Origin: Rebecca billardiae RCC1528
Lineage: Eukaryota > Protista > Haptophyta
Reading direction: 5' to 3'
NCBI GenBank assembly: GCA_965240325.2
Contig: OZ251254.1
Span: 62,001 to 126,000, forward strand
Length of the DNA: 64,000 bases
Shown here: positions 1 through 64,000 of the stretch, one piece after another
How positions within the stretch are numbered: the first letter of the stretch is position 1
How the letters are laid out: the number at the start of each line of letters is the position of its first letter
Notes under the pieces: model-generated
What the model was told of the DNA's origin: nothing
Databases searched by the model: none
What the model saw: only the letters and a program-made list of their open reading frames with translations
Translations under genes and position numbers: made by a program

Positions 1-1057
1 CGCGGCGAGCGCGCGCAGCGCGGCGGTGGACTCGGCGGCGGCGGCGCGCTGCGCGGCGCTCGCGCCGTGCGACGGCGTCGCCGAGACCGCCGACAGGTTC
101 GTGTCGCGCCGCGCCGCGAGCGGCGGCGCCGCCGACGCCGCCGACGCCGCCGCGGACGCGGCCGCGCCGCCGCCGCCGCCGCCGCCCGCGGCGCGCGGCA
201 GCGGCGCCGGCGGCGGCGCGGCGGGCGCAGGCAGCGCGCGCGCGGGCGGCGAGGCGCGCGCGAACGCCGCCGCCTGCTGCGCCTGCGCGCTGAGGCTCGC
301 CGCGGCGATCGCCGCCGCGGGCTGCGCCACGCCCGCGAACGCCAAAATCAACCCCGCCGTCTGCGGATCGGGGTAAAATCTGAGTAGCAGCAGCGCGCGC
401 AAATAGACCTCGAGCGCCGCGCGCCGCCGCTCAAGAGCTTGCAGCGCGGCGCGCGGGCGCGGCGGCGCGGCGGCGGCGGCGGCGGCGCGGCGCTCGTGCG
501 GCTCGGCGGCGCCGCCCAGCGCCGCGCTCAGCCGCGAGAGCGGCAGCGCCGCCGCGGCCGCGCCGCTCGCGCGCGCCGCTGCCCCGAGCGCGACGGAGCG
601 CGGCGGAAACGGCGGCAGAGGCGGCGGCGCGCCGCCGCCGCGCGCCGCGCCGCCGCCGCCGCCCGCGGCGGCGGCGAGCGCGGGCGCGACGAGGTCGTGG
701 AGCTTGCGGAACTGGGAGTACCGCCGGCCGACGGACGAGGCGTGCGCCGCCTCGGCCGCGGCGGCCGCAGCCGCCGCAGCCGCCGCCGCAGCGTCGCCGC
801 CGCCGCCGCCCGCGCCGCCGCCGCCTCGGCCGCCGCGCCGCCGCGGCGTCGCGGCCGCGTCGGAATGCACCGGTGTGGTTGTGAGGGCGATGGTGTACAC
901 GGCGAAGGGCGGGCCGGGCGTGTGGATGCCGACGGTGACCGACGTCGTCACGCCCGCGCCCACCAGCGGGTTCGGCACGCCGTAACCGCCGCCGTAACCG
1001 CCGCCGTAACCGCCGCCGTAACCGCCGCCGTGGCCGGCGGCGCCGCCGCCGCCGGGA

Positions 1058-1094
<37 letters not shown>

Positions 1095-1581
1095 TCACCG
1101 GCGGCGACGCGGCGGTGGGCGGCACGGGGGGCGCGGGTGCGGCCGCGCCGTCTCCACCGCCGCGCAGCGCCGCGCCCGCCTCCGCGCCGAGCACGCCGCC
1201 GAGCGCGCGCTGCAGCTGAGGCGCAAGCGCCTGCAGCCGACGAACATCGCCGCGCGCGCGCAGCGCGCCGCGCACAAACGCGGCCTGCGGCTTGAGCTCG
1301 CCGGCGAGGATGCGCTGCGCGACGGCGATGTCCGCGCACGCCAGCGTCACGTCGGGCACCACCGCCGCCGCACCCGCGCCACCACCGCCGCCAGCCGCGT
1401 CGCCTCCGGCCGGCGGCGCGCGCGCCGCGCGCGCCGTGCTTCCGTCGAGAATTCCCAGCCAGCGCTGGCCGGCGATGTCGATGGCGACGGCGCAGGGCTG
1501 GTCGGTGGGGCAGGGCCGGCCGTCGATGGCGGCGGCGATCAGGTCGCACGCCGCCGCGACCGCGTCCGTCGCCGCGCTCAT
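1..1581 (-). CDS. PX (phox homology) domain protein, 3' end outside window
   Basis: Minus-strand frame from ATG at 1581 running off the window, so it is absent from the ORF track. PX hallmarks are in one frame: FAVYTIAL, RRYSQFRKLH (~700-725), LPPFPPR and RRAALEVYLRALL. A GGYG repeat lies at ~980-1025. Confidence 0.8.
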
Positions 1582-1817
1582 GCCGGCTGGGCGCGACGGG
1601 GGCCGCGCGGCGGGCGGCCGCGGGAAGCAGAGATGCGCGCGCGAGTGCGCTCCTGCGCACGCGCCGGCGTGGCCGCCGCCGGCTGGCAGAGCCTTCTCGG
1701 CGACTCGCGAGAGTGGAGGCCGGCACAATATCCCACGAGGAAAAGGCCGAAAAGCCCGCGACGAATAAAAAGCCCGAGCCGCAGCGAAAAGCGGAAAAGG
1801 GCGCGCGAACGCCCGCC

Positions 1818-2899
1818 ATGGCTGCGTCCTCGGCGCGAGCGCTCGCGCGGCTGCTCGGGCGCGCGCGGGGCCTCGCGGGCGCGGCGGGCGCGGCGGCGGG
1901 CGTCGCGGCGTGCGGCGTGGCCTTCGCGCCCCTCGCCCACGCCGAGCCGCACCCGCCCGCCGCCGCGCCGCCGCCCAAGCCCGCGCCCGACCGGCGGCCG
2001 TTCGACGACCCGGAACTTTCCGCGACGCTTCCGGAGCGCGCGGCGCGCTCGCAGCACCTGCACAGGTACGTGCGCTCGGTCGAGCCGCGCGTGCGCGCGG
2101 CGATGGAGGCGGGCGACGAGGCCGCGCTCCTCGCCCTCCGCGAGGAGATCGGCGCCAAGCAGGAGTCGATTCTCTTTGGAACGTTGCCGGGCGAGAGAGG
2201 CGCGTACTTGCGTCGGTTCGGCTGCGCGGCGTGGTCGCGCGAGGCGCTCGAGGCGTGCGCGGAGCACTCGCCGCTGGTCGAGGTGGGCGCGGGCGCGGGC
2301 CACTGGGCGCGCGCGCTCTCCGGACTCCCGGACCGCGCCGTAGACGTCCTGGCGTACGACGACGGCTCGGCGGTGCCCCTTGGCCAACAGCGCGGCGCGG
2401 CGGGCCGCGTGAGTCCGGGCGGTCCGGAGGTGCTGCGCGGTCCGGAGGCGGCAGGGCGCACGCTGCTGCTGGTGTACCCGCCGCCCACCGACATGGCGGC
2501 GCGCTGCCTCCGCGAGTACCGCGGCGAGTGGCTCATCTACGTCGGCGAGGCGCGGTGCGAGCGCGCGCGCCGTGCGGCGCGCGCCGCGCGCCGCCGCCTG
2601 CGCGCGCGCGCCGGCCGCTGCGCGCGCCCTCCGGCTCCCCTGCCCCAACCGCCATCGCACTCCGCGCGCGGCGCCGCCGGCTACCCCCGGCCCCTGCCCC
2701 TGCCCCGACCCCCCGCAGCGGCGGCTACAACGCCGACGCCGCCTTCTTCGATGCGCTGCGCTCCGGCTGGCGGCTGAAGCGCTCGGTGGACACGCGGCCG
2801 TTTCGCGGCGGTTACGAACGGCTGTACGTGTTCAAGCGGCGGCACGCGTGGGCGCGGCGGGCGTGGCGGGGTGCAGCCGTGGGTGGCGCGGGCAGCTGA
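1818..2899 (+). CDS. SAM-dependent methyltransferase-like protein, two exons (1818-2554, 2719-2899)
   Basis: Motif I LVEVGAGAGHW, then AYDDGS and LLLVYPPP. A GT..CAG intron at 2555-2718 joins YVGEAR to GGYNADAAFF...YERLYVFKR, linking two ORF-track frames. The Ala/Arg-rich N-terminus resembles a transit peptide. Confidence 0.8.
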
Positions 2900-3472
2900 C
2901 GTGGCGGGGGCGACTGGCGAGGGCACTGCCACGGACGTCCGGCGCGGCGTAGTTGTCATCATCATCATGATCACTCCGCCGATCAGTGTCACCGATCACT
3001 TCCTGGTCAGTCGCTGTCGCGCCCTATACTTATCGGCCCGGTCGGCACCGCCGCCGAGCCGCCTCAAACTGTCCTCAGCACATCAGACAGCAGGCCAATG
3101 GCCGTCATCACGGCATGCGCGTCGATCGTCGTCGTCCGGTCAGTGATAGACGATAATGATGCCGATGATGCGCGCTGCTGATATATCGCGGATAATATTT
3201 TATATAACTAAAATAAGTACTGTCTCGATCTGCGCCAATACTCATGCAATAGTCGTCGTAGCAGTGTCTGTCATCGTGGCTCACTAATGGCTGTGCGATG
3301 CATGATATGTGCATGGCGCAGCGCTGAGCGCATAGACCACGCGGATCGAGCCGCCTGCCCCGCGGCCTGGTCCCACCGCGGGCCACCGCGCTGCCGCCGG
3401 CCCGCCGGTTCATCAATCCGAAAGCGAGCGCGTCATCAGCGCAGTCCGGGTCACGACACGTGACTCGGACTG

Positions 3473-4627
3473 TCAGACTGCTCCTGAGTGCTCCGTCAAC
3501 TCCCCTGGTACTGTCGCGCATGCCAATACGCGAGCATCGCCGGCCGCCTGGCTCGGCGAAAGAATGCTGTGTGGCATGCGGCTGTTGATGAAGCCCAATG
3601 CTGCGCTGTACGCGCGCTGGAAGTCGCCGTGCACAGCGGCGCGCACGTCCGCGCTCACGTCCGCGCACCAAAACTGCGACTTGTGGTCTGAGCTCGGGCG
3701 TGAGTTGCGGATTTGCTCGATGCCACTTGACCGCTCCGCGACGGAGGGCGCGTCCTCGAGGCCGAGCCACCTCGTGAGCCTCAGCCACGTGCCCACGCGG
3801 TCGTGCGCGGTCGCCTCTAGACTGACCACAATCACGCGCTGGAGCGCACCCGCTGCCGCCATGTCTTTTCCACGCGTCACGTGCTGAAGGTGGCGTGGCA
3901 GGTCGAAGTAACTCTGGCGGCTGAGCCAGTACCACTTGCAGCCGAGCGCGAAGTCGGCAAGCGACGGAGGGGCCGAGGGCGTGTGGTTCGCTGGACAGCC
4001 TGCCGGCGGCGGTTCCCTCGTCATTTTTCCGGCAAAGTATCGCCTGGCCACATGGTTGCGGGCGGACTCCAGCCACGCGATCGGCTCGCGTATGCACGCG
4101 ATGGCGCGAGCCGAGGGGATCTGCGCAAGGCTGCCGTACGGCTTCACCGAATACTGCAAATCGTGCAGATACAGCGGGTCGCCGATCACCACGCGCCTCC
4201 TTGCATTGCCAGAAGCCTCGGCCGTTGCGGCTGTCGCGCACATGCGGGCCACAAAGTCTTGGGACGGGCGGGCATGCCTCAGTGGTCGGCGCACTATCTC
4301 TTCCAAGCATTCGCCGCTCTCGTCAAGCGCCATGCTCGAGCACGTCACCCCTGGATGCCTTGCCACGATATTCCGCACGTAGGTGGTACCGGCTTTGGGC
4401 AGACCGACAACGGCGATATCGATCTGTACCTCACGCCATGCCGTCCTCGTCGCTGACGTGTTGCAGCCGGCATGCGACGCAGCTGATGCACAGGCGGCGA
4501 GTGATTGGACGACGAGCACCATTACGAGGCCAATGGACGTCACGGCCAGTGCAGACCTCCGCGCCACTGCCGACTGCGCCGTCTCCAACTCCATCGTGCG
4601 CTGTGGTGAATCTGCATGGACATGCAA
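3473..4627 (-). CDS. Sulfotransferase family protein (membrane-anchored)
   Basis: 5'-PSB motif VVGLPKAGTT, 3'-PB-like CIREPIAWLES, and an N-terminal hydrophobic segment (LAVTSIGLVMVLVV). The start codon is uncertain. Confidence 0.75.
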   Translation of the reverse strand: MHVHADSPQRTMELETAQSAVARRSALAVTSIGLVMVLVVQSLAACASAASHAGCNTSATRTAWREVQIDIAVVGLPKAGTTYVRNIVARHPGVTCSSMALDESGECLEEIVRRPLRHARPSQDFVARMCATAATAEASGNARRRVVIGDPLYLHDLQYSVKPYGSLAQIPSARAIACIREPIAWLESARNHVARRYFAGKMTREPPPAGCPANHTPSAPPSLADFALGCKWYWLSRQSYFDLPRHLQHVTRGKDMAAAGALQRVIVVSLEATAHDRVGTWLRLTRWLGLEDAPSVAERSSGIEQIRNSRPSSDHKSQFWCADVSADVRAAVHGDFQRAYSAALGFINSRMPHSILSPSQAAGDARVLACATVPGELTEHSGAV

Positions 4628-5019
4628 GCGAGATTATCGTCGGCGGACAATGAAATTGTATATTATAATAATACTACGACCCGCCAGCTGACATGATCCG
4701 GACCTGCACTTTCGCCCTTGCTCGGGGCACAGCAGGTCCATGCGAGCCGCGCAGGTGGATCGCGCTTCAGCAGCTCAAGGCCGCGCTCAAGCTTTACGAT
4801 CGCGGTGCAGGCTATGCTCTGCCACCAACGCCGACTTCGTGTCGACGATCCGGGGCACTGCCGCCGACGAATCAGGAGACCCGCGTCGTCCTACCTGTGT
4901 CGTTAAATCATACTACATAGAATGAGTACAATAATAACTACGTTTATTAGAGTACAGAGTGTCGTTAAATCATCATAGAATGAGTATATTAACAGAGTAC
5001 TAATATAGAATCAGTATAC

Positions 5020-5075
5020 TATATATATATATAGCATACCACGTCGTTAATATATATATATATATAGCTATTGTG

Positions 5076-5129
<54 letters not shown>
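5020..5129. repeat. (AT)n microsatellite cluster
   Basis: Three TA runs are visible, the longest at about 5078-5129. Confidence 0.95.
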
Positions 5130-5131
<2 letters not shown>

Positions 5132-7132
5132 GCCGTGAGATAAAATGCGACTGACTCAGCCGCCGACTGCCGTACTCATAGTACTGGTAGCCTGGTCCAT
5201 CCCGATTTTCGCCACTGAAAAAGCCTTTTTCGGATTTTGGGCGCCTCATTTCTCCCGGTTGTTTCTCGTCGCTCGTCGCGCTCGTCAAAAATCGCCACCG
5301 GCCGTCCGACGGCTCGCCGCGACGAAGGTCGGAAGGGGCTCGAGAGCCTCGACTGGACGACTGCGCCGCCTCATGTCAGGTGTAGTGCTGGACACATCGT
5401 TCGGGTGCCCCGGCGGTGTGCGTGCACACCTTGAGCGACATGTCTGCGTTGCTTCCGCCGCCCGCGGTCCGTCGCCAGGTCGACTTCTCGCCCGACGGCG
5501 CGCGTCGAACGCTCAGCTGCTGGGTTGCGCTGCGCCTTCGAGAAGGGGCACCTCCGGGAATATGCGCGGCACGCGACGGCTCGCATGGGGCACCGCCTAC
5601 CCCTAGCATGTACTCGATGCCACCACCAGCGTTGGGCGCGCTGCGCATCGCCAACGCTTCATCCGGCCAGTCCCGTCACGTTTGCGCATGGGTCGCCCAA
5701 GGCGGCGGCAGTCGATTTGTGCTTCTCGTGGAGCTGTATGCCGGGCTGGGGGCGATCAGGACGGCTCGCCTTGCGGGGCTGGGTATGTACAGTTACATTG
5801 TAGTGGCTGCCGGCTGACTCCCATCCCCTGGGTGCTGCTTTATCGTCGTGGCCTTTGCTGCGAGCACAAGGTCGAGGATCGTACCGCGGTCTGCGAGGCA
5901 GAGTCGACGGAGTCGTCGCTTGAAGATGGTTGAGAGCGCTCATACGTCTTCCTTGGTGTCGTGCGGCTACTCCAGCACGCAAGGCTCGCGCTTTGGCACG
6001 TGTTTGGTGTCCATGGGTGGCACATTGTGCCATTCGGGTGGCTCGGAAGCACGTGCTCGGGTGTCTTCCCCGTTTACGTGCGGTGGGTCAAGTCACCACG
6101 CACGGCCAGAGCATGTCATGGCACGCGGAGGGTGCCCATGAACGATCCCCACCCCGGTGGTGGCCGTAGGCGCACTCGAAGCGGTCGCATCGTCACCCGC
6201 GGATCACATCAGTCCGCCGTTGAGGCTGTCGGGCGAGCAAGGACGTGCGATCTGACCCTTGGACGAGCAGCTAGAACCGCGATTATGCCTCGTCTAAGGA
6301 CGCACATGTCGTCGTTGTAGGCAGTACGGGTGCCCCAAGTGAAAGGGCGGGCGTGGCACGCGACTTGACAGCTTGAATGACTCGATGCACGCCGCCATGG
6401 ACACGCGATCCGGATCCGTTGCGAACCTGCCGTGTGGCTCACGGCGGCGCGCGTTGTGCCGCAGATCGGCCAGTCGCCACGCAGGAGATGGTCTCCAGAC
6501 CAGGTCCAGCACCTGACCGACTGCCGCACGCCTGGCCGGGTGGGAGTCCGGCCCTCTTCTTGTCTGCAGGAGTGCGCGGAAGGCCAGGCGGAGCCTCGTC
6601 CGACCACTGCACCCCGAGCGCCGCACTAATCGTGCAGCCTGGGACAGCTACCCACCTATGGCGAATATGTAACGACATAGTGGTATTTAATTATACAGAC
6701 TCAGAACGCATATTTATGCGGGTACATTGCCCATAATATGCGGGTACAAATGGGTAATATAGTCGATCTTGCAGTAGTTGAGTACGACCACTTGCGCACA
6801 GACCAGAGCCCATCCTAATGGCCTGTACCAAGGTTCATGCTCGCCTCGACGTACGCCAATAAGTAAGTTCGTGCGTTTGGGCTCATTTCGGCTAAGTACT
6901 TACCCACATTCAGACTGACGATTCTCTATGTGTCCGTAGTTGTCCGCGGCGCGCGCGCGCACGCTCACGACGGGCCGCGGATGCGATTTTTAGGCCGAAA
7001 CTTTTGCTCCGCCCGGGCTGGGCCCATTTGCTACGCTGTTTCCGGGTGTGAGCGCGCGCCTAGGGGCCCGCATTCATTTGGCGATAAAATCCCCGAAAGT
7101 GCTCCAGTGCGTTTGGACCAGGCTAGTACTGG

Positions 7133-8652
7133 TCAGCAGCTGGGCACTGCCCACCGTTCTGCTGCTGCTCCTGCGGGCGTGCCCTCGGGCGCGCGAGGCA
7201 CGCTGCGCCGTGCGATGCACGGCGAGGGTGTGGCGACGTCCGTCCCGTCCGCGTCCGCGCTCACGCCGTGGCCGAGCGCGGCCGTCTGCTGGCCGCACGA
7301 GTACACGTCGCCGTCCACCGTCATGAAGAGCGCGTGGCTGTGGCCGAGCGCGCAGTCGCTCACGCGCGCGTGCGCGACGACGTGCACGGGGGTCGGGTGC
7401 GGCACGCGGGTGTGCCGCGTCTTCGCCCCGAGCTGCGAGCAGCGGTTGGAGCCGAACGCGTGCAAGCTGCCGTCCGCGCTCAGCACGACGCTGCTGTCCG
7501 AGCCCGCGCTGGCGCGCACGGCGCGCACGCCCGCCAGCGCCTCGATGCGCGTGGGCGTGGACACGGCGGACTCGTCGCCGTGGCCCAGGCAGCCCGACCT
7601 GCCCTGGCCGAACGAGTGCACGCCGCCCGCCGCGTCCACCACCAGGCTGTGCGCGACGCCCGCGCTCACGTGCACGGCGCGCACGCCCGCGAGCGCCTCG
7701 ATGCGCCTCGGCGTGTGCTGATCCTGCTGGTCGCCGTGGCCGAGCTGGCCAGCCTGCCCGCGGCCGCACGAGTAGACGGCGCCGCCGACCGTGACGAGCT
7801 GCACGTGGAACATGCCGGCGCACGCGCCCGCGACGCGCTCGTCGCCCAGCGCCTCGATGCGCGTCGGCTCCAGCCGGCCGACCGTGTCGCCGTGGCCGAG
7901 CTGGCCGTGGTTGTTCTGGCCCCAGCTGTACGCGCGGCCCGCCGTGCTGAGCGCGAGGCTGCAGCGGCTCCCGCCCGCGACGCACACGACGACCTCGTGC
8001 GCGAGCGCCATCACCTGCACGAACACGCGGCGCGTCGCCGTGTCGCCCAGCCCGAGCTGGCCCTCGCGGTTCTCGCCGCACGCGTAGACCTCGCCGCTCG
8101 CGCTCAGCGCGAGCAGGTGGTCGTAGCCGGCGGCGACCGCGCACATGTGCACGGCCGAGAGCGAGGCGACGCGCCTGGGCACGAGGACCGAGCTCGTCTC
8201 CGCGTGCCCGAGCCCGGCGCACGCGCGGTACGCGCACGCCGCCGCCTCCTCGTCCTCGCCGTCGTCGGAGTCGTCGAGGGCCTTCTCCTCGCCCCACGTG
8301 TAGAGTGCGCCGTCCGCGTCCACGAACGCGCTCATGCTGAGCTGGTGCAGCACCGACGTGCCGCACGCCACGGCGTGGCTGTGCGCGCGTGCGAGCGCGT
8401 GGACGCGCTCGTGCGCGAGGAGCTCGCCCGTCGTCGTGCTGCCGTCGTCGCGCGGAGCCGCGGCGGCGAGCGCGCGCGCGTGCCCGCGCGCGCGCGCGCG
8501 CTCGAGGAGCGCGCGCTCGACGGGCGAGTGGGTGCCGGGCGCGCCGCGGAAGACGCGAGAGACGGCGTTCGCGTTGACGAGGTCGGGAAGCGGCAGGTGC
8601 TGCGCGATGCTCTCCACCAGCTCGGTCGGCAACATCGCCACAGGGAGCGTCA
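7133..8652 (-). CDS. F-box + RCC1-repeat protein
   Basis: N-terminal F-box-like LPTELVESIAQHLPLPDLVNANAVSRVFR. About seven RCC1 repeats follow (VAAGYDHLLAL..GEVYACGENREGQLGLG; YSWGQNNHGQLGHGD). Confidence 0.9.
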
Positions 8653-11600
8653 TGCGGAGCAAGGGGGAGGACGTTTGCGGTAATTTTTAAGGCTCGTCGG
8701 TCAGGTGGCAGTGGTGGTGATCTCGATCTCCGCTTTGGACTGATTCCAAACAACCAACCGGTCCAGACCTCAGGATTTGGGAAACTCGGAAAATGAGAGA
8801 AATTCAAAACCCGCCGCGTGCGCCCGCCACAGCCATCCGCCGCGAGGCGCCGCCCGCTGCCGCGCCGCCTCGGTCGTAGACGTGCACGCGGCGATGGCGC
8901 ACGCGGTCGGGCAGAGGCATAGGGCCTTTCTGCGCCGCCCTGCGCCGGGCGACTCGCGTCTGACCATCTTCTCGGCGCCTTGAGCCCGCACGGGCGTGTG
9001 CGCCGCCTCTCGGCTTCAGCCGTGCTCAGTCGTCCCCGCAAAGTATGCGCGCGCTGAGCGCAACCCGAGGCGCGCATCCCAGGACGGCGTGAGCCATGTG
9101 ACAGTACGGTCGTGTGCGCACGCCATGGTGCCCAGCGGCTTCACGTGCGTGCCTCTTCGCTGCCTCGGCAGGCAAGGCGCGGCATGTCTCTGGCTGAATG
9201 TGGCGGCGGCACACGCTCGCGCTCGCGCGGGCCTGCAGCTGACCGTCGAGGTGCGAGGGCGCGAAGCGCTGCGCCACGCGCAAGCGACAGTAGTTCACCG
9301 CTTCGCTACCGCCCCGCTGCGTCCCATCGGAAGATCTACTGGACTTCGCGCGGCCTCGCCCTGGCGGCGGAAGGCGAGAGCGAGGTGGCGGCGGGAGCGT
9401 CCGCCCCAGCGCGCAAAAGAAATAGAGGGGGTAGAACCGAAAGCTCGCCTACCGGACTGAAATGATCGGGCTTCAGAGTCCGGACGCGGCAGGCCTGCGC
9501 CAGGCCGCCGCCCTCTCCCCCGCCCAGCCGCCCACTGATGCGGCTCGGGAGGAGCTGAAGCTCATCGAGGTGCGGCACAACCTCAGCCAGCGCGGGTGGC
9601 TGATGACAATGTGGGCATGCGTCGCGGCGTCAGGACGGCAGGCTGCTCAGCTACTGCCGAGGCTGACTGCTCAGGCACTCTTGGACGCGCGACACTTTTC
9701 ATTGCGCCTCGGGCATCATGGCGAGGCTGCAAACCGCCACTCGGGCTGTGGAAGTGGCCGCACCGTCGTCCGTCCGCGCAGCTGTACGGGCGACCGCACC
9801 GATTCAAAAGTGGCGGGAGCTGCTTCCCGTGCTCGTTCGTCGAGCGAAGCCTGTCCACGAGCACCGCGCCGACAGGGTTCCGTGTTGCGGCTGCCTGGGT
9901 CACACCGCCGTGCAGGCGGTGCCAGCTTACCACTAAAGGCGTATGCGCTCCAGTGACTCAGATCACTCACGGACCGGGTGGCTCCGCTCAATAGTCAATC
10001 GGCCATCGGGTGGCCCTCAGACCGTCACTCGTCATCAGGCTGCGGTCTGGACTGCCGCCGGCCCCGAGCATCCGAGTCGGCCCGGGCAATCCGGAGGCCG
10101 TGCCCGCGCGGGAACAAGCCCATGTCGCCGCGAGGGCCTGCGCTCCATGTAGTCATCGTAGCCGGCCTTTCTCACCGGTGCTGCGGGCAGCTGAGCACAA
10201 CGCCGCGCCGTCGGCGGCCGCGTGTGTGAAGCAGGCGCAAGCGGCATCGTGGAGCGCCCGGCGCACATCCGGTCCGGTCCCGACCGCTCCTGTGTGTGCG
10301 CGGACACTTGTCCGACAGGCAGACTACGCCGTCGAGTGAGATGAAGCTTGTGAGATCGTCCGCGGAGCCCATGGCCTCGCAAACGAAAGGGAGCGAGACG
10401 CACGGCACCTTGAATGACCGTACTCGAAGTCCCCGCCCCGTTCTGCCTTCAGCTGAGCAGCAGCGCAGCGCTGCGCCCGTGGTTACAGAGACGACGGCCG
10501 TGGCGCTGCTCAGTCGCCGGCGCGGCCGTGGATGGAGGCGGTGCCGATGGAGCAGGGGACGGCGGGGTGGGAGGCGCGGGTTGGTGCCCAACGCAAAGCT
10601 TTTGCTCGAGAAGCGCATACGCGCAGCCAACCGCCGCCCGCGTCAACCCGGTCAGTCACTCGTAACGGCTTGGGTGCGGGCGGAGGCCGAGTGCTGCAGC
10701 CCTACGCTCAAACACCGCACGCCGCGCGCCACCCGGTGCGTCGGGCGACACGTCCACCGTGGTCGCGACGGACCGCAGCACCTCGAAGAGCGCGTCACGT
10801 GCGACACCCTGCAGCGCGCGCTCGCTGGTCGACAGCCCCATCCTCGTGCAGGGGCTCTCTCCATCGAGCTGGGAGCAGGAGGCGGCAGGCACAGGTCGCT
10901 CCTCTGCGCGACCGGCTTCACGTAGTACGCCGTCCTTCCTTCAAGGCGCGGAGTATGGTTCGCTCGGTCTCTGGTGAAGGCATGGGGCGTGCCGTCGTCC
11001 GACAGGTGCCCCGCCAGCGCTCTCGCCATGTTGATATCCTCAAACCACCAATCCGCCGCCCACCTGGAGTGCGCACGAAACGAGGCCGGTTCGGGGGCGC
11101 CAAAACGGGTGAGATTCGTGTGCCTCAAGGTTCGGGCGGTGGGTGCGCACACTGCCCCGCTGGTTCCATACTTTAGGCACACGAAATTACGCGCAGTAGC
11201 TCTGCGTTGGGCAGTCGCGTGCCGTGCCGGCAAGTTTCGGGCTCGACACTCAGGCCCGGTCGTGGGCGCATTTGGAGACGCGATCGCCGGTGCCGCTCGC
11301 GCCGTTCATTTGGTCGGAGGAGTCTCTGCGTGTTCACATGACGTCACGCCTCGGGCTGCCCGTCGGGCGTGCACTGCACGAGCCGCGAGTCAGCGCTGCT
11401 GCGACGAGGTGTACGGAGAGGAGCACCTTGGCCATCTCGGCGCCTGAGGGCGTGACGAAGCTGAAGCCCGGTCTTCCGGAGCGAGCAGTCTGAAACCATA
11501 TTAATCAGGAAAGCTTTCGGTTCTACCCCCTCTATTTCTTTGCAGCGCGCGCCAACCTGACGAAACCCTTAACGTGCACGCCAGTGGGCCGCCCACTGGC

Positions 11601-12742
11601 GTGCACGTTAAGGATAATCCTGAGGTCTGGACCGGTTGGATTCTTTGACGAACGATATTGCATCAGAATCGGCCGTGTACCTAAAAGTAGCGCGCCACGA
11701 GATGCCGAGATTGTGACTTGTGAGCAGTCGTCCACTTTAACAATCCCAGGGCCTGCGTCCCACTGCGGCCAGCTGGGGCCGGGCGCAGCAGCTCGCCACT
11801 GCCCACGGGCTCCTGCTGCGGCGGCGCGGCATTGGGCGCCAGCATGGCGCTGGATGTGCCCTGCAGCGCGCGGCGGTGCGGACGGCCAAGACAGCCGAGC
11901 CATGCGCCGGCCGGCGTGCGCTCTCATCCGCGCAGAGGCTTCAACGGGCGGACTGCGAGCAGGATACCGTCTGGTTGGATAATTTCCGACGAAACCTGAC
12001 GTGCCACCATCGTTCCTAGGTGGGCACACTGCCCGCGTGATCAACCCACTCGCTGCCGATGCGGCCCAATCGGGGTCAGCACACTGACACTGAGCCGGAG
12101 CGGGACCGCCGGTGATAAGTCTGAGATGGACTGAATCGCAGCTTGAAAGTGTCGTACTCGGCGCGAGCTGAGCGGAGAACGGTCAACCTTCTGCGACTTT
12201 GCGCCTTGGCGTCAGCACGACCTCCTGGCCGTAGCGCCCTCGCCCTCCTCAGCACTGCCGGATCTGCCGTGCTGTTCGGCCATGCCCCGCCCCCTGCGGA
12301 GCGGCACACTGAACTACACTAGTCATCCCGACTAAACTCAGATTCGAAGCAGGGCGGGCGTCTGGCGTCGTTGGAGGTAGCAGCGTACACGTAAGCACAA
12401 CGAGCTCTCCGCCGACTCTTCCGGACGAACGTACGCGGAACTGTGTTGGCCAGGTCCAGAGTCTGAACGGGACGGGGCCGGTGCCTAGTTGAGAATGCAG
12501 ACCGTCGGGGCGGGCGCGAGCCACGGCACCCGCACGCCGGCTCACCGACTCCGACCGCCCCCGCATCGCGTGGCCGGGGCGGCGCATGCTGAGATGTCGC
12601 GCCGACTGCACGGGTACGTGCAGAAAGCGCCAGCTACCGTCGGCCGTTGCAACAACCTACGTACTGTACACTTGTAGTAAACTGTATTCACCGGCGCTCA
12701 ACCTGCCCTTGTTCAGCCACGCCACTCAGCGCTCGCGAAGGG

Positions 12743-13735
12743 ATGCCGACGCCAATCGCCGACGAGACCGCGCCAATGGCCGGAAGCACCGCCGTCGTCG
12801 TCAACACCGTCGCCGGCTCGATCCGGGTGGAGGCGGAGGCGCCGGAGGGCTGGCGTGGCGGCGACGTGGTCATCCTCTGGGGCTGGTACGGCGCGAGCTT
12901 CCGCGCGCTGCGCAAGTACGCCGAGCTCCACCGCGCGGACGGTCGCGCGAGCGTGATGGCGATTGCGCCCGCGCCCGCCGTGGCGCTCAAGCTGACGGGG
13001 CCACTCCGGCGAGTGGCCGAGGCGACGCTCGACGTGGCGGAGGCGCTGCTCCGCCCGGTCCCGCCCGCGCGCCAAGGCCGCGTCCACCTCCACGTCTTCT
13101 CCAACGGCGGCTGCTTCGTCTACGAGCAGCTGCTCTGCACGCCAGCGCTGCTCGCGCGCGCGCGCCGCGTCGGCCGCGGGCTGGGCGCGGCGGTGTTCGA
13201 CTCGTGCCCCGCGTACATGCACCCGGAGACGGGGCTCGACGTGATCGGCGCGCACACCAAGAACCCGACGGTGCGCGCGCTCGTCCTCGGCACCTTCCGC
13301 GCGTGGGTTGCGTGCGCGCGCGCGGCGCGCGCGTGCGCGGGCGGCCGCACGCCCGCCACGGCGTTCTGGGAGCGCATGCTCGGCGACGCGTCGGGGATCC
13401 CGGCGCTGTACATCTACTCGAGCGGCGACGCCGTCACCGACCCCCGCGCCCTCGAGGAGCTCATCGCCGCGCGCGCGGCGCGCGCGCCAGACGGCGCGCA
13501 GCCAATCGCGCAAGTCCGGGCCGTCGACTTTGGCCTGGGCAGCGCGCACGTGCTGCACCTGCGCACTGACCGGGAGCGCTACGTGGCCGAGGTGCGGGCG
13601 GCGTACAAGCTGGCCGGGGACGACGAGGTGGGGCGCGCCGACGCGCCGCCCGCGACGGCGCCGCCCAGCACCCGCCGCCGCGGCATGGCGTGGCGTGTGC
13701 CGATGCGGCGGCATCGTCGCGGCGGCGCCGACTGA
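12743..13735 (+). CDS. DUF829/TMEM53-family alpha/beta hydrolase-fold protein
   Basis: Family motifs ILWGWYGA..R.L.KY, HVFSNGG, VFDSCP, LYIYSSGD and SAHVLHLR..RERY. Confidence 0.88.
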   Translation: MPTPIADETAPMAGSTAVVVNTVAGSIRVEAEAPEGWRGGDVVILWGWYGASFRALRKYAELHRADGRASVMAIAPAPAVALKLTGPLRRVAEATLDVAEALLRPVPPARQGRVHLHVFSNGGCFVYEQLLCTPALLARARRVGRGLGAAVFDSCPAYMHPETGLDVIGAHTKNPTVRALVLGTFRAWVACARAARACAGGRTPATAFWERMLGDASGIPALYIYSSGDAVTDPRALEELIAARAARAPDGAQPIAQVRAVDFGLGSAHVLHLRTDRERYVAEVRAAYKLAGDDEVGRADAPPATAPPSTRRRGMAWRVPMRRHRRGGAD

Positions 13736-14400
13736 GCTGGCGACGACTGCACTCATCTTTGCGGCCAGTCCGATGGCTGCTGGCTGGCGGCTCGCGATGG
13801 CACCGGCTGAGCCGGTGACGACTGCACTACTCATCTTTGCGGTCAGTCCGATGGCTGCCGGCTGGCGGCTCGCGGTAACGCTACTGCTGGCGGTGCGCGT
13901 GATGCGCGAGTGCTGGCAAGCAAGCCCTCTGACGGCGCTCGGAACCTCGACGACCTCAGCAGAGAGTAGTCAGCTAATATTGTCATACGTATAAATATAG
14001 TTGAGTCACTCTCACCTCGAGCTGCGAGCGCGTGCCGTCGCCGCCTCGGTCTCGGTCGACTCGGACAGCAACCGCTGCCCTGCGCGTGCCTCGTACCCGG
14101 GCGGACGGAGCAGAGTCTAATCGCGAGCCCCGCTCGCATTGGTTGTTCTGTAAGAACAAGCATGCGAGCGGAGCGAGTTTTCCGGTAGGACACGCGAAGT
14201 CCGGTGATTCTTACAAGGTTGATGGCCTTCCAATAGGTATCCCGAGGAATACAGTTTAGTCAGATCCCAATTGGGGCCAACGGTTTTTCGTGCAATCTGT
14301 CAGTCAACTCCCCCAGCTACGTCCCCGGGAACAGCAAGAGATGTAGTGATGATGATGATTCAAAGGTCGGATCAAGGGGAGTGTCGGATCCCTCCTCGCA

Positions 14401-15471
14401 AGGGCTGCGAACTCCCAGTGCCGCGCCGGTGAGAGGAGGTTGGGTATCGATCTCCTGGGGCGCCGCCCTGGAGGGCGCGTGGGGTGCGCACGCCGCGTGC
14501 TCCTGCGCCCGCGGCAGCGGGCGCGGACACGGCGCGCGTGGTTGGTCGCATGCTAGACAGCACGTAGTGCCCTCCCACGCCGCGCGCCGCGCTCGCCGGC
14601 GCCCTCGCCGTGCCTCAGGCCAGCCCGCGCCCGCGCGCCGCACCAAGAGCCAGCCGTGGCCACGCGCCAGCCGCCAGCGCGCGCGCGGTGCGCGGTGCGG
14701 TCGGCGCGGGGCGGGCGCGCGCCCGGGGCGAGGCTCGTGTACGATCGGCGCGCGCCATGCCGCCACGCGCCGCCACGCTGGCGCCCGCATGGGTCGGCGC
14801 ACGCGTTGCTGTCGAGTGTGCATTGGCCAAGTTTGAAAATGCTCATGTTGAGACGATCACGGGAAGGCAGCGAAGCGCGATAGACATGCGCAGACCACTG
14901 ATGTGTGAACGATTGGCATCCTATGATGGCGCAAGAGTCCCCAAGTCGTCGCATTCCTCGCACTGACGCGCTCACAGCCGCTTGTCCAAGCTCATTTCTG
15001 ATGGCTGAGGAATGCTCGACGAGCACCCATCAGCAGCCGCGTGGAACGTGATCAAGCTCGTGTTCGGCGACGCGTGGCGGCATGGCGCGCGCCGATCGTA
15101 CACGAGCCTCGCCCCGGGCGCGCGCCCGCCCCGCGCCGACCGCACCGCACACCGCGCGCGCGCCGGCGGCTGGCGCGTGGCTACAACTGGATCTTGGTGC
15201 GGCGCGCGGGCGCGGGCTGGCCTGAGGCACGGCGAGGGCGCCGGCGAGCGCGGCGCGCGGCGTGGGGGGGTACTACGTGCTGTCTAGCATGCGACCAACC
15301 ACGCGCGCCGTGTCCGCGCCCGCTGCCGCGGGCGCAGGAGCACGCGGCGTGCGCACCCCACGCGCCCTCCAGGGCGGCGCCCCAGGAGACATAGCCGCTG
15401 CGCCGCGAGGGCGCACGAGTTGATCGATACCCAACCTCCTCTCACTCGCGGCACTGGGAGTTCGCAGCCCT
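14401..15471. repeat. Long inverted repeat (foldback/MITE-like)
   Basis: About 14401-14770 is the near-identical reverse complement of about 15070-15471, with a ~300 bp spacer. Confidence 0.85.
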
Positions 15472-15500
15472 GACCGCCCTTGCTCCACCGGCTCGTTCCT

Positions 15501-15800
15501 CACGGTTCGGCAAGAGAGCAGGACCCGTGAAGGTGCTTACATCAGTTGCTCGCTTCCTTCATGATGCGCAGTGATCGGTGAAGGAGTGAGGACTGATGAT
15601 GTATGAGGTGAGGAAGCCGGACAAACACCAAGCAAGCAGTGCCGGACCGCCACGGTTCGGCAAGAGAGCAGGACCCGTGAAGGTGCTTACATCAGTTGCT
15701 CGCTCCCTTCATGATGCGCAGTGATCGGTGAAGGAGTGAGGACTGATGATGTATGAGCTGAGGAAGCCGGACAAACACCAAGCAAGCAGTGCCGGACCGC
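15501..15800. repeat. 150-bp tandem duplication
   Basis: CACGGTTCGGCAAGAGAGCAGGACCCGTGAAGG... starts at both 15501 and 15651. A third diverged copy lies near 17200-17350. Confidence 0.9.
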
Positions 15801-16237
15801 CCCGGCCGGCGGTGCGGAAGCACTCCGCAGGCGGGTCTACCGGATGCTTCGTGGCGCCCTCGCCAAGGCGCGCGCTTCTTGCGGCCGCAGATCTCCCAGT
15901 GGATGCGGCGCGTGGTCGGTGCCAAGGCGCATGCGGAATAGTGTGCGCCCCTCGTACCTGAACCTCACCCCGGCTGCTCGCCGGACCCAGCGCCATGACC
16001 GCTGCGCGCACCGCGTGCGCGTGCGGCTCGCCGAGTCTGCGGACGCTTCGTGGCAAACCGCGGGCGGTCAGAAGGATGCAGCAGCTTCGGGAGGTGCCGC
16101 ATCGGAGTGCCTGCTGCTTCGAGCTGCTGCTTCTTGCTTCTCCCACCACCTGCGAGCACTCCCACCACCTGCGCGCTTGCTTCTCCCACCACTCCTGCTT
16201 GCTTGGCCGTCCCGCCACCTGCGCGCTTGTTTCTTGC

Positions 16238-18092
16238 GTGCAGCAGTACCATACCATGCACGCAGCAGTACCATACCATGCGCACAGCAGTGCCATACCA
16301 TGCGCGCAGCAGTACCGCCAGTACCATACCATCATGCGTGCAGCAGTATCATACCATGCCGCGCGGCACGGTACCATACCATGCGCGCAGCAGCAGTACA
16401 TACCACCATGTGTGCAGCAGTACCATACCGCCATCATGCGCACAGCAGTACCATACCATGCGCGCAGCAGTACCATGCCATCATGTGCGCAGCAGTACCT
16501 ACCATGCATGCAGCAGTACCATACCATGCGCGCAGCAGTAGGCCATAACATACCATGCAGTACCATATACCATGCACACCGAGCGAGCAGTACCACACTA
16601 CAGTGCGCGCAGCAGTACCATACCATGCGCGCCGCAGTACCATACCATGCGAGCAGCAGTACCATACCATCATGCGTGCAGCAGTACCATACTACCATGC
16701 TTGCAGCAGTACCATACCATGTGCACAGCGGTGCCATACCATGCCATGTGAGTGCCATGGATACCATGCGCCCAGCAGTACCATAGTCCATACCATGTGT
16801 GCCGGCAGTACCATATGGCACTACTGCACGCATGGTAGGGATGGTACTGCTGCACGCATGGTATGGTACTGCGCTGCAAGCATGGTCGTATGGTACTGCT
16901 GCGTGCATGATGGTATGGTACTGCTGCGCGCATGGTATGGTACTGCTGCGCACATGGTATGGTACTGCTGTGCGCATGGTAGTATGGTACTGCTGCACGC
17001 ATGATGGCCGTACTGCTGCGCGCATGATGGTATGGTACTCAGCTGCGAGCATGGTATGGTACTGCTGCGCGCATGCGGTATGGCAATGGTACTGCTGTGT
17101 GCATGGTACACAGTACAGTATGAAGCTGCGGAGAGAGCAAGGACCTGTGAAGGTTCCTCAGTTCAGCTTCCTCTCGGTTGCTTCCGGTTCCTCACTGTTT
17201 CAAGAGAGCAAGGACCTGTGAAGGTGCTTCAGCTTCCTCCGTTGCTCGCTCCCTTCATGAGATCGGTGCGCAGTGATCGGTGAAGGAGTGAGGACTGATG
17301 ATGTATGAGCTGAGGAAGCCGGACAAACACCAAGCAAGCAGTGCCGGACCGCCCCGGCCGGCGGTGCGGAAGCACTGCGCAGGCGGGTCTACGATGCTTC
17401 GCCCTCGCCAAGGCGCGCGCTTCTTGCGGCCGCAGATCTCCCAGTGGATGCGGCGCGTGGTCGGTGCCAAGGCGCATGCGGAATAGTGTGTGCCCCTCGT
17501 ACCTGAACCTCACCCCGGCTGCTCGCCGGACCCAGCGCCATGACCGCTGCGCGCACCGCGTGACGCTTCGTCTGCAAACCGCGGGCGGTCAGAAGGATGC
17601 AGCAGCTTCGGGAGGTGCCGCATCGGAGTGCCTGCTGCTTCGAGCTGCTGCTTCTTGCTTCTCCCACCACCTGCGAGCACTCCCACCACCTGCGCGCTTG
17701 CTTCTCCCACCACCTGCGCGCTTGCGTCTGCTTGCTTGGCTCCCACCACCTGCGCGCTTGTTTGTTTCTTGCGTGCAGCAGTACCATACCATGCACGCAG
17801 CAGTACCATACCATGCGCACAGCAGTGCCATACCATGCGCGCAGCAGTACCGCCAGTACCATACCATCATGCGTGCAGCAGTACCATACCATGCACGTGG
17901 CAGTACCATACCATGCGCGCAGCAGTACTTACCATACTGCTACCATGCGCGCAGCAGTACCATACCATCATGCGTGCAGCAGTACCATACCATACGACCA
18001 TGTGAGTGCCATACCACGCGCCCAGCAGTACCATACCATGCGCGCAGCAGTACCGCCAGTACTCTGTCACTACCATCATGCGTGCAGCAGTA
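16238..18092. repeat. ~20-22 bp satellite (CAGCAGTACCATACCATGCGCG) in forward, inverted and forward blocks
   Basis: Forward units at ~16238-16830, reverse-complement units at ~16831-17110, forward again at ~17773-18092. The intervening ~17200-17770 copies ~15660-16240. Confidence 0.9.
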
Positions 18093-19670
18093 TTGATGAT
18101 AATGAAGTCGTGGTGGCCTGTGTGGCGCGCGGCGCTGACGGTCACGGAGCGGCCAGCGGGGCGAGCCCTGCATTCCGGTAGGACCGGGGTGAATGCAGCA
18201 TTGCCGGGTGCAACCCGGCAATGCCCGCCTGAATGGTAAGTAGTGGCGCCGCGCGGTCAGCCGTAGTGCGCCCGTGCCACTAGCTCATAGCTGGCGCTGG
18301 CGAGTCGGATCGGGTCGTCAGTGCGGTCTCGACGCGGCTCACGGATGCGCGGCGGTCGCTGAGCTGCGCTGCACGCCCGCGGATGCGCCGGGCAAAGCAG
18401 GACGGATATACATGATTCAACTGGCCTGGTGCCACGCGGCCCCGCCCCCACCCACGCCTGCGGCGGGCATCGAGAGAGTACGGGTGGCACGGCGGCCGAG
18501 GCACTTGCGGCGCGGCGCGCGGCTGGAGCACGGTCCGACAGCCGATTCAGCGGCGCCGGCAGCGCGGCGGGCGCGCCGGTCGGCCCGCCGGCCAGGCGGC
18601 GCGCTGGCACAGCCTGCCTGCGGCGCCGCGTCGTCGGTGGGCTGGGCGGCCGGCTGCGAAGGTCAAGCAGCGCGTGGAGCGCACGCCGCGGGCGGCCGGG
18701 CGCATGCAGCAGGCCCCGCCGAGTGCCGAGTGCGGCCCGTGTCGCGGATTATTTGGACCGTGCGCCGGCCAGCGCAGCTTATGCTGCCGGACCATACTCC
18801 ATAGCACCGTGGCCCGTGCGCGTCAACCGTCCGGGCCGCGACGATCGTCATCACAGGCAGTAACTAGTGACAGTATGAGGCGCGGAGGCGGCGACCGACA
18901 CGCTGACGCGGTGGCGCTGACTGACTGACTAAGTATATACATCTGAGTAGTAAGCCGCCCGCTCACCCGCGCGGCGCGCGCGGGTGGGCACCGTCTCAGA
19001 CTCCGCCGAGCTCCCGAGGCCGTCGGCGGAACCGTCCCGGCGTCCCGCGTCGTCGTCCGATCCGGCCGGGCCCGGCGCGGTGGCCCCGCCCGCGCCCCGG
19101 CGGCGGCCCGCGCCAGCGGCCGGCGCAGGCGGCTGATGCGCCGACCCGCGGTGGCCGCGGGCGCGGCGTCACCGGCGCCGGCGCGGTCCGCACTCGCGGT
19201 CCCGGCGGGTCGGCGGGACTCCCCGGACCGCGGTCTCCGATCGACCTGATGGCTGACTACGGCAGGCGGCAGCACGATATATATGATACATTCTTACTGA
19301 GTAGGGTTCATGCCCGAGAGTAGCCGTACTATCTATGTCTCTCGCAGACGTGAGCGTCACTCCGCTCAGACTGGCCGGGCCGTCCCGCCGTGCGGCGGGG
19401 TGGCCGACAGCGGTGCGGTCTGAGATCGTGCGCGAGTCACACGGAGGCCTCGCGGCCACGCCGCGTCGCGGCCGGGTCGTCATTCGCCCACTCCCGACTC
19501 CGGGCCCGACCAACGTCCGCGTTCGGCATCCTGCGACGGGGGAGGCCGTGGGCGTGGCGTCAGGTCGGCGGGTCGGAGTGCTGAGCCGTCGACGCCGCGC
19601 CGTGGTCAAGGCCAAGGGGCCGGCTGCGCAGCGGGGACCAGCCGAGCTCCAGCTTCGGTGGTGGCCCCGT

Positions 19671-19937
19671 TCACTCGTTGTAGATGGACGTCGGCGCCCA
19701 CGCGAACGTCATCGGCTGCTCCAAACCGAGCGGCGAGTGGAACGCCTCTGGCTCCGGCTCCGGCATGGACTTCTCGAGCGCGAAGATGATCGCATCCTCG
19801 TCCGTGCGGTAGTACCCGGCCGCTCGCTCGGCCCGGATGTCCTCCGCGGTCGGCAGGGAGTTTCCGTCGTTCGTGGAGGTCTTCTTCAGCTTGCTCTTGT
19901 CGAAGGACGCCACGCCGGTGACATCAGGATAAGACAT
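19671..19937 (-). CDS. Beta-thymosin/WH2 actin-monomer-binding protein (88 aa) with C-terminal extension
   Basis: [41 protein letters not shown] aligns without gaps to thymosin beta-4 ([38 protein letters not shown]). Third codon positions are GC-rich like the neighbouring genes. Confidence 0.85.
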   Translation of the reverse strand: [88 protein letters not shown]

Positions 19938-20154
19938 GATGGTCGGGTCGGGTCGGTCGAAAGAGGACGATGGCGAGGCGGCGGCGGCTTTTTTTAGCGG
20001 CGCGGCGCCCGCCCGCCCGCGCGCGGCCAGGGTACTAATATTGGTATTCATCAGGACGAAATCGACGATGGATGACGAGCGATTTGGACGATCCCGTAGC
20101 CGTTCATCAACAAATAAGGGTAGTATGTATGTTTCATCCCTGATCCCGCCGCCC

Positions 20155-20750
20155 CGGCCTGGCCGGATGATAATTATAAGGGGTTAAGCCACTATAATAA
20201 CTGTCAGGCAGCGCCATCGTGCCGACGTGCCCACGGCCCACGTGCGCGAATTTGTGCGACATTCACAGCGACGAGGTCGCGGTCCCCGGCCGCTCCGACG
20301 CGCTCTTGACTTCCGCGTGGGACGTGCGGAGGTCAAGATGACCCATCCTACTCGTCGACGGTGCCGACCTCGCCGCCCTGAATGTCGCACAAATTTGAGA
20401 TTGGCACCTCGCGCGTGCAGGCCGCGACACGCATGCCAGGTCCGCGCGGCGCTCTGTGGGCAAGCGAGCCAAGGGGCGCAGCGAGTCCGGTGCGGCTGTC
20501 GTACGGGTCGAGCGCGAGCGCCGAGTCGCAGCCGCGCGCGCGCCGCGCCGCTGGCGCCGGGTCGCCCGGGGGAGAAGGCGCAGCTGCAGCGCTCCTTCTG
20601 CCATCACGCGATCCGCCGGCAGAAACACCAGACTTTGCGCCCAGTTTGGACCAAAACGATGGGTTTTTAACTCCGCGCGATCTGGGCAAAGGTTCTGGGT
20701 AACCTGACAGTTATAGTGGCTCGGCCCTTTATGATGAACACCGGCCCGGC
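20155..20750. mobile_element. Non-autonomous TIR element (family with ATAACTGTCAGG...CCTGACAGTTAT termini)
   Basis: Imperfect ~50-bp inverted ends, AGCCACTATA(ATA)ACTGTCAGG and CCTGACAGTTATAGTGGCT. The interior is homologous in reverse to ~54455-54932. The right end is repeated at ~21840-21970. Confidence 0.7.
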
Positions 20751-22062
20751 CTAACTGTCGCGCGTATATCAAGGCGATCGCCTCGGACGAGTAGCCGCCG
20801 CCCGAGAGCAGGAAGGGTGCCATCCACACGACCTCCCACCCGCGCAGTCCGTCGTCGCACCGCGCCACGCCGGCCAGCGTGCCGATCACCACGCCGAGCG
20901 CCCATGCTGATTGCTGGATCGATCGTTGGTCGCATTCTGCCCGATGATACGGGCTAAACGACCAAGGGCGAACGACGACGAGTCGAGTCGACGACGTATT
21001 CTGCCTATTAGTAAATCATATAGAATGAGAGTACATATGTGCAGTCATCAGCAGGACTGTTGATCATCTTGAATCTTCCTTTTTTAAATTCCCCTTTATA
21101 ACGGGCTCCAAACCAAGATTATGAGCCGGTCGGACCCATATTATTTTCCCGAACCGCATCAGTACGGTACCGCACGTCAAGATATCAGTTTATGGTGAAT
21201 GGTTTGATGAGGGTGAGAGGGTTCACGTGAATCTATAATTAACAAGTGGACCTTCGGAAGATTCGCGAGGAGCGTGTTGTACCGCCAGGTATGATACTAC
21301 TGCTGATTATTCTGATATGGCGGTGAATTGTAGTGAACTGCTAGGTGTTCGGACGTTGTATGATAACACCCGTTTTGCTTCATGCGTTACAAGGCTGTTG
21401 ATTGCTTAGATTCTCTCTCTACCTTACAATATCTGTGCAGCCCCAGCGTCCCTGTTTGTTGAGTCGTATTGATATTTTATGTGTTGGTTTCTAATGTGCA
21501 TACATGTTGCATATTGTGAATAGGAAGAAGCGGTGGCGCGAAGATCGTGTGAATGACAGCTAAGTTGTGCATAGATGTTGCATATTGTGATTAAGAAGAA
21601 GCGGTGGCGCGAAGACTGTGTGGATTACAGCTTAAGTTTTTCTTGTGAGAATTCTGCGTTTTTTATAATGAGCATTAAGTTGTCATTAGTCCTTACGAGC
21701 ACCGCCTGAGGTTGTTCATTGGCTGCTGCACGCAATCTCGCACGATCTGTTGTGATCACCTCCGATCTGCAATTCTACTTATTTGAGAAATTCTCAAAAA
21801 CTCGGAAGTTCGTAGCATTGTAAGGTGTCAGCAAAACGTCATGGGTTTTTAACTCCGCGCGATCTGGCCCGCTGGGTGCAAAGGATCTGGGTAACCTGAC
21901 CGAGTTATAGTGGCTCGGCCCTTTATGATGATGAACACCGGCCCGGCCTAACTGTCGCGCGTATATCATCGACATATCAGCATCGTTATGTCCTGGCAAC
22001 TATCTAGTGTCAGTGAGTAACTAGTGAGTCACACGCTGACTGCTACAGTACGACTACGAGAC

Positions 22063-23070
22063 TCACCACGCGGGCCCGCCGCCGGGCCCGCCCGTGCGCA
22101 TGAGCGGGTCGCAGCCGTCGTCCTCGACGAAGAGCGCGTCTGTGAACATCGCCTCGAGCAGCTCGCGCACGTACTCGAGCCGCTCGGCCGCGTGCTGCGT
22201 GCGCAGCAGCGCGTCGAGCATCGGCGGCGGCAGCCCGGCCGCGCCGCCGTCCGCCGGCGCCACGCCGCCGCCGCCGCCCGCCTCCGCGCCGCTGCCCTCG
22301 GCGTGCCGCACCCACGCGGCGCACAGCGCGAAGCTCGCCGCCTCCGGCTCGTCCGCGTGCGCCGCGAGGCTCTCCCGGCTCGCGTCCACCAGCCGCGCGA
22401 GTCCGGGCCCCAGCAGTCCGGGGCCAGCCGGACCGCCGGACTCGGGCGGCTCGACGCCCGCGCGCACGCGCCGCGCCGCCATCGTCGCCAGCCGGACCGG
22501 ATCGGCGTCGAGCAGCTCCCGGACTGCGGCGAGCTCGGCGGCGGCGCGCTTGGCGGCGCGCGCGTCGCGCGCGTCCGTGAACACGCGCGCCGCGCCGACC
22601 GTGAGCCCAAAGCCGAGGGGCACGGCGCGCGTCGCGCCCAGCACGAACCGCTCCGCGCCGGCGAGGGTGAGCTCCCAGCCTCCTGCCGCGTCCGCGCGCG
22701 CGCGCAGCACGCGGCCGAGCACGCCTGGGCTGTCGCGCGCGCCGCAGAGCACGCCGACGTACACTGGCGCGAGGCCCGCCGCGTCGGCGTCGGCGCCGAG
22801 CGCCTCGGCGCACCGCCGCGCGAGCAGACGCTCCGCGGGCGAGCGCAGCGAGTACGTGCGCGTGTCGCCGCGCGGCATGAGCGCCGGGTGGTGCGCGCCG
22901 CCGCCCGCCGCCGCGCCGGCGGGCAGCAGTGGCACGGCGGTGCTGAGCACGGCGCCGCCGAGCAGGCCCGCCGCGGCGTCGGTGTCGGCGTGGGCGGCGC
23001 GTCGGTGGCGCGCGGTGCGGTCGGGGCGCGCTTCGTTGCCGCCGCTACCACCGCCGCCAGCCGCTTCGCT

Positions 23071-23102
<32 letters not shown>

Positions 23103-25641
23103 TATCGCTGCCGCCATCGCCGCCGCCATCGCCGCCGCCATCGCCGCCGCCATCGCCGCCGCCATCGCCGCCGCCATCGCCGCCGCCAGTGCCGACGCCG
23201 CCGCCGCCGCCACCGCCGCCCGCGCCTCCGCCAGCCCCGCCGCCCCCGCCTCCGCCAGCCCCGCCGCCCCCGCCTCCGCACCCGAAGTCAATGTCCGCGT
23301 CCCGCCCTCCGCTCTCGCGCGCCCAGCCCTCCACGGAGCGCAGCGCCGCCGAGCCGTGCAGCGGACACCCGCGCGGCGCGCGCCACGCCGCGTCCGCACG
23401 CTCAAGCAGCGGCAGCAGCGGCGCCGGCAGCGGGCCCGGCTCCGCGGCCGCGGCCACGGCCGCGGCGCACGCGGCGTAGACGCGCGGCGCGGTCTCGCCG
23501 GCCGTGCCGCCGCCGCCGCCGCCGCCTCCGCGCCGGCGGAACAGCGCCAGTGCCGCGCCGCTGCGGTGGACGTGCGAGCGCGCCGCGCCGCCGCCGAGCG
23601 GCGCGATCGGAGCAGCCGCGTGCAGCCCAGCCAGGCGCAGCGGCGGCGGCGGTGGCGGCGGCGGCGGCGCGGCGGCGGCGGGCTCGGTGGTGGCGCCGGG
23701 TGGCGGCGGCGCCGGGCGGGTTGCGCTGCCCGCGCGCGCCACGCCCGCCGCCATCAGCGCGGACGCGGCGTCGACGCCGGGCGCGCCGTAATACGGCCCG
23801 CTGCCGTGCCACCCGCCGTGCGGCGCCGCGCGATCGCACGCGCCGAGCAGCAGCGCAAAGCGCCCCGCCCGCAGCGCGGGCGCGGCGGCCGCGAGGGCGT
23901 GCGTCGCGTCGCGGGCCGCGAGCGACGCCGAGCTCGCGCAGAGGGCGACGCGCGCGCCGCTCACGCAGAGCCCCGCCGAGTCGGGCGCGACGAGCGCGCC
24001 CGCCTCGCCGCCCCAGCCAGTGGCCGCCTCCGCCTCCGCCTCCGCCTCCGCCTCCGCCTCCGCCTCCGCCTCCGCCTCCGCCTCCGCCTCCGTCGCCGCC
24101 GCCGCTTGCCGCGCGGCGGCGTCGGCGGCGTCGGCGCCCGAGCCACCTGCGGCGGCGGCGGCGGCGCCGCCGCGCGGCGCCGCGCCGTCGGCCGCGCCGC
24201 CCCACGCGCCCTCGCCGCCGCCGGCCGGCTGCGCGCCCTCGCCGCCGCCGGCCGGCTGCGCGCCCTCGCCGCCGCCGGCCGGCTGCGCGCCGCGCGTGCG
24301 CAGGAGGCAGAGTGGTGCCCACGGCGCGTGCTCCGAGCCCGCGCCGGCCGGCGGCGCGTCCGCGCGCGCGCGCCGCGGTGGCAGCTGCGCGCCCCAGCGC
24401 AGCTGGCCCTGCGCCGCGCCGCTGCCGTCGTCCACAATCGCCAACTCGGAAAACGGCACCGCGATCTCGGCGCGCGAGATTGCGGCACCCGCGAGCAAAT
24501 CGGCGGCGGCGCCGCCGCCGCCGCCCTCGTCCGCGCCGCCGCCGCCGCCGAGCGCCACCGCGGGGATGCCCAGGTGGGTGAGCCGCGCGGCGCGCGGCGC
24601 GCCGCCCGGCCCCGCGCGCGCCTCGCCCTCGTCGAACCGAAAGTGCGCCTGCGCCTCGAGCAGTCCGGTGGGCGCGAGTCCGGACCCCAGAAGCACGGTG
24701 TCGACCGCGATGTCGCCGCTCAGCGCGACGCCCGCCACGCCCGCGCGCAGCGGACCGCCGCACCCGCCGGCGGCGGCGCCGCCCCACACCGTGGCGGCCA
24801 CGCGCGGCAGGCCGCCCGGGCCGGGGCTAGGGCCCGGGCCGGGGCTAGGGCTCGGGCTCGGGGCGAACGGCTCGGCGTCGAGGCCGCCGCCGAGCGCGCG
24901 CGGCCGCCGCCCGTCGGCGTACGCCACCGCGCCGAGCGTGGAAGAGTCCGGGAACGCGGCGTCCAGCCGGCGGAGCAGAGGCTCCACGTCGAAGCACGGC
25001 GTGGCGAAGAGCAGGAAGACCGGCGGCGCCGCGCCCGCCGCGAGCAGCTCCGGCATGCAGCGCAAGTCCGGGAGAAGTCCCGTGCGCTGCAGGCTGAAGA
25101 GCTCGACCTGGACGCGCGGCAGCCATGCTGCGACGACCGAGAGGGCGCGCTCGCCCGCCGCCGTCTCGCACTCGGCCGGGTCGAAGCGGTGGGCGTCACC
25201 GCCGGCACCGACGCCACCGACGCCACTGCCGGCACTGCCGTAAGCGCCGTCACCGCCGTCACCGACGCCGCCGCCTTTGGCCGCGCGCTCGCCGCCGCCG
25301 CCGCCGCCGCCGCGCGCCGGCGGCGCGGGGCGCAGCAGCGAGTACGCGGAGCAGCCGAGCGTGACGTGCGGCAGGCGCGGGTCGTGCGCGCCCAGCGCCG
25401 CGAGCACCTCGCCCGCCGCGTGCCCGCGCGTCCACACGAGCAGCAGGTCGGCGCCGCGCGCTCCGACCGACTCGACGCATTCGCCGACGGCGGCGGCGGT
25501 GGAGTCGGCGGTGGAGAGCGCGGCGGCGAAGCGCAGCTCGGCGTCGGGCGCGTCCGTGCGCGCGGAGGGGGTGGACGAGAAGGGCCGGCGCGCCGCGCGT
25601 GCGGCGCTCCACACGCGGCGCGCGCACGACTGGAGCGCCAT
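22063..25641 (-). CDS. FIST_N/FIST_C domain protein with C-terminal LON substrate-binding (Lon N-terminal-like) domain
   Basis: FIST_N: RFAAALST, TLGCSA, ERALSVVAAWLP, LLRRLDAAFP...GAVA, GVAGVALSG. FIST_C-like: FALLLGACDR...LAGLHAAAPIAP. LON-like: LMPRGDTRTYSLRSPAERLLARRC, LAGAERF, LLRTQHAAERLEYVRELL. The N-terminus resembles a mitochondrial presequence. Confidence 0.72.
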
Positions 25642-25756
25642 CGCCGCCGAGCGGGCTCGCGGGCGCGGCGTGAAGGGAGGGCCGCGCCTTCTGCGGCCAG
25701 CTGTCCGGCTGGGCCGTCTGAAAAAAGACCGAAAGACCGAAAGAGCTGCGAACTTT

Positions 25757-26918
25757 CAGGGACCGTCGCTCGCACTTTCCGCGGCTGCGAGTAGAGTGAA
25801 CTCGCACTCGCACTTTTGAGGGGACTTTGCGAGTGCACTGCGAGTTGAACTCGCAGGCCCCACTGGGCGGAATGGGTGGCTGCGAGTGCGAGTGCGAGTA
25901 AAGTGCGAGTCCCAACTCGCAAAGTGCGAGTCCCAACTCGCAACGTGTCCGGGGGCGCAGCCCCCGGACACGCCCAGCGGGGGGTCCGGGCGGCCTGAGG
26001 CGAAGAAAATTTTTGGCCCTATTTGGCCCTATTAGAGCATGCCTTACACCCGACCCGCCGCCCTGACCACCCTGCCACCGCGCCTGCGTCGCCAGCTGTT
26101 TGTCGGCGCGCGACACCTTCTTGAAGCCCGCAGCGAGGAGGCCCGATTGCTTGAGCTGCTTCTCGACGGGCATACTCACCGACATGCCCACCTGCTGCAT
26201 GGTCCGCTTCGCCCCCAGCGCTGCCTCGTCCGCCTTGATGGAGGCCTTCTTGCTGTACTCGGTCAGCGGGTGCATCGTCTTCAGGTGGTTGCCCGCGTTT
26301 GTGATCGTGAAGACCGACTTGCCCCCCTTCGAGCGCACCTTGTCGAGGGGGAGCGTGAAGCGCTGGCCGCATCCCGGCATGACGCACACGTGCGTGTACA
26401 GCTTCGGGTTGCTCGACTGACTGCCCACCTGAACGTACGAGAAGTCGGTCGGCGCCGCTTGCGAGATGGGGTGGACGTGCGTCCACAAGAGCGAGACACC
26501 TTTGCCGTTGGGGGGCAGATCGAGCCAGGCCGGGTCGATCACCCCGCGCTGGTTCGACAGCGACCAGACGGTGATCTCGGCAGCCGGCGCCGACGCAGGC
26601 GCCGAAGCGACCGGCGCCGCCGATGAGCTCGCCATTTGCCGCCCTGGGCTGGGCGGGGGGCAGCGAGGCTTTGACGCTTTGTGACTCGCCTGCCGTGCAG
26701 GCGGTCACGAGGCCGCCCAGGGACTCGCACTTCTGCTCGCGCCAACTCGCATGCTCGCGCTAGACCGCACCTTGCGAGTACCTTTGCGAGTTGACTCGCA
26801 AGCCCGCTGGGCCGGATCGGCGCCTTGCGAGCGCGAGTGCGAGTGCCCTGCTCGCACTCGCGCTCGCGCCCTGCTCGCACTCGCACCGCGAGTGCCTCGC
26901 TGCGAGCACCAGCCCCTG
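25757..26918 (-). mobile_element. Non-autonomous hAT DNA transposon (1162 bp)
   Basis: The left end CAGGGACCGTCGCTCGCA and the reverse complement of the right end CAGGGGCTGGTGCTCGCA match at 14/18. A perfect 8-bp TSD CGAACTTT sits at 25749-25756 and 26919-26926. TGCGAG/CTCGCA subterminal repeats are dense at both ends. Confidence 0.92.
26075..26635 (-). pseudogene. Truncated hAT transposase N-terminus (BED-type zinc finger)
   Basis: LLWTHV...VCVMPGC...TITNAGNHLKTMH fits the BED finger pattern. No DDE or dimerisation domain follows, and the frame reads on into the subterminal repeats. Confidence 0.7.
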
Positions 26919-26970
26919 CGAACTTTGCAGACCGGCGCGACCGGTCCGTCTCGCGCGGCCGCGTCTGGTC

Positions 26971-29900
26971 ATGGCGTCGCCGCCCTCGCCGATGCACGTC
27001 GCGGTGCGCATCCGGCCGGCGCAGCCGCACGACCCGCCCGGCGACGAGGCGCCCGCGTTCGCACTCGAGAGCGACCACGCCGTGCGCACGCGCGCCGGCG
27101 AGCGCGTCGCCGTCGACGCCGCCCTCGGCCCGGACGCGTCGCAGGCGCGCGTGTTTGAGCTGTCTGCGCGGCCGCTCGCCGACGCGGTCGTGGACGGCGT
27201 GGACGCGTGCCTCTTCGCGTTCGGGCCGACGGGCTCGGGCAAGACATACTCGATGCTCGGCCCCGACGACCACGCCCTCCTCGCCGACGCCTCCGCGCAC
27301 GCCGGCGTGCTGCCGCGCGCCGCCGCTCACGTGTTCAAACGGATCGCGCAAGTCGAGGCAGAGCACCGCGCGGCGGCGGCGGCGGCGGCGGGTGGCGGCG
27401 GCGGCGCGCAGGCGGGGCGGTGCGCGGCGGGGGCCGAGGCCGCCGTGCCGTGGTTCGAGGTGCACGCCTCGTACGTCGAGGTGCACTGCGGCCGAGTGTA
27501 CGACCTGCTCGCACCGGCAAGGGCGGCGGCTGGTGAGCCTGGCTGGTACGCACCCAGCCGCCTCGGCTCCTCCCGGACTCCTGGCCTCCTCCGGAGCCGC
27601 CTGGGCTCCCGGACTCCTGGCCCCCTCCGGCCGCCATGTGGTGAGCCCGCTGCGTCCAGCCATGCCGACAACAAGAGGCATCATCATCATCGCCACTCTG
27701 ATGATGTCGAAACACAACAGCATGCGACCCTCCCGCCGACGGCGGGCGCGGCGGAGGCGGCGCCAGCGGCGGCCGCGGACGACCAGGACGCGCGCGTCCT
27801 GGAGCCTGGGCGGCTCACGGGTGCGTCCAAGCCACCCGTGAGCCCCGCCGCCGCGCCGCCGCCGCGCACGTCGCTCCGGCTCAAGGCCGAAGGCCCGTCC
27901 GGCCGCGTGGTGCCTGCCGGCGCGCGCGTGGAGCGCGTGCGCTCGGCGCGCGAGCTGGTGCGCCTGGTGCGCCTCGGCTCGCGCGCGCGCGCCACCGCGC
28001 CCACGGGCGTGCACGCGCACTCGAGCCGCTCGCACGCGCTACTCACCCTGCGGGTGGAGAGGCGGTGGCGCGAGGCACGGGCGGGGCCGGGCGCGCGCGC
28101 CGACGGCGGCGCCGCGCAGCCGGGCATGAGCCCGAGCGCCGCCGACGCGGAGCGCGCCGGGGTCGCAGCAGACTCGGGCGCGCGCGCGCGCGTCACCACG
28201 CTCACTTTGTGTGATCTAGCCGGCTCGGAAGGGATGGAGCGCGCGCACGCGGGGCGCGCGGACGGCGCGGGCGCCGCGACGAACGTGGACCTGCTCTGGC
28301 TCGGTCGCGTGCTCGCGGCGCGCGCGCGCGGCGAGCCCGCCGCGCGCGTGCCCTTCCGCGCGCGCGCGCTCACGCAGCTGCTGCGCGCCGGGCTGGGCGG
28401 CGGCGCGCGCGCGGCCGCGCTCGTGTGCGTGTCGCCCGCGCGCGCGGACGAGGGCGCGGGCGCGCGCGCGCTCGCGTTTGCCGGCACGGCGCGCGCGGTG
28501 CAGCTGCGCCCGCGCATGCAGCCCGCCGCGCCGCCGGCGGCGCCGTGGGAGGCGCCCGACCCGCTCGCCGCCGACACCGAGGACCGAGATTGCAATCTCG
28601 GCCGGCGCGCCCTCTGGCTGCACACGCCGGGCGTGGGCGGGGGTGTGCTCTTCGCGCGCGCCGTCGGGCCGCCCGACGGTCTGCTGGTGCTGCTCGTGCA
28701 CGGCTCGGGCGCGCGCAACTCGTCGGCGGTGTGGACCGAGCTCTGCGTCGAGCTGCACGACCGCGCCCTCGCCGCCGCGGGCGCCGGCGGCGGCAGCGCG
28801 GCGGCGGCGCCCTTCCCTCCGCTGCCGAACGCCGGACTGTCCGGACTGTCCGCCCGGACTCAACGCTGGCCGGTGGCGCCCTTCCCTCCGCTGCTGCTCG
28901 TCGCCATCGACTGCCCCGGCTACGGCCGCTCGCCGGGCGACAGGCAGACGGTGCGCTCAGAGCCCGCCGCGCTGCTCAGCGCGGCGGTGCGCGCGCTCGG
29001 GCGCAGGGAGGCGCTGGCGCTCGTGGGCTCGAGCCAGGGCGCGGCCGCCGTCTTCAACGCCGCCGTGGACGCGCCGGCGCTGTGCGCCGCGCTCGGCGCG
29101 TGCCACCCGGTGCTCCACGCGCCGCTGGCGCGGCTGAGCGCCGTGCGCGCGCCGTGCGTGCTCGCGTTCGACGTGGACGACGACGGCCACCCTGTGGGCG
29201 TGGGCCGGCGCGCCGCGGCGCTGCTGGGGCGGCGCGCGCGGCTGCTCGAGTTCTCCTCGGCCGGCCTCGCGCCCGGCGGCGGCGGCGGCGCGGCCGCGTG
29301 GCTGCGCATGCATTTTGGCGCCGAGCTCTTCAGCACGCTGCGCGCCGCGCTGCGCGCCGCCGCGCGCCGCGGCAGGCCGCCCCCCGGCGCGGTCGCCGAG
29401 GGCCTTCCGCAGCTCGCCTCGCTCGCGGGTGGCGTGCGCGCGTGGGCCGGCTGCCGCGGCGCGGAGGTGGGCGCGTGGTACGCCGAAGCCGACGAAGCGC
29501 CGCCGCCGCCGCCGACGTTTGCGCGCGTGCCGCCGGGCGCGGCGTGGGAGGTGGTGGGCGAGGGCGCGCGCGGCGCCGGAGTCCGGCGGCTGCTGTACGT
29601 GCACCCGGAGTCTGGGACAATCTCGGAGCGGCGGCCGGACGCGCCGGTGGTGCGCGCGCGCGCCGGCACGGCGGCGCAGCCGGCGGAGGCGCAGCGGCGT
29701 TCCGGCGGCATCGGCGCGGTCGAGCAGGCGGACGCGAGGCGTGGGCACGGGCGCGCGCGCCGCGCCGAGCGGCGCGCCGCCCGGCCGAGCGCTGGGGGCA
29801 CGCCCGCTGGCGACGAGCCGGCCCCCGCCGAGTCTGCTGCGTTCATCTCCCAGCGTCATCTCTCGGAGACGGAAGCAAACAACTCGTCGTCGCCGGGAGA

Positions 29901-31329
29901 TTCGTCGGCAGATTCGTCGGGAGATTCGTCGGGCGCGGAGGAGTCGGAGGAGGAGGAGGAGGAGGAGGAGGCGGCGGCTGCGGCCGAGGCGGCGTCGGCG
30001 CGTCGCGCGCGGCTGGGTGCCGAGGCGTCCCAGCGGGGTTGCGAGCGGTGCGCACGGCCGCTCGCGCAGCCGTGGCGGCTGCCGCGCTGCCGCTGCCTCC
30101 TCTGCGCCGGCTGCGCCGAGGCCACCGTCGCCTTTGCCGCGCGCTGCCCGCTGTGCGCAACGGCCGCACCCGAGGGCCGCGCGCGCGCGCGCGCCGAGGC
30201 AGAGCCGACCGAGCGTGCGGCGGCCGCGGCCGCCGCGGCGGCCGCAGCCACGGCGGCGGCGACGGCGGCGGGAGAGGCGGCGGCGCCGCTTGCAGTGCCG
30301 GGCGCGGGGCCCGCGACCCCGCCCGGCCCACGCGCCGCGCCCGCGCCCGCGCCCGGCCGCGAAGAAGGGACCAAGGCCGAGTTCTCACGGTGGGCGGCCA
30401 TTTCTGGCGCGCTCTGTTTTGACTCTCCGCCCAGCCTGACGGCCGCACTCGCCGCGCAGCAGCAGCAGCGCGCGCGCGCGCACGCGGCGCGCGCGCTGCT
30501 GTGCGAGCGCGGCCCGTGTGTGCTCCTCGAGTACGGCAACGGCTGCGCGCCGGCGCGCGGCGGCGGCGGGCGCACTGCCTTTCGGACGGAGGTGCGCGTG
30601 CTGCGCGCGGCGCGCGTGCCCGGCGGCGGCGGCGGCGCGGCGGGCGCGCTGATCGCGCGCGTCGACTTTAACATCAACCCGGGCTACCCCAAGCCGACGG
30701 CGAGTGTGCTGCGCGCCGAGCAATCGCCCGACGGCGGCGGTGGCGGCGGCGGCCGCGGCGGCGGCCGCCGCGGCGGCGGCGGCGCGCCGCCAGGCTTTGC
30801 GTTTGAATACGCGATGGCGCGGCCGTTCCCGTGCGTGTGCACGGTGCACTGGCGCGCGGGCGTGCCGCTGCCGCCGCTGCAGATCAACTACACCGTGCGC
30901 GCGTGCGCGCCGGACGGCGCCGGCGCGCGCGGCCGCGTGCTCATCGCCCTCGCCACGTCGGCGCGCGCGGCCGCGCACGCGCGCGCGCTCGAGGCCGAGC
31001 CGGGCGTGCACATCCACCGCTGCTGCGCGGCGGCGGCGCTCGGCCAACGGCGCGGCCGCGCGGGCCCACCGCTCGTGTTCGCGGCGTCTGCCGTGAGCGC
31101 TACCGGGCCGGACCCTCCGGACGGGGTGGTGGTGGTCCTCCCTGCTGCTGCTGCTGAGCTGCCGCACAGCGATGCTCATCGCAGCATACTGCATAGCCAT
31201 AGGCACGACGACTACAAGTTGCCGCCGGTGGCGGGAGCGCGCCGCAGCCTTCGGACGACGACGAAGCAGCCGCTGCGGGATATGATCCGAATAGCTAATC
31301 CGAATGTCGTCGTGCGACGATATTATTAA
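26971..31329 (+). CDS. Kinesin motor fused to alpha/beta hydrolase, WW-like, RING and YEATS-like domains
   Basis: Kinesin: VAVRIRP, FGPTGSGKTYSM, SSRSHA, DLAGSE, VPFR..LTQLL. Hydrolase: LVHGSG, IDCPGYGRS, GSSQG. RING: CERC..C.C..C..C..CPLC. YEATS-like: LEYGN, IARVDFNINPGYPKP, PPGFAFE...PFPCVCTVHW. All lie in one frame. An in-frame intron near 27530-27720 is possible. Confidence 0.82.
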   Translation: MASPPSPMHVAVRIRPAQPHDPPGDEAPAFALESDHAVRTRAGERVAVDAALGPDASQARVFELSARPLADAVVDGVDACLFAFGPTGSGKTYSMLGPDDHALLADASAHAGVLPRAAAHVFKRIAQVEAEHRAAAAAAAGGGGGAQAGRCAAGAEAAVPWFEVHASYVEVHCGRVYDLLAPARAAAGEPGWYAPSRLGSSRTPGLLRSRLGSRTPGPLRPPCGEPAASSHADNKRHHHHRHSDDVETQQHATLPPTAGAAEAAPAAAADDQDARVLEPGRLTGASKPPVSPAAAPPPRTSLRLKAEGPSGRVVPAGARVERVRSARELVRLVRLGSRARATAPTGVHAHSSRSHALLTLRVERRWREARAGPGARADGGAAQPGMSPSAADAERAGVAADSGARARVTTLTLCDLAGSEGMERAHAGRADGAGAATNVDLLWLGRVLAARARGEPAARVPFRARALTQLLRAGLGGGARAAALVCVSPARADEGAGARALAFAGTARAVQLRPRMQPAAPPAAPWEAPDPLAADTEDRDCNLGRRALWLHTPGVGGGVLFARAVGPPDGLLVLLVHGSGARNSSAVWTELCVELHDRALAAAGAGGGSAAAAPFPPLPNAGLSGLSARTQRWPVAPFPPLLLVAIDCPGYGRSPGDRQTVRSEPAALLSAAVRALGRREALALVGSSQGAAAVFNAAVDAPALCAALGACHPVLHAPLARLSAVRAPCVLAFDVDDDGHPVGVGRRAAALLGRRARLLEFSSAGLAPGGGGGAAAWLRMHFGAELFSTLRAALRAAARRGRPPPGAVAEGLPQLASLAGGVRAWAGCRGAEVGAWYAEADEAPPPPPTFARVPPGAAWEVVGEGARGAGVRRLLYVHPESGTISERRPDAPVVRARAGTAAQPAEAQRRSGGIGAVEQADARRGHGRARRAERRAARPSAGGTPAGDEPAPAESAAFISQRHLSETEANNSSSPGDSSADSSGDSSGAEESEEEEEEEEAAAAAEAASARRARLGAEASQRGCERCARPLAQPWRLPRCRCLLCAGCAEATVAFAARCPLCATAAPEGRARARAEAEPTERAAAAAAAAAAATAAATAAGEAAAPLAVPGAGPATPPGPRAAPAPAPGREEGTKAEFSRWAAISGALCFDSPPSLTAALAAQQQQRARAHAARALLCERGPCVLLEYGNGCAPARGGGGRTAFRTEVRVLRAARVPGGGGGAAGALIARVDFNINPGYPKPTASVLRAEQSPDGGGGGGGRGGGRRGGGGAPPGFAFEYAMARPFPCVCTVHWRAGVPLPPLQINYTVRACAPDGAGARGRVLIALATSARAAAHARALEAEPGVHIHRCCAAAALGQRRGRAGPPLVFAASAVSATGPDPPDGVVVVLPAAAAELPHSDAHRSILHSHRHDDYKLPPVAGARRSLRTTTKQPLRDMIRIANPNVVVRRYY

Positions 31330-31826
31330 TGTCGCGCGGTCATGCATGCAGCATGATGGTCATGGATATGATCGTAGTATAGTAGTCAGCATATATGCCA
31401 TGGCCTTATGATACGGATCGAGACGATACCGCGCCGGGCGCGCGCGCACAGCGGCATATATGCGTTCGGGTCGCAGTAGTAGTCGTCTACTTAGCATACG
31501 ACATGGCAGCCGTGGCGCAGTCGTCTGTCTCGGACACATCTGAGCGCCATGCAGGCGGGAGTCTGAGGAGTCTGCGCATCACGGTGTTGCCGCGTGATCA
31601 TATTATCGATGATCGTCCGCGCTGCTGTCTGTGCCCGTAGTGTCGCCATCACTCGTGGTATGCCTCGTTATCAAACACATTATAAATACGACGCCCATTG
31701 GGGTAGGCAGACAGCAGCGTATGAGCAGAACATGCACAATGGCAATGAACAGCACAATTATTTCTGCGTGGCGGATGATTCTGACACTCAGTTCTCCGCG
31801 GCCCGGCGCACAGCAGCGATGGCCCG

Positions 31827-32174
31827 TCACTCCAATACCGCACTGCCATCAAGCTGGCCCTCGGCACGCACGGGCGCGCCTTCAAAAGCAGCAGGCGCAC
31901 CACGCTCGGCCGCCGCTCGCTCGAGGGGCGTCCTCGTCACGCCGCCATGGTCGCTCGCGGAGCCGCGCTCGCGAGCCAGCACTCCAGCAGGCGCGCGCGC
32001 CACGAGCCCGGGCGGTCCGGTGCCGACGGCGGCGGAGGGCTGTTCGTCCTCGTCGTACGGGAGGCCCATGTCGGCGAGGATTGCGTTGGAAAGGTCGTAG
32101 TCGCGCGCCGCCGCCGCGACCAGCCCCGCAAACTCGTCGCGCTCGGCGTCGACGGGCGCGTCGGAGGGGTCCAT
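31827..32174 (-). CDS. Small acidic hypothetical protein
   Basis: ATG-initiated ORF with protein-like composition (ERDEFAGLVAAAARDYDLSNAILADMGLPYDEDE), divergent from UPF3. No family recognised. Confidence 0.4.
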   Translation of the reverse strand: MDPSDAPVDAERDEFAGLVAAAARDYDLSNAILADMGLPYDEDEQPSAAVGTGPPGLVARAPAGVLARERGSASDHGGVTRTPLERAAAERGAPAAFEGAPVRAEGQLDGSAVLE

Positions 32175-32344
32175 GGCCGGCCGGGGTGGGTCAGCGGCTC
32201 GGTCGATGAAGCTGTGTGCCGCGCGCGCAATTCAGCGTGTCCGGGGCTGGCTCCACAGTCCGGCGCAGTCCACACACCACAGGTCCACAGCTCCGCAGCC
32301 GGACTCTCGGCGAGTCGCTCGGGCCGCAAGCAAGCCCTCGCAGG

Positions 32345-33100
32345 ATGGCGACGCCGCACTCGTCCGACCCGCCGCCGAGCGCGCCGCTCAAGCTCGTGCT
32401 GCGCAACCTGCCGCCGGAGCTCGACGGCGAGGCGCTCTCGCGCGCGCTGGCCGAGGCGAGCGCGCCCGCCCCGACGTGGCTGCGCCTCGACCCCGCCGCG
32501 CGCTGCGCGCAGCTCGCGGGCGGCGACGCGCGCGCGCGCGCCGACGCGGCCGCGGTCGCCTTCGTCGCGTTCGAGTCGGCGGAGGAGGCGCTGGCGTTCT
32601 CGCGCGCGGTGGACGGTCTGAGCCTCGCCGACGCCCGTGGCGGCGCGCGCCGCTGCGCTGTCGCCGCCGCGCCGCGCCAGATCGTGCCGCGCGCGCGGCC
32701 GCCCGCGCGCGCGCTCGCCGAGCCGGACTCTCGAGCCCCGGACTCTCGAGCCCCGGACGCGCATGCCCCGGACTCGAGCGCTCAGGGCGCGCTGCAGGGC
32801 GACAAGGACTTCTCGCGCTTCGCGGCCAAGTACGCGCGCGAGCAGCGCGCGCGCGCGGCGGAGGCCGAGCGCGGCGCCGAGCCCGCGGCCGCGAGCGGCG
32901 GCGCGGCGGAGCCGGCGCGCGGCGCGCCGCAGCCGCCGGCCGGCGGCGCGGCGGCGCTGACGCCGCTGCTGCTGCACATGCGGACGCTGCGGCAGCAGGC
33001 GCAGCAGGCGCAGCAGCCGGCGCAGCAGGGCTCGCTGCCGGCGCGTGGGCAGGGGCAGCCTACGCCGCGCGGGCAGCAGCCGGCGGCGCGCGGACAGCCG

Positions 33101-33171
<71 letters not shown>

Positions 33172-34168
33172 GCGGCAGCAGCAGCCGCCGCCGCAGCAGC
33201 CGCAGCCGCAGCCGCAGCCGACGGCGCGGCAGCAGCCGCAGCCGCATCAGCAGCAGGCGCTGGCCGACGGCGGCGGCCGAGTGGGCCACGCGCGCGGCGC
33301 CGCCCGAGCCGCCGCCCAGCCGCCCGCCGATCGGCCCAGGCAGGGCGGCGGCCGAGCAGCCGGCGGCGGCGCGGCCGGCGCGCCCAGCCCGCGCGGCGCG
33401 GCGGCCGCGGCGGCCGCCGCGGCCGCGGAGACGGCAGCGGAGGCCGGTTCGGAGGCCGGCGGCGCGCGCGGCCGCGGCGGCGGGCGTGGTGGGCGCCATG
33501 GCGTGCACTCGGCCGCAGAGCCCGCCGACCATCGCGGCGGCGCGCGGCACGGCGCGGCCGGCGGCGCTGACGACGGCGGCGGCGGCGGCGCGGCGCGCGC
33601 GGCCGCGGCGGCGCGCGGCGGCGCGCCGCCGGGGCGGGACTCGGCGGCGCGCGGCGGTGGCCGCGGGCGGGGCGCGGGTGCAAGTGCGGGCGCGGCGCGC
33701 GCGCCCCAGCCCGTCGCCGCCACGCCGCCGGAGGCGCAGCAGCACGCCGCGCCGCCGCCGCGCGGCGCCGCCGGCGGGCGCGGGCGCGGGCGAGGCGGCG
33801 CGCCGCCCGGCGCGCCACCGCCCGCCGTTGCGGCGGCGCCGGAGCGGCCGCCGCCGCCGCCGCAGCCGCAGCCGGGCGCGGGCGCGCGCGGCGCGCGGGG
33901 CGGTGGCGGAGCTGGCGCCGGGCGGGGCGGCGGCGGCGGCCCCGCGGGCCACGCCGCCGGCGCGAGTGATTGCGGCGGCGCCGCCGCCGGCGCCGCGCCG
34001 CCACCGGCCGACGCGGCACCCGTGCGCGTGCGCGGCCGCGGCGGTGGGCGCGGGGGCGCGCGCGGCGTGCGCGTGCGCGGCGGTGGGTCGGGCGCGTCGG
34101 CCGCGCCGCCGCCGCCGCCGCCAGTCATCGCGATCGCGCGCCGTCCGCCCGGTCCTGGGGAGCACTGA
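32345..34168 (+). CDS. UPF3: Nonsense-mediated decay factor UPF3 (Smg-4/UPF3 RRM)
   Basis: KLVLRNLPPEL, AFVAFES.EEALAF...VDG..L.D.RG....AV..AP.Q.VP, GALQGDKDF..F and TPLL all match the UPF3 domain. A poly-Q and RGG-rich tail follows. Confidence 0.82.
33103..33168 (+). repeat. (CAG)n poly-glutamine tract in UPF3
   Basis: About 22 uninterrupted CAG codons. Confidence 0.95.
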
Positions 34169-34423
34169 GCAGTCGCAGCCGTTGATGAATTCAGCAGCAT
34201 GGCGGCCGGCCCCGTCTGTGTAGCCAAAGCTGACTCCGCTAGCCGTCCAAGCCCAAGGGAGATCTGTATCTCCCTTGGCCTGTCCCGAGTCCCGAGTCCT
34301 GACGATCTCGGCTCCCGCCTCGGCCCGGACATACCTTCCGGGAGGCGACGCACCCGCCGAGGAAATCGCTACCGGTTGCCCCCGCCGTTGGCAGCGGCTC
34401 GGCTCCTCGCGCGCGCGGTTCAA

Positions 34424-36505
34424 ATGCTGCCGCCGTCGCCACGCGCAACCGACGCGGACGACGTCGTGCTCGACCTGCACGGCGCGGCGCTGGGCGAGGC
34501 GGGCGCCGACGCGCTCTCGCGCCGGCCGCATGAGCTCGCCGCGCTCACCGTCCTCCGCCTCGGCCGGAACGGGCTGAGCGACCGCGCGGGCGAGGCGCTG
34601 CTCGGCGCGCTCGCGCGCGGCGGCGCCGCCGCGCTCCGCGCGCTGCACGTCGAGCACAACGAGCTGGCGGACCGCGCGGCGGCGCAGGCGGCGGCGCTGC
34701 TCGCCACGCAGCACTCCCGCCTCGCCGTCCTCGACCTCTCCGCCAACGCGATCGGCGACGCGGGCGCGCGCGCGCTCGCGCGCGCGCTGCATGGCAACTC
34801 GAGTCTCGTCAGACTCGATCTCGCGCACAATCTCGTGGGCGACGCGGGCGCGGCGCAGCTGGGGCTGGCGCTCGCGCCGGCTGGCGCCGAGCCCGCCGGC
34901 GCCGCCCGACGGAGCCCGCCCTCCGCGCTCCGCGAGCTCAACCTGGGCGCTAACCCGGCGCGCGCGCCGCGGCCGCTTGAAGAGATCAGGGGCTGCTGTG
35001 CGCGCAACGCGGCGCGCCGGCTGGGGAGCGACGCGCGCGCGGCGGCGGCGGAGGCGGAGACGCCGCCGTCGGCGCGCGCGAGAGAGAGGGAGACGCCGAG
35101 CAGCGCGAGCGCCGAGTCCACGCCCTCGCGCGTCGACGAGGTCGACGGCGGCGCGTGGGCGCGCGGCGGCGCCGTCGCAGCGGCCGACGCCGACGGCGGC
35201 GCGCGGGCGCGCGGCAGGGCTGTCGCGGCACCGGGCGATGGCGGCGGCGGTGGCGGCGCGTGGGCAGGTGGCTGGAGTACCGTCGCTGCCGCCAATGCTG
35301 GCGGCGGCGGCGCTGGCGGCGGCGGCGGCACGCGGTGGGAGCAGCGACCGGCGGGCGCGGCGGCGGACGGCGCGCCGACGCCGCGCGGCCGCGCGGCTGA
35401 CGGCACGGTGCGCCGCCGCCCCGCCGACGCCCGCGCGTCCGCGCGCCCCGCGGCGGCGGCGGCGGCGGCGCGCGCCCTCCACGAGCCGCCGCCACCGCCG
35501 CACTCGCACATGTGGGACCAGCGCATCCTCGCCGCCGAGCTCTCGCGCGCGCGCGCGGAGCTCGGCGCGGCGCTTTCCGCGAACGCGCGGCTGTCTGAGA
35601 CGGTCGAGACGTTACGCTCCGAGTTTCGTCAGGGCGTGCACTGCGCGGCGGAGGGCGCGACGGCGGCGTGCGCGCGCGCGCGCGCGGAGGCGCGCGTGCT
35701 CGCGGCCGCGCTGGCCGACGCGGACGCGGCGGAGGGCGCGTGGCGCGCGCGCGCGCACGCGCACGCGGCCGAGGCAGCCGCCGAGCGCGCCGCATTTGCC
35801 GACGCGCTCGGCGCGATGCGCGACAGCGTGTGCGCCGCGCTCGCCCTCTCGCCGGAGGCGGTCGACGCCGCCATGCAGTTTCGGCTCGGCGGCGGCGCGG
35901 CGGACGGGCGGCACGCCACAGACGCGGCCGACGCTGCCGGGCAGCTGCAGGGCGGCGGCGGCCGGGCGGACGGCCTCGGCCGCGGGGGCGCCGCCGCCGA
36001 CGGCGGCGGCGCGCGGTGGGAGGGCGGTCCGGGAGGGCAGTCCGGTGGGAGGGCAGTCCGGGAGGGCGGCGGTGGCGGTCGGGCGTGGTGGCCCGGCGGC
36101 GGCGGCGGCGCGCCCGCGGACGACCGCGCCGGGCCCGGCGCGCGGCGCCACGCGCGCCTCGGCGGCGGCGGCGGCGGCGGCGACGAGAACGCGGGCGACC
36201 GTTACGCATACCGTTACGCCGGCGCGGACGAGGCGGGTGGCGGGATGCGGCGCGGCGGCGCGGCGGACGCGGCGGACGCGCTGGCCGACGCGGCCGCGCG
36301 CGAGGTGCTGCTGGCAGCCGGCGGCAACCGGCTCGTGGGCGCGCCGGCGGCGGGCGCGCGCGCCGGCGAGGGCGCCAAGCCGGCGGCTGTGCTGCACGGT
36401 GGCGCGCGCCCGCCGCACCAGACGGCCGCGCCGCCGCGCGCCGCGCCCGCTCGCGCCGCGCTGCGCTCCGTGGCGGGTCCTCAGCAGCACCAGGCCCAGT
36501 GGTGA
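34424..36505 (+). CDS. RNI-like leucine-rich-repeat protein with coiled-coil region
   Basis: 28-residue LRRs (LTVLRLGRNGLSD, LAVLDLSANAIGDAGARALARALHGNSSLVRLDLAHNLVGDAGA). The start codon is uncertain. Confidence 0.85.
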   Translation: MLPPSPRATDADDVVLDLHGAALGEAGADALSRRPHELAALTVLRLGRNGLSDRAGEALLGALARGGAAALRALHVEHNELADRAAAQAAALLATQHSRLAVLDLSANAIGDAGARALARALHGNSSLVRLDLAHNLVGDAGAAQLGLALAPAGAEPAGAARRSPPSALRELNLGANPARAPRPLEEIRGCCARNAARRLGSDARAAAAEAETPPSARARERETPSSASAESTPSRVDEVDGGAWARGGAVAAADADGGARARGRAVAAPGDGGGGGGAWAGGWSTVAAANAGGGGAGGGGGTRWEQRPAGAAADGAPTPRGRAADGTVRRRPADARASARPAAAAAAARALHEPPPPPHSHMWDQRILAAELSRARAELGAALSANARLSETVETLRSEFRQGVHCAAEGATAACARARAEARVLAAALADADAAEGAWRARAHAHAAEAAAERAAFADALGAMRDSVCAALALSPEAVDAAMQFRLGGGAADGRHATDAADAAGQLQGGGGRADGLGRGGAAADGGGARWEGGPGGQSGGRAVREGGGGGRAWWPGGGGGAPADDRAGPGARRHARLGGGGGGGDENAGDRYAYRYAGADEAGGGMRRGGAADAADALADAAAREVLLAAGGNRLVGAPAAGARAGEGAKPAAVLHGGARPPHQTAAPPRAAPARAALRSVAGPQQHQAQW

Positions 36506-36949
36506 CGCCGGTCGCTGCAGGCGTCGCCGGGCACGCGCAGGCAGACTCGGGCACAGTGCCTATGCGCGACGGCTAGCGCCGCGCTCCGCTCGTGGGCCGG
36601 GGTCCTCAGAGTCAGACCGCGCATCGACAGTCACAGCACCTGACTGGCGCAGCCCGCCCGAGCCCGGCTAGCTCAATGAAGAGTACGACGCGGATGAGTC
36701 TTAGTCGTCAGTCGCGTAGCAATAAAGTTATTGTACTCCGGGAGCTGCGTGGCACGCCCTGCGTGGCCGGTGGCGCACCGCGCAGCGGCCGCGCGCGCGG
36801 CGGCGGCGGCGCGCGCGCAGCCGCAGCGCTGGCCGGAGCGTATATACTCACAGTGCGCTAGCCGGCACCGAAAGTTGAATTGGCAGAATCGGCCGATTCC
36901 GCGATCAGGGACGTTTTCGCGGAGGCCGGCCGCCATCGCTGGCGCAGCC

Positions 36950-37660
36950 ATCCGCGCGCGAACACGCGCGCGCAGCGACGCCAGCCGCATGGCGTGCGCC
37001 AAGACGGGGGGCGGCTGAGTTCTGCATCACCTACGCTCGTTCGGGCTCGCGGGTCATGCCTCCCATCGCGGCCGCCTCCGTCCGCCTTTGACCAGAGTGC
37101 GCGTGCAGGTGCGCCAGCAGTCGGCGACATCGCCTCCCGCGCGCCGCGCCACACCGCGGCTGACGGGGGGTCTAGGAGGGAATCGCAGAAAGTTACGTGG
37201 CTGAAATTGTTCGGTGTACACGCATCATCAAAGGTAGCACAGCTGCGTTTCGCCGTTGACGAGCTGCACCCCCCCTCAATTCGCGGGCTCTCCGCGCTCG
37301 CTTCGCGAGCAGGAACATCTGAAATCCGCACGCGAACATGCGCGCGCAGAGACGCCAGCCGCATGGCGTGCGCCAAGACGGGGGGCGGCTGAGTTCTGCA
37401 TCACCTACGCTCGTTCGGGCTCGCGGGTCATGCCTCCCATCGCGGCCGCCTCCGTCCGCCTCTGACCGGAGTGCGCGTGCCGGGTGCTCGGCAGCCTGCG
37501 CGCGCACCTTGCGCGCGCCGCGCCACACGGCGGCTGACAGCGGGGTCTAGGAGGGCATCGCAGAAAGTTACACGGCTGAAATTGTTCGCTGTACGCGCAT
37601 GACCCAGTGCATCACAGCTGCGTTCCACCGTTCACGAGCTGCACCCCCTTGCATTCGCGG
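36950..37660. repeat. Tandem duplication of a ~370-bp unit
   Basis: GACGCCAGCCGCATGGCGTGCGCCAAGACGGGGGGCGGCTGAGTTCTG... occurs at ~36977 and ~37351, and similarity continues to GAGCTGCACCCC. Confidence 0.9.
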
Positions 37661-39950
37661 GCGCGCCGCGGCCGCGCTCGCGCAGGCGCATGGGATCCAC
37701 GTGTTGGCTCGATCATCGGGATCAAGCGGGCTGCGCAGGCAGTGGGCTGGCGTACGAGCTCACTACACGCGCAGTGTCAGAATACGCTGCATCAGATGTG
37801 CCCCGTCGGCTGTGCTGCTGAGCATACGGCACACGACGGGCACTCGAGCAGTGTGGCTGGCGATGAGCCCGAGCATCCCAGCTGGCGTGCGAGTGGCTTA
37901 CTGGGCGCAGCTGATGCACGAGCACCCTGCGTTGCACACCGAAGGTGCCAGAAGCACGCGTTCTTGCCATCCAGTCGTATCGTCCGGCCCCCATGCGCTC
38001 AAGGCGGGGGAGGAGATCTGCACGCGTACGCGCGCGCTGGAGATTCCCGAGGCCGCGCATCTGGGCGCTCGGGTTGCCTCCACAGGGGCACCTGAGCTTG
38101 ACTCGAGGGCTGAGTGGAGCAGGCGACGAAACACGCACGACGAGTGGCCGGCGTGATTGTCTGGGGTCTCCTCGTGACGCGCTTGCACGTTTTCGGCGCA
38201 TCACCACTGTGCTGACTTCGCGGCGGCGCCCTGACCGCGCCCCGAGTGACCGTGTCATCGGCTGACCCGCTGACTGCACCCGGTATACGTCCGCGTACCA
38301 GGCGCAGCTGAGACTCGCGCAGAGTAGCGCGCGGCCTATGGCTATAGCCCGGTCGTAGCTTGCGCGTATAGGAGTAGCAGTTGTCGTCATGCGAACTGCT
38401 CGCCTGCTGCGCTAATAAAATTTGATGACTGGCCGACCGCGGACGAAACCTGTATGCGCACGCAGCACGGGATCGATTACAGCGACGCGGGCAGCGTGCC
38501 CGCGCGTCGACGCACGGCCACTGCAGACCCGACGGCCATCAGTCCGAGCTCGCGTCGCGTCGGCGGACGGCTGGCTGGCGGATGAGTCGGCAGGCTTGGG
38601 GAGCCCGCGGGCGCGGCACGCCACGCTGATTGCATGCTGCTGTAGTTGCGCATCGCCTCTTCGTAGACGCGCTGCCTCACTCTCAGCTGAGCTCGGGCCG
38701 CCGGGTGCGACGACGGCTGGCGGGAGCCGCTGACAGTGACGTCATGACGACCGACCGCGAACTCCGACCTGGCTGACAGCAGCGCGAGCAGCGCAGCACG
38801 GCGCGGCGCGATGCGATCTGCGGCGCGGCACGCTGCCAGCGCCACTGGCGTGCGAGACCCCGCCCCGTCTCCGCAGCGCCGCGCTCACATGTGACCACGA
38901 CCTGCACAACACGGGCCGTGGTCAGAAAGCCGTCGCGCGCGCGTTCATTTACGCGGCAACTTGGTGCTGAGCGCCAGCCGAGAGGTAGTGGCGACGACGA
39001 CAGCCACTCCAGGTCGATGTGCACCTGCGTCTGTGCCCGGGTGCCGCTGGGATGCGATTGAGGATGAGATTGCTGCAGCATGCCCTGATATGAGCAGCGG
39101 TCAGTTTGGAGAGCGTGAGTCGTGCCAGCATGCGAGAGCAGACGTGCACGTTTCGAGCAGCCGAGCTGGACCATGAAAGTCAGCAATCCAGCGCGCATGC
39201 CGCGCACCCGAAAGAGCCGACCATCTCCGCATGCTCAGAGCAGCCGGCGGCGCGCTCGCAGAGTCGCTTCGGAGTCGCTTTGCGGCCGTCTCGGCGCGTG
39301 TCATGTGGAGCTGCTCTCGAGGCGAAGGAGGAGGAAGGCGTTGATCAGCGCCGCTGAAGACTAGGACTAGGCTCTCTCGCGAGGTCCGCCGCGCGGTCTA
39401 CGCCGCCGATCACGGCCTCTTGAGGACGGTCGGCCAGCGCGCGCGTCGGCAGCCATCGTGACGCCTCTCATTCAACTTTCGGCCCGTGTTAGCGCACTGT
39501 GCTACGTACGCGCGTACTATATACTGCTCGTCAGACGAACTACTGCTGCTGAGTGCTGTGTTATACGACGACGCGCGACTACATCAGAATATTAAGGCGC
39601 GCCGCCCTGCATTGGCGCCTGCACTATCATCACTGCTCATCAGTATCAGTCTGCTATCTGCAGATTCTGCATGCTTCGCAAGTCGCAGCGTCGTCAGCCG
39701 GCTCCGAGCCGCCACTACCGAGTCACTCGGACTACGTGGTCAGGCTGACGTACTCGTCGGCGCTCACGCCGTGCGGGCGGGTGGGCCACGCGGCAGGCGG
39801 GCCAGGCGTCAGTCCGACCCGCGCCGCGGCCGCGCCCCGCCGCGCGCACGGCTCTCCGCGCCGCCAACCGCCTCGGGCTGACGCGACCGGCCAGCTGACG
39901 AAACCGGCCGGCTGCCGAGAGCGCGGCAGCGGCCGTCGGCGCGCGGGCGC

Positions 39951-41702
39951 TCACGGCTGGGCGTCGTCCGGCTCCGGCCCGTCCGACCGCCGCCCGAGCG
40001 CGGCCGACTGCCTGCCGCACGCGTGCACGCCGCCGTCCGCGCCCGAGAACAGCGAGTGGTGCCGCCCGAAGGCCACGTCGAGGACGGCCTGCGCGGCGAG
40101 CGAGCGCACGCGCTCCGGAGTGGTCACGCGCGTGCGGTGGCCGAGGCCGAGCTCGCCCTCGCGGTTGTACCCGAAGGTGTGCACGCTGCCGTCCGCGCAC
40201 ACCACCGCCGACGTCGCCCACCCCGCGCTCGCCTTCACCGCGCGGCGCGGCGGCGCGCCCGGCGCGCCCGCGAGCGGCGCCAGCCGCGCAGGCACCCGCT
40301 CGCGCGCGCCCGACGCGTCCTGGCCGAGGCAACCTTCGGAGTGCAGTGCTGAGGCGTGCGGCCCGTAGGCGAAGGCGTGCACGCCGCCCGCCGCGTCCAC
40401 CACCAGCGCGTGCGCCCAGCCCGCGCTCACGTGCACCGGCGCCGCGCCGCCCTCGAGCGCGCTGCCGCGCCCGGCCGGGGCGGCGGGCGGCGCGGCGGCG
40501 CGCCCGGCGGCCGGCGCAAGTCCGCGCGCCTCCGGAATTCCTCCGCGCGCCTCCGGAGCGCCGGACTCGGCCGGGTCGGCGGCGGGCGCGCTCGGCGCGC
40601 TCGGCTCGTCGGCGAGCCCGGGCGCCGGCCCCCATGACGCGCCCACTACGCTGCCCCGCCCGCTCTCGCCGCCGAGTCCGGGCGCCCCGGGCTCGAGTCC
40701 GGGAGGAGCCCCGGACTCTGCGACCGCGCCGCTGCGGAGCCGGCTGGGAGTGCGCAGCTCGTCGCGCGGGTGGACAAAGCCGACGCCGCCGTAGCCGCAG
40801 GCGAAGAGCTCGGCGGCGGTGGTGAGGCAGAGGGTGTGCCCGCCGCCCGCGCCGATCCCCGCCACGCGCACGCCGCGCAGCGCCTCCACACGCACCGGAC
40901 TAGTCCGGTGCTCCGAGTCGCCCAGCCCGAGCTGGCCGCGCGCGTTGGCGCCCCATGCCCACAGCGCGCCGGCCGGGGACAGTGCGAGGGAGTGGTGCTC
41001 GCCGGCGGCGAGGCAGATGATGGGCTCGGCCGCGGCGCGGAGCGCGCGCACGTGCTCGAACGCGCACCGCGGCGCCCGGTCGCCGAGCCCCAGCTGCCCG
41101 CAGTGGTTCTCGCCGCAGCCGTACACGGCGCCGGCCTCGCTCAGCGCGAGCAGGTGCGCGTCGCCGGCCGCGACGGCGGCGACGCGCACGGCGGCGAGCG
41201 AGGGCACGGGGCGCGGCTCGAAGACGGGCGGCGCGGCGTCGCCGTGGCCGCACGCGCGCGGCGCGTGCGCGCCCACGCCCTCCGCCCACGCCTCGCCGCA
41301 CGTGCGCACCGCGCCGGCGCCGTCAACGAAAGCGCTGTAGCCGCAGCCCGCGTCGACGGTCCGCACGTGCGTGCGCGCGAGCGCCCAGACGCGCTCGCGG
41401 GCGAAGAGCTCCTCGGTCCACGTGGACGCGCCGCCCGGCGGCCGCGCGCCCGACAGCCCGTGCGGCCCGCCGTGACCGCGCCCCAGCGCGCGCGCCTTGA
41501 GCGTGGACGCGACCGCGCCGCGAAGCGCGCGGCACGCGCCGTTCGCGCGCGCCACGTCGGCGAGGTCGGCGAGGCGCGCGACGACGGCCTCGAGCAGCTC
41601 GGGCGGCATCTCGGAGAGCGTCGGCGTCGGCGGCGCCGCCGCGACCGACGCCGCCGCCGCCGCTGGCTCCTCGCGCGAGCCCCTCGCCGCCGCCGACGTC
41701 AT
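39951..41702 (-). CDS. F-box + RCC1-repeat protein (paralogue of 7133-8652)
   Basis: F-box LSEMPPELLEAVVARLADLADVARANGACRALR. RCC1 repeats such as AAGEHHSLAL..GALWAWGANARGQLGLGD. Confidence 0.9.
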   Translation of the reverse strand: MTSAAARGSREEPAAAAASVAAAPPTPTLSEMPPELLEAVVARLADLADVARANGACRALRGAVASTLKARALGRGHGGPHGLSGARPPGGASTWTEELFARERVWALARTHVRTVDAGCGYSAFVDGAGAVRTCGEAWAEGVGAHAPRACGHGDAAPPVFEPRPVPSLAAVRVAAVAAGDAHLLALSEAGAVYGCGENHCGQLGLGDRAPRCAFEHVRALRAAAEPIICLAAGEHHSLALSPAGALWAWGANARGQLGLGDSEHRTSPVRVEALRGVRVAGIGAGGGHTLCLTTAAELFACGYGGVGFVHPRDELRTPSRLRSGAVAESGAPPGLEPGAPGLGGESGRGSVVGASWGPAPGLADEPSAPSAPAADPAESGAPEARGGIPEARGLAPAAGRAAAPPAAPAGRGSALEGGAAPVHVSAGWAHALVVDAAGGVHAFAYGPHASALHSEGCLGQDASGARERVPARLAPLAGAPGAPPRRAVKASAGWATSAVVCADGSVHTFGYNREGELGLGHRTRVTTPERVRSLAAQAVLDVAFGRHHSLFSGADGGVHACGRQSAALGRRSDGPEPDDAQP

Positions 41703-42707
41703 GCCTGCCTGGGCCGCCCGCCGCGATGCAACAAGTCGCGCGCACTGGTCGCGCAGTCGCGCGGCGCGGTGCCGCTTGCTTGGTGCCTTGCGCGCAGCGC
41801 GGGCTGCGCGGCCCGAGGCTGCACTGGTTCCGGTCCGGATGGCTCGGGCAGACGCAGCAAAAGGACGCAGTCAGCCAGTCACCACTCACCAGTCAGGCCC
41901 TCACCGGTCAGGCGAACCGCCCGGACCGGACCTTCCAAGCTCCAGCGTGAACGACTGAACGTTGCTCACCACCGATGGCTGCCGTTCTTGGGAGTGAGGT
42001 GGCGTACTGCTGTTCATGAGGCTGTAGTGCATCCGAGCCAGGTGTCTCACGACTCACGTCAGCCGCCACTGGCTGCCACTACATCAACCAGTCATCAGCT
42101 CCGGCCTGCTAGTACACCAGCGCGGCCTCCACGCCAGTCGCCCAGACGGACAGGGCTGCTCAGCCTGACGTGACTCAGCCCGTGAGTGACGCGGGACGCT
42201 CACCTCGTCACGTCGGAGTCTGACGCGCCGATGCCAGGTCCATGCGTGCTCTTGCAGCATGCTCCGTCAATGCGAAGCTCTCGAGTCTCGACTCTCGGAG
42301 TCGGACTGAGCCCGGCAGCGTCTGAGCGTGAGTCACGCGCCCGTCGATTCGGAACCGCGCAGTACTCAGTAGCCGGCCGTCGTTATTCGTTAAGCTGCGG
42401 CGCCGCCGTGCACGACCTGTCACCCTGACTGCGCCGACGGGGCGGTGCAGCCCGACCGGCGCGCCCCGCTCCCCGCCACATGCGCAGGCAGGGCGGCTGC
42501 TGTGGGCCCGAGCTGCGCCGTAGGCCTGCTGGTCGGTCCGAAGGGCACGGCCCGCCATTGCAGACTTGTCACTTGACTGCCACGACATGCCCTGCACGGT
42601 CGCAGAGTCCGAGACCCGGAGAGTGACGAGTGAGGCAGTGAGCGAGCCAGTGCCCGTGGGGCCGTGGGAGCCGATGTCAGTTGCTGTAACTTAGTATGAG
42701 TTGTAAC

Positions 42708-45419
42708 TTAGCACTCGACCATGACAGACGACCACTCGTCCGCGTCCACGGCTGCGTCAGCCAGCGCGTGCTGCGCAGAGGCGTGTGCGGCGCAGAGCGC
42801 GTCGTCGTCGAGCGAGTGCCACAGCCGCGCGCCGAGCTCGTGCAGGCCCGCGCAGAGCACGGCCGCGCGCCAGATGTGCGCCGCCGCGAGCGCGTCGCGC
42901 CCGCCGCCGCCGCCGCCGCCCCCGCCGCCGTCATGCGCTGCCGCCGCCCCGCCGCCGCCGCCGCCGCCGACGCGCGCCGCGGCCGCGCGTGTCGCGAGCT
43001 CTGCCGCCCACTCGCTGGCCGGGCTGCGGGCGCGCGCGACGGCGTGTGCGCGGAGCAGCGCGTCGAGCGCGCGGAGGGGCTCGCTCTGTGCGGCGCGCGC
43101 GCGCACGCGCATTCGCTCCGACGTTTCGGCCTCGGGCTCCGCGCCGTCGGCGTCGGCGTCGGCGTCGGCGCCGCCGCCGCCGCCGCGCGTCCCCGCCGCC
43201 GCTCGCACGTCGAAGACCGGCGGCGCGAGCGCAAGGCCGAACTGCCGGAGCGAATGCGCATGCGCGCGCGCGCCGCACACGGCGACGGTGGTGGCGGGCG
43301 CCGCCAGCAGCGCGGCCACGCGCGCGTGCGGCGAGGCGGCATCGTGCGCGGGCGCGGCGCACGGCGCGGCCGGAGCCGAGCCGTCCGCGCATTCCGCCGC
43401 GCCGAGCGCAGGGCAGGGCGGCACGCGCGGCCCCTCCGCGCCGCCGCCCGCCGCGCCGGCGGGCGGCGGCGCCGGCGCGGTGCGCGGCAGCGGCAGCCGC
43501 AGCACGCACACCTCGCCCGGCACGAAGCTCACGCACAGCGCGCCGGCGGCGGGCGGCGGCGGGCGCGGCGGCCGGGCGGCGGCCGCGCCGCCGCCGCCGG
43601 CAGCCGCCGGCTCGCGCGCCGCGCCGCCGCCGCCCCAGCTCGCGAGGGTGAGCGCGGCGGTGCGCGCGCGCTCGCACGCGCGGCCGAACGCGGCCCAGCT
43701 GCGGCTGTCTGCGAGCGCGTCGTGCACGCGCAGCGGCGGCGCGGAGGCGGTGGCGGCGGCGGAGGGCGGCGCGCGCGGCGGCGGCGGGAGCGGGGCAGGG
43801 CGCGGCGCCGCCGCCGCGCCGGCAGCCGCGCCGCGCGCCGCCGCCCGGGGCCGCTTGGGCGCGCGCGGCGCGGAGGCGGCGCGCGCACGCTTGGCGGCGC
43901 TCGGCGCGCGCGCGGCCCGCCGCGCGGGCGCGAGCGCGCGGCCCGCCGCCGCGGCCTCCGCCGCGGCGGCGAAGTCGCGCGCCTCGCGCCGCGCCTGCGC
44001 CGCGCGCGCGCGGAGCGCGGCCGGCGGCGGCGCGCGCCGCGCGTGCTCGGCGGCGGCGGCGGCGTGCGGCGGCGGCGCGGCGGCCGCCGCCATCGCCTCG
44101 GCGATCTCCGCCTCCGGCGTCGCGCCCAGCGCCGCGGCCGTGCGCACGCCGCGCGCCCACAGCGCGTGCGCCGCGCCGGGCGTCAGCGCCGGCGCCGCCT
44201 CAAGCAGCGGAACAAGCTCAGCGCGCGCCGCGTGCCGCAGCCGCGCGCTGAGCGCGCGCAGCAGCTCGGCAAGCAGTTCCCAGCCGGCGCGCGCGGGCGG
44301 GCGGCGCTCGGCCGCGCCGCGCTCGGCCGCCATGCTCGCGAGCGCGGCGCCGCGCCGCTCGGCCAGCTCGCGCAGTCGCTCGAGCGCGCTCGTGTCCAGC
44401 GGCTGCTGCGCGCCGCCGCCGTCGCGCGCCGCGGCCGCGCCCGCGCGCGGCCGCGCGGCCGCGAGGCCGGCGAGCTCCGCGCGGCCGCCGTCGCCGTGCA
44501 GCCAGAGCTGCAGGCAGAGCGCCGCGCCGAAGCGCAGCTCCGGCGCCTGCTGCCCGGTGAGCGGCTGCTGCCGCTTCTCCAGCGCGTTCAGCGCGCCGTG
44601 CGTGCAGCCGAGCCACTCGAAGGCGATCGTGACGGCGCGCGCGCGCCGCCGCGCCGCGTCTGCGGAGAGTTGCGACGGCGCGGCGGCGGCGCCGCCGCCG
44701 TGGTCCGGCGGCGCGCCGCCGCCGTGCTCGAGCGCCCAGCGCCCCTTGCACTCGCGCAGCGCGATCGGGCAGATCCGCCCGCGCATCAGCTCGCCCACCT
44801 CCGACCCGCCGCACAGCAGCACGAGCGCATGCAAATCCGTGCCGATCGCGAGCCCGTGAGCGTGCGCGCGCTCGAGCTCCTCGTGCGCGGCCGCCGCGTC
44901 GGCGGGCGCGAGCTGCGACGCGTGGGCCGCGCGGCCGCGCGCCGTCACGCGCACGCGCGCGCCGCCGCACAGCGCGGCGCGCAGCGCGCGCACGCCGCCG
45001 GCGCCATCGTCGTCGACTCGCTGCGCGCCCGCCGCCTCCGCGCCCGCGCCGCCGTCGACGTCCATCGGCGCCCCGGCGCCCGCCGGCGGCGCCATCCGCG
45101 CCGCGCCGCGCGCGCCCGCGCCGCGCCGCGCGCGCGCGGGCGTCAGCTGCACCAGCCCCGCGCCGAGCAGCGAGCGCAGCGCGAGCAGCGCGCACGCGAC
45201 GCGGCCGTCCGCGGCGGCGGCAGCCCAGAAGGCGCGGGCCGTCCGGACGGGCGCCTCCCGGACTGGCGGCTCCCGGACTGGCGGCAGATCAACGGCGGGC
45301 GTGGGCGGCGCGGCAGGCGCGAGGTGGCGGCCCTGGTCACACGCGCATGTCGGCGGCGGCGGCGGCGGCGGCGGCGCAGCAGCAGCCCGCGACCCCGCGG
45401 CTTCCACCTGCGCGTCGCT

Positions 45420-45451
<32 letters not shown>

Positions 45452-46539
45452 CACCGCCATCGCCGCCGCCGCCGCCGCCGCCGCCACCGCCACCGTCGCC
45501 GCCGCCGCCACCGCCGCCCGCTTCTGCATGTGGGCTCATGAGAAAAGTGCCCCGCAGCAGCTGCGCGAGCGACGCCGCGTCCGCCGCCAGCCCGCTCGAC
45601 AGCGAGCTCAGCAGCAGCCGCGTCATCTCGTGCAGCGGCGGCGGGCGCGGCGGCGGCCGCGGCGGCGGCCACGGCGCGACAGCTGTAGGCGCGGCGGCGG
45701 CGGCGGTCGCACCGGCCGCGGCGGCGGGCTCGGCGGCGGGCGGCGCCGCCAGCTCGACGGCGGCGCGCACGCACGCGAGCGCCGCGGCGCGCGCGGCCGG
45801 AGGCGCGAGCTGCGACGCCACTGGCGGCAGCGCCGCGCCCGCGCACGCGTGCGCGGCGCGCAGCTCGCGCAGCGCGAGCGCGCGCTCGGCCGCGGCCGCC
45901 GCGCCCGGGTCGCCTCGGAGGAGCAGCACGCACCGGCCGCGCGCGCACTGCCCCGTCCGGCCCGCGCGCCCCGCCATCTGAAGGAGGGAGGCCGTGCTCA
46001 GCGGCGGCGGCGCGCCGCCCGCGCCGCCGCGCCCGGCCGCGCCCGCCGCCGCCGCCGCCGCCCCCAGCCGCGGCCCCGCCCCCGCCCCCGCCGCCGCCGC
46101 CGCCGCCGCCACCGATCCAACTTGCATGTGCGCACCCGCCACCGATCCAAAGTGCATGTGCAGTAGGCAGACCGTCGCGGCGGGCAAGTTGACGCCGGCG
46201 GCGAGGGTGGAGGTGGCGGTGAGTGCGCTGAGCGAGCCCGCGCGGTACGCGGCCTCGACCAGCCTCAGCCCGTCGCGCGGCACGTCGGTCGAGTGCGCGC
46301 ACACGCCGCCGCGCACGCAGCGCGCGATCTCGGCCGGCACGCGCGCGCCGAGCAGTGCGCGCTCGAGCGCGGCGCGCTCGGTCACACGGCATGCCGGAGC
46401 GGGCGGCGGGTGCGCGGCCAGCCAGCGCGCCGCGCGCGCGCAGTCGGCGCGCGTGCGGCAGAACACCAGCAGCTGCGACCCTTGCGACACGTGCGAGCGT
46501 GGCGAGAGCTCCGCGCCGCCCGCGCCCGCGCCCGCGCCC

Positions 46540-46624
<85 letters not shown>

Positions 46625-46773
46625 ACGCCGCGCCCGACGGCTCGGCCGCTGTCTGCCAGTGCAGCGCGCGCAGCTGCGCCGCCACGCGCCCGCCCTCGGC
46701 GGCAGCGGCGCCGCCGCCGCCGCCAGGCGCGGGCGCGGGCGCGGGCGGCAGCGCGCACACGCCCTGTGGCCAT

Positions 46774-46814
<41 letters not shown>

Positions 46815-49028
46815 GGCGCCGCGGCCGGCCGCGCCCGCGCCCGCGCCCGCGGCGCGGCGCTCGAGGGCCGCGATCGTCGCCGCGGCGACGCTGCGCCCTG
46901 CCTCGCCCGGACCGCCCGGCCCGGACTCCCCCGGACCGAGCGGCACGAGCGCGCGCCCGAGCAGCGCCTCCAGCCGCAGCGGCGTCGGCCGCTCCGCCGT
47001 GGCGCACGCGTGCGCGCCAAGCCAGGCCGCGAGCGCCGGGCCGTTGGCGAGCGTGGCGGAGAGGCAGACGAGCTGCAGGTGGTGGTGCGCGTGCGGCGGC
47101 GGCGCGGCGGCGCCCTCGCACCCCGCGCTGCACCCCGCGCCACCCGCCGCCGCGCGCGCGCCCGCCATCCTCAGCTTCGTCAACACGGCCTCGAGCGCCG
47201 CGCCGCGCCCGCCGTCGCCGAGCGTGTGGGCTTCGTCCACGATCACCATCCCGAGCTCGGCGAGGCGGCCGGCGGGGAGCGCGCGGCCGAGCAGCGCGTC
47301 CGCCGCCTCCGCCGTCGCCACGAGCACGTGCGCGTCCAGCGGGTCCGCGTGCGCCGGGCGCGGCGGCGCGCCGCCATGCCGCTCAGCTACCACCACCTCC
47401 GCGCCGCCCGCGCCGGCGCGCGCGCCGCGCAGCAGAGCGCGCAGCCGCGCGGCGACCTCGGCGCAGAGGGCCTGGAAGGGCGTAATGTAGAGCGCGCGGC
47501 GGCCGCGGAGCAGCACGCAGCGCGCCACCGCCACCTCCGCCACCACCGACTTGCCCCCCGACGTGGGCGCCGTGCACACCAGCGAGCGCCGCCCCTGCAG
47601 CACCCCAGGCGCAGAGAGCGCGCGCGCTTGCCACGGGTAGAGCGCGCGCACACCGAGGGCGCCGAAGCGCGCGCACACCGGCGCGGGCAGCCCGTACGCG
47701 CGCAGCTCGAGCGGCGGCTGGTGCTGGTGCTGCGGGTGCGGGTGCGGGTGCGGCTGCGGGTGCGGGTGCGGCTGCGGCTGCGGCTGCGGCCCTAGCACGG
47801 GCACCGACTGCGGCCACGCCGAGCCGCGCGCAGGCGGCGCGGCATGCGTCACACTGTGCGACGTGGAGCGCGCGAGGGCGGCGGTGGCAGCCGAGGGCGG
47901 CGCGGCGCGGCGCGCGCACGCCTGCGCGCCGGCCGAGACCGGCCGTGCCAACGCCACCCCCGGCTGGGCCGCCGGCTGGGCCGCCGGCTGGGCCGCCGGC
48001 TGGGCCGCCCGCTGGGCCGCCGCGCCCCCGCGCACGCACGCCCCGCGCGCCGCGCCCGCGTCCGCCGCCCGCGCGCTCGCCTGCGGCGCCACGAGCGGCG
48101 CGCGCGCCGCTGGCGGCACGGCTGGCGTCGGCGCGGGGAGCGCGGCGCGCGCGGCAGGCGGCGCGTCCGCGCGCGTCACCGCGGCGGCACACGCCGCGTG
48201 TGCCGCCGCGCCGGCCACAGCCGGCCCCGGCGCGGGAGGCGAAGACGGTGCCAGCTGCCGCGGCTGCGGCGGCGCCCTCACCTGCGGAGCACCGGGCGAC
48301 GGCGCGGCGCTCGAGCCGGCGAGCTGGGCGGCGGCGCGCAGCGGCGTGGGCTGCGCGCGCGGCGGTGGCGCCGCAACACCCGGCCGCGCCTGCGCGCCGA
48401 GCGCCGCGGCCGCGCGCGGCGGCGCCGCCGGAGGCGCAGCGGCCGCGCGCTCGGCGGCGCCGGGGCAGCGGCCGGGGCCCACGCTGGGAGGCGCTTGGTG
48501 CGGGTGCGCTGGCGCGGCCGCCCGGCGCGCGGCAAGCTCGGGGCCGCGCGGCGGCGGCGCACCCGCGCTCGCGCCCGCGCCCGCCCAGCCCGGCGCGGCG
48601 GGGCTGCCCGCGCGAACCGGCGGGCTCGGCGCAGCCGGCCGCGCGGCCGGGGGGCCTGCCGGCGTGCGCGCGCCGGCTGAGGGGCCGAGCGCGTGAGCCG
48701 CCGGCGAGGCGGGCCCGCGCGGCTGCGGCGGCGCGGGCGTGCGCGGGGCGCATCCATCCGCCCCGCCGAGCCAGACCGCCTTGCTCCTGCCGTGCGCCGC
48801 GCCGCCGCCGCCCGGCGCGCCCGGCCACGCAAGCTCGTCCCAAAACGCAAACGCGGCGTCGCACTGGCCCTCGTAGCCGCCCGTGGCGCCGCAGCGGAGG
48901 AAGGTCCGGCCGGCGTTGAGCGGCTTCTTGTCCGACACGACGAACGCCTTGAGCGCGCAGCGGTGGCGCGGGCAGCCCCACAGCGGCGTCGTCTCGCCCT
49001 TCCGCGGAGGCGGCGGCGGGCGCCACAT
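42708..49028 (-). CDS. POLQ/HELQ-like Ski2-family helicase with N-terminal GRF zinc finger and no polymerase domain
   Basis: LYPWQ, APTSGGKS, IVDEAH...GRG..LE.VLTKL, LSATLAN, VFCRTR, TSTLAAGVNLPA and QMAGRAGR. The N-terminus reads CPRH...N.GR.F..C...C..F.W. Confidence 0.85.
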
Positions 49029-49186
49029 CCGTTGGCCCACTGGACTGGCACCTGGCGTCAAGCTCGAGTCGAGTCCGTGGTAAACTTTACTAAAGGGGGG
49101 CTGGCCAGGGTAGGGCTGGAGGCTTCGGCCGCCAGTCTGATCACCCGGAGCCCGTTATAAAGGGGAATTTAGTGCCGCCGCCCCAA

Positions 49187-52100
49187 TAACTGTCAGGTTT
49201 ACCCAGAGCGCGCGGAGTTGAAGATTCATATATGGCGGGCCGTAGGTCCGCCCCTTGTAGTGCCCGGGAAAAAGATAAGAAAAAGAAAAGGAAAAAAGAA
49301 AATCGCCTCGCAAAGAAAAGAAAATCGCCTCGCTCACTGCCGGGTCGCTTCGCTCACTACCGGGCGCCCTCGCAGCTCCCACTGGGGACGCTCGGCCGAA
49401 AACATGTCGGCCATGGCGCGGAGCGCGTGGGCGGCGCGCGCCAAATCCAACGCCGGAGCGGACATCGTGAGAAGACTCCCGAGGGGGGTTTTCGCCCGAT
49501 TCGCGATTGCTGCCCTCGTCGTCTCGCGTGCAGGTCGAACGGGGGCCAAAGTCGACGCGTTTGGAGGCACGCTCGGCGCGTCGACACGATCGTGCGACCT
49601 GGGGCGGTCCTCGCCCGACTTGCACGTTGAGCGCTCGCACGAGCCATAGATAGTATTAAGCGCTGCGCACGACAACCACCTCGCGCGATCCACCGTCGCG
49701 CGTCGGGCTCGGTGCGGAAAGGCCCTCATCACGAGGTGTCTCGCGGGCGGGAAGCGCCATCGCACGCGACGCAAGCTTTGGCGCGGCCTTCTGAACACCA
49801 TAACCGCCTAACCGGAATGCACACACCGGACTGTCGCGTGCCCCGGTTGGCAAGGTCGGGCGCATGCAAATCCGTTGCTACGGTCGGTGGCGTTCCAGAG
49901 CGAGCGATCATCTTTCGCGCTCGCGAGCTCGCGGCCAAAGATCGCTCGGCGCCTCCGGCCTGCATGGCGTCGACGGTGACCAATGCGACGGAGGCGCAGC
50001 GCGAAGCGGCGTACGAGGCGCACCGCACGCACCTGCCGGTTCTGCCGCCGTGGCCGGAATCGCGTCTTCGCGAGTCGGCGACTGAGGCGACAACGCGCTA
50101 TAAGCGATCCCAGGTGCGCATCCGCGACGAGATGAAACGTCGCGCGTGCAAGATCGCCGCGCCATCCTTGTCCATGGCACGAGCGCTGCGGGACGAGGCC
50201 GACGTCGTGAAGCCAGTGGCACATGCGCTGCGCTTCCTGTGCCTGCTCGAGCAGCGCGTGCCCACTGCCTCGATCGCGAGTGGCACACGCTCTCGCACTG
50301 CGCGCGCGCGCACCGCCGACAGCTCCTGATACCGCCGAACGTGCGGGTGCCGGACCTGTCGCGCGAAGCGGCGAGCGCCGACGAGCGCTTGGACCTGGAC
50401 GCGTTGTTGCACAGCGTGGCGGCCGTGACATTGAACCGTCACCGTCAGGCGTCACAAGCAAGCCGCCGTCGCACGCCAATCAGTTGGCAGTGCGTGCGCG
50501 CAGTCGACGGCTCGGCACGATGACGAGTAGCGCAGTGGGTGCACGAATACACGCGCAATCACACTGTCGGTGAGATCACCAGAGTCATCTGTCGCGTTAT
50601 TATTCGTCAGTGAGTCAGGTAGCTCACCATCATCTGTGTGTCGCATCATTGTTATTCGTCATCCTGCCCGTCAAACCGCTAAATAAAAGGCGCGAACCCG
50701 CTGGGATAACCGTAAAGAAGAAATGGTCCGCGGCCGTCCGGCCGTGCTGCGCAAACGATGTCCTCGCCAGCACTCAGCAGCGCTCCCTCTGTCCATCCAG
50801 CGCCGTGACCATCCCGCAAGGTTCCCTCACCTTCTAGACGACGATCTCTGGTTCCAGCATAGGAGACAGTCTAGGTCGGAGGTGTGGCCCGTGCGAGTGA
50901 CGGAGTGACCAGCCCGCAGCCGGCCAGTCCTCGTGAGTGCGGTGTGGCGCCACCTGTGCAGCACGACTTCGGGTTCCGGCATAGCTTCCCCCTGGCTGTG
51001 CTCGTGCTGGCTAACCTGACTGACGCGCATCAGTCGGCTGTGACGTCTGACACGATCCGCGGAAACTATACGAATCTTACGAACGCGCCCTGGTGCCGGC
51101 CAGGCGCCGCAGACGCACTGCGAGCGAGCCAACCGCGCCGTGCACTGGCCGGTTGACCCACAAGGGGCCATACGGCGAGACGTCACCAGGCACCTGTCGC
51201 ACGAGTCGCACGTTAATTCACGTGGTGCGCTCCCTCCGCCTCCCTGCCGATTCAGACTTGATGCCCGGCGCCACAGCTGACTGTCACCTGGCACACACCA
51301 GCTCACTACCCCAAGGCCCAGACGTGAGAGGTAAAATGGAGTCTGGGCTGCCGGCCGGAGCCCATCAAGCAGACACGCCTGCGGCTGCTGCAGCCGCAAC
51401 GTGCTGGCGATGAGACAGGGGACCAAGACCACCCGTCCGCACCAAGCCATCCGCGATTGTGGTCATCCAGCCGCCCGAGGAGCCAGCCTCGCGCAAGCAG
51501 GCGGACGCCCGACCACCTGAGCGCGGCACCTGGCCGCAGCACATGCCACACAACGGTGGCGCAGCTGCCAAGGGCAAGGCAACGCAGAAGGACGCAATCG
51601 TGCGGCCGGCGTCGTAGCGGGCATCCATCCAACCCACACGGGAGGCCCGCAGCCGCCTAGCAGCCCAGCCCAGCCCGTCACAGTCAGTCACAGCACTGGC
51701 TCTCGTGCAGCATCCGCACCCTGCGAGCACGGAGAGTTCAGGACGCAACACAGGGCGGCGCGCGCGCGGCAGACGAGCCAGGCCGTCACCGCCCGCCTCC
51801 ACAAGCCGCCCCCCCGCGCGCGGCGCGGCGCGCGCCGCGACCCTCGGGTCGCCGGGACGCACTGCTCACGCCGTGGCGCAGCGCGACGGGCGCGGCGCGG
51901 CGAGGTCGCATGTGCTTCCCCCGGGGGGCTGAGCGTACTGGCTGAGGCCCCCACGCGCGGCGGACTCCGTGCGCGCCCCGCCTGATGTGCGCGCGGCGCG
52001 CAGCCGCAGCGCGCGGCGGGCCGCCGGGCCGGTGCCGGTGCGTCTCGTCGGCACCGTGCTCGGTCTCGTCAAAGCGTTACCCGCATCGGCCCCCAGGCGG

Positions 52101-54932
52101 CCCCCTTTAGCGCGGTCCTCGACAGCGAGGCCAACCATCGACGCTTGGAAGCCTACGGCCGCGCCAAGCGACGGCGCCGAGCGGGCGCGCGCGCGCGGCA
52201 CGAGAGGTAGACTCCCGTAGCGTGCCTCCACACCCCGCCCGCGCCAGCGCACCCGCTCGCGGCTCTCTTTCCGCTCCGCGGCGGCGCGCGGCACCCGAGC
52301 CGCACTGAACGCGTGCACGGCGCACGCCGTGGCGCGGCGCGACGGGCGCGGCGCGGCGCGCTCGGAGTGAACTCGCCCGGGGCTCCGAGCGTACGGGCCG
52401 ACGCGCCCGCGCGCGGCGCGCTCCGCCCGCGCCCCGCCAAATGCGCGTGTTATCACGAGGCGCGGGTCGCCACCCTTACGCGCGGCGGCGCGGCCGTCGC
52501 GAGGGGTCCCCGCACTTGGCGGCGACGAGAAGCGTCCGGACTCTCCTTGATGTTGCACAAAGCCGCGGGGGCGGCACGGTTAAATCCGGGCGTGCCCCCC
52601 CCGCGGAAAAAAACAGCGGGGGCCTAGCGGCCTTTTCCCGGTGGGGCTGGTCGAACACAGCGCGTCTAGGACGCGACGGAGAAGCTTGCCAGGGCCGGCA
52701 GACCCGACGACGATGAGACGAGTTGGCCGTTCAGCGCTGACTAACGGTATCATCCAAGCTGCCGCGTCTTCGCGCGTCGCGTGTGCGATTTAGCCATTAG
52801 CCAGGTGCGGCAGCGTGGCTCTCCCAGTTCTGCAAGGCCCACCGAGGCGCCAGCGAGGCGCGCGTCGATGCAGTCGTCGCTGCGCACGGCCGCTCGGGCA
52901 CGGCGGCACGGCAACGGCACGCACCGATCACGCCGTGCGTGCGCGCGTCGGCCATCGACGCGTGGTAGTCGTGCAGCAACTGCAGCTCCGTGGGGTTTTC
53001 CGCACGTCGTGCGCGCTGCTGCTGCCGGACGCCCAGATGGCGCGCGACCGCGTCGGTCGCGGCGGCCTCGCGCGCCGCGCGCGGGGCGGCTCGACGCGCG
53101 GCGTGACCCTCGCGGCGCTCCGTGTTCCTCGTCCACGCCGTTCAGCGTGCTCGCCAGCCGCGCGCGCAGCTGCGCGAGGCACGCGTCGAGCGCTGCCGGC
53201 GTCTCGCAGTTTGGGTGCGAGGCCGCGGGCGCGCGCGCGCCGGGGCGCGTGGCCTCGTGCGGGTGCACGGCGAGGCGCGCCAGGTCCACAAACGGCTCGT
53301 CGCGCAGTTCCAGCGCGCGCAGCCCGGCGACGCGCGCGTCCCAGCGCGCGACGTGTTTGGACAGCGCGTTCGACATGCGCGCGCCGCCCGCGTCGCCCTC
53401 GCCGCGGTACCGGCGGATGAGAATGGCCAGGGCTGCACGCACGTTGGCGAATTGCGCGCACGCCGCCGCGCTCCGCCTCCGCACCTGCACGACACACGCC
53501 GCGTAGACCACGAACGAATCCAGCTCGTGCACGACATCGTCAGCCGACGTGGCGATGTCGGGCCGACGGCGGCCAAAGTCACGACTCACGATGTGCCCGT
53601 CCCGACCAGGGACCCGGCGTCGCGGCAGGCGCTTTCCGTACCGTTACCGTATTGTATAGGCGGTATGAACTGGGTAAGGGGGTACCGCTAAGATCGCCGC
53701 CAGATTTGTGGGAATCGCAACGACATCTCTATGCGGCGCGCGCAAAAATTAACCACATGCGCTTCGATTCCCGAGGCGGGCCCTAATTGGCGCAAAAATT
53801 AACCAAGTGCGTTCTCGATTCCCGAGGCGTGCCTAATCAAAAAACGTTTGAGGCCCCATTCTTCGTATTCCTACTCCGGTATTACTCTCCCCATCAGTAC
53901 GTCACACACAATTAAAGGGGGTCGGAGCTGGGTCTCCCAGGGCTTTCTCACGAATTAAAATTGTTTAAAGCTGTGTTCGACGTACTGATGGGGAGAGTAA
54001 TACCGGAGTAGGAATACGAACAATGGGGCCTCAAACGTTTTTTGATTAGGCACGCCTCGGGTAGGCGGTATGAACTGGGTAAGAAGGGGGTACCGCTAAG
54101 ATCGCCGCCAGATTTGTGGGAATCGCAACGACATCTCTATGCGGCGCGCGCAAAAATTAACCACATGCGCTTCGATTCCCGAGGCGTGCCCTAATTGGCG
54201 CAAAAATTAACCAAGTGCGTTCTCGATTCCCGAGGCGTGCCTAATCAAAAAACGTTTGAGGCCCCATTCTTCGTATTCCTACTCCGGTATTACTCTCCCC
54301 ATCAGTACGTCACACACAATTAAAGGGGGTCGGAGCTGGGTCTCCCAGGGCTTTCTCACGAATTAAAATTGTTTAAAGCTGTGTTCACCAGAATATTGCG
54401 ACAGCACTGGCACGGCCCGCCGACCCCCCCGCCCGCCAGGGCAGAGTTTCTTTTTTTAGTCAAAACTGGGCGCAAGTCAGGTCTTCCACTCTTCCTGCCG
54501 GCGGATCGCGTGATGGCAGAAGGAGCGCTGCAGCGGCGCCTTGTCCCCCGGGCGAGCCCGGCGCCAGCGGCGCGGCGCGCGCGCGGCTGCGACTCGGCGC
54601 TCGCGCTCGGCCTGTACTGCAGCCGCACTGGCCTCGCTGCGCCTCTTGGCTCGCTTGCCGCCACAGGGCGCCGCTGCTGGACCTATCATGCAAGTGCCGC
54701 TTCCAGTGCACGGGGCTCGAATCACAATCTGTTGTAGTAACATTCAACGCGGCGAGGTGGGCGCCATCGACGAGTAGAATGCGCTCAATACACCCGGAGG
54801 GCCCCCGTGGGTGTATTGAACGAGTCGGCGCGGCCGGGGACGGCGACCCAGTCGCGGGGAACGTCGCAAGGCGCTCGCGCACGTGGGCTGGCGTGGGCAC
54901 GTCTGGCACGATGGCGCTGCCTGACAGTTATA
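49187..54932 (-). mobile_element. Large (~5.7 kb) copy of the ATAACTGTCAGG TIR family with decayed/nested interior
   Basis: It begins ATAACTGTCAGGTTTACCCAGA and ends GGCGCTGCCTGACAGTTAT. The two ends correspond to the two ends of the 20155-20750 element in reverse orientation. Confidence 0.6.
53657..54387. repeat. ~325-bp direct repeat separated by an inverted copy of its own interior
   Basis: 53657-53978 matches 54062-54387. The spacer 53979-54061 is the reverse complement of ~53821-53902. Confidence 0.92.
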
Positions 54933-55044
54933 CTAGTAGGTAGTGGGTTCACCCTTTGGTGATGAATGTCAGCCGCGTCGTAAAGTTTACGACCGGCGCG
55001 GCGGCACGCCGGTACCAAAGGACGCCCCCATATATATATACAGT

Positions 55045-56247
55045 ATAAACTGCGGGGGCCTGGCGGCCTTGTCCCGGTCACGGTGGGGCTGGTCGAGTCA
55101 CACAGTGCGTCTCGGAGGCGACGCGGAGAAGCTTGCCAGGTGGCCGGCAGACCCGGCGACGATGGGACGAGTTGGCCGTTCAGCGCTGACTACCCGTACC
55201 GGTATCAACTATCATCCGGTGGCGCGCCGCACGGCGCGCGCGCGCGGCGCGGCAGCGCGGCACCGCACCGCGTCGCCGGCAAGGCCCATCGAGGCCGGCA
55301 CGGCGAGCGAGGCGCGCGTCGAATTGTGGCCAAGCAACATCAAGTATCAACCGATCTGCACACTAGCAGGCCCGGGCTACAAGGGCGGGCGCGGGCGCGG
55401 TCCTCCGAGCCGACGTTTGCCCGGTTTGTGCGTGTATCCAAGCGGGTCGGGGCGCACCGCGCGACGCGAGCCCGCCCCGGCCGGAGTAGCGACTGCCGGC
55501 CGGCCGCGGTCGGCGACAGGAGATCCAGCGGCACGTGGCGGCGATCAAGCAGCCGCAACCGCATCAGATGACGTGCACGAACGGCCTCATGGAGAAGCTC
55601 GTACCACAAGCCTACCAGAAGCCACCCGCTCGCCGACTTGCCCGACGCCCCGACTAATACTACTTGCGCTGGCTGTCAGTGTCACCCGCGCCGCGCGCGG
55701 CTCGCGGGGCCATCGCGGAGGTGCGTGCCCGCCGGCGCGAGCTGCACAACACAAGATGCACACCGACGCGAGCCGCTCGTACCACGTCGTGCCCGACGGG
55801 CCGTGCTCAGCGACGGCTGCAAGTCTACGCCATGCAGTCGGTTGTCACCCTGTGCAGCTCGCCACGTGACCTGCAGACCGGTGGACCATCCGCGGTGCGT
55901 GCCGTTATTGCCGCGCCGTCGTGCCCGAGCGGCCGTGCGCAGCGACGACTGCATCGACGCGCGCCTCGCCGTGCGCCTCGGTGGGCTGCGTGCAGAACCG
56001 CGGTGGCGGTGCCGGTGCCGCGCTACCGCGCCGCGCGCACACGCCTGCGGCGTCGCGCCACGCGCCCGCGGATCATGTCGATGATATGCTGTACCGTTAG
56101 TCAGCGCTGAACGCGGGCCGACGAATCGAAACTCGTCCCATCATCGTCGTCGGGTCTGCCGGCCCTAACCAGCTTCTCCGTCGCGTCCTAGACGCGCTGT
56201 GTTCGACCAGCCCCACCGGGACAAGGCCGCCAGGCCCCCGCAGTTTA
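55045..56247. mobile_element. ~1.2-kb element with ~150-170 bp terminal inverted repeats
   Basis: TAAACTGCGGGGGCCTGGCGGCCTTGTCCCGGT... at the left and ...ACCGGGACAAGGCCGCCAGGCCCCCGCAGTTTA at the right. A third terminus with adjoining internal sequence lies at ~52612-52925. No clear TSD. Confidence 0.75.
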
Positions 56248-56390
56248 ACTTTAAGTGGATCGACGACTGCTACTATCCTATTACCCAGCACACATGCATG
56301 TGCGTTGGATACCGATGTATCCGCGGCGGGGATATTGATGACGAATCGACATCAGCAACAAGATATTGAAGAGCGACGCGTTCAATTACA

Positions 56391-56655
56391 ATATCTGGTT
56401 GAGCTCTCGCGTCTTGCTTCGAAGGTTGGATGCTGAGAATCTTATTGCCGGCGAAGTCAAGTGTGATACCGGACTCAGCGAATGACGACTGCTCACCAAC
56501 CGACGCGTTCAGTCAGATTATCGTATGATGAGATATCTGGTTGAGCTCTCGCGTCTTGCGTCGAAGGTTGGATGCTGATGAGAATCTTGCCGGCGATCGA
56601 AGTTGACGAGATCGAAGTGTGGTAGTACCGGATTCAGCGAATGATGACTCATCAA
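56391..56655. repeat. ~140-bp tandem duplication
   Basis: ATATCTGGTTGAGCTCTCGCGTCTTGC.TCGAAGGTTGGATGCTGA occurs at 56391 and 56533. Confidence 0.85.
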
Positions 56656-57424
56656 CTACCGCGCAAAACATTCAGTACCGTAAGCTCACAGGGGAGAAGT
56701 GCACCTGCAGGACTCGCAATCGGCAGTAGTATCTATCCCCCATCATATTAGATAGGTACGAAGTTTCTCGAATCACCGCACCACCTGCGTGCGACAAAGA
56801 TTCGCTGCACCACGCCCCTGGTATTGAAAAATACCCGCAGCTATTCGTTCCCAGTCCATTTCATAGTCACTGAGCTCAAAACCTACCGTCCCGTCGGTAG
56901 GTTTTGAGCCCGCTGAGCCGAAGACGGGCTCAAGGGCTTTCTGGGCCGCGCGGGTGGAGGGTATCCGCCTCGCTTCCCAGATCTGCGCCTGCAGACCTGC
57001 CCCGCCCTTGCAAGGCCCTTCCTTGCCAGGGCAAAGATTCTCGCGAGCACCTGCGGTCGTCTCCGAACTCATCAAGCCAGGGACAGCGCGTGCTCGTCGT
57101 ATCCGCGACGGGCCCGAGGACGAGTTCTCACGGCGACGATCGAGGTGCGTGCGCATCCTCGTCACTGCGCGTCCACGCGGCGTGCCGACGATCATCAGCA
57201 GCAGTGCGAGCCGCGCACGCCTCGGCTCAGCGTGGGACGAGTTCACGCTGCCACGCCCGCATGCGCGTTCACTCACTCCGCCTCGCGCGCTGATGACTGA
57301 CATCACAACCGCGCGTGCGCGCCCTTCTTCGGGCCGTGCGCAGGGCACGGCGTGCGCCTTCGTACACCGCAAGGTCGACTCCGAGTCCCACGAGCCTCGC
57401 CGCGCACCAGACGCACGACTGCTG

Positions 57425-60400
57425 ATGGCCGCCTCGTCCCTCCTCGCGAGCATGCTTCCTCCTCAGCAGCGGCGCGCAACTACCGCCCCGTCGCGCTCGC
57501 CGGGGAAGGTGTGCCGAGGCGGCGGAGGGCACCTTCTTCTGGCGCTCTGCGCAATCGTTGGACATCTGTGCTCCGCCAACGCTGCGATCGCGCCCCAGCC
57601 CTCACCGAGCCCGCCGCCAAGCCCACCACCGCCGCCGCCGCCGTCGCCGCCTCCAAGCCCGCCGCCATCGCCAACACCGCCGAGCCCTCCGCCACCGCCG
57701 CCGCCAGCGCCACCGCCAAGCCCTCCGCCGCCGCCACCGCCGTCGCCGCCTCCGAGCCCGCCGCCATCGCCACCCCCGCCGAGTCCGCCGCCGCCGCCAC
57801 CGCCAGCGCCACCACCGAGCCCTCCGCCGCCGCCTCCGTCGCCGCTATCGGGCCAGCAGCCGCAGCCTCCGCCGAGTCCGCCACCACCCAACCCGCCCCC
57901 GCCTCCGCCGCCGTCGCCGCCACCGAGCCCGCCGCCATCGCCACCGCCACCGAGCCCGCCGCCACCGCCGCCGCCAGCCCCGCCGCCGAGCCCTCCGCCG
58001 CCGCCTCCGTCGCCGCTATCGGGCCAGCAGCCGCAGCCTCCGCCGAGTCCGCCACCACCCAACCCGCCCCCGCCTCCGCCGCCGTCGCCGCCGCCGATGC
58101 CGCCGCCGAGCCCGCCGCCGCCGCCGCCGCCGATGCCGCCGCCGAGCCCTCCGCCGCCGCCGCCGCCGATGCCGCCGCCGAGCCCGCCGCCGCCGCCACC
58201 ACCGATGCCGCCGCCGAGCCCACCGCCACCGCCGCCGCCGATGCCGCCGCCGAGCCCCCCGCCGCCGCCGCCGCCGATGCCGCCGCCGAGCCCACCGCCA
58301 CCGCCGCCGCCGATGCCGCCACCGAGCCCGCCGCCACCGCCGCCGCCGATGCCGCCGCCGAGCCCCCCGCCGCCGCCGCCGCCGATGCCGCCGCCGAGCC
58401 CTCCGCCGAGCCCACCACCGGCCACGCCGCCTCCGCCACGAGCCGAGCCGCTCCCGCCACCCTCGCCGCCTTCGCCACCTCCGAGCCCGCCACCCCCGAG
58501 CTCGCCGCCACCGCCGCCGCCACCGAGCCCGCCGCCCTCACCGCCACCGCCGAGCCCGCCTCCCAGCCCGCCACCGCCACCGCCACCGAGCCCACCACCG
58601 AGCCCACCACCGCCACCGCCGCCAAGGCCGCCCCCTAGCTCGCCGCCGCCGCCGCCGCCATCACCGCCACCGAGCCCGCCGCCGCCGCCGCCGCCAAGCC
58701 CGCCTCCAAGCTCGCCACCACCGCCTCCGCCGAGCCCGCCGCCGAGCCCGCCACCCCCGCGCATGGGCTGCACCGACCCGTCCGCCGATAACTACGACTC
58801 GCTCGCCGTCGTGCTCGCGCCGGGCGAGTGCTTCTACGCCGTCCTGGGCTGCACCGACTCGACCGCCAAGAACTACCGCGCGGCCGCCAACACGGACGAC
58901 GGCTCGTGCGTGCCGTTCGTCCGCGGCTGCACGGCGAGCCGTGCGACCAACTACGACGTGTCTGCGAACACGGACGACGGCAGCTGCACGTACGCCATCC
59001 TCGGCTGCACCGACCCGACCGCGCTCAACTTCAACTCGGTCGCCAACACGGACGACGGCAGCTGCGTCCAGCCCGTCCCGGGCTGCACCGCCGCGGTCGC
59101 GCTCAACTTCCTCTCGACGGCCAACGTGGAGGACGGCAGCTGCGTGTACCCGGTGCTCGGCTGCACCGACTCGAGCGCGATCAACTACAACGCGGCGGCG
59201 AACTCGGATGACGGCGGCTGCATCCCCACCGTGCCCGGCTGCACGGCCGTGAGCGCGCTCAACTACAACTCGGCCGCGACGCTCGACGACGGCGGCTGCG
59301 TCTTCGCGGTGCTCGGCTGCACCGACCCGCTCAGCCCGAGCTACTCGCCCTCGGCGAACACGGACGACGGCAGCTGCGAGTACCCCGGCTGCACCAACTC
59401 CGAGGCCGTCAACTTCGACCCGACCGCCACGCGCACCGACTTCTCGTGCGTCGCGCACGTTGACGGCTGCGTCGACCCGGCAGCGGTCAACTACGTCTCC
59501 GCCGCCACGCGCCAGCCGGCCACCGTCAGCTGCCAGTACGCGGGCTGCACCAACAGCCTCGCCGTGAACTACGACCCGAGCGCGACGCTGCTCGACTCGA
59601 GCTGCACGTTCACGCGCGCCTCGGGCCGCGCATTCGTGCTCGGCTACCTCGGGGGCTGCGACGCGCTCGCCGACGCCGAGGTGCGCGACACGACGAGCGA
59701 CAACGGCGCGTACTCGCTCACGTACACGACCACCGCCTCCTTCGAGCTGCGCGCGGGCGCAGGCTGCACGGACCGGTACACGGACGAGGCACTCGCGTTC
59801 GAGCTGAGCGCGCCCGCTGGCTCGACCGTGATCACGCCGCTCACCACCGTGCTCACGGCGATGGTCGAGGTGCACGGCCTCACCGCGACGGCCGCGAGCG
59901 CGCGCGCGCGCACCGTCTTCCTCGACGGCGTCGACGCCGGCACCCAGATCGACATCTCGAGCTACAACGCCATCACGGGCGTGATCGGCGGCGATGTGGC
60001 GGCGTCACACGTGCTCGCGGCGCACCGGGCGATCAACGTCGCCGTCGCCGCCGTCACCTCCACGCTCGGCGGCGCGACGGCCGCGTCCGCACTCTCCGCG
60101 CTCGGCGCGCTCACCGCAGCGGATGCCGTGTACGACGCGTCGCAGCTCGAGGCGCTGATGGCGGACATGCTGGCCAATGTGCCGGGGCTGAGCGACCCCG
60201 GGGCCGGCGCGATCTCGAGCGCGTCGACGGCCGCGGCGGACGAGAGCACCACCTTCCGCAACGCGCTCATCTCCCGCCGGCGCAGCCGGCGCCTCCTCAC
60301 CGCCGAGCGCCGCCGCCTGCAGGGTGGCGGGCTTGGCGCGCTCGAGGCCGCGACAGGCGTGCCCGCACCGCTCGGCTGCACGGACGCGAGCGCGAGCAAC

Positions 60401-63400
60401 TTCGACTCGTCGGCGGTGGTGGACGACGGCACGTGCGCCGTCGAGGGGTGCACCGCCTCGAGCGCCACGAACTACAACGTCAAGGCCACCGTCGACGACG
60501 GCTCGTGCGTCTTCCCCGTCCCCGGCTGCACCGTCTCGGCCGCGGCCAACTACGACTCGGGCGCCGAGCTGGACGACGGCAGCTGCACGTTCGACGTGGT
60601 CGGCTGCACGAGCAGCACGGCGATCAACTACCTCTCGGCGGCGAACGTGGACAGCGGCGAGTGCATCGAGCCCGTGGCCGGCTGCACCTCGCCCAGCGCG
60701 AACAACTTCGACTCGGGCGCCACCGTTGACGACAGCAGCTGCGCGTTCGACGTCTCGGGCTGCACCGACACGGCGGCGGAGAACTTCAACGCCGCCGCGA
60801 CGCTCGACGACGGCTCGTGCGTGTACGCGGGCTGCACCAAGACGGCCGCGGAGAACTACGACTCGACGGCGGGGCTGAACAAGCCGGGCAGCTGCGTCTT
60901 CGCCGTGCGCGGCTGCATGAGCTCGGCCGCGGCCAACTACCTCTCCGCCGCGACCGTGGACGACGGCAGCTGCGTGTACCAGGGCTGCACGGACACGGCC
61001 GCGACCAACTTCAACCCGACGGCCACCTCGAACGACGGCACGTGCACCTACCCGCGCCTCGGCTGCACCAGCTCGTACGCGACCAACTTCGTGCCCAACG
61101 CGGACACGGACGACGGCACGTGCGTCTTCCCCGGCTGCACAGACACGGCCGCGACCAACTACGACTCGAGCGCCAACACGGACGACTTCAGCTGCGTGCT
61201 CCCCATCGTCGGCTGCACGGCGACGGACGCGCTCAACTACGACTCGGAGGCGGACGTGGACAGCGGCACGTGCGTGGTCCCCGGCTGCACGGACAGCATC
61301 GCGACCAACTACAACTCGCGCGCCACGCTGGACAGCTCGGACTGCACCTACCCGCCGCCGCCCAGCCCGCCGCCCCTTCCGCCGCCGAGCCCGCCGCCAC
61401 CGAGCCCGCCGCCGCCGCCGCCGAGCCCGCCGCCATCGCCACCACCGCCGAGCCCGCCACCGCCGCCGCCGCCTCCAAGCCCGCCGCCATCTCCACCACC
61501 GTCGAGCCCGCCACCGCCGCCGCCGCCTCCGAGCCCGCCGCCATCGCCAACACCGCCGAGCCCTCCGCCACCGCCGCCGCCAGCGCCACCGCCAAGCCCT
61601 CCGCCGCCGCCACCGCCGTCGCCGCCTCCGAGCCCGCCGCCATCGCCACCCCCGCCGAGCCCGCCGCCGCCGCCACCGCCAGCGCCACCACCGAGCCCTC
61701 CGCCGCCGCCTCCGTCGCCGCTATCGGGCCAGCAGCCGCAGCCTCCGCCGAGTCCGCCACCACCCAACCCGCCCCCGCCTCCGCCGCCGTCGCCGCCACC
61801 GAGCCCGCCGCCATCGCCACCGCCACCGAGCGCGCCGCCACCGCCGCCACCAGCCCCGCCGCCGAGCCCTCCGCCTCCGCCTCCGTCGCCGCTGTCGGGC
61901 CAGCAGCCGCAGCCTCCGCCGAGTCCGCCACCACCCAACCCGCCCCCGCCTCCGCCGCCGTCGCCGCCACCGAGCCCGCCGCCATCGCCACCGCCACCGA
62001 GCCCGCCGCCACCGCCGCCGCCAGCCCCGCCGCCGAGCCCTCCGCCGCCGCCTCCGTCGCCGCTGTCGGGCCAGCAGCCGCAGCCTCCGCCGAGTCCGCC
62101 ACCACCCAACCCGCCCCCGCCTCCGCCGCCGTCGCCGCCACCGAGCCCGCCGCCATCGCCACCGCCACCGAGCCCGCCGCCACCGCCGCCGCCAGCCCCG
62201 CCGCCGAGCCCTCCGCCACCGCCTCCGTCGCCGCTGTCGGGCCAGCAGCCGCAGCCTCCGCCGAGTCCGCCGCCACCCAACCCGCCCCCGCCTCCGCCGC
62301 CGTCGCCGCCACCGAGCCCGCCGCCATCGCCACCGCCACCGAGCCCGCCGCCGAGCTCGCCGCCACCGCCACCACCATCCCCGCCGCCAAGCTCGCCACC
62401 GCCACCGCCACCGAGCCCGCCACCCAGCTCGCCGCCACCGCCGCCGCCATCACCGCCGCCAAGCTCACCACCGCCGCCGCCGCCGAGCCCGCCGCCTAGC
62501 TCGCCGCCGCCGCCGCCGCCGAGCCCGCCGCCGAGTTCGCCGCCGCCGCCGCCACCGAGCCCGCCACCAAGCTCGCCACCACCGCCGCCGCCAAGCCCGC
62601 CACCCAGCTCGCCACCGCCACCACCGCCGAGCCCGCCACCCAGCTCGCCGCCGCCGCCACCGCCGAGCCCGCCGCCGAGCTCGCCACCACCGCCGCCGCC
62701 GAGCCCGCCGCCGAGCTCGCCGCCGCCGCCACCGCCGAGCCCGCCACCCAGCTCGCCACCGCCGCCACCACCGAGCCCGCCACCGAGCTCGCCGCCGCCG
62801 CCGCCGCCGAGCCCGCCACCCAGCTCGCCACCGCCACCACCGCCGAGCCCGCCACCCAGCTCGCCGCCGCCGCCGCCGCCGAGCCCTCCTCCAAGCTCGC
62901 CACCACCGCCGCCGCCGAGCCCGCCACCCAGCTCGCCACCACCGCCGCCGCCAAGTCCACCGCCGAGCTCGCCACCGCCGCCGCCGCCAAGTCCACCGCC
63001 GAGCTCGCCACCGCCGCCGCCGCCAAGCCCGCCACCCAGCTTGCCACCGCCGCCGCCACCGAGCCCGCCGCCGAGCTCGCCACCGCCGCCGCCGCCGAGC
63101 CCGCCGCCGAGCTCGCCGCCGCCGCCACCGCCGAGCCCGCCACCCAGCTCGCCGCCGCCGCCACCACCGAGCCCGCCACCGAGCTCGCCGCCGCCGCCGC
63201 CGCCGAGCCCGCCACCCAGCTCGCCACCGCCACCACCGCCGAGCCCGCCACCCAGCTCGCCACCGCCGCCGCCACCGAGCCCACCGCCCAGCTCGCCACC
63301 GCCGCCGCCGCCGAGCCCGCCGCCGAGCTCGCCGCCGCCGCCGCCGCCGAGCCCGCCACCCAGCTCGCCGCCGCCGCCGCCACCGAGCCCGCCGCCCAGC

Positions 63401-64000
63401 TCGCCACCGCCGCCGCCGCCGAGCCCGCCGCCGAGCTCGCCGCCGCCGCCACCGCCGAGCCCGCCGCCCAGCTCGCCACCGCCGCCGCCGCCGAGCCCGC
63501 CGCCGAGCTCGCCGCCGCCGCCACCGCCGAGCCCGCCACCCAGCTCGCCGCCGCCGCCACCACCGAGCCCGCCGCCGCCGCCGAGCCCACCACCAGCCTT
63601 GCCGCCTCCGCCGCGAGTCGATCCGCTCCCGCCACCCTCGCCGCCTTCGCCACCTCCGAGCCCGCCGCCCCCGAGCTCGCCGCCGCCGCCGCCACCACCG
63701 AGCCCGCCGCCATCACTGCCACCGAGCTCGCCGCCGCCGCCGCCACCGAGCCCACCGCCCTCACCGCCGCCGAGCTCGCCGCCGCCACCGCCGCCAAGCC
63801 CATCTCCAAGCTCGCCACCACCGCCTCCGCCGAGCCCGCCGCCGAGCCCGCCACCCCCGCGCATGGGCTGCACCGACCCGTCCGCCGACAACTACGACTC
63901 GCTTGCCGTCGTGCTCGCGCCGGGCGAGTGCTTCTACGCCGTCCTGGGCTGCACCGACTCGACCGCCAAGAACTACCGCGCGGCCGCCAACACGGACGAC
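57425..64000 (+). CDS. Giant secreted/surface protein with extensin-like Ser-Pro tracts and GCTD...NY...A..DDGSC repeats; 3' end outside window
   Basis: The frame runs off the window, so it is absent from the track. Hydrophobic LLLALCAIVGHLCSANA precedes SPPPP tracts (~57595-58760, ~61350-63860). Cys repeats lie at ~58763-59610, ~60370-61350 and from 63863 on. The start is uncertain; an in-frame ATG also exists at 57293. Confidence 0.85.
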   Translation, partial: MAASSLLASMLPPQQRRATTAPSRSPGKVCRGGGGHLLLALCAIVGHLCSANAAIAPQPSPSPPPSPPPPPPPSPPPSPPPSPTPPSPPPPPPPAPPPSPPPPPPPSPPPSPPPSPPPPSPPPPPPPAPPPSPPPPPPSPLSGQQPQPPPSPPPPNPPPPPPPSPPPSPPPSPPPPSPPPPPPPAPPPSPPPPPPSPLSGQQPQPPPSPPPPNPPPPPPPSPPPMPPPSPPPPPPPMPPPSPPPPPPPMPPPSPPPPPPPMPPPSPPPPPPPMPPPSPPPPPPPMPPPSPPPPPPPMPPPSPPPPPPPMPPPSPPPPPPPMPPPSPPPSPPPATPPPPRAEPLPPPSPPSPPPSPPPPSSPPPPPPPSPPPSPPPPSPPPSPPPPPPPSPPPSPPPPPPPRPPPSSPPPPPPSPPPSPPPPPPPSPPPSSPPPPPPSPPPSPPPPRMGCTDPSADNYDSLAVVLAPGECFYAVLGCTDSTAKNYRAAANTDDGSCVPFVRGCTASRATNYDVSANTDDGSCTYAILGCTDPTALNFNSVANTDDGSCVQPVPGCTAAVALNFLSTANVEDGSCVYPVLGCTDSSAINYNAAANSDDGGCIPTVPGCTAVSALNYNSAATLDDGGCVFAVLGCTDPLSPSYSPSANTDDGSCEYPGCTNSEAVNFDPTATRTDFSCVAHVDGCVDPAAVNYVSAATRQPATVSCQYAGCTNSLAVNYDPSATLLDSSCTFTRASGRAFVLGYLGGCDALADAEVRDTTSDNGAYSLTYTTTASFELRAGAGCTDRYTDEALAFELSAPAGSTVITPLTTVLTAMVEVHGLTATAASARARTVFLDGVDAGTQIDISSYNAITGVIGGDVAASHVLAAHRAINVAVAAVTSTLGGATAASALSALGALTAADAVYDASQLEALMADMLANVPGLSDPGAGAISSASTAAADESTTFRNALISRRRSRRLLTAERRRLQGGGLGALEAATGVPAPLGCTDASASNFDSSAVVDDGTCAVEGCTASSATNYNVKATVDDGSCVFPVPGCTVSAAANYDSGAELDDGSCTFDVVGCTSSTAINYLSAANVDSGECIEPVAGCTSPSANNFDSGATVDDSSCAFDVSGCTDTAAENFNAAATLDDGSCVYAGCTKTAAENYDSTAGLNKPGSCVFAVRGCMSSAAANYLSAATVDDGSCVYQGCTDTAATNFNPTATSNDGTCTYPRLGCTSSYATNFVPNADTDDGTCVFPGCTDTAATNYDSSANTDDFSCVLPIVGCTATDALNYDSEADVDSGTCVVPGCTDSIATNYNSRATLDSSDCTYPPPPSPPPLPPPSPPPPSPPPPPPSPPPSPPPPSPPPPPPPPSPPPSPPPSSPPPPPPPPSPPPSPTPPSPPPPPPPAPPPSPPPPPPPSPPPSPPPSPPPPSPPPPPPPAPPPSPPPPPPSPLSGQQPQPPPSPPPPNPPPPPPPSPPPSPPPSPPPPSAPPPPPPAPPPSPPPPPPSPLSGQQPQPPPSPPPPNPPPPPPPSPPPSPPPSPPPPSPPPPPPPAPPPSPPPPPPSPLSGQQPQPPPSPPPPNPPPPPPPSPPPSPPPSPPPPSPPPPPPPAPPPSPPPPPPSPLSGQQPQPPPSPPPPNPPPPPPPSPPPSPPPSPPPPSPPPSSPPPPPPSPPPSSPPPPPPSPPPSSPPPPPPSPPPSSPPPPPPSPPPSSPPPPPPSPPPSSPPPPPPSPPPSSPPPPPPSPPPSSPPPPPPSPPPSSPPPPPPSPPPSSPPPPPPSPPPSSPPPPPPSPPPSSPPPPPPSPPPSSPPPPPPSPPPSSPPPPPPSPPPSSPPPPPPSPPPSSPPPPPPSPPPSSPPPPPPSPPPSSPPPPPPSPPPSSPPPPPPSPPPSLPPPPPPSPPPSSPPPPPPSPPPSSPPPPPPSPPPSSPPPPPPSPPPSSPPPPPPSPPPSSPPPPPPSPPPSSPPPPPPSPPPSSPPPPPPSPPPSSPPPPPPSPPPSSPPPPPPSPPPSSPPPPPPSPPPSSPPPPPPSPPPSSPPPPPPSPPPSSPPPPPPSPPPSSPPPPPPSPPPPPSPPPALPPPPRVDPLPPPSPPSPPPSPPPPSSPPPPPPPSPPPSLPPSSPPPPPPSPPPSPPPSSPPPPPPSPSPSSPPPPPPSPPPSPPPPRMGCTDPSADNYDSLAVVLAPGECFYAVLGCTDSTAKNYRAAANTDD

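Follow-up and report, generated by a model that had tools for sequence, protein, structure and literature searches.

The window, a 64,000-nucleotide stretch of genomic DNA, carries at 26971-31329 on the forward strand a single intact gene from a conserved family of kinesins, of which it is a divergent member; its product joins a kinesin motor, an alpha/beta hydrolase, a WW-like segment, a RING finger and a YEATS-fold domain. The five segments recur in unchanged order in at least 32 full-length relatives of 802-1197 aa. The best overall explanation is that this conserved family holds a lysine-reading, de-acylating and ubiquitinating module on microtubules, an account on which our judgement is evenly balanced.

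26971..31329, + strand: complete coding sequence in one frame, 1,452 codons and a TAA stop, domains collinear with those of full-length relatives
26983..28515, + strand: kinesin motor domain, residues ~5-515
28594..29349 (about), + strand: lidless alpha/beta-hydrolase domain, residues ~542-793
29545..29637, + strand: WW-like segment, Trp859 to Pro889, second Trp absent
29884..29970, + strand: acidic linker, rich in Ser/Asp/Glu
30040..30156, + strand: RING finger
30505..30960 (about), + strand: YEATS-fold domain, residues ~1179-1330

Family, Architecture and Distribution

The sequence-only reading had proposed that one frame joins these five domains, and this is borne out by the 1,452 open codons, the coding-type GC3 and the collinear relatives; the motor, hydrolase, WW-like segment, acidic linker, RING and YEATS-like domain all lie where that reading had placed them. 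The domain identities hold once the relatives are included in the Pfam scans, and the alpha/beta-hydrolase and YEATS folds are further supported by predicted structures; the window protein alone passes Pfam for Kinesin only, and profile support for the hydrolase, the RING and the YEATS domain was obtained via the relatives. The relatives span several distant groups of marine protists (dinoflagellates, the green alga Cymbomonas, a diplonemid and Ancoracysta) as well as metagenomes, and include complete transcript ORFs (Namystynia, Ancoracysta); the closest relative, P0007, is one uninterrupted 3,114-nt ORF. In family members the hydrolase adjoins the motor neck almost directly, and in Cymbomonas P0003 the five domains occupy 1,012 aa with linkers totalling ~116 aa; judging from such lengths, a coiled-coil stalk would not fit in the compact relatives. 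The sequence-only reading also knew of no described kinesin family of this architecture. A literature search is concordant, having found no paper on a kinesin-hydrolase-WW-RING-YEATS family, but other genomes have the architecture too, and it is already present, unannotated, in public protein sets.

The Kinesin Motor

27223..27246, + strand: P-loop GPTGSGKT; G85, G90 and K91 invariant across the family
27604..27966, + strand: motor-loop insert of ~120 residues, in frame, missing from all relatives in the alignment
28012..28035, + strand: switch I HAHSSRSH; SSRSH invariant (33/33)
28213..28230, + strand: switch II DLAGSE; D, L, A, G and E invariant (33/33)
28282..28293, + strand: motor segment NVDL

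The motor is recognised in the window protein by the Pfam Kinesin model at E 4.8e-51 (174 bits; cutoff 29.3) and matches PDB kinesins at E 1e-26. The two departures from consensus pointed out earlier, HAHSSRSH and NVDL, are both real and differ in kind: the first position of switch I is His in 23 of 33 members and Asn in the other 10, making His a clade trait, whereas the Asp of N-V-D-L is peculiar to the window copy (Gly in 30/33). Pro86 of the P-loop is also unique to this copy, Gln standing there in 18/29 members. The motor-loop insert overlaps a region where GC3 falls to 0.73 (27501-27800); the candidate GT(27641)..AG(27720) pair within it spans 80 nt and therefore cannot be a lone intron.

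Searched against the PDB, the family motor profile scores best with the KIF4 structure 3zfc (362 bits), a lead of merely ~27-33 bits over kinesin-2, -5 and -3 structures, and the nearest database sequences outside the family are KIF4, KIF21, KIF27 and KIN-4A. As in kinesin-4 (KIF4A chromokinesin, KIF7/KIF27, KIF21), the motor is N-terminal. Unlike kinesin-4, the family has no coiled-coil stalk, prevalently opens switch I with His, and lacks PF25764, which occurs on kinesin-4-like matches and on none of its members. In the phylogeny that the sequence-only reading had called for, built with a limited set of reference motors, the family motors form a clade of their own (SH-aLRT 98), separate from the KIF4/KIF21 group.

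The Alpha/Beta Hydrolase

28696..28710, + strand: V-H-G-S-G; H577, G578, S579 and G580 in 32/33 members
29026..29040, + strand: nucleophile elbow G-S-S-Q-G with Ser688; G686, S688, Q689 and G690 invariant (33/33)
29176..29196, + strand: D-D-D-G-H-P-V with Asp737, at the catalytic-acid position, and His740, both invariant (33/33)
29311..29313, + strand: His781, where the catalytic histidine canonically lies, following strand 8

Pfam Abhydrolase_1 reaches E 0.0085 on the window protein alone and is found in 13 of 15 family members (best 4e-9). The predicted model (pLDDT 87, pTM 0.88) is closest to 3bdi, a 'CIB-like hydrolase' (Foldseek E 1e-8, TMt 0.80; VIA Z 22.1 with 195 of 207 residues aligned at rmsd 2.2), and the family profile finds HsaD/BphD (1e-8), Ta0194 (2e-8) and CIB 1imj (2.9e-4) in the PDB. 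The lid of HsaD has no counterpart here, profile positions 152 and 157 aligning with HsaD residues 138 and 222. The domain resembles the small lidless hydrolases CIB/ABHD14B and archaeal Ta0194 (1imj, 3bdi), likewise with Ser and Asp at the catalytic positions, and differs from them in sequence (identity just ~15-18%), in its nucleophile motif (G-S-S-Q-G vs S-x-S-x-S in ABHD14), in the replacement of the H-x4-D acyltransferase motif by H/N-x3-E, and in an extra invariant motif, D-x-G-H-P-V.

From its position, V-H-G-S-G is the putative oxyanion-hole HG motif. In the profile alignment Asp737 pairs with the 'ED' that carries the acid following strand 7 in HsaD, and the match to CIB stops at 1imj residue 162, which is the catalytic Asp of CIB (10.1101/2023.07.30.551196). 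The identity of the catalytic base is uncertain, because the position of His781, present in the window copy, is His in 15/33 members and Asn in 14/33, and because it sits in the model within a helix starting at local residue 246. Since G-S-S-Q-G and Asp737 are invariant in all 33 members, a dead enzyme is disfavoured. The domain is probably catalytically active. The CIB relative ABHD14B has been reported as a lysine deacetylase (PMC9270251).

The WW-Like Segment, the Acidic Linker and the RING Finger

The WW-like segment corresponds to the Pfam WW domain of the distant member P0261 (30.5 bits; gathering cutoff 26.9). Trp859 is kept in 30/33 members and Pro889 in 32/33; the second, ligand-binding Trp is found in just 4/33 and missing in 29/33, and the WW domain of the family is mostly degenerate. 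Relatives have an acidic stretch at the same place as the acidic linker in the alignment. The RING has all eight ligands at canonical spacing (C-x2-C-x12-C-x-C-x2-C-x2-C-x10-C-x2-C, C4C4 type). Seven Cys ligands are invariant (33/33), and C1062 is found in 30/33; the fourth ligand varies between Cys (11/33) and His (22/33), the family being C4C4 or C3HC4, and such Cys/His variation also occurs in true RINGs. The RING is only faint in the Pfam scan of the window protein by itself; Pfam RING models match up to 6 of 15 family members, and against a cutoff of 21 bits they score 24.1 (zf-C3HC4) in P0188 and 21.3 in P0204.

The YEATS-Fold Domain

30661..30705, + strand: V-D-F-N-I-N-P-G-Y, counterpart of the YEATS pocket wall 'V-x-F-x-L-H-x-S-F', aligned to TAF14b, Yaf9 and P0253
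30802..30852, + strand: F-E-Y-A-M-A-R-P-F-P-C, counterpart in the alignment of the YEATS 'G-[WY]-G-x-F' loop

The Pfam scan of the window protein by itself gave no YEATS match. The predicted model of the C-terminal domain (pLDDT 80, pTM 0.80) retrieves only YEATS among its best 50 Foldseek matches; a VIA search of 48,161 chains gave eight matches with Z>=8 (8.0-10.8), all of them YEATS, the next one scoring 6.3; and a profile search of the PDB returned YEATS chains exclusively. Moreover, hhalign aligns the domain to the RING-YEATS protein P0253 with 95.3% probability, and P0204 reaches the Pfam YEATS gathering score (22.8 vs 22 bits) over the stretch equivalent to window residues 1223-1310. 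The fold is that of the YEATS readers (AF9, ENL, GAS41/YEATS4, YEATS2, Taf14, Yaf9, Sas5), with the motifs Y-G-N, V-x-F-x-[LI]-x-P/S-x-[FY] and T-[VL]-H-F in common; in contrast to them, the domain has additional C-terminal strands and is carried by a kinesin rather than by a described chromatin-reader protein.

Within the family, V1231, N1236 and P1237 of the pocket wall are invariant (33/33), as is F/Y1286 of the loop, and M1282 and C1288 are each found in 32/33. The acetyl-lysine pocket of AF9 includes His56, Ser58, Phe59, Tyr78 and Phe81 (PMC12362337). Aligned with it, the family has an invariant Asn for His56, Gly for Ser58 and Ala for Tyr78, and keeps Tyr/Phe for Phe59 and Phe81. The altered aromatic cage suspected from the sequence is confirmed by alignment, and the acyl-lysine pocket is remodelled yet strictly conserved within the family. 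With Asn for His56 and Ala for Tyr78, the pocket has lost two residues by which AF9 binds acetyl-lysine, and the ligand may be something other than acyl-lysine altogether.

Tail Modules Outside the Kinesin Family

Stand-alone RING-YEATS proteins (P0253, P0251, P0258, P0326-P0331) occur in environmental data, labelled 'hypothetical protein'. They show the RING-then-YEATS order of the kinesin family and a RING ending in R-Y-x-R-x-C-P-x-C in common with it, measure 200-352 aa, have no motor, hydrolase or WW and, unlike the kinesin family, retain the canonical pocket His and Trp (I-H-P-T-F, G-W-G-T-F). Their YEATS domain is unambiguous by Pfam in P0253 (162 bits), P0251 and P0258; the family YEATS-domain profile retrieves P0253 at E 1.9e-7 in an exhaustive search, and these proteins bridge to plant GAS41 (E 3.5e-13). 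A permuted form without kinesin or WW has three representatives: metagenome P0188, with RING, YEATS-like domain and, last, hydrolase, 32-46% identical to those of the family member P0002, and Telonema subtile P0165 and P0182, with a YEATS-like domain followed by the hydrolase; the RING was detected in P0188 only. Separately, metagenome P0337 has a YEATS domain fused to a SIR2 deacylase.

Proposed Working of the Protein and Competing Explanations

In the proposed working, the motor would bind microtubules and possibly move along them, and would so keep a lysine-modification module of three parts at or close to the microtubules; the YEATS-like domain would dock onto a partner at a modified lysine (acyl-type), the Ser688 hydrolase would take off an acyl or ester group, and the RING would bring in an E2, leading to ubiquitination of the same or a neighbouring protein. 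That reader, eraser and writer act as a coupled unit is tentative and somewhat doubtful, and the functional idea is still speculative, as the sequence-only reading had called it. The two leading candidate substrates are tubulin or microtubule-associated proteins, and chromatin in a chromokinesin-like role.

The tail could instead be a cargo or scaffold adaptor, with the YEATS-like and WW-like domains as plain binding modules, the motor merely transporting or positioning a partner, and the hydrolase acting on a small-molecule or lipid ester or inert in many members. The remodelled YEATS pocket, the degenerate WW, the loss of the canonical His in 14/33 members and the nearest structural neighbours of the hydrolase (Z 19-22), which comprise esterases, lipases and C-C hydrolases with a wide range of specificities, are all in keeping with such an adaptor. 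We nevertheless consider it somewhat unlikely: Ser688, Asp737, His740 and the pocket motifs N-I-N-P and M-A-R-x-F-P-C show little or no variation between deep clades, which indicates conserved chemistry and a conserved ligand, and the RING, YEATS and hydrolase domains co-occur also without a motor.

Less probable still is a variant of the proposed working directed at chromatin, a chromokinesin-like motor in which the YEATS domain would read a histone mark and tether chromosomes or nuclear structures to spindle microtubules while the RING and the hydrolase edit histone lysines. The affinity of the motor to KIF4, KIF21 and KIF27 favours it, as does the original name of CIB, 'CCG1-interacting factor B', and the YEATS proteins described to date recognise acylated histones (PMC12362337). 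Against it, the motors fall outside the KIF4/KIF21 group, albeit in a limited tree, the acetyl-lysine pocket residues are altered, and no DNA-binding or nuclear-targeting feature has been demonstrated. The family is, moreover, well represented in dinoflagellates, whose DNA is mostly packaged in a nucleosome-free form.

Integrity of the Gene

31153..31326, + strand: last ~58 codons, of non-coding-like composition, a putative 3' end

The open frame spans 26791..31329 (+), and its first ATG, at 26971, gives the 1,452-aa product, with an N-terminus that agrees with those of the relatives. At the 78.9% G+C of the stretch, 1,452 stop-free codons have a chance of ~4e-7, and the longest open run in 2,000 shuffles was 1,155 codons (median 300). 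Codon-position GC drops to 0.63/0.51/0.61 at 31101-31400, and relatives terminate shortly past the P-P-x-x-G-W strand in the alignment.

A decaying or functionless paralogue, open merely because stops are rare at 79% G+C, would agree with the departure of the window copy from 20 of 163 highly conserved family positions (12.3%, close to the upper end of the 0.6-14.4% seen across the family; the motor changes Gly440 to Asp and Asp464 to Ala are among them), with its long branch (1.52), and with its three low-complexity inserts and odd 3' tail. Such decay is nonetheless very unlikely: the 4.36 kb hold no frameshift or stop, where the other five frames hold 4-17; in-frame GC3 stays at 0.82-0.99 from ~26900 to 31100; every catalytic and zinc-binding residue is kept; P0229 (14.4%) and P0261 (12.0%) are comparably deviant; and Ala or Gly is the replacement in many cases, as expected under extreme GC pressure.

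Lastly, long ORFs are frequent on both strands of the window, yet the notion that neighbouring genes, or exons of different genes, share one stop-free GC-rich frame is close to refuted, and a GC-driven ORF artefact or gene-model fusion is excluded, because the five-domain order recurs in at least 32 proteins of unrelated organisms, some of them complete transcript ORFs; in addition, the ORF interior has no intergenic-type stretch, unlike both its ends, and the overlapping long ORFs in other frames (26542-28035 minus; 28425-30419 plus) match no Pfam family.

The reading frame and its integrity

The five-part architecture is almost certainly real, with one gene encoding five folds in a fixed order: a kinesin motor, an alpha/beta hydrolase, a WW-like segment, a RING finger and a YEATS-like domain. 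The frame is as follows:

26791..31329, forward strand, open reading frame with its first ATG at 26971, giving a frame of 1,452 codons

Long ORFs are common on both strands of the window, whose G+C ranges from 54 to 83% per 2 kb, and therefore ORF length by itself is weak evidence. Two overlapping ORFs, 26542-28035 on the reverse strand (498 aa) and 28425-30419 on the forward strand (665 aa), match no Pfam family and illustrate non-coding frames kept open by 79% G+C. An artefact of this kind is nevertheless close to excluded for the frame joining the five segments, which the sequence-only reading had proposed and which composition, shuffling and other-frame controls make credible. Specifically, at the G+C of the ORF (78.9%) the probability of 1,452 stop-free codons is ~4e-7, none of 2,000 shuffles reached that length (longest open run 1,155 codons, median 300), and the remaining five frames over the ORF contain 4-17 stops each. 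Moreover, the ORF frame displays a coding pattern over ~26900-31100 (GC3 0.82-0.99; GC2 0.54-0.84, mostly 0.6-0.7) that collapses at both ORF ends, where intergenic DNA starts. The protein start, M-A-S-P-P-S-P-M-H-V-A-V-R-I-R-P, aligns with the N-termini of the relatives in the multiple alignment.

Neither separate genes nor splicing that uncouples the domains accounts for the family, because the Ancoracysta twista entry is labelled as a complete transcript ORF, that of the diplonemid Namystynia karyoxenos is a Trinity transcript ORF, and P0007, the closest relative of the window protein (44-45% identity), is encoded by a single uninterrupted ORF of 3,114 nt, carried on a compact 16-kb contig. 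The P0007 gene (contig L001, 572-3685) adjoins a GH123-domain gene, and the intergenic gaps on the contig measure ~40-200 nt, which suggests a small, gene-dense eukaryotic genome. In the window, the neighbouring ORFs 22066-25641 (1,192 aa), 25262-26635 (458 aa) and 31940-35509 (1,190 aa), all on the reverse strand, have no Pfam match at E<=1e-3 when each is scanned alone, a kind of scan that is weak in this genome, as the kinesin gene itself shows.

Distribution and phylogeny of the family

Queried with the whole protein, a word-indexed search retrieves 14 relatives (858-1137 aa, E 1e-81 to 1e-142, 33-45% identity) from two dinoflagellates (Effrenium voratum and Alexandrium monilatum), the green alga Cymbomonas tetramitiformis and metagenomes, and the five segments are conserved and collinear across them in the multiple alignment. 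Used alone as the profile in an exhaustive search, the C-terminal domain yields 169 clusters at E<=1e-3 (122 at E<=1e-10), the majority of them fragments, together with about 20 full-length proteins of 950-1197 aa in which the domain is C-terminal. By their source names, the further taxa comprise Cladocopium, Namystynia, Ancoracysta and, with a kinesin-less form, Telonema subtile. With members in Discoba, Alveolata, Archaeplastida and Provora, the family would be of early origin.

A quick maximum-likelihood (ML) tree of full-length proteins splits the family into two deep clades, a diplonemid and Ancoracysta type versus a dinoflagellate and green-algal type; the window protein, on a long branch, groups with P0007 (SH-aLRT 92) and then with Cymbomonas (91). 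The proteins are already public, labelled solely as kinesins ("kinesin motor domain-containing" or kinesin-like), as "hypothetical" proteins or as a "pimeloyl-ACP methyl ester carboxylesterase", and their precomputed Pfam labels cover the kinesin and hydrolase parts only. The architecture is unannotated, and what is new is the conserved kinesin tail.

The kinesin motor

The P-loop GxxxxGK[ST], the switch I motif SSRSH and the switch II motif DLAGSE define the kinesin superfamily, and the window protein has all three, as GPTGSGKT, HAHSSRSH and DLAGSE, with core residues that are invariant among the 33 aligned members. Kinesin is the only Pfam model that the window protein passes when scanned alone (174.1 bits against a gathering score of 29.3, E 4.8e-51), and PDB kinesins match it at E 1e-26. 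The departures from the motor consensus that had been pointed out, HAHSSRSH and NVDL, are real and differ in origin: the initial His of switch I, in place of Asn, is a trait of one deep clade (His in 23 members, Asn in 10), and the Asp of N-V-D-L (Gly in 30 of 33) is specific to this copy, as are Pro86 in the P-loop, Phe462 and Ala464.

Against known structures, the family motor profile scores best with KIF4 (362 bits), followed by KIF3B, Klp61F, KIF7 and KIF14 (329-335 bits), a ranking that would suit a chromokinesin variant. Conversely, a kinesin phylogeny, which the sequence-only reading had named as a check, tentatively sets the family apart as a clade of its own among references limited to kinesin-4, -5, -7-like and -14: this quick ML tree, built from 42 motors and with an unresolved base, recovers a monophyletic family (SH-aLRT 98) that falls outside the KIF4/KIF21 group (87). 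In addition, kinesin-4-like matches carry PF25764, which family members lack, and kinesin-4 proteins have a long coiled-coil stalk, which the family lacks, with a C-terminal tail that binds cargo or chromatin. The Cymbomonas protein P0003 leaves no room for a long coiled-coil stalk, as its domains fill the chain and its linkers total ~116 aa. In the motor tree, a Diacronema lutheri protein (P0023, a haptophyte kinesin of 1,365 aa) is the weakly supported sister of the whole family (SH-aLRT 79).

The hydrolase

The alpha/beta-hydrolase assignment, made earlier with a GSSQG nucleophile elbow, is borne out by the fold and by the Pfam scores of relatives. The window protein reaches 16.2 bits with Pfam Abhydrolase against a gathering score of 25.8; Abhydrolase_1 is matched by 13 of 15 relatives (best 4e-9), and P0261, P0147 and P0162 score 37.5, 34.5 and 29.4 with Abhydrolase_6 (cutoff 26.3). 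A 33-sequence hydrolase profile finds HsaD/BphD (1e-8), Ta0194 (2e-8) and CIB (1imj, 2.9e-4) in the PDB. The AlphaFold model (pLDDT 87, pTM 0.88) has as its nearest structure 3bdi, a "CIB-like hydrolase" (Foldseek E 1e-8, TMt 0.80, probability 1.00), and in VIA it aligns with 3bdi over 195 of 207 residues (Z 22.1, rmsd 2.2), which is the top score among the 1,000 compared chains, all of which reach Z>=8. HsaD has a lid, whereas the family hydrolase has none, its profile positions 152 and 157 aligning to HsaD residues 138 and 222.

V-H-G-S-G is found in 32 of the 33 members, and G-S-S-Q-G and Asp737, which occupies the catalytic-acid position in the alignment, are conserved throughout (Ser688 and Asp737 are invariant). 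The two candidate histidines are located as follows:

29176-29196, D-x-G-H-P-V with His740, which is invariant and lies three residues past the catalytic Asp
29311-29313, His781, at the canonical catalytic-His position

The window protein has His at position 781, where 14 of 33 members have Asn and which the model sets inside a helix; judging from the alignment, His740 may be the actual, non-canonical base. The D-x-G-H-P stretch resembles the D-x-x-H block of SGNH hydrolases, a reading rejected because fold and sequence are both those of an alpha/beta hydrolase. The hydrolase is probably active. A further comparison is offered by the ABHD14 enzymes, which have an S-x-S-x-S nucleophile motif, with an additional H-x4-D acyltransferase motif in ABHD14B (10.1101/2023.07.30.551196), a reported lysine deacetylase (PMC9270251). 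In their place the family carries G-S-S-Q-G and H/N-x3-E, and because these sequence determinants of ABHD14 are absent, the likeness to ABHD14B is structural only, in the lidless fold, and does not amount to membership.

The WW-like segment and the RING finger

The WW-like segment, Trp859-Pro889, maps to the Pfam WW domain of P0261 (30.5 bits against a gathering score of 26.9), and through this relative its putative homology to true WW domains is supported. The earlier description as WW-like therefore holds in its position on the P0261 domain and falls short in its signature: of the two Trps ~20-22 residues apart plus a Pro, the window protein retains Trp859 and Pro889 only, the second, ligand-binding Trp being Glu here and kept in only 4 of 33 members.

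The RING finger has all eight ligands in place:

30040-30156, RING finger, C-x2-C-x12-C-x-C-x2-C-x2-C-x10-C-x2-C, eight ligands with canonical spacing

The pattern applied is C-x2-C-x(9-39)-C-x(1-3)-[HC]-x(2-3)-C-x2-C-x(4-48)-C-x2-C, and on this spacing the RING identified earlier stands. The fourth ligand varies: 11 members, the window protein among them, have Cys (C4C4 type), whereas the other 22 have His (C3HC4 type). Among the Pfam RING models, zf-RING_6 alone is obtained with the window protein (E 0.64); the models do match relatives, with P0188 and P0204 reaching 24.1 and 21.3 in zf-C3HC4 (gathering score 21). Two residues past the first Cys, at a site that contacts the E2 in many RINGs, the family consensus has Leu (C-D-L-C) versus Arg in the window copy (C-E-R-C).

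The YEATS-like domain and its pocket

Five lines agree on a YEATS fold in the C-terminal domain, as first suspected from the sequence, and Pfam YEATS (PF03366) has no match to the window protein scanned alone. Firstly, a 14-sequence domain profile draws nothing but YEATS chains from the PDB at E<10, five in number (TAF14b at 0.0091, four Yaf9 chains at ~0.2); a 53-sequence profile is weaker, with TAF14b still first at 0.07 and a dipeptidase as the sole other match at E<=10. Secondly, Pfam YEATS attains its gathering score of 22 in the relative P0204 (22.8) and falls just short of it in P0261 (21.6), in stretches that map to window residues 1223-1310. Thirdly, a model built from the 53-sequence alignment (pLDDT 80, pTM 0.80) has only YEATS structures among its best 50 Foldseek matches. 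Fourthly, in VIA, here an independent all-against-representatives search, all eight chains at Z>=8 are YEATS (Z 8.0-10.8), and the first non-YEATS match, a generic beta-sandwich, follows at 6.3. Lastly, the domain profile picks up small RING-YEATS proteins whose Pfam YEATS match is unambiguous, including P0253 (162 bits), which hhalign pairs with the family domain at 95.3% probability and which in turn matches plant GAS41 at E 3.5e-13.

Described YEATS proteins read acylated histones, and in AF9 the acyl-lysine pocket is formed by F28, H56, S58, F59, Y78 and F81 (PMC12362337). Of these six residues, H56, S58, F59, Y78 and F81 were mapped by alignment.

AF9 pocket residues and their counterparts in the window protein and the 33-member family, from the alignment
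AF9 His56: Asn1236, invariant (33/33)
AF9 Ser58: Gly1238, variable (Gly 15/33)
AF9 Phe59: Tyr1239, Tyr/Phe in 29/33
AF9 Tyr78: Ala1283, Ala in 21/33, otherwise small residues
AF9 Phe81: Phe1286, Phe/Tyr in 33/33

Over the five mapped positions, the window protein lacks the AF9-type set, in keeping with the altered aromatic cage suspected earlier, and the family has acquired residues of its own, Met1282 and Cys1288, each in 32 of 33 members. By alignment, the cage is altered yet under strong constraint, and a pocket that is changed but strictly conserved suggests that the YEATS reader fold may recognize a new ligand in this family.

State of the window copy

The window copy deviates at 20 of 163 highly conserved positions (12.3%; family range 0.6-14.4%) and contains three low-complexity inserts, as a decaying copy might. 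All catalytic and ligand residues are retained, many deviations are to Ala or Gly, as expected from extreme GC pressure, and the copy is read as a divergent but intact member. Two of its regions have no counterpart in the relatives. A motor-loop insert of ~120 residues (27604-27966), with weaker codon bias, occurs in none of them and includes a His-rich, lower-GC stretch (27660-27725), a donor-like GGTGAGC (27640-27646) and a CAG (27718-27720), with further candidate donors at 27821 and 27838. A single GT..AG intron at 27641..27720 is excluded, as its 80 nt are not a multiple of three and its two flanks share one frame. The other region lies at the end of the frame:

31153-31326, forward strand, terminal ~58 codons with non-coding-like composition; relatives stop earlier

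The C-terminus is uncertain, and a GTGAGC at ~31094 is a possible splice donor.

A putative reader-eraser-writer on a motor

Kinesin tails usually attach cargo via coiled coils and small adaptor domains, and an N-terminal motor is expected to move towards the plus end. A plain adaptor tail is the main alternative to a coupled module. The tail conserves its catalytic and metal-binding residues and offers no space for a stalk, and the best available argument for joint working is that its domains travel together without a motor. RING-YEATS is also a cassette on its own in small proteins, which share with the family the R-Y-x-R-x-C-P-x-C ending of the RING. The metagenome protein P0188 has no motor and is permuted relative to the kinesin family (RING, YEATS-like domain, hydrolase), with tail domains 32-46% identical to their counterparts in the family member P0002. 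In P0165 of Telonema subtile and in P0182, also kinesin-less, the YEATS-like domain precedes this hydrolase.

In the coupled module, the motor would bind microtubules with the expected plus-end-directed movement, and because the hydrolase starts ~30 residues past the motor, neck movements would shift it directly. The YEATS-like domain would dock onto a modified lysine, Ser688 would strip an acyl or ester group and the RING would bring in an E2, with tubulin, microtubule-associated proteins or chromatin as candidate substrates. Such coupled reader-eraser-writer working is possible but less likely than not. More doubtful is the full proposal, put forward tentatively, of a first kinesin family with its own protein-modification machinery, in which the YEATS domain reads a lysine acyl-type mark, the neck-attached hydrolase erases it and the RING ubiquitinates the substrate, with the motor attached to microtubules or travelling along them throughout. 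If true, such a kinesin would act as an editor of the tubulin code or of chromatin attached to the spindle.

The sequence-only reading knew of no described kinesin with this architecture, and no paper describing it was found in the open-access literature on kinesins with YEATS, WW, RING or hydrolase domains. A 2010 survey counted 105 architectures among 1,624 kinesins, 1,300 of which had no identifiable non-motor domain, and the words hydrolase, Abhydrolase, YEATS and zf-C3HC4 are absent from its text and available supplements (PMC2867816). A tail that combines an enzyme with an E3-type finger and a histone-reader fold, kept across very distant protists, represents a different motor design principle, and places on a microtubule motor a YEATS fold whose described members are readers of acylated histones. 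The domains lend themselves to separate expression and assay, with the RING-YEATS pair and the kinesin-less hydrolase form as natural controls. YEATS domains are also fused to other enzymes, namely a SIR2 deacylase in P0337 and a papain-type peptidase in P0332 and P0338, the last labelled pYEATS and originating from a Spirochaetota MAG.
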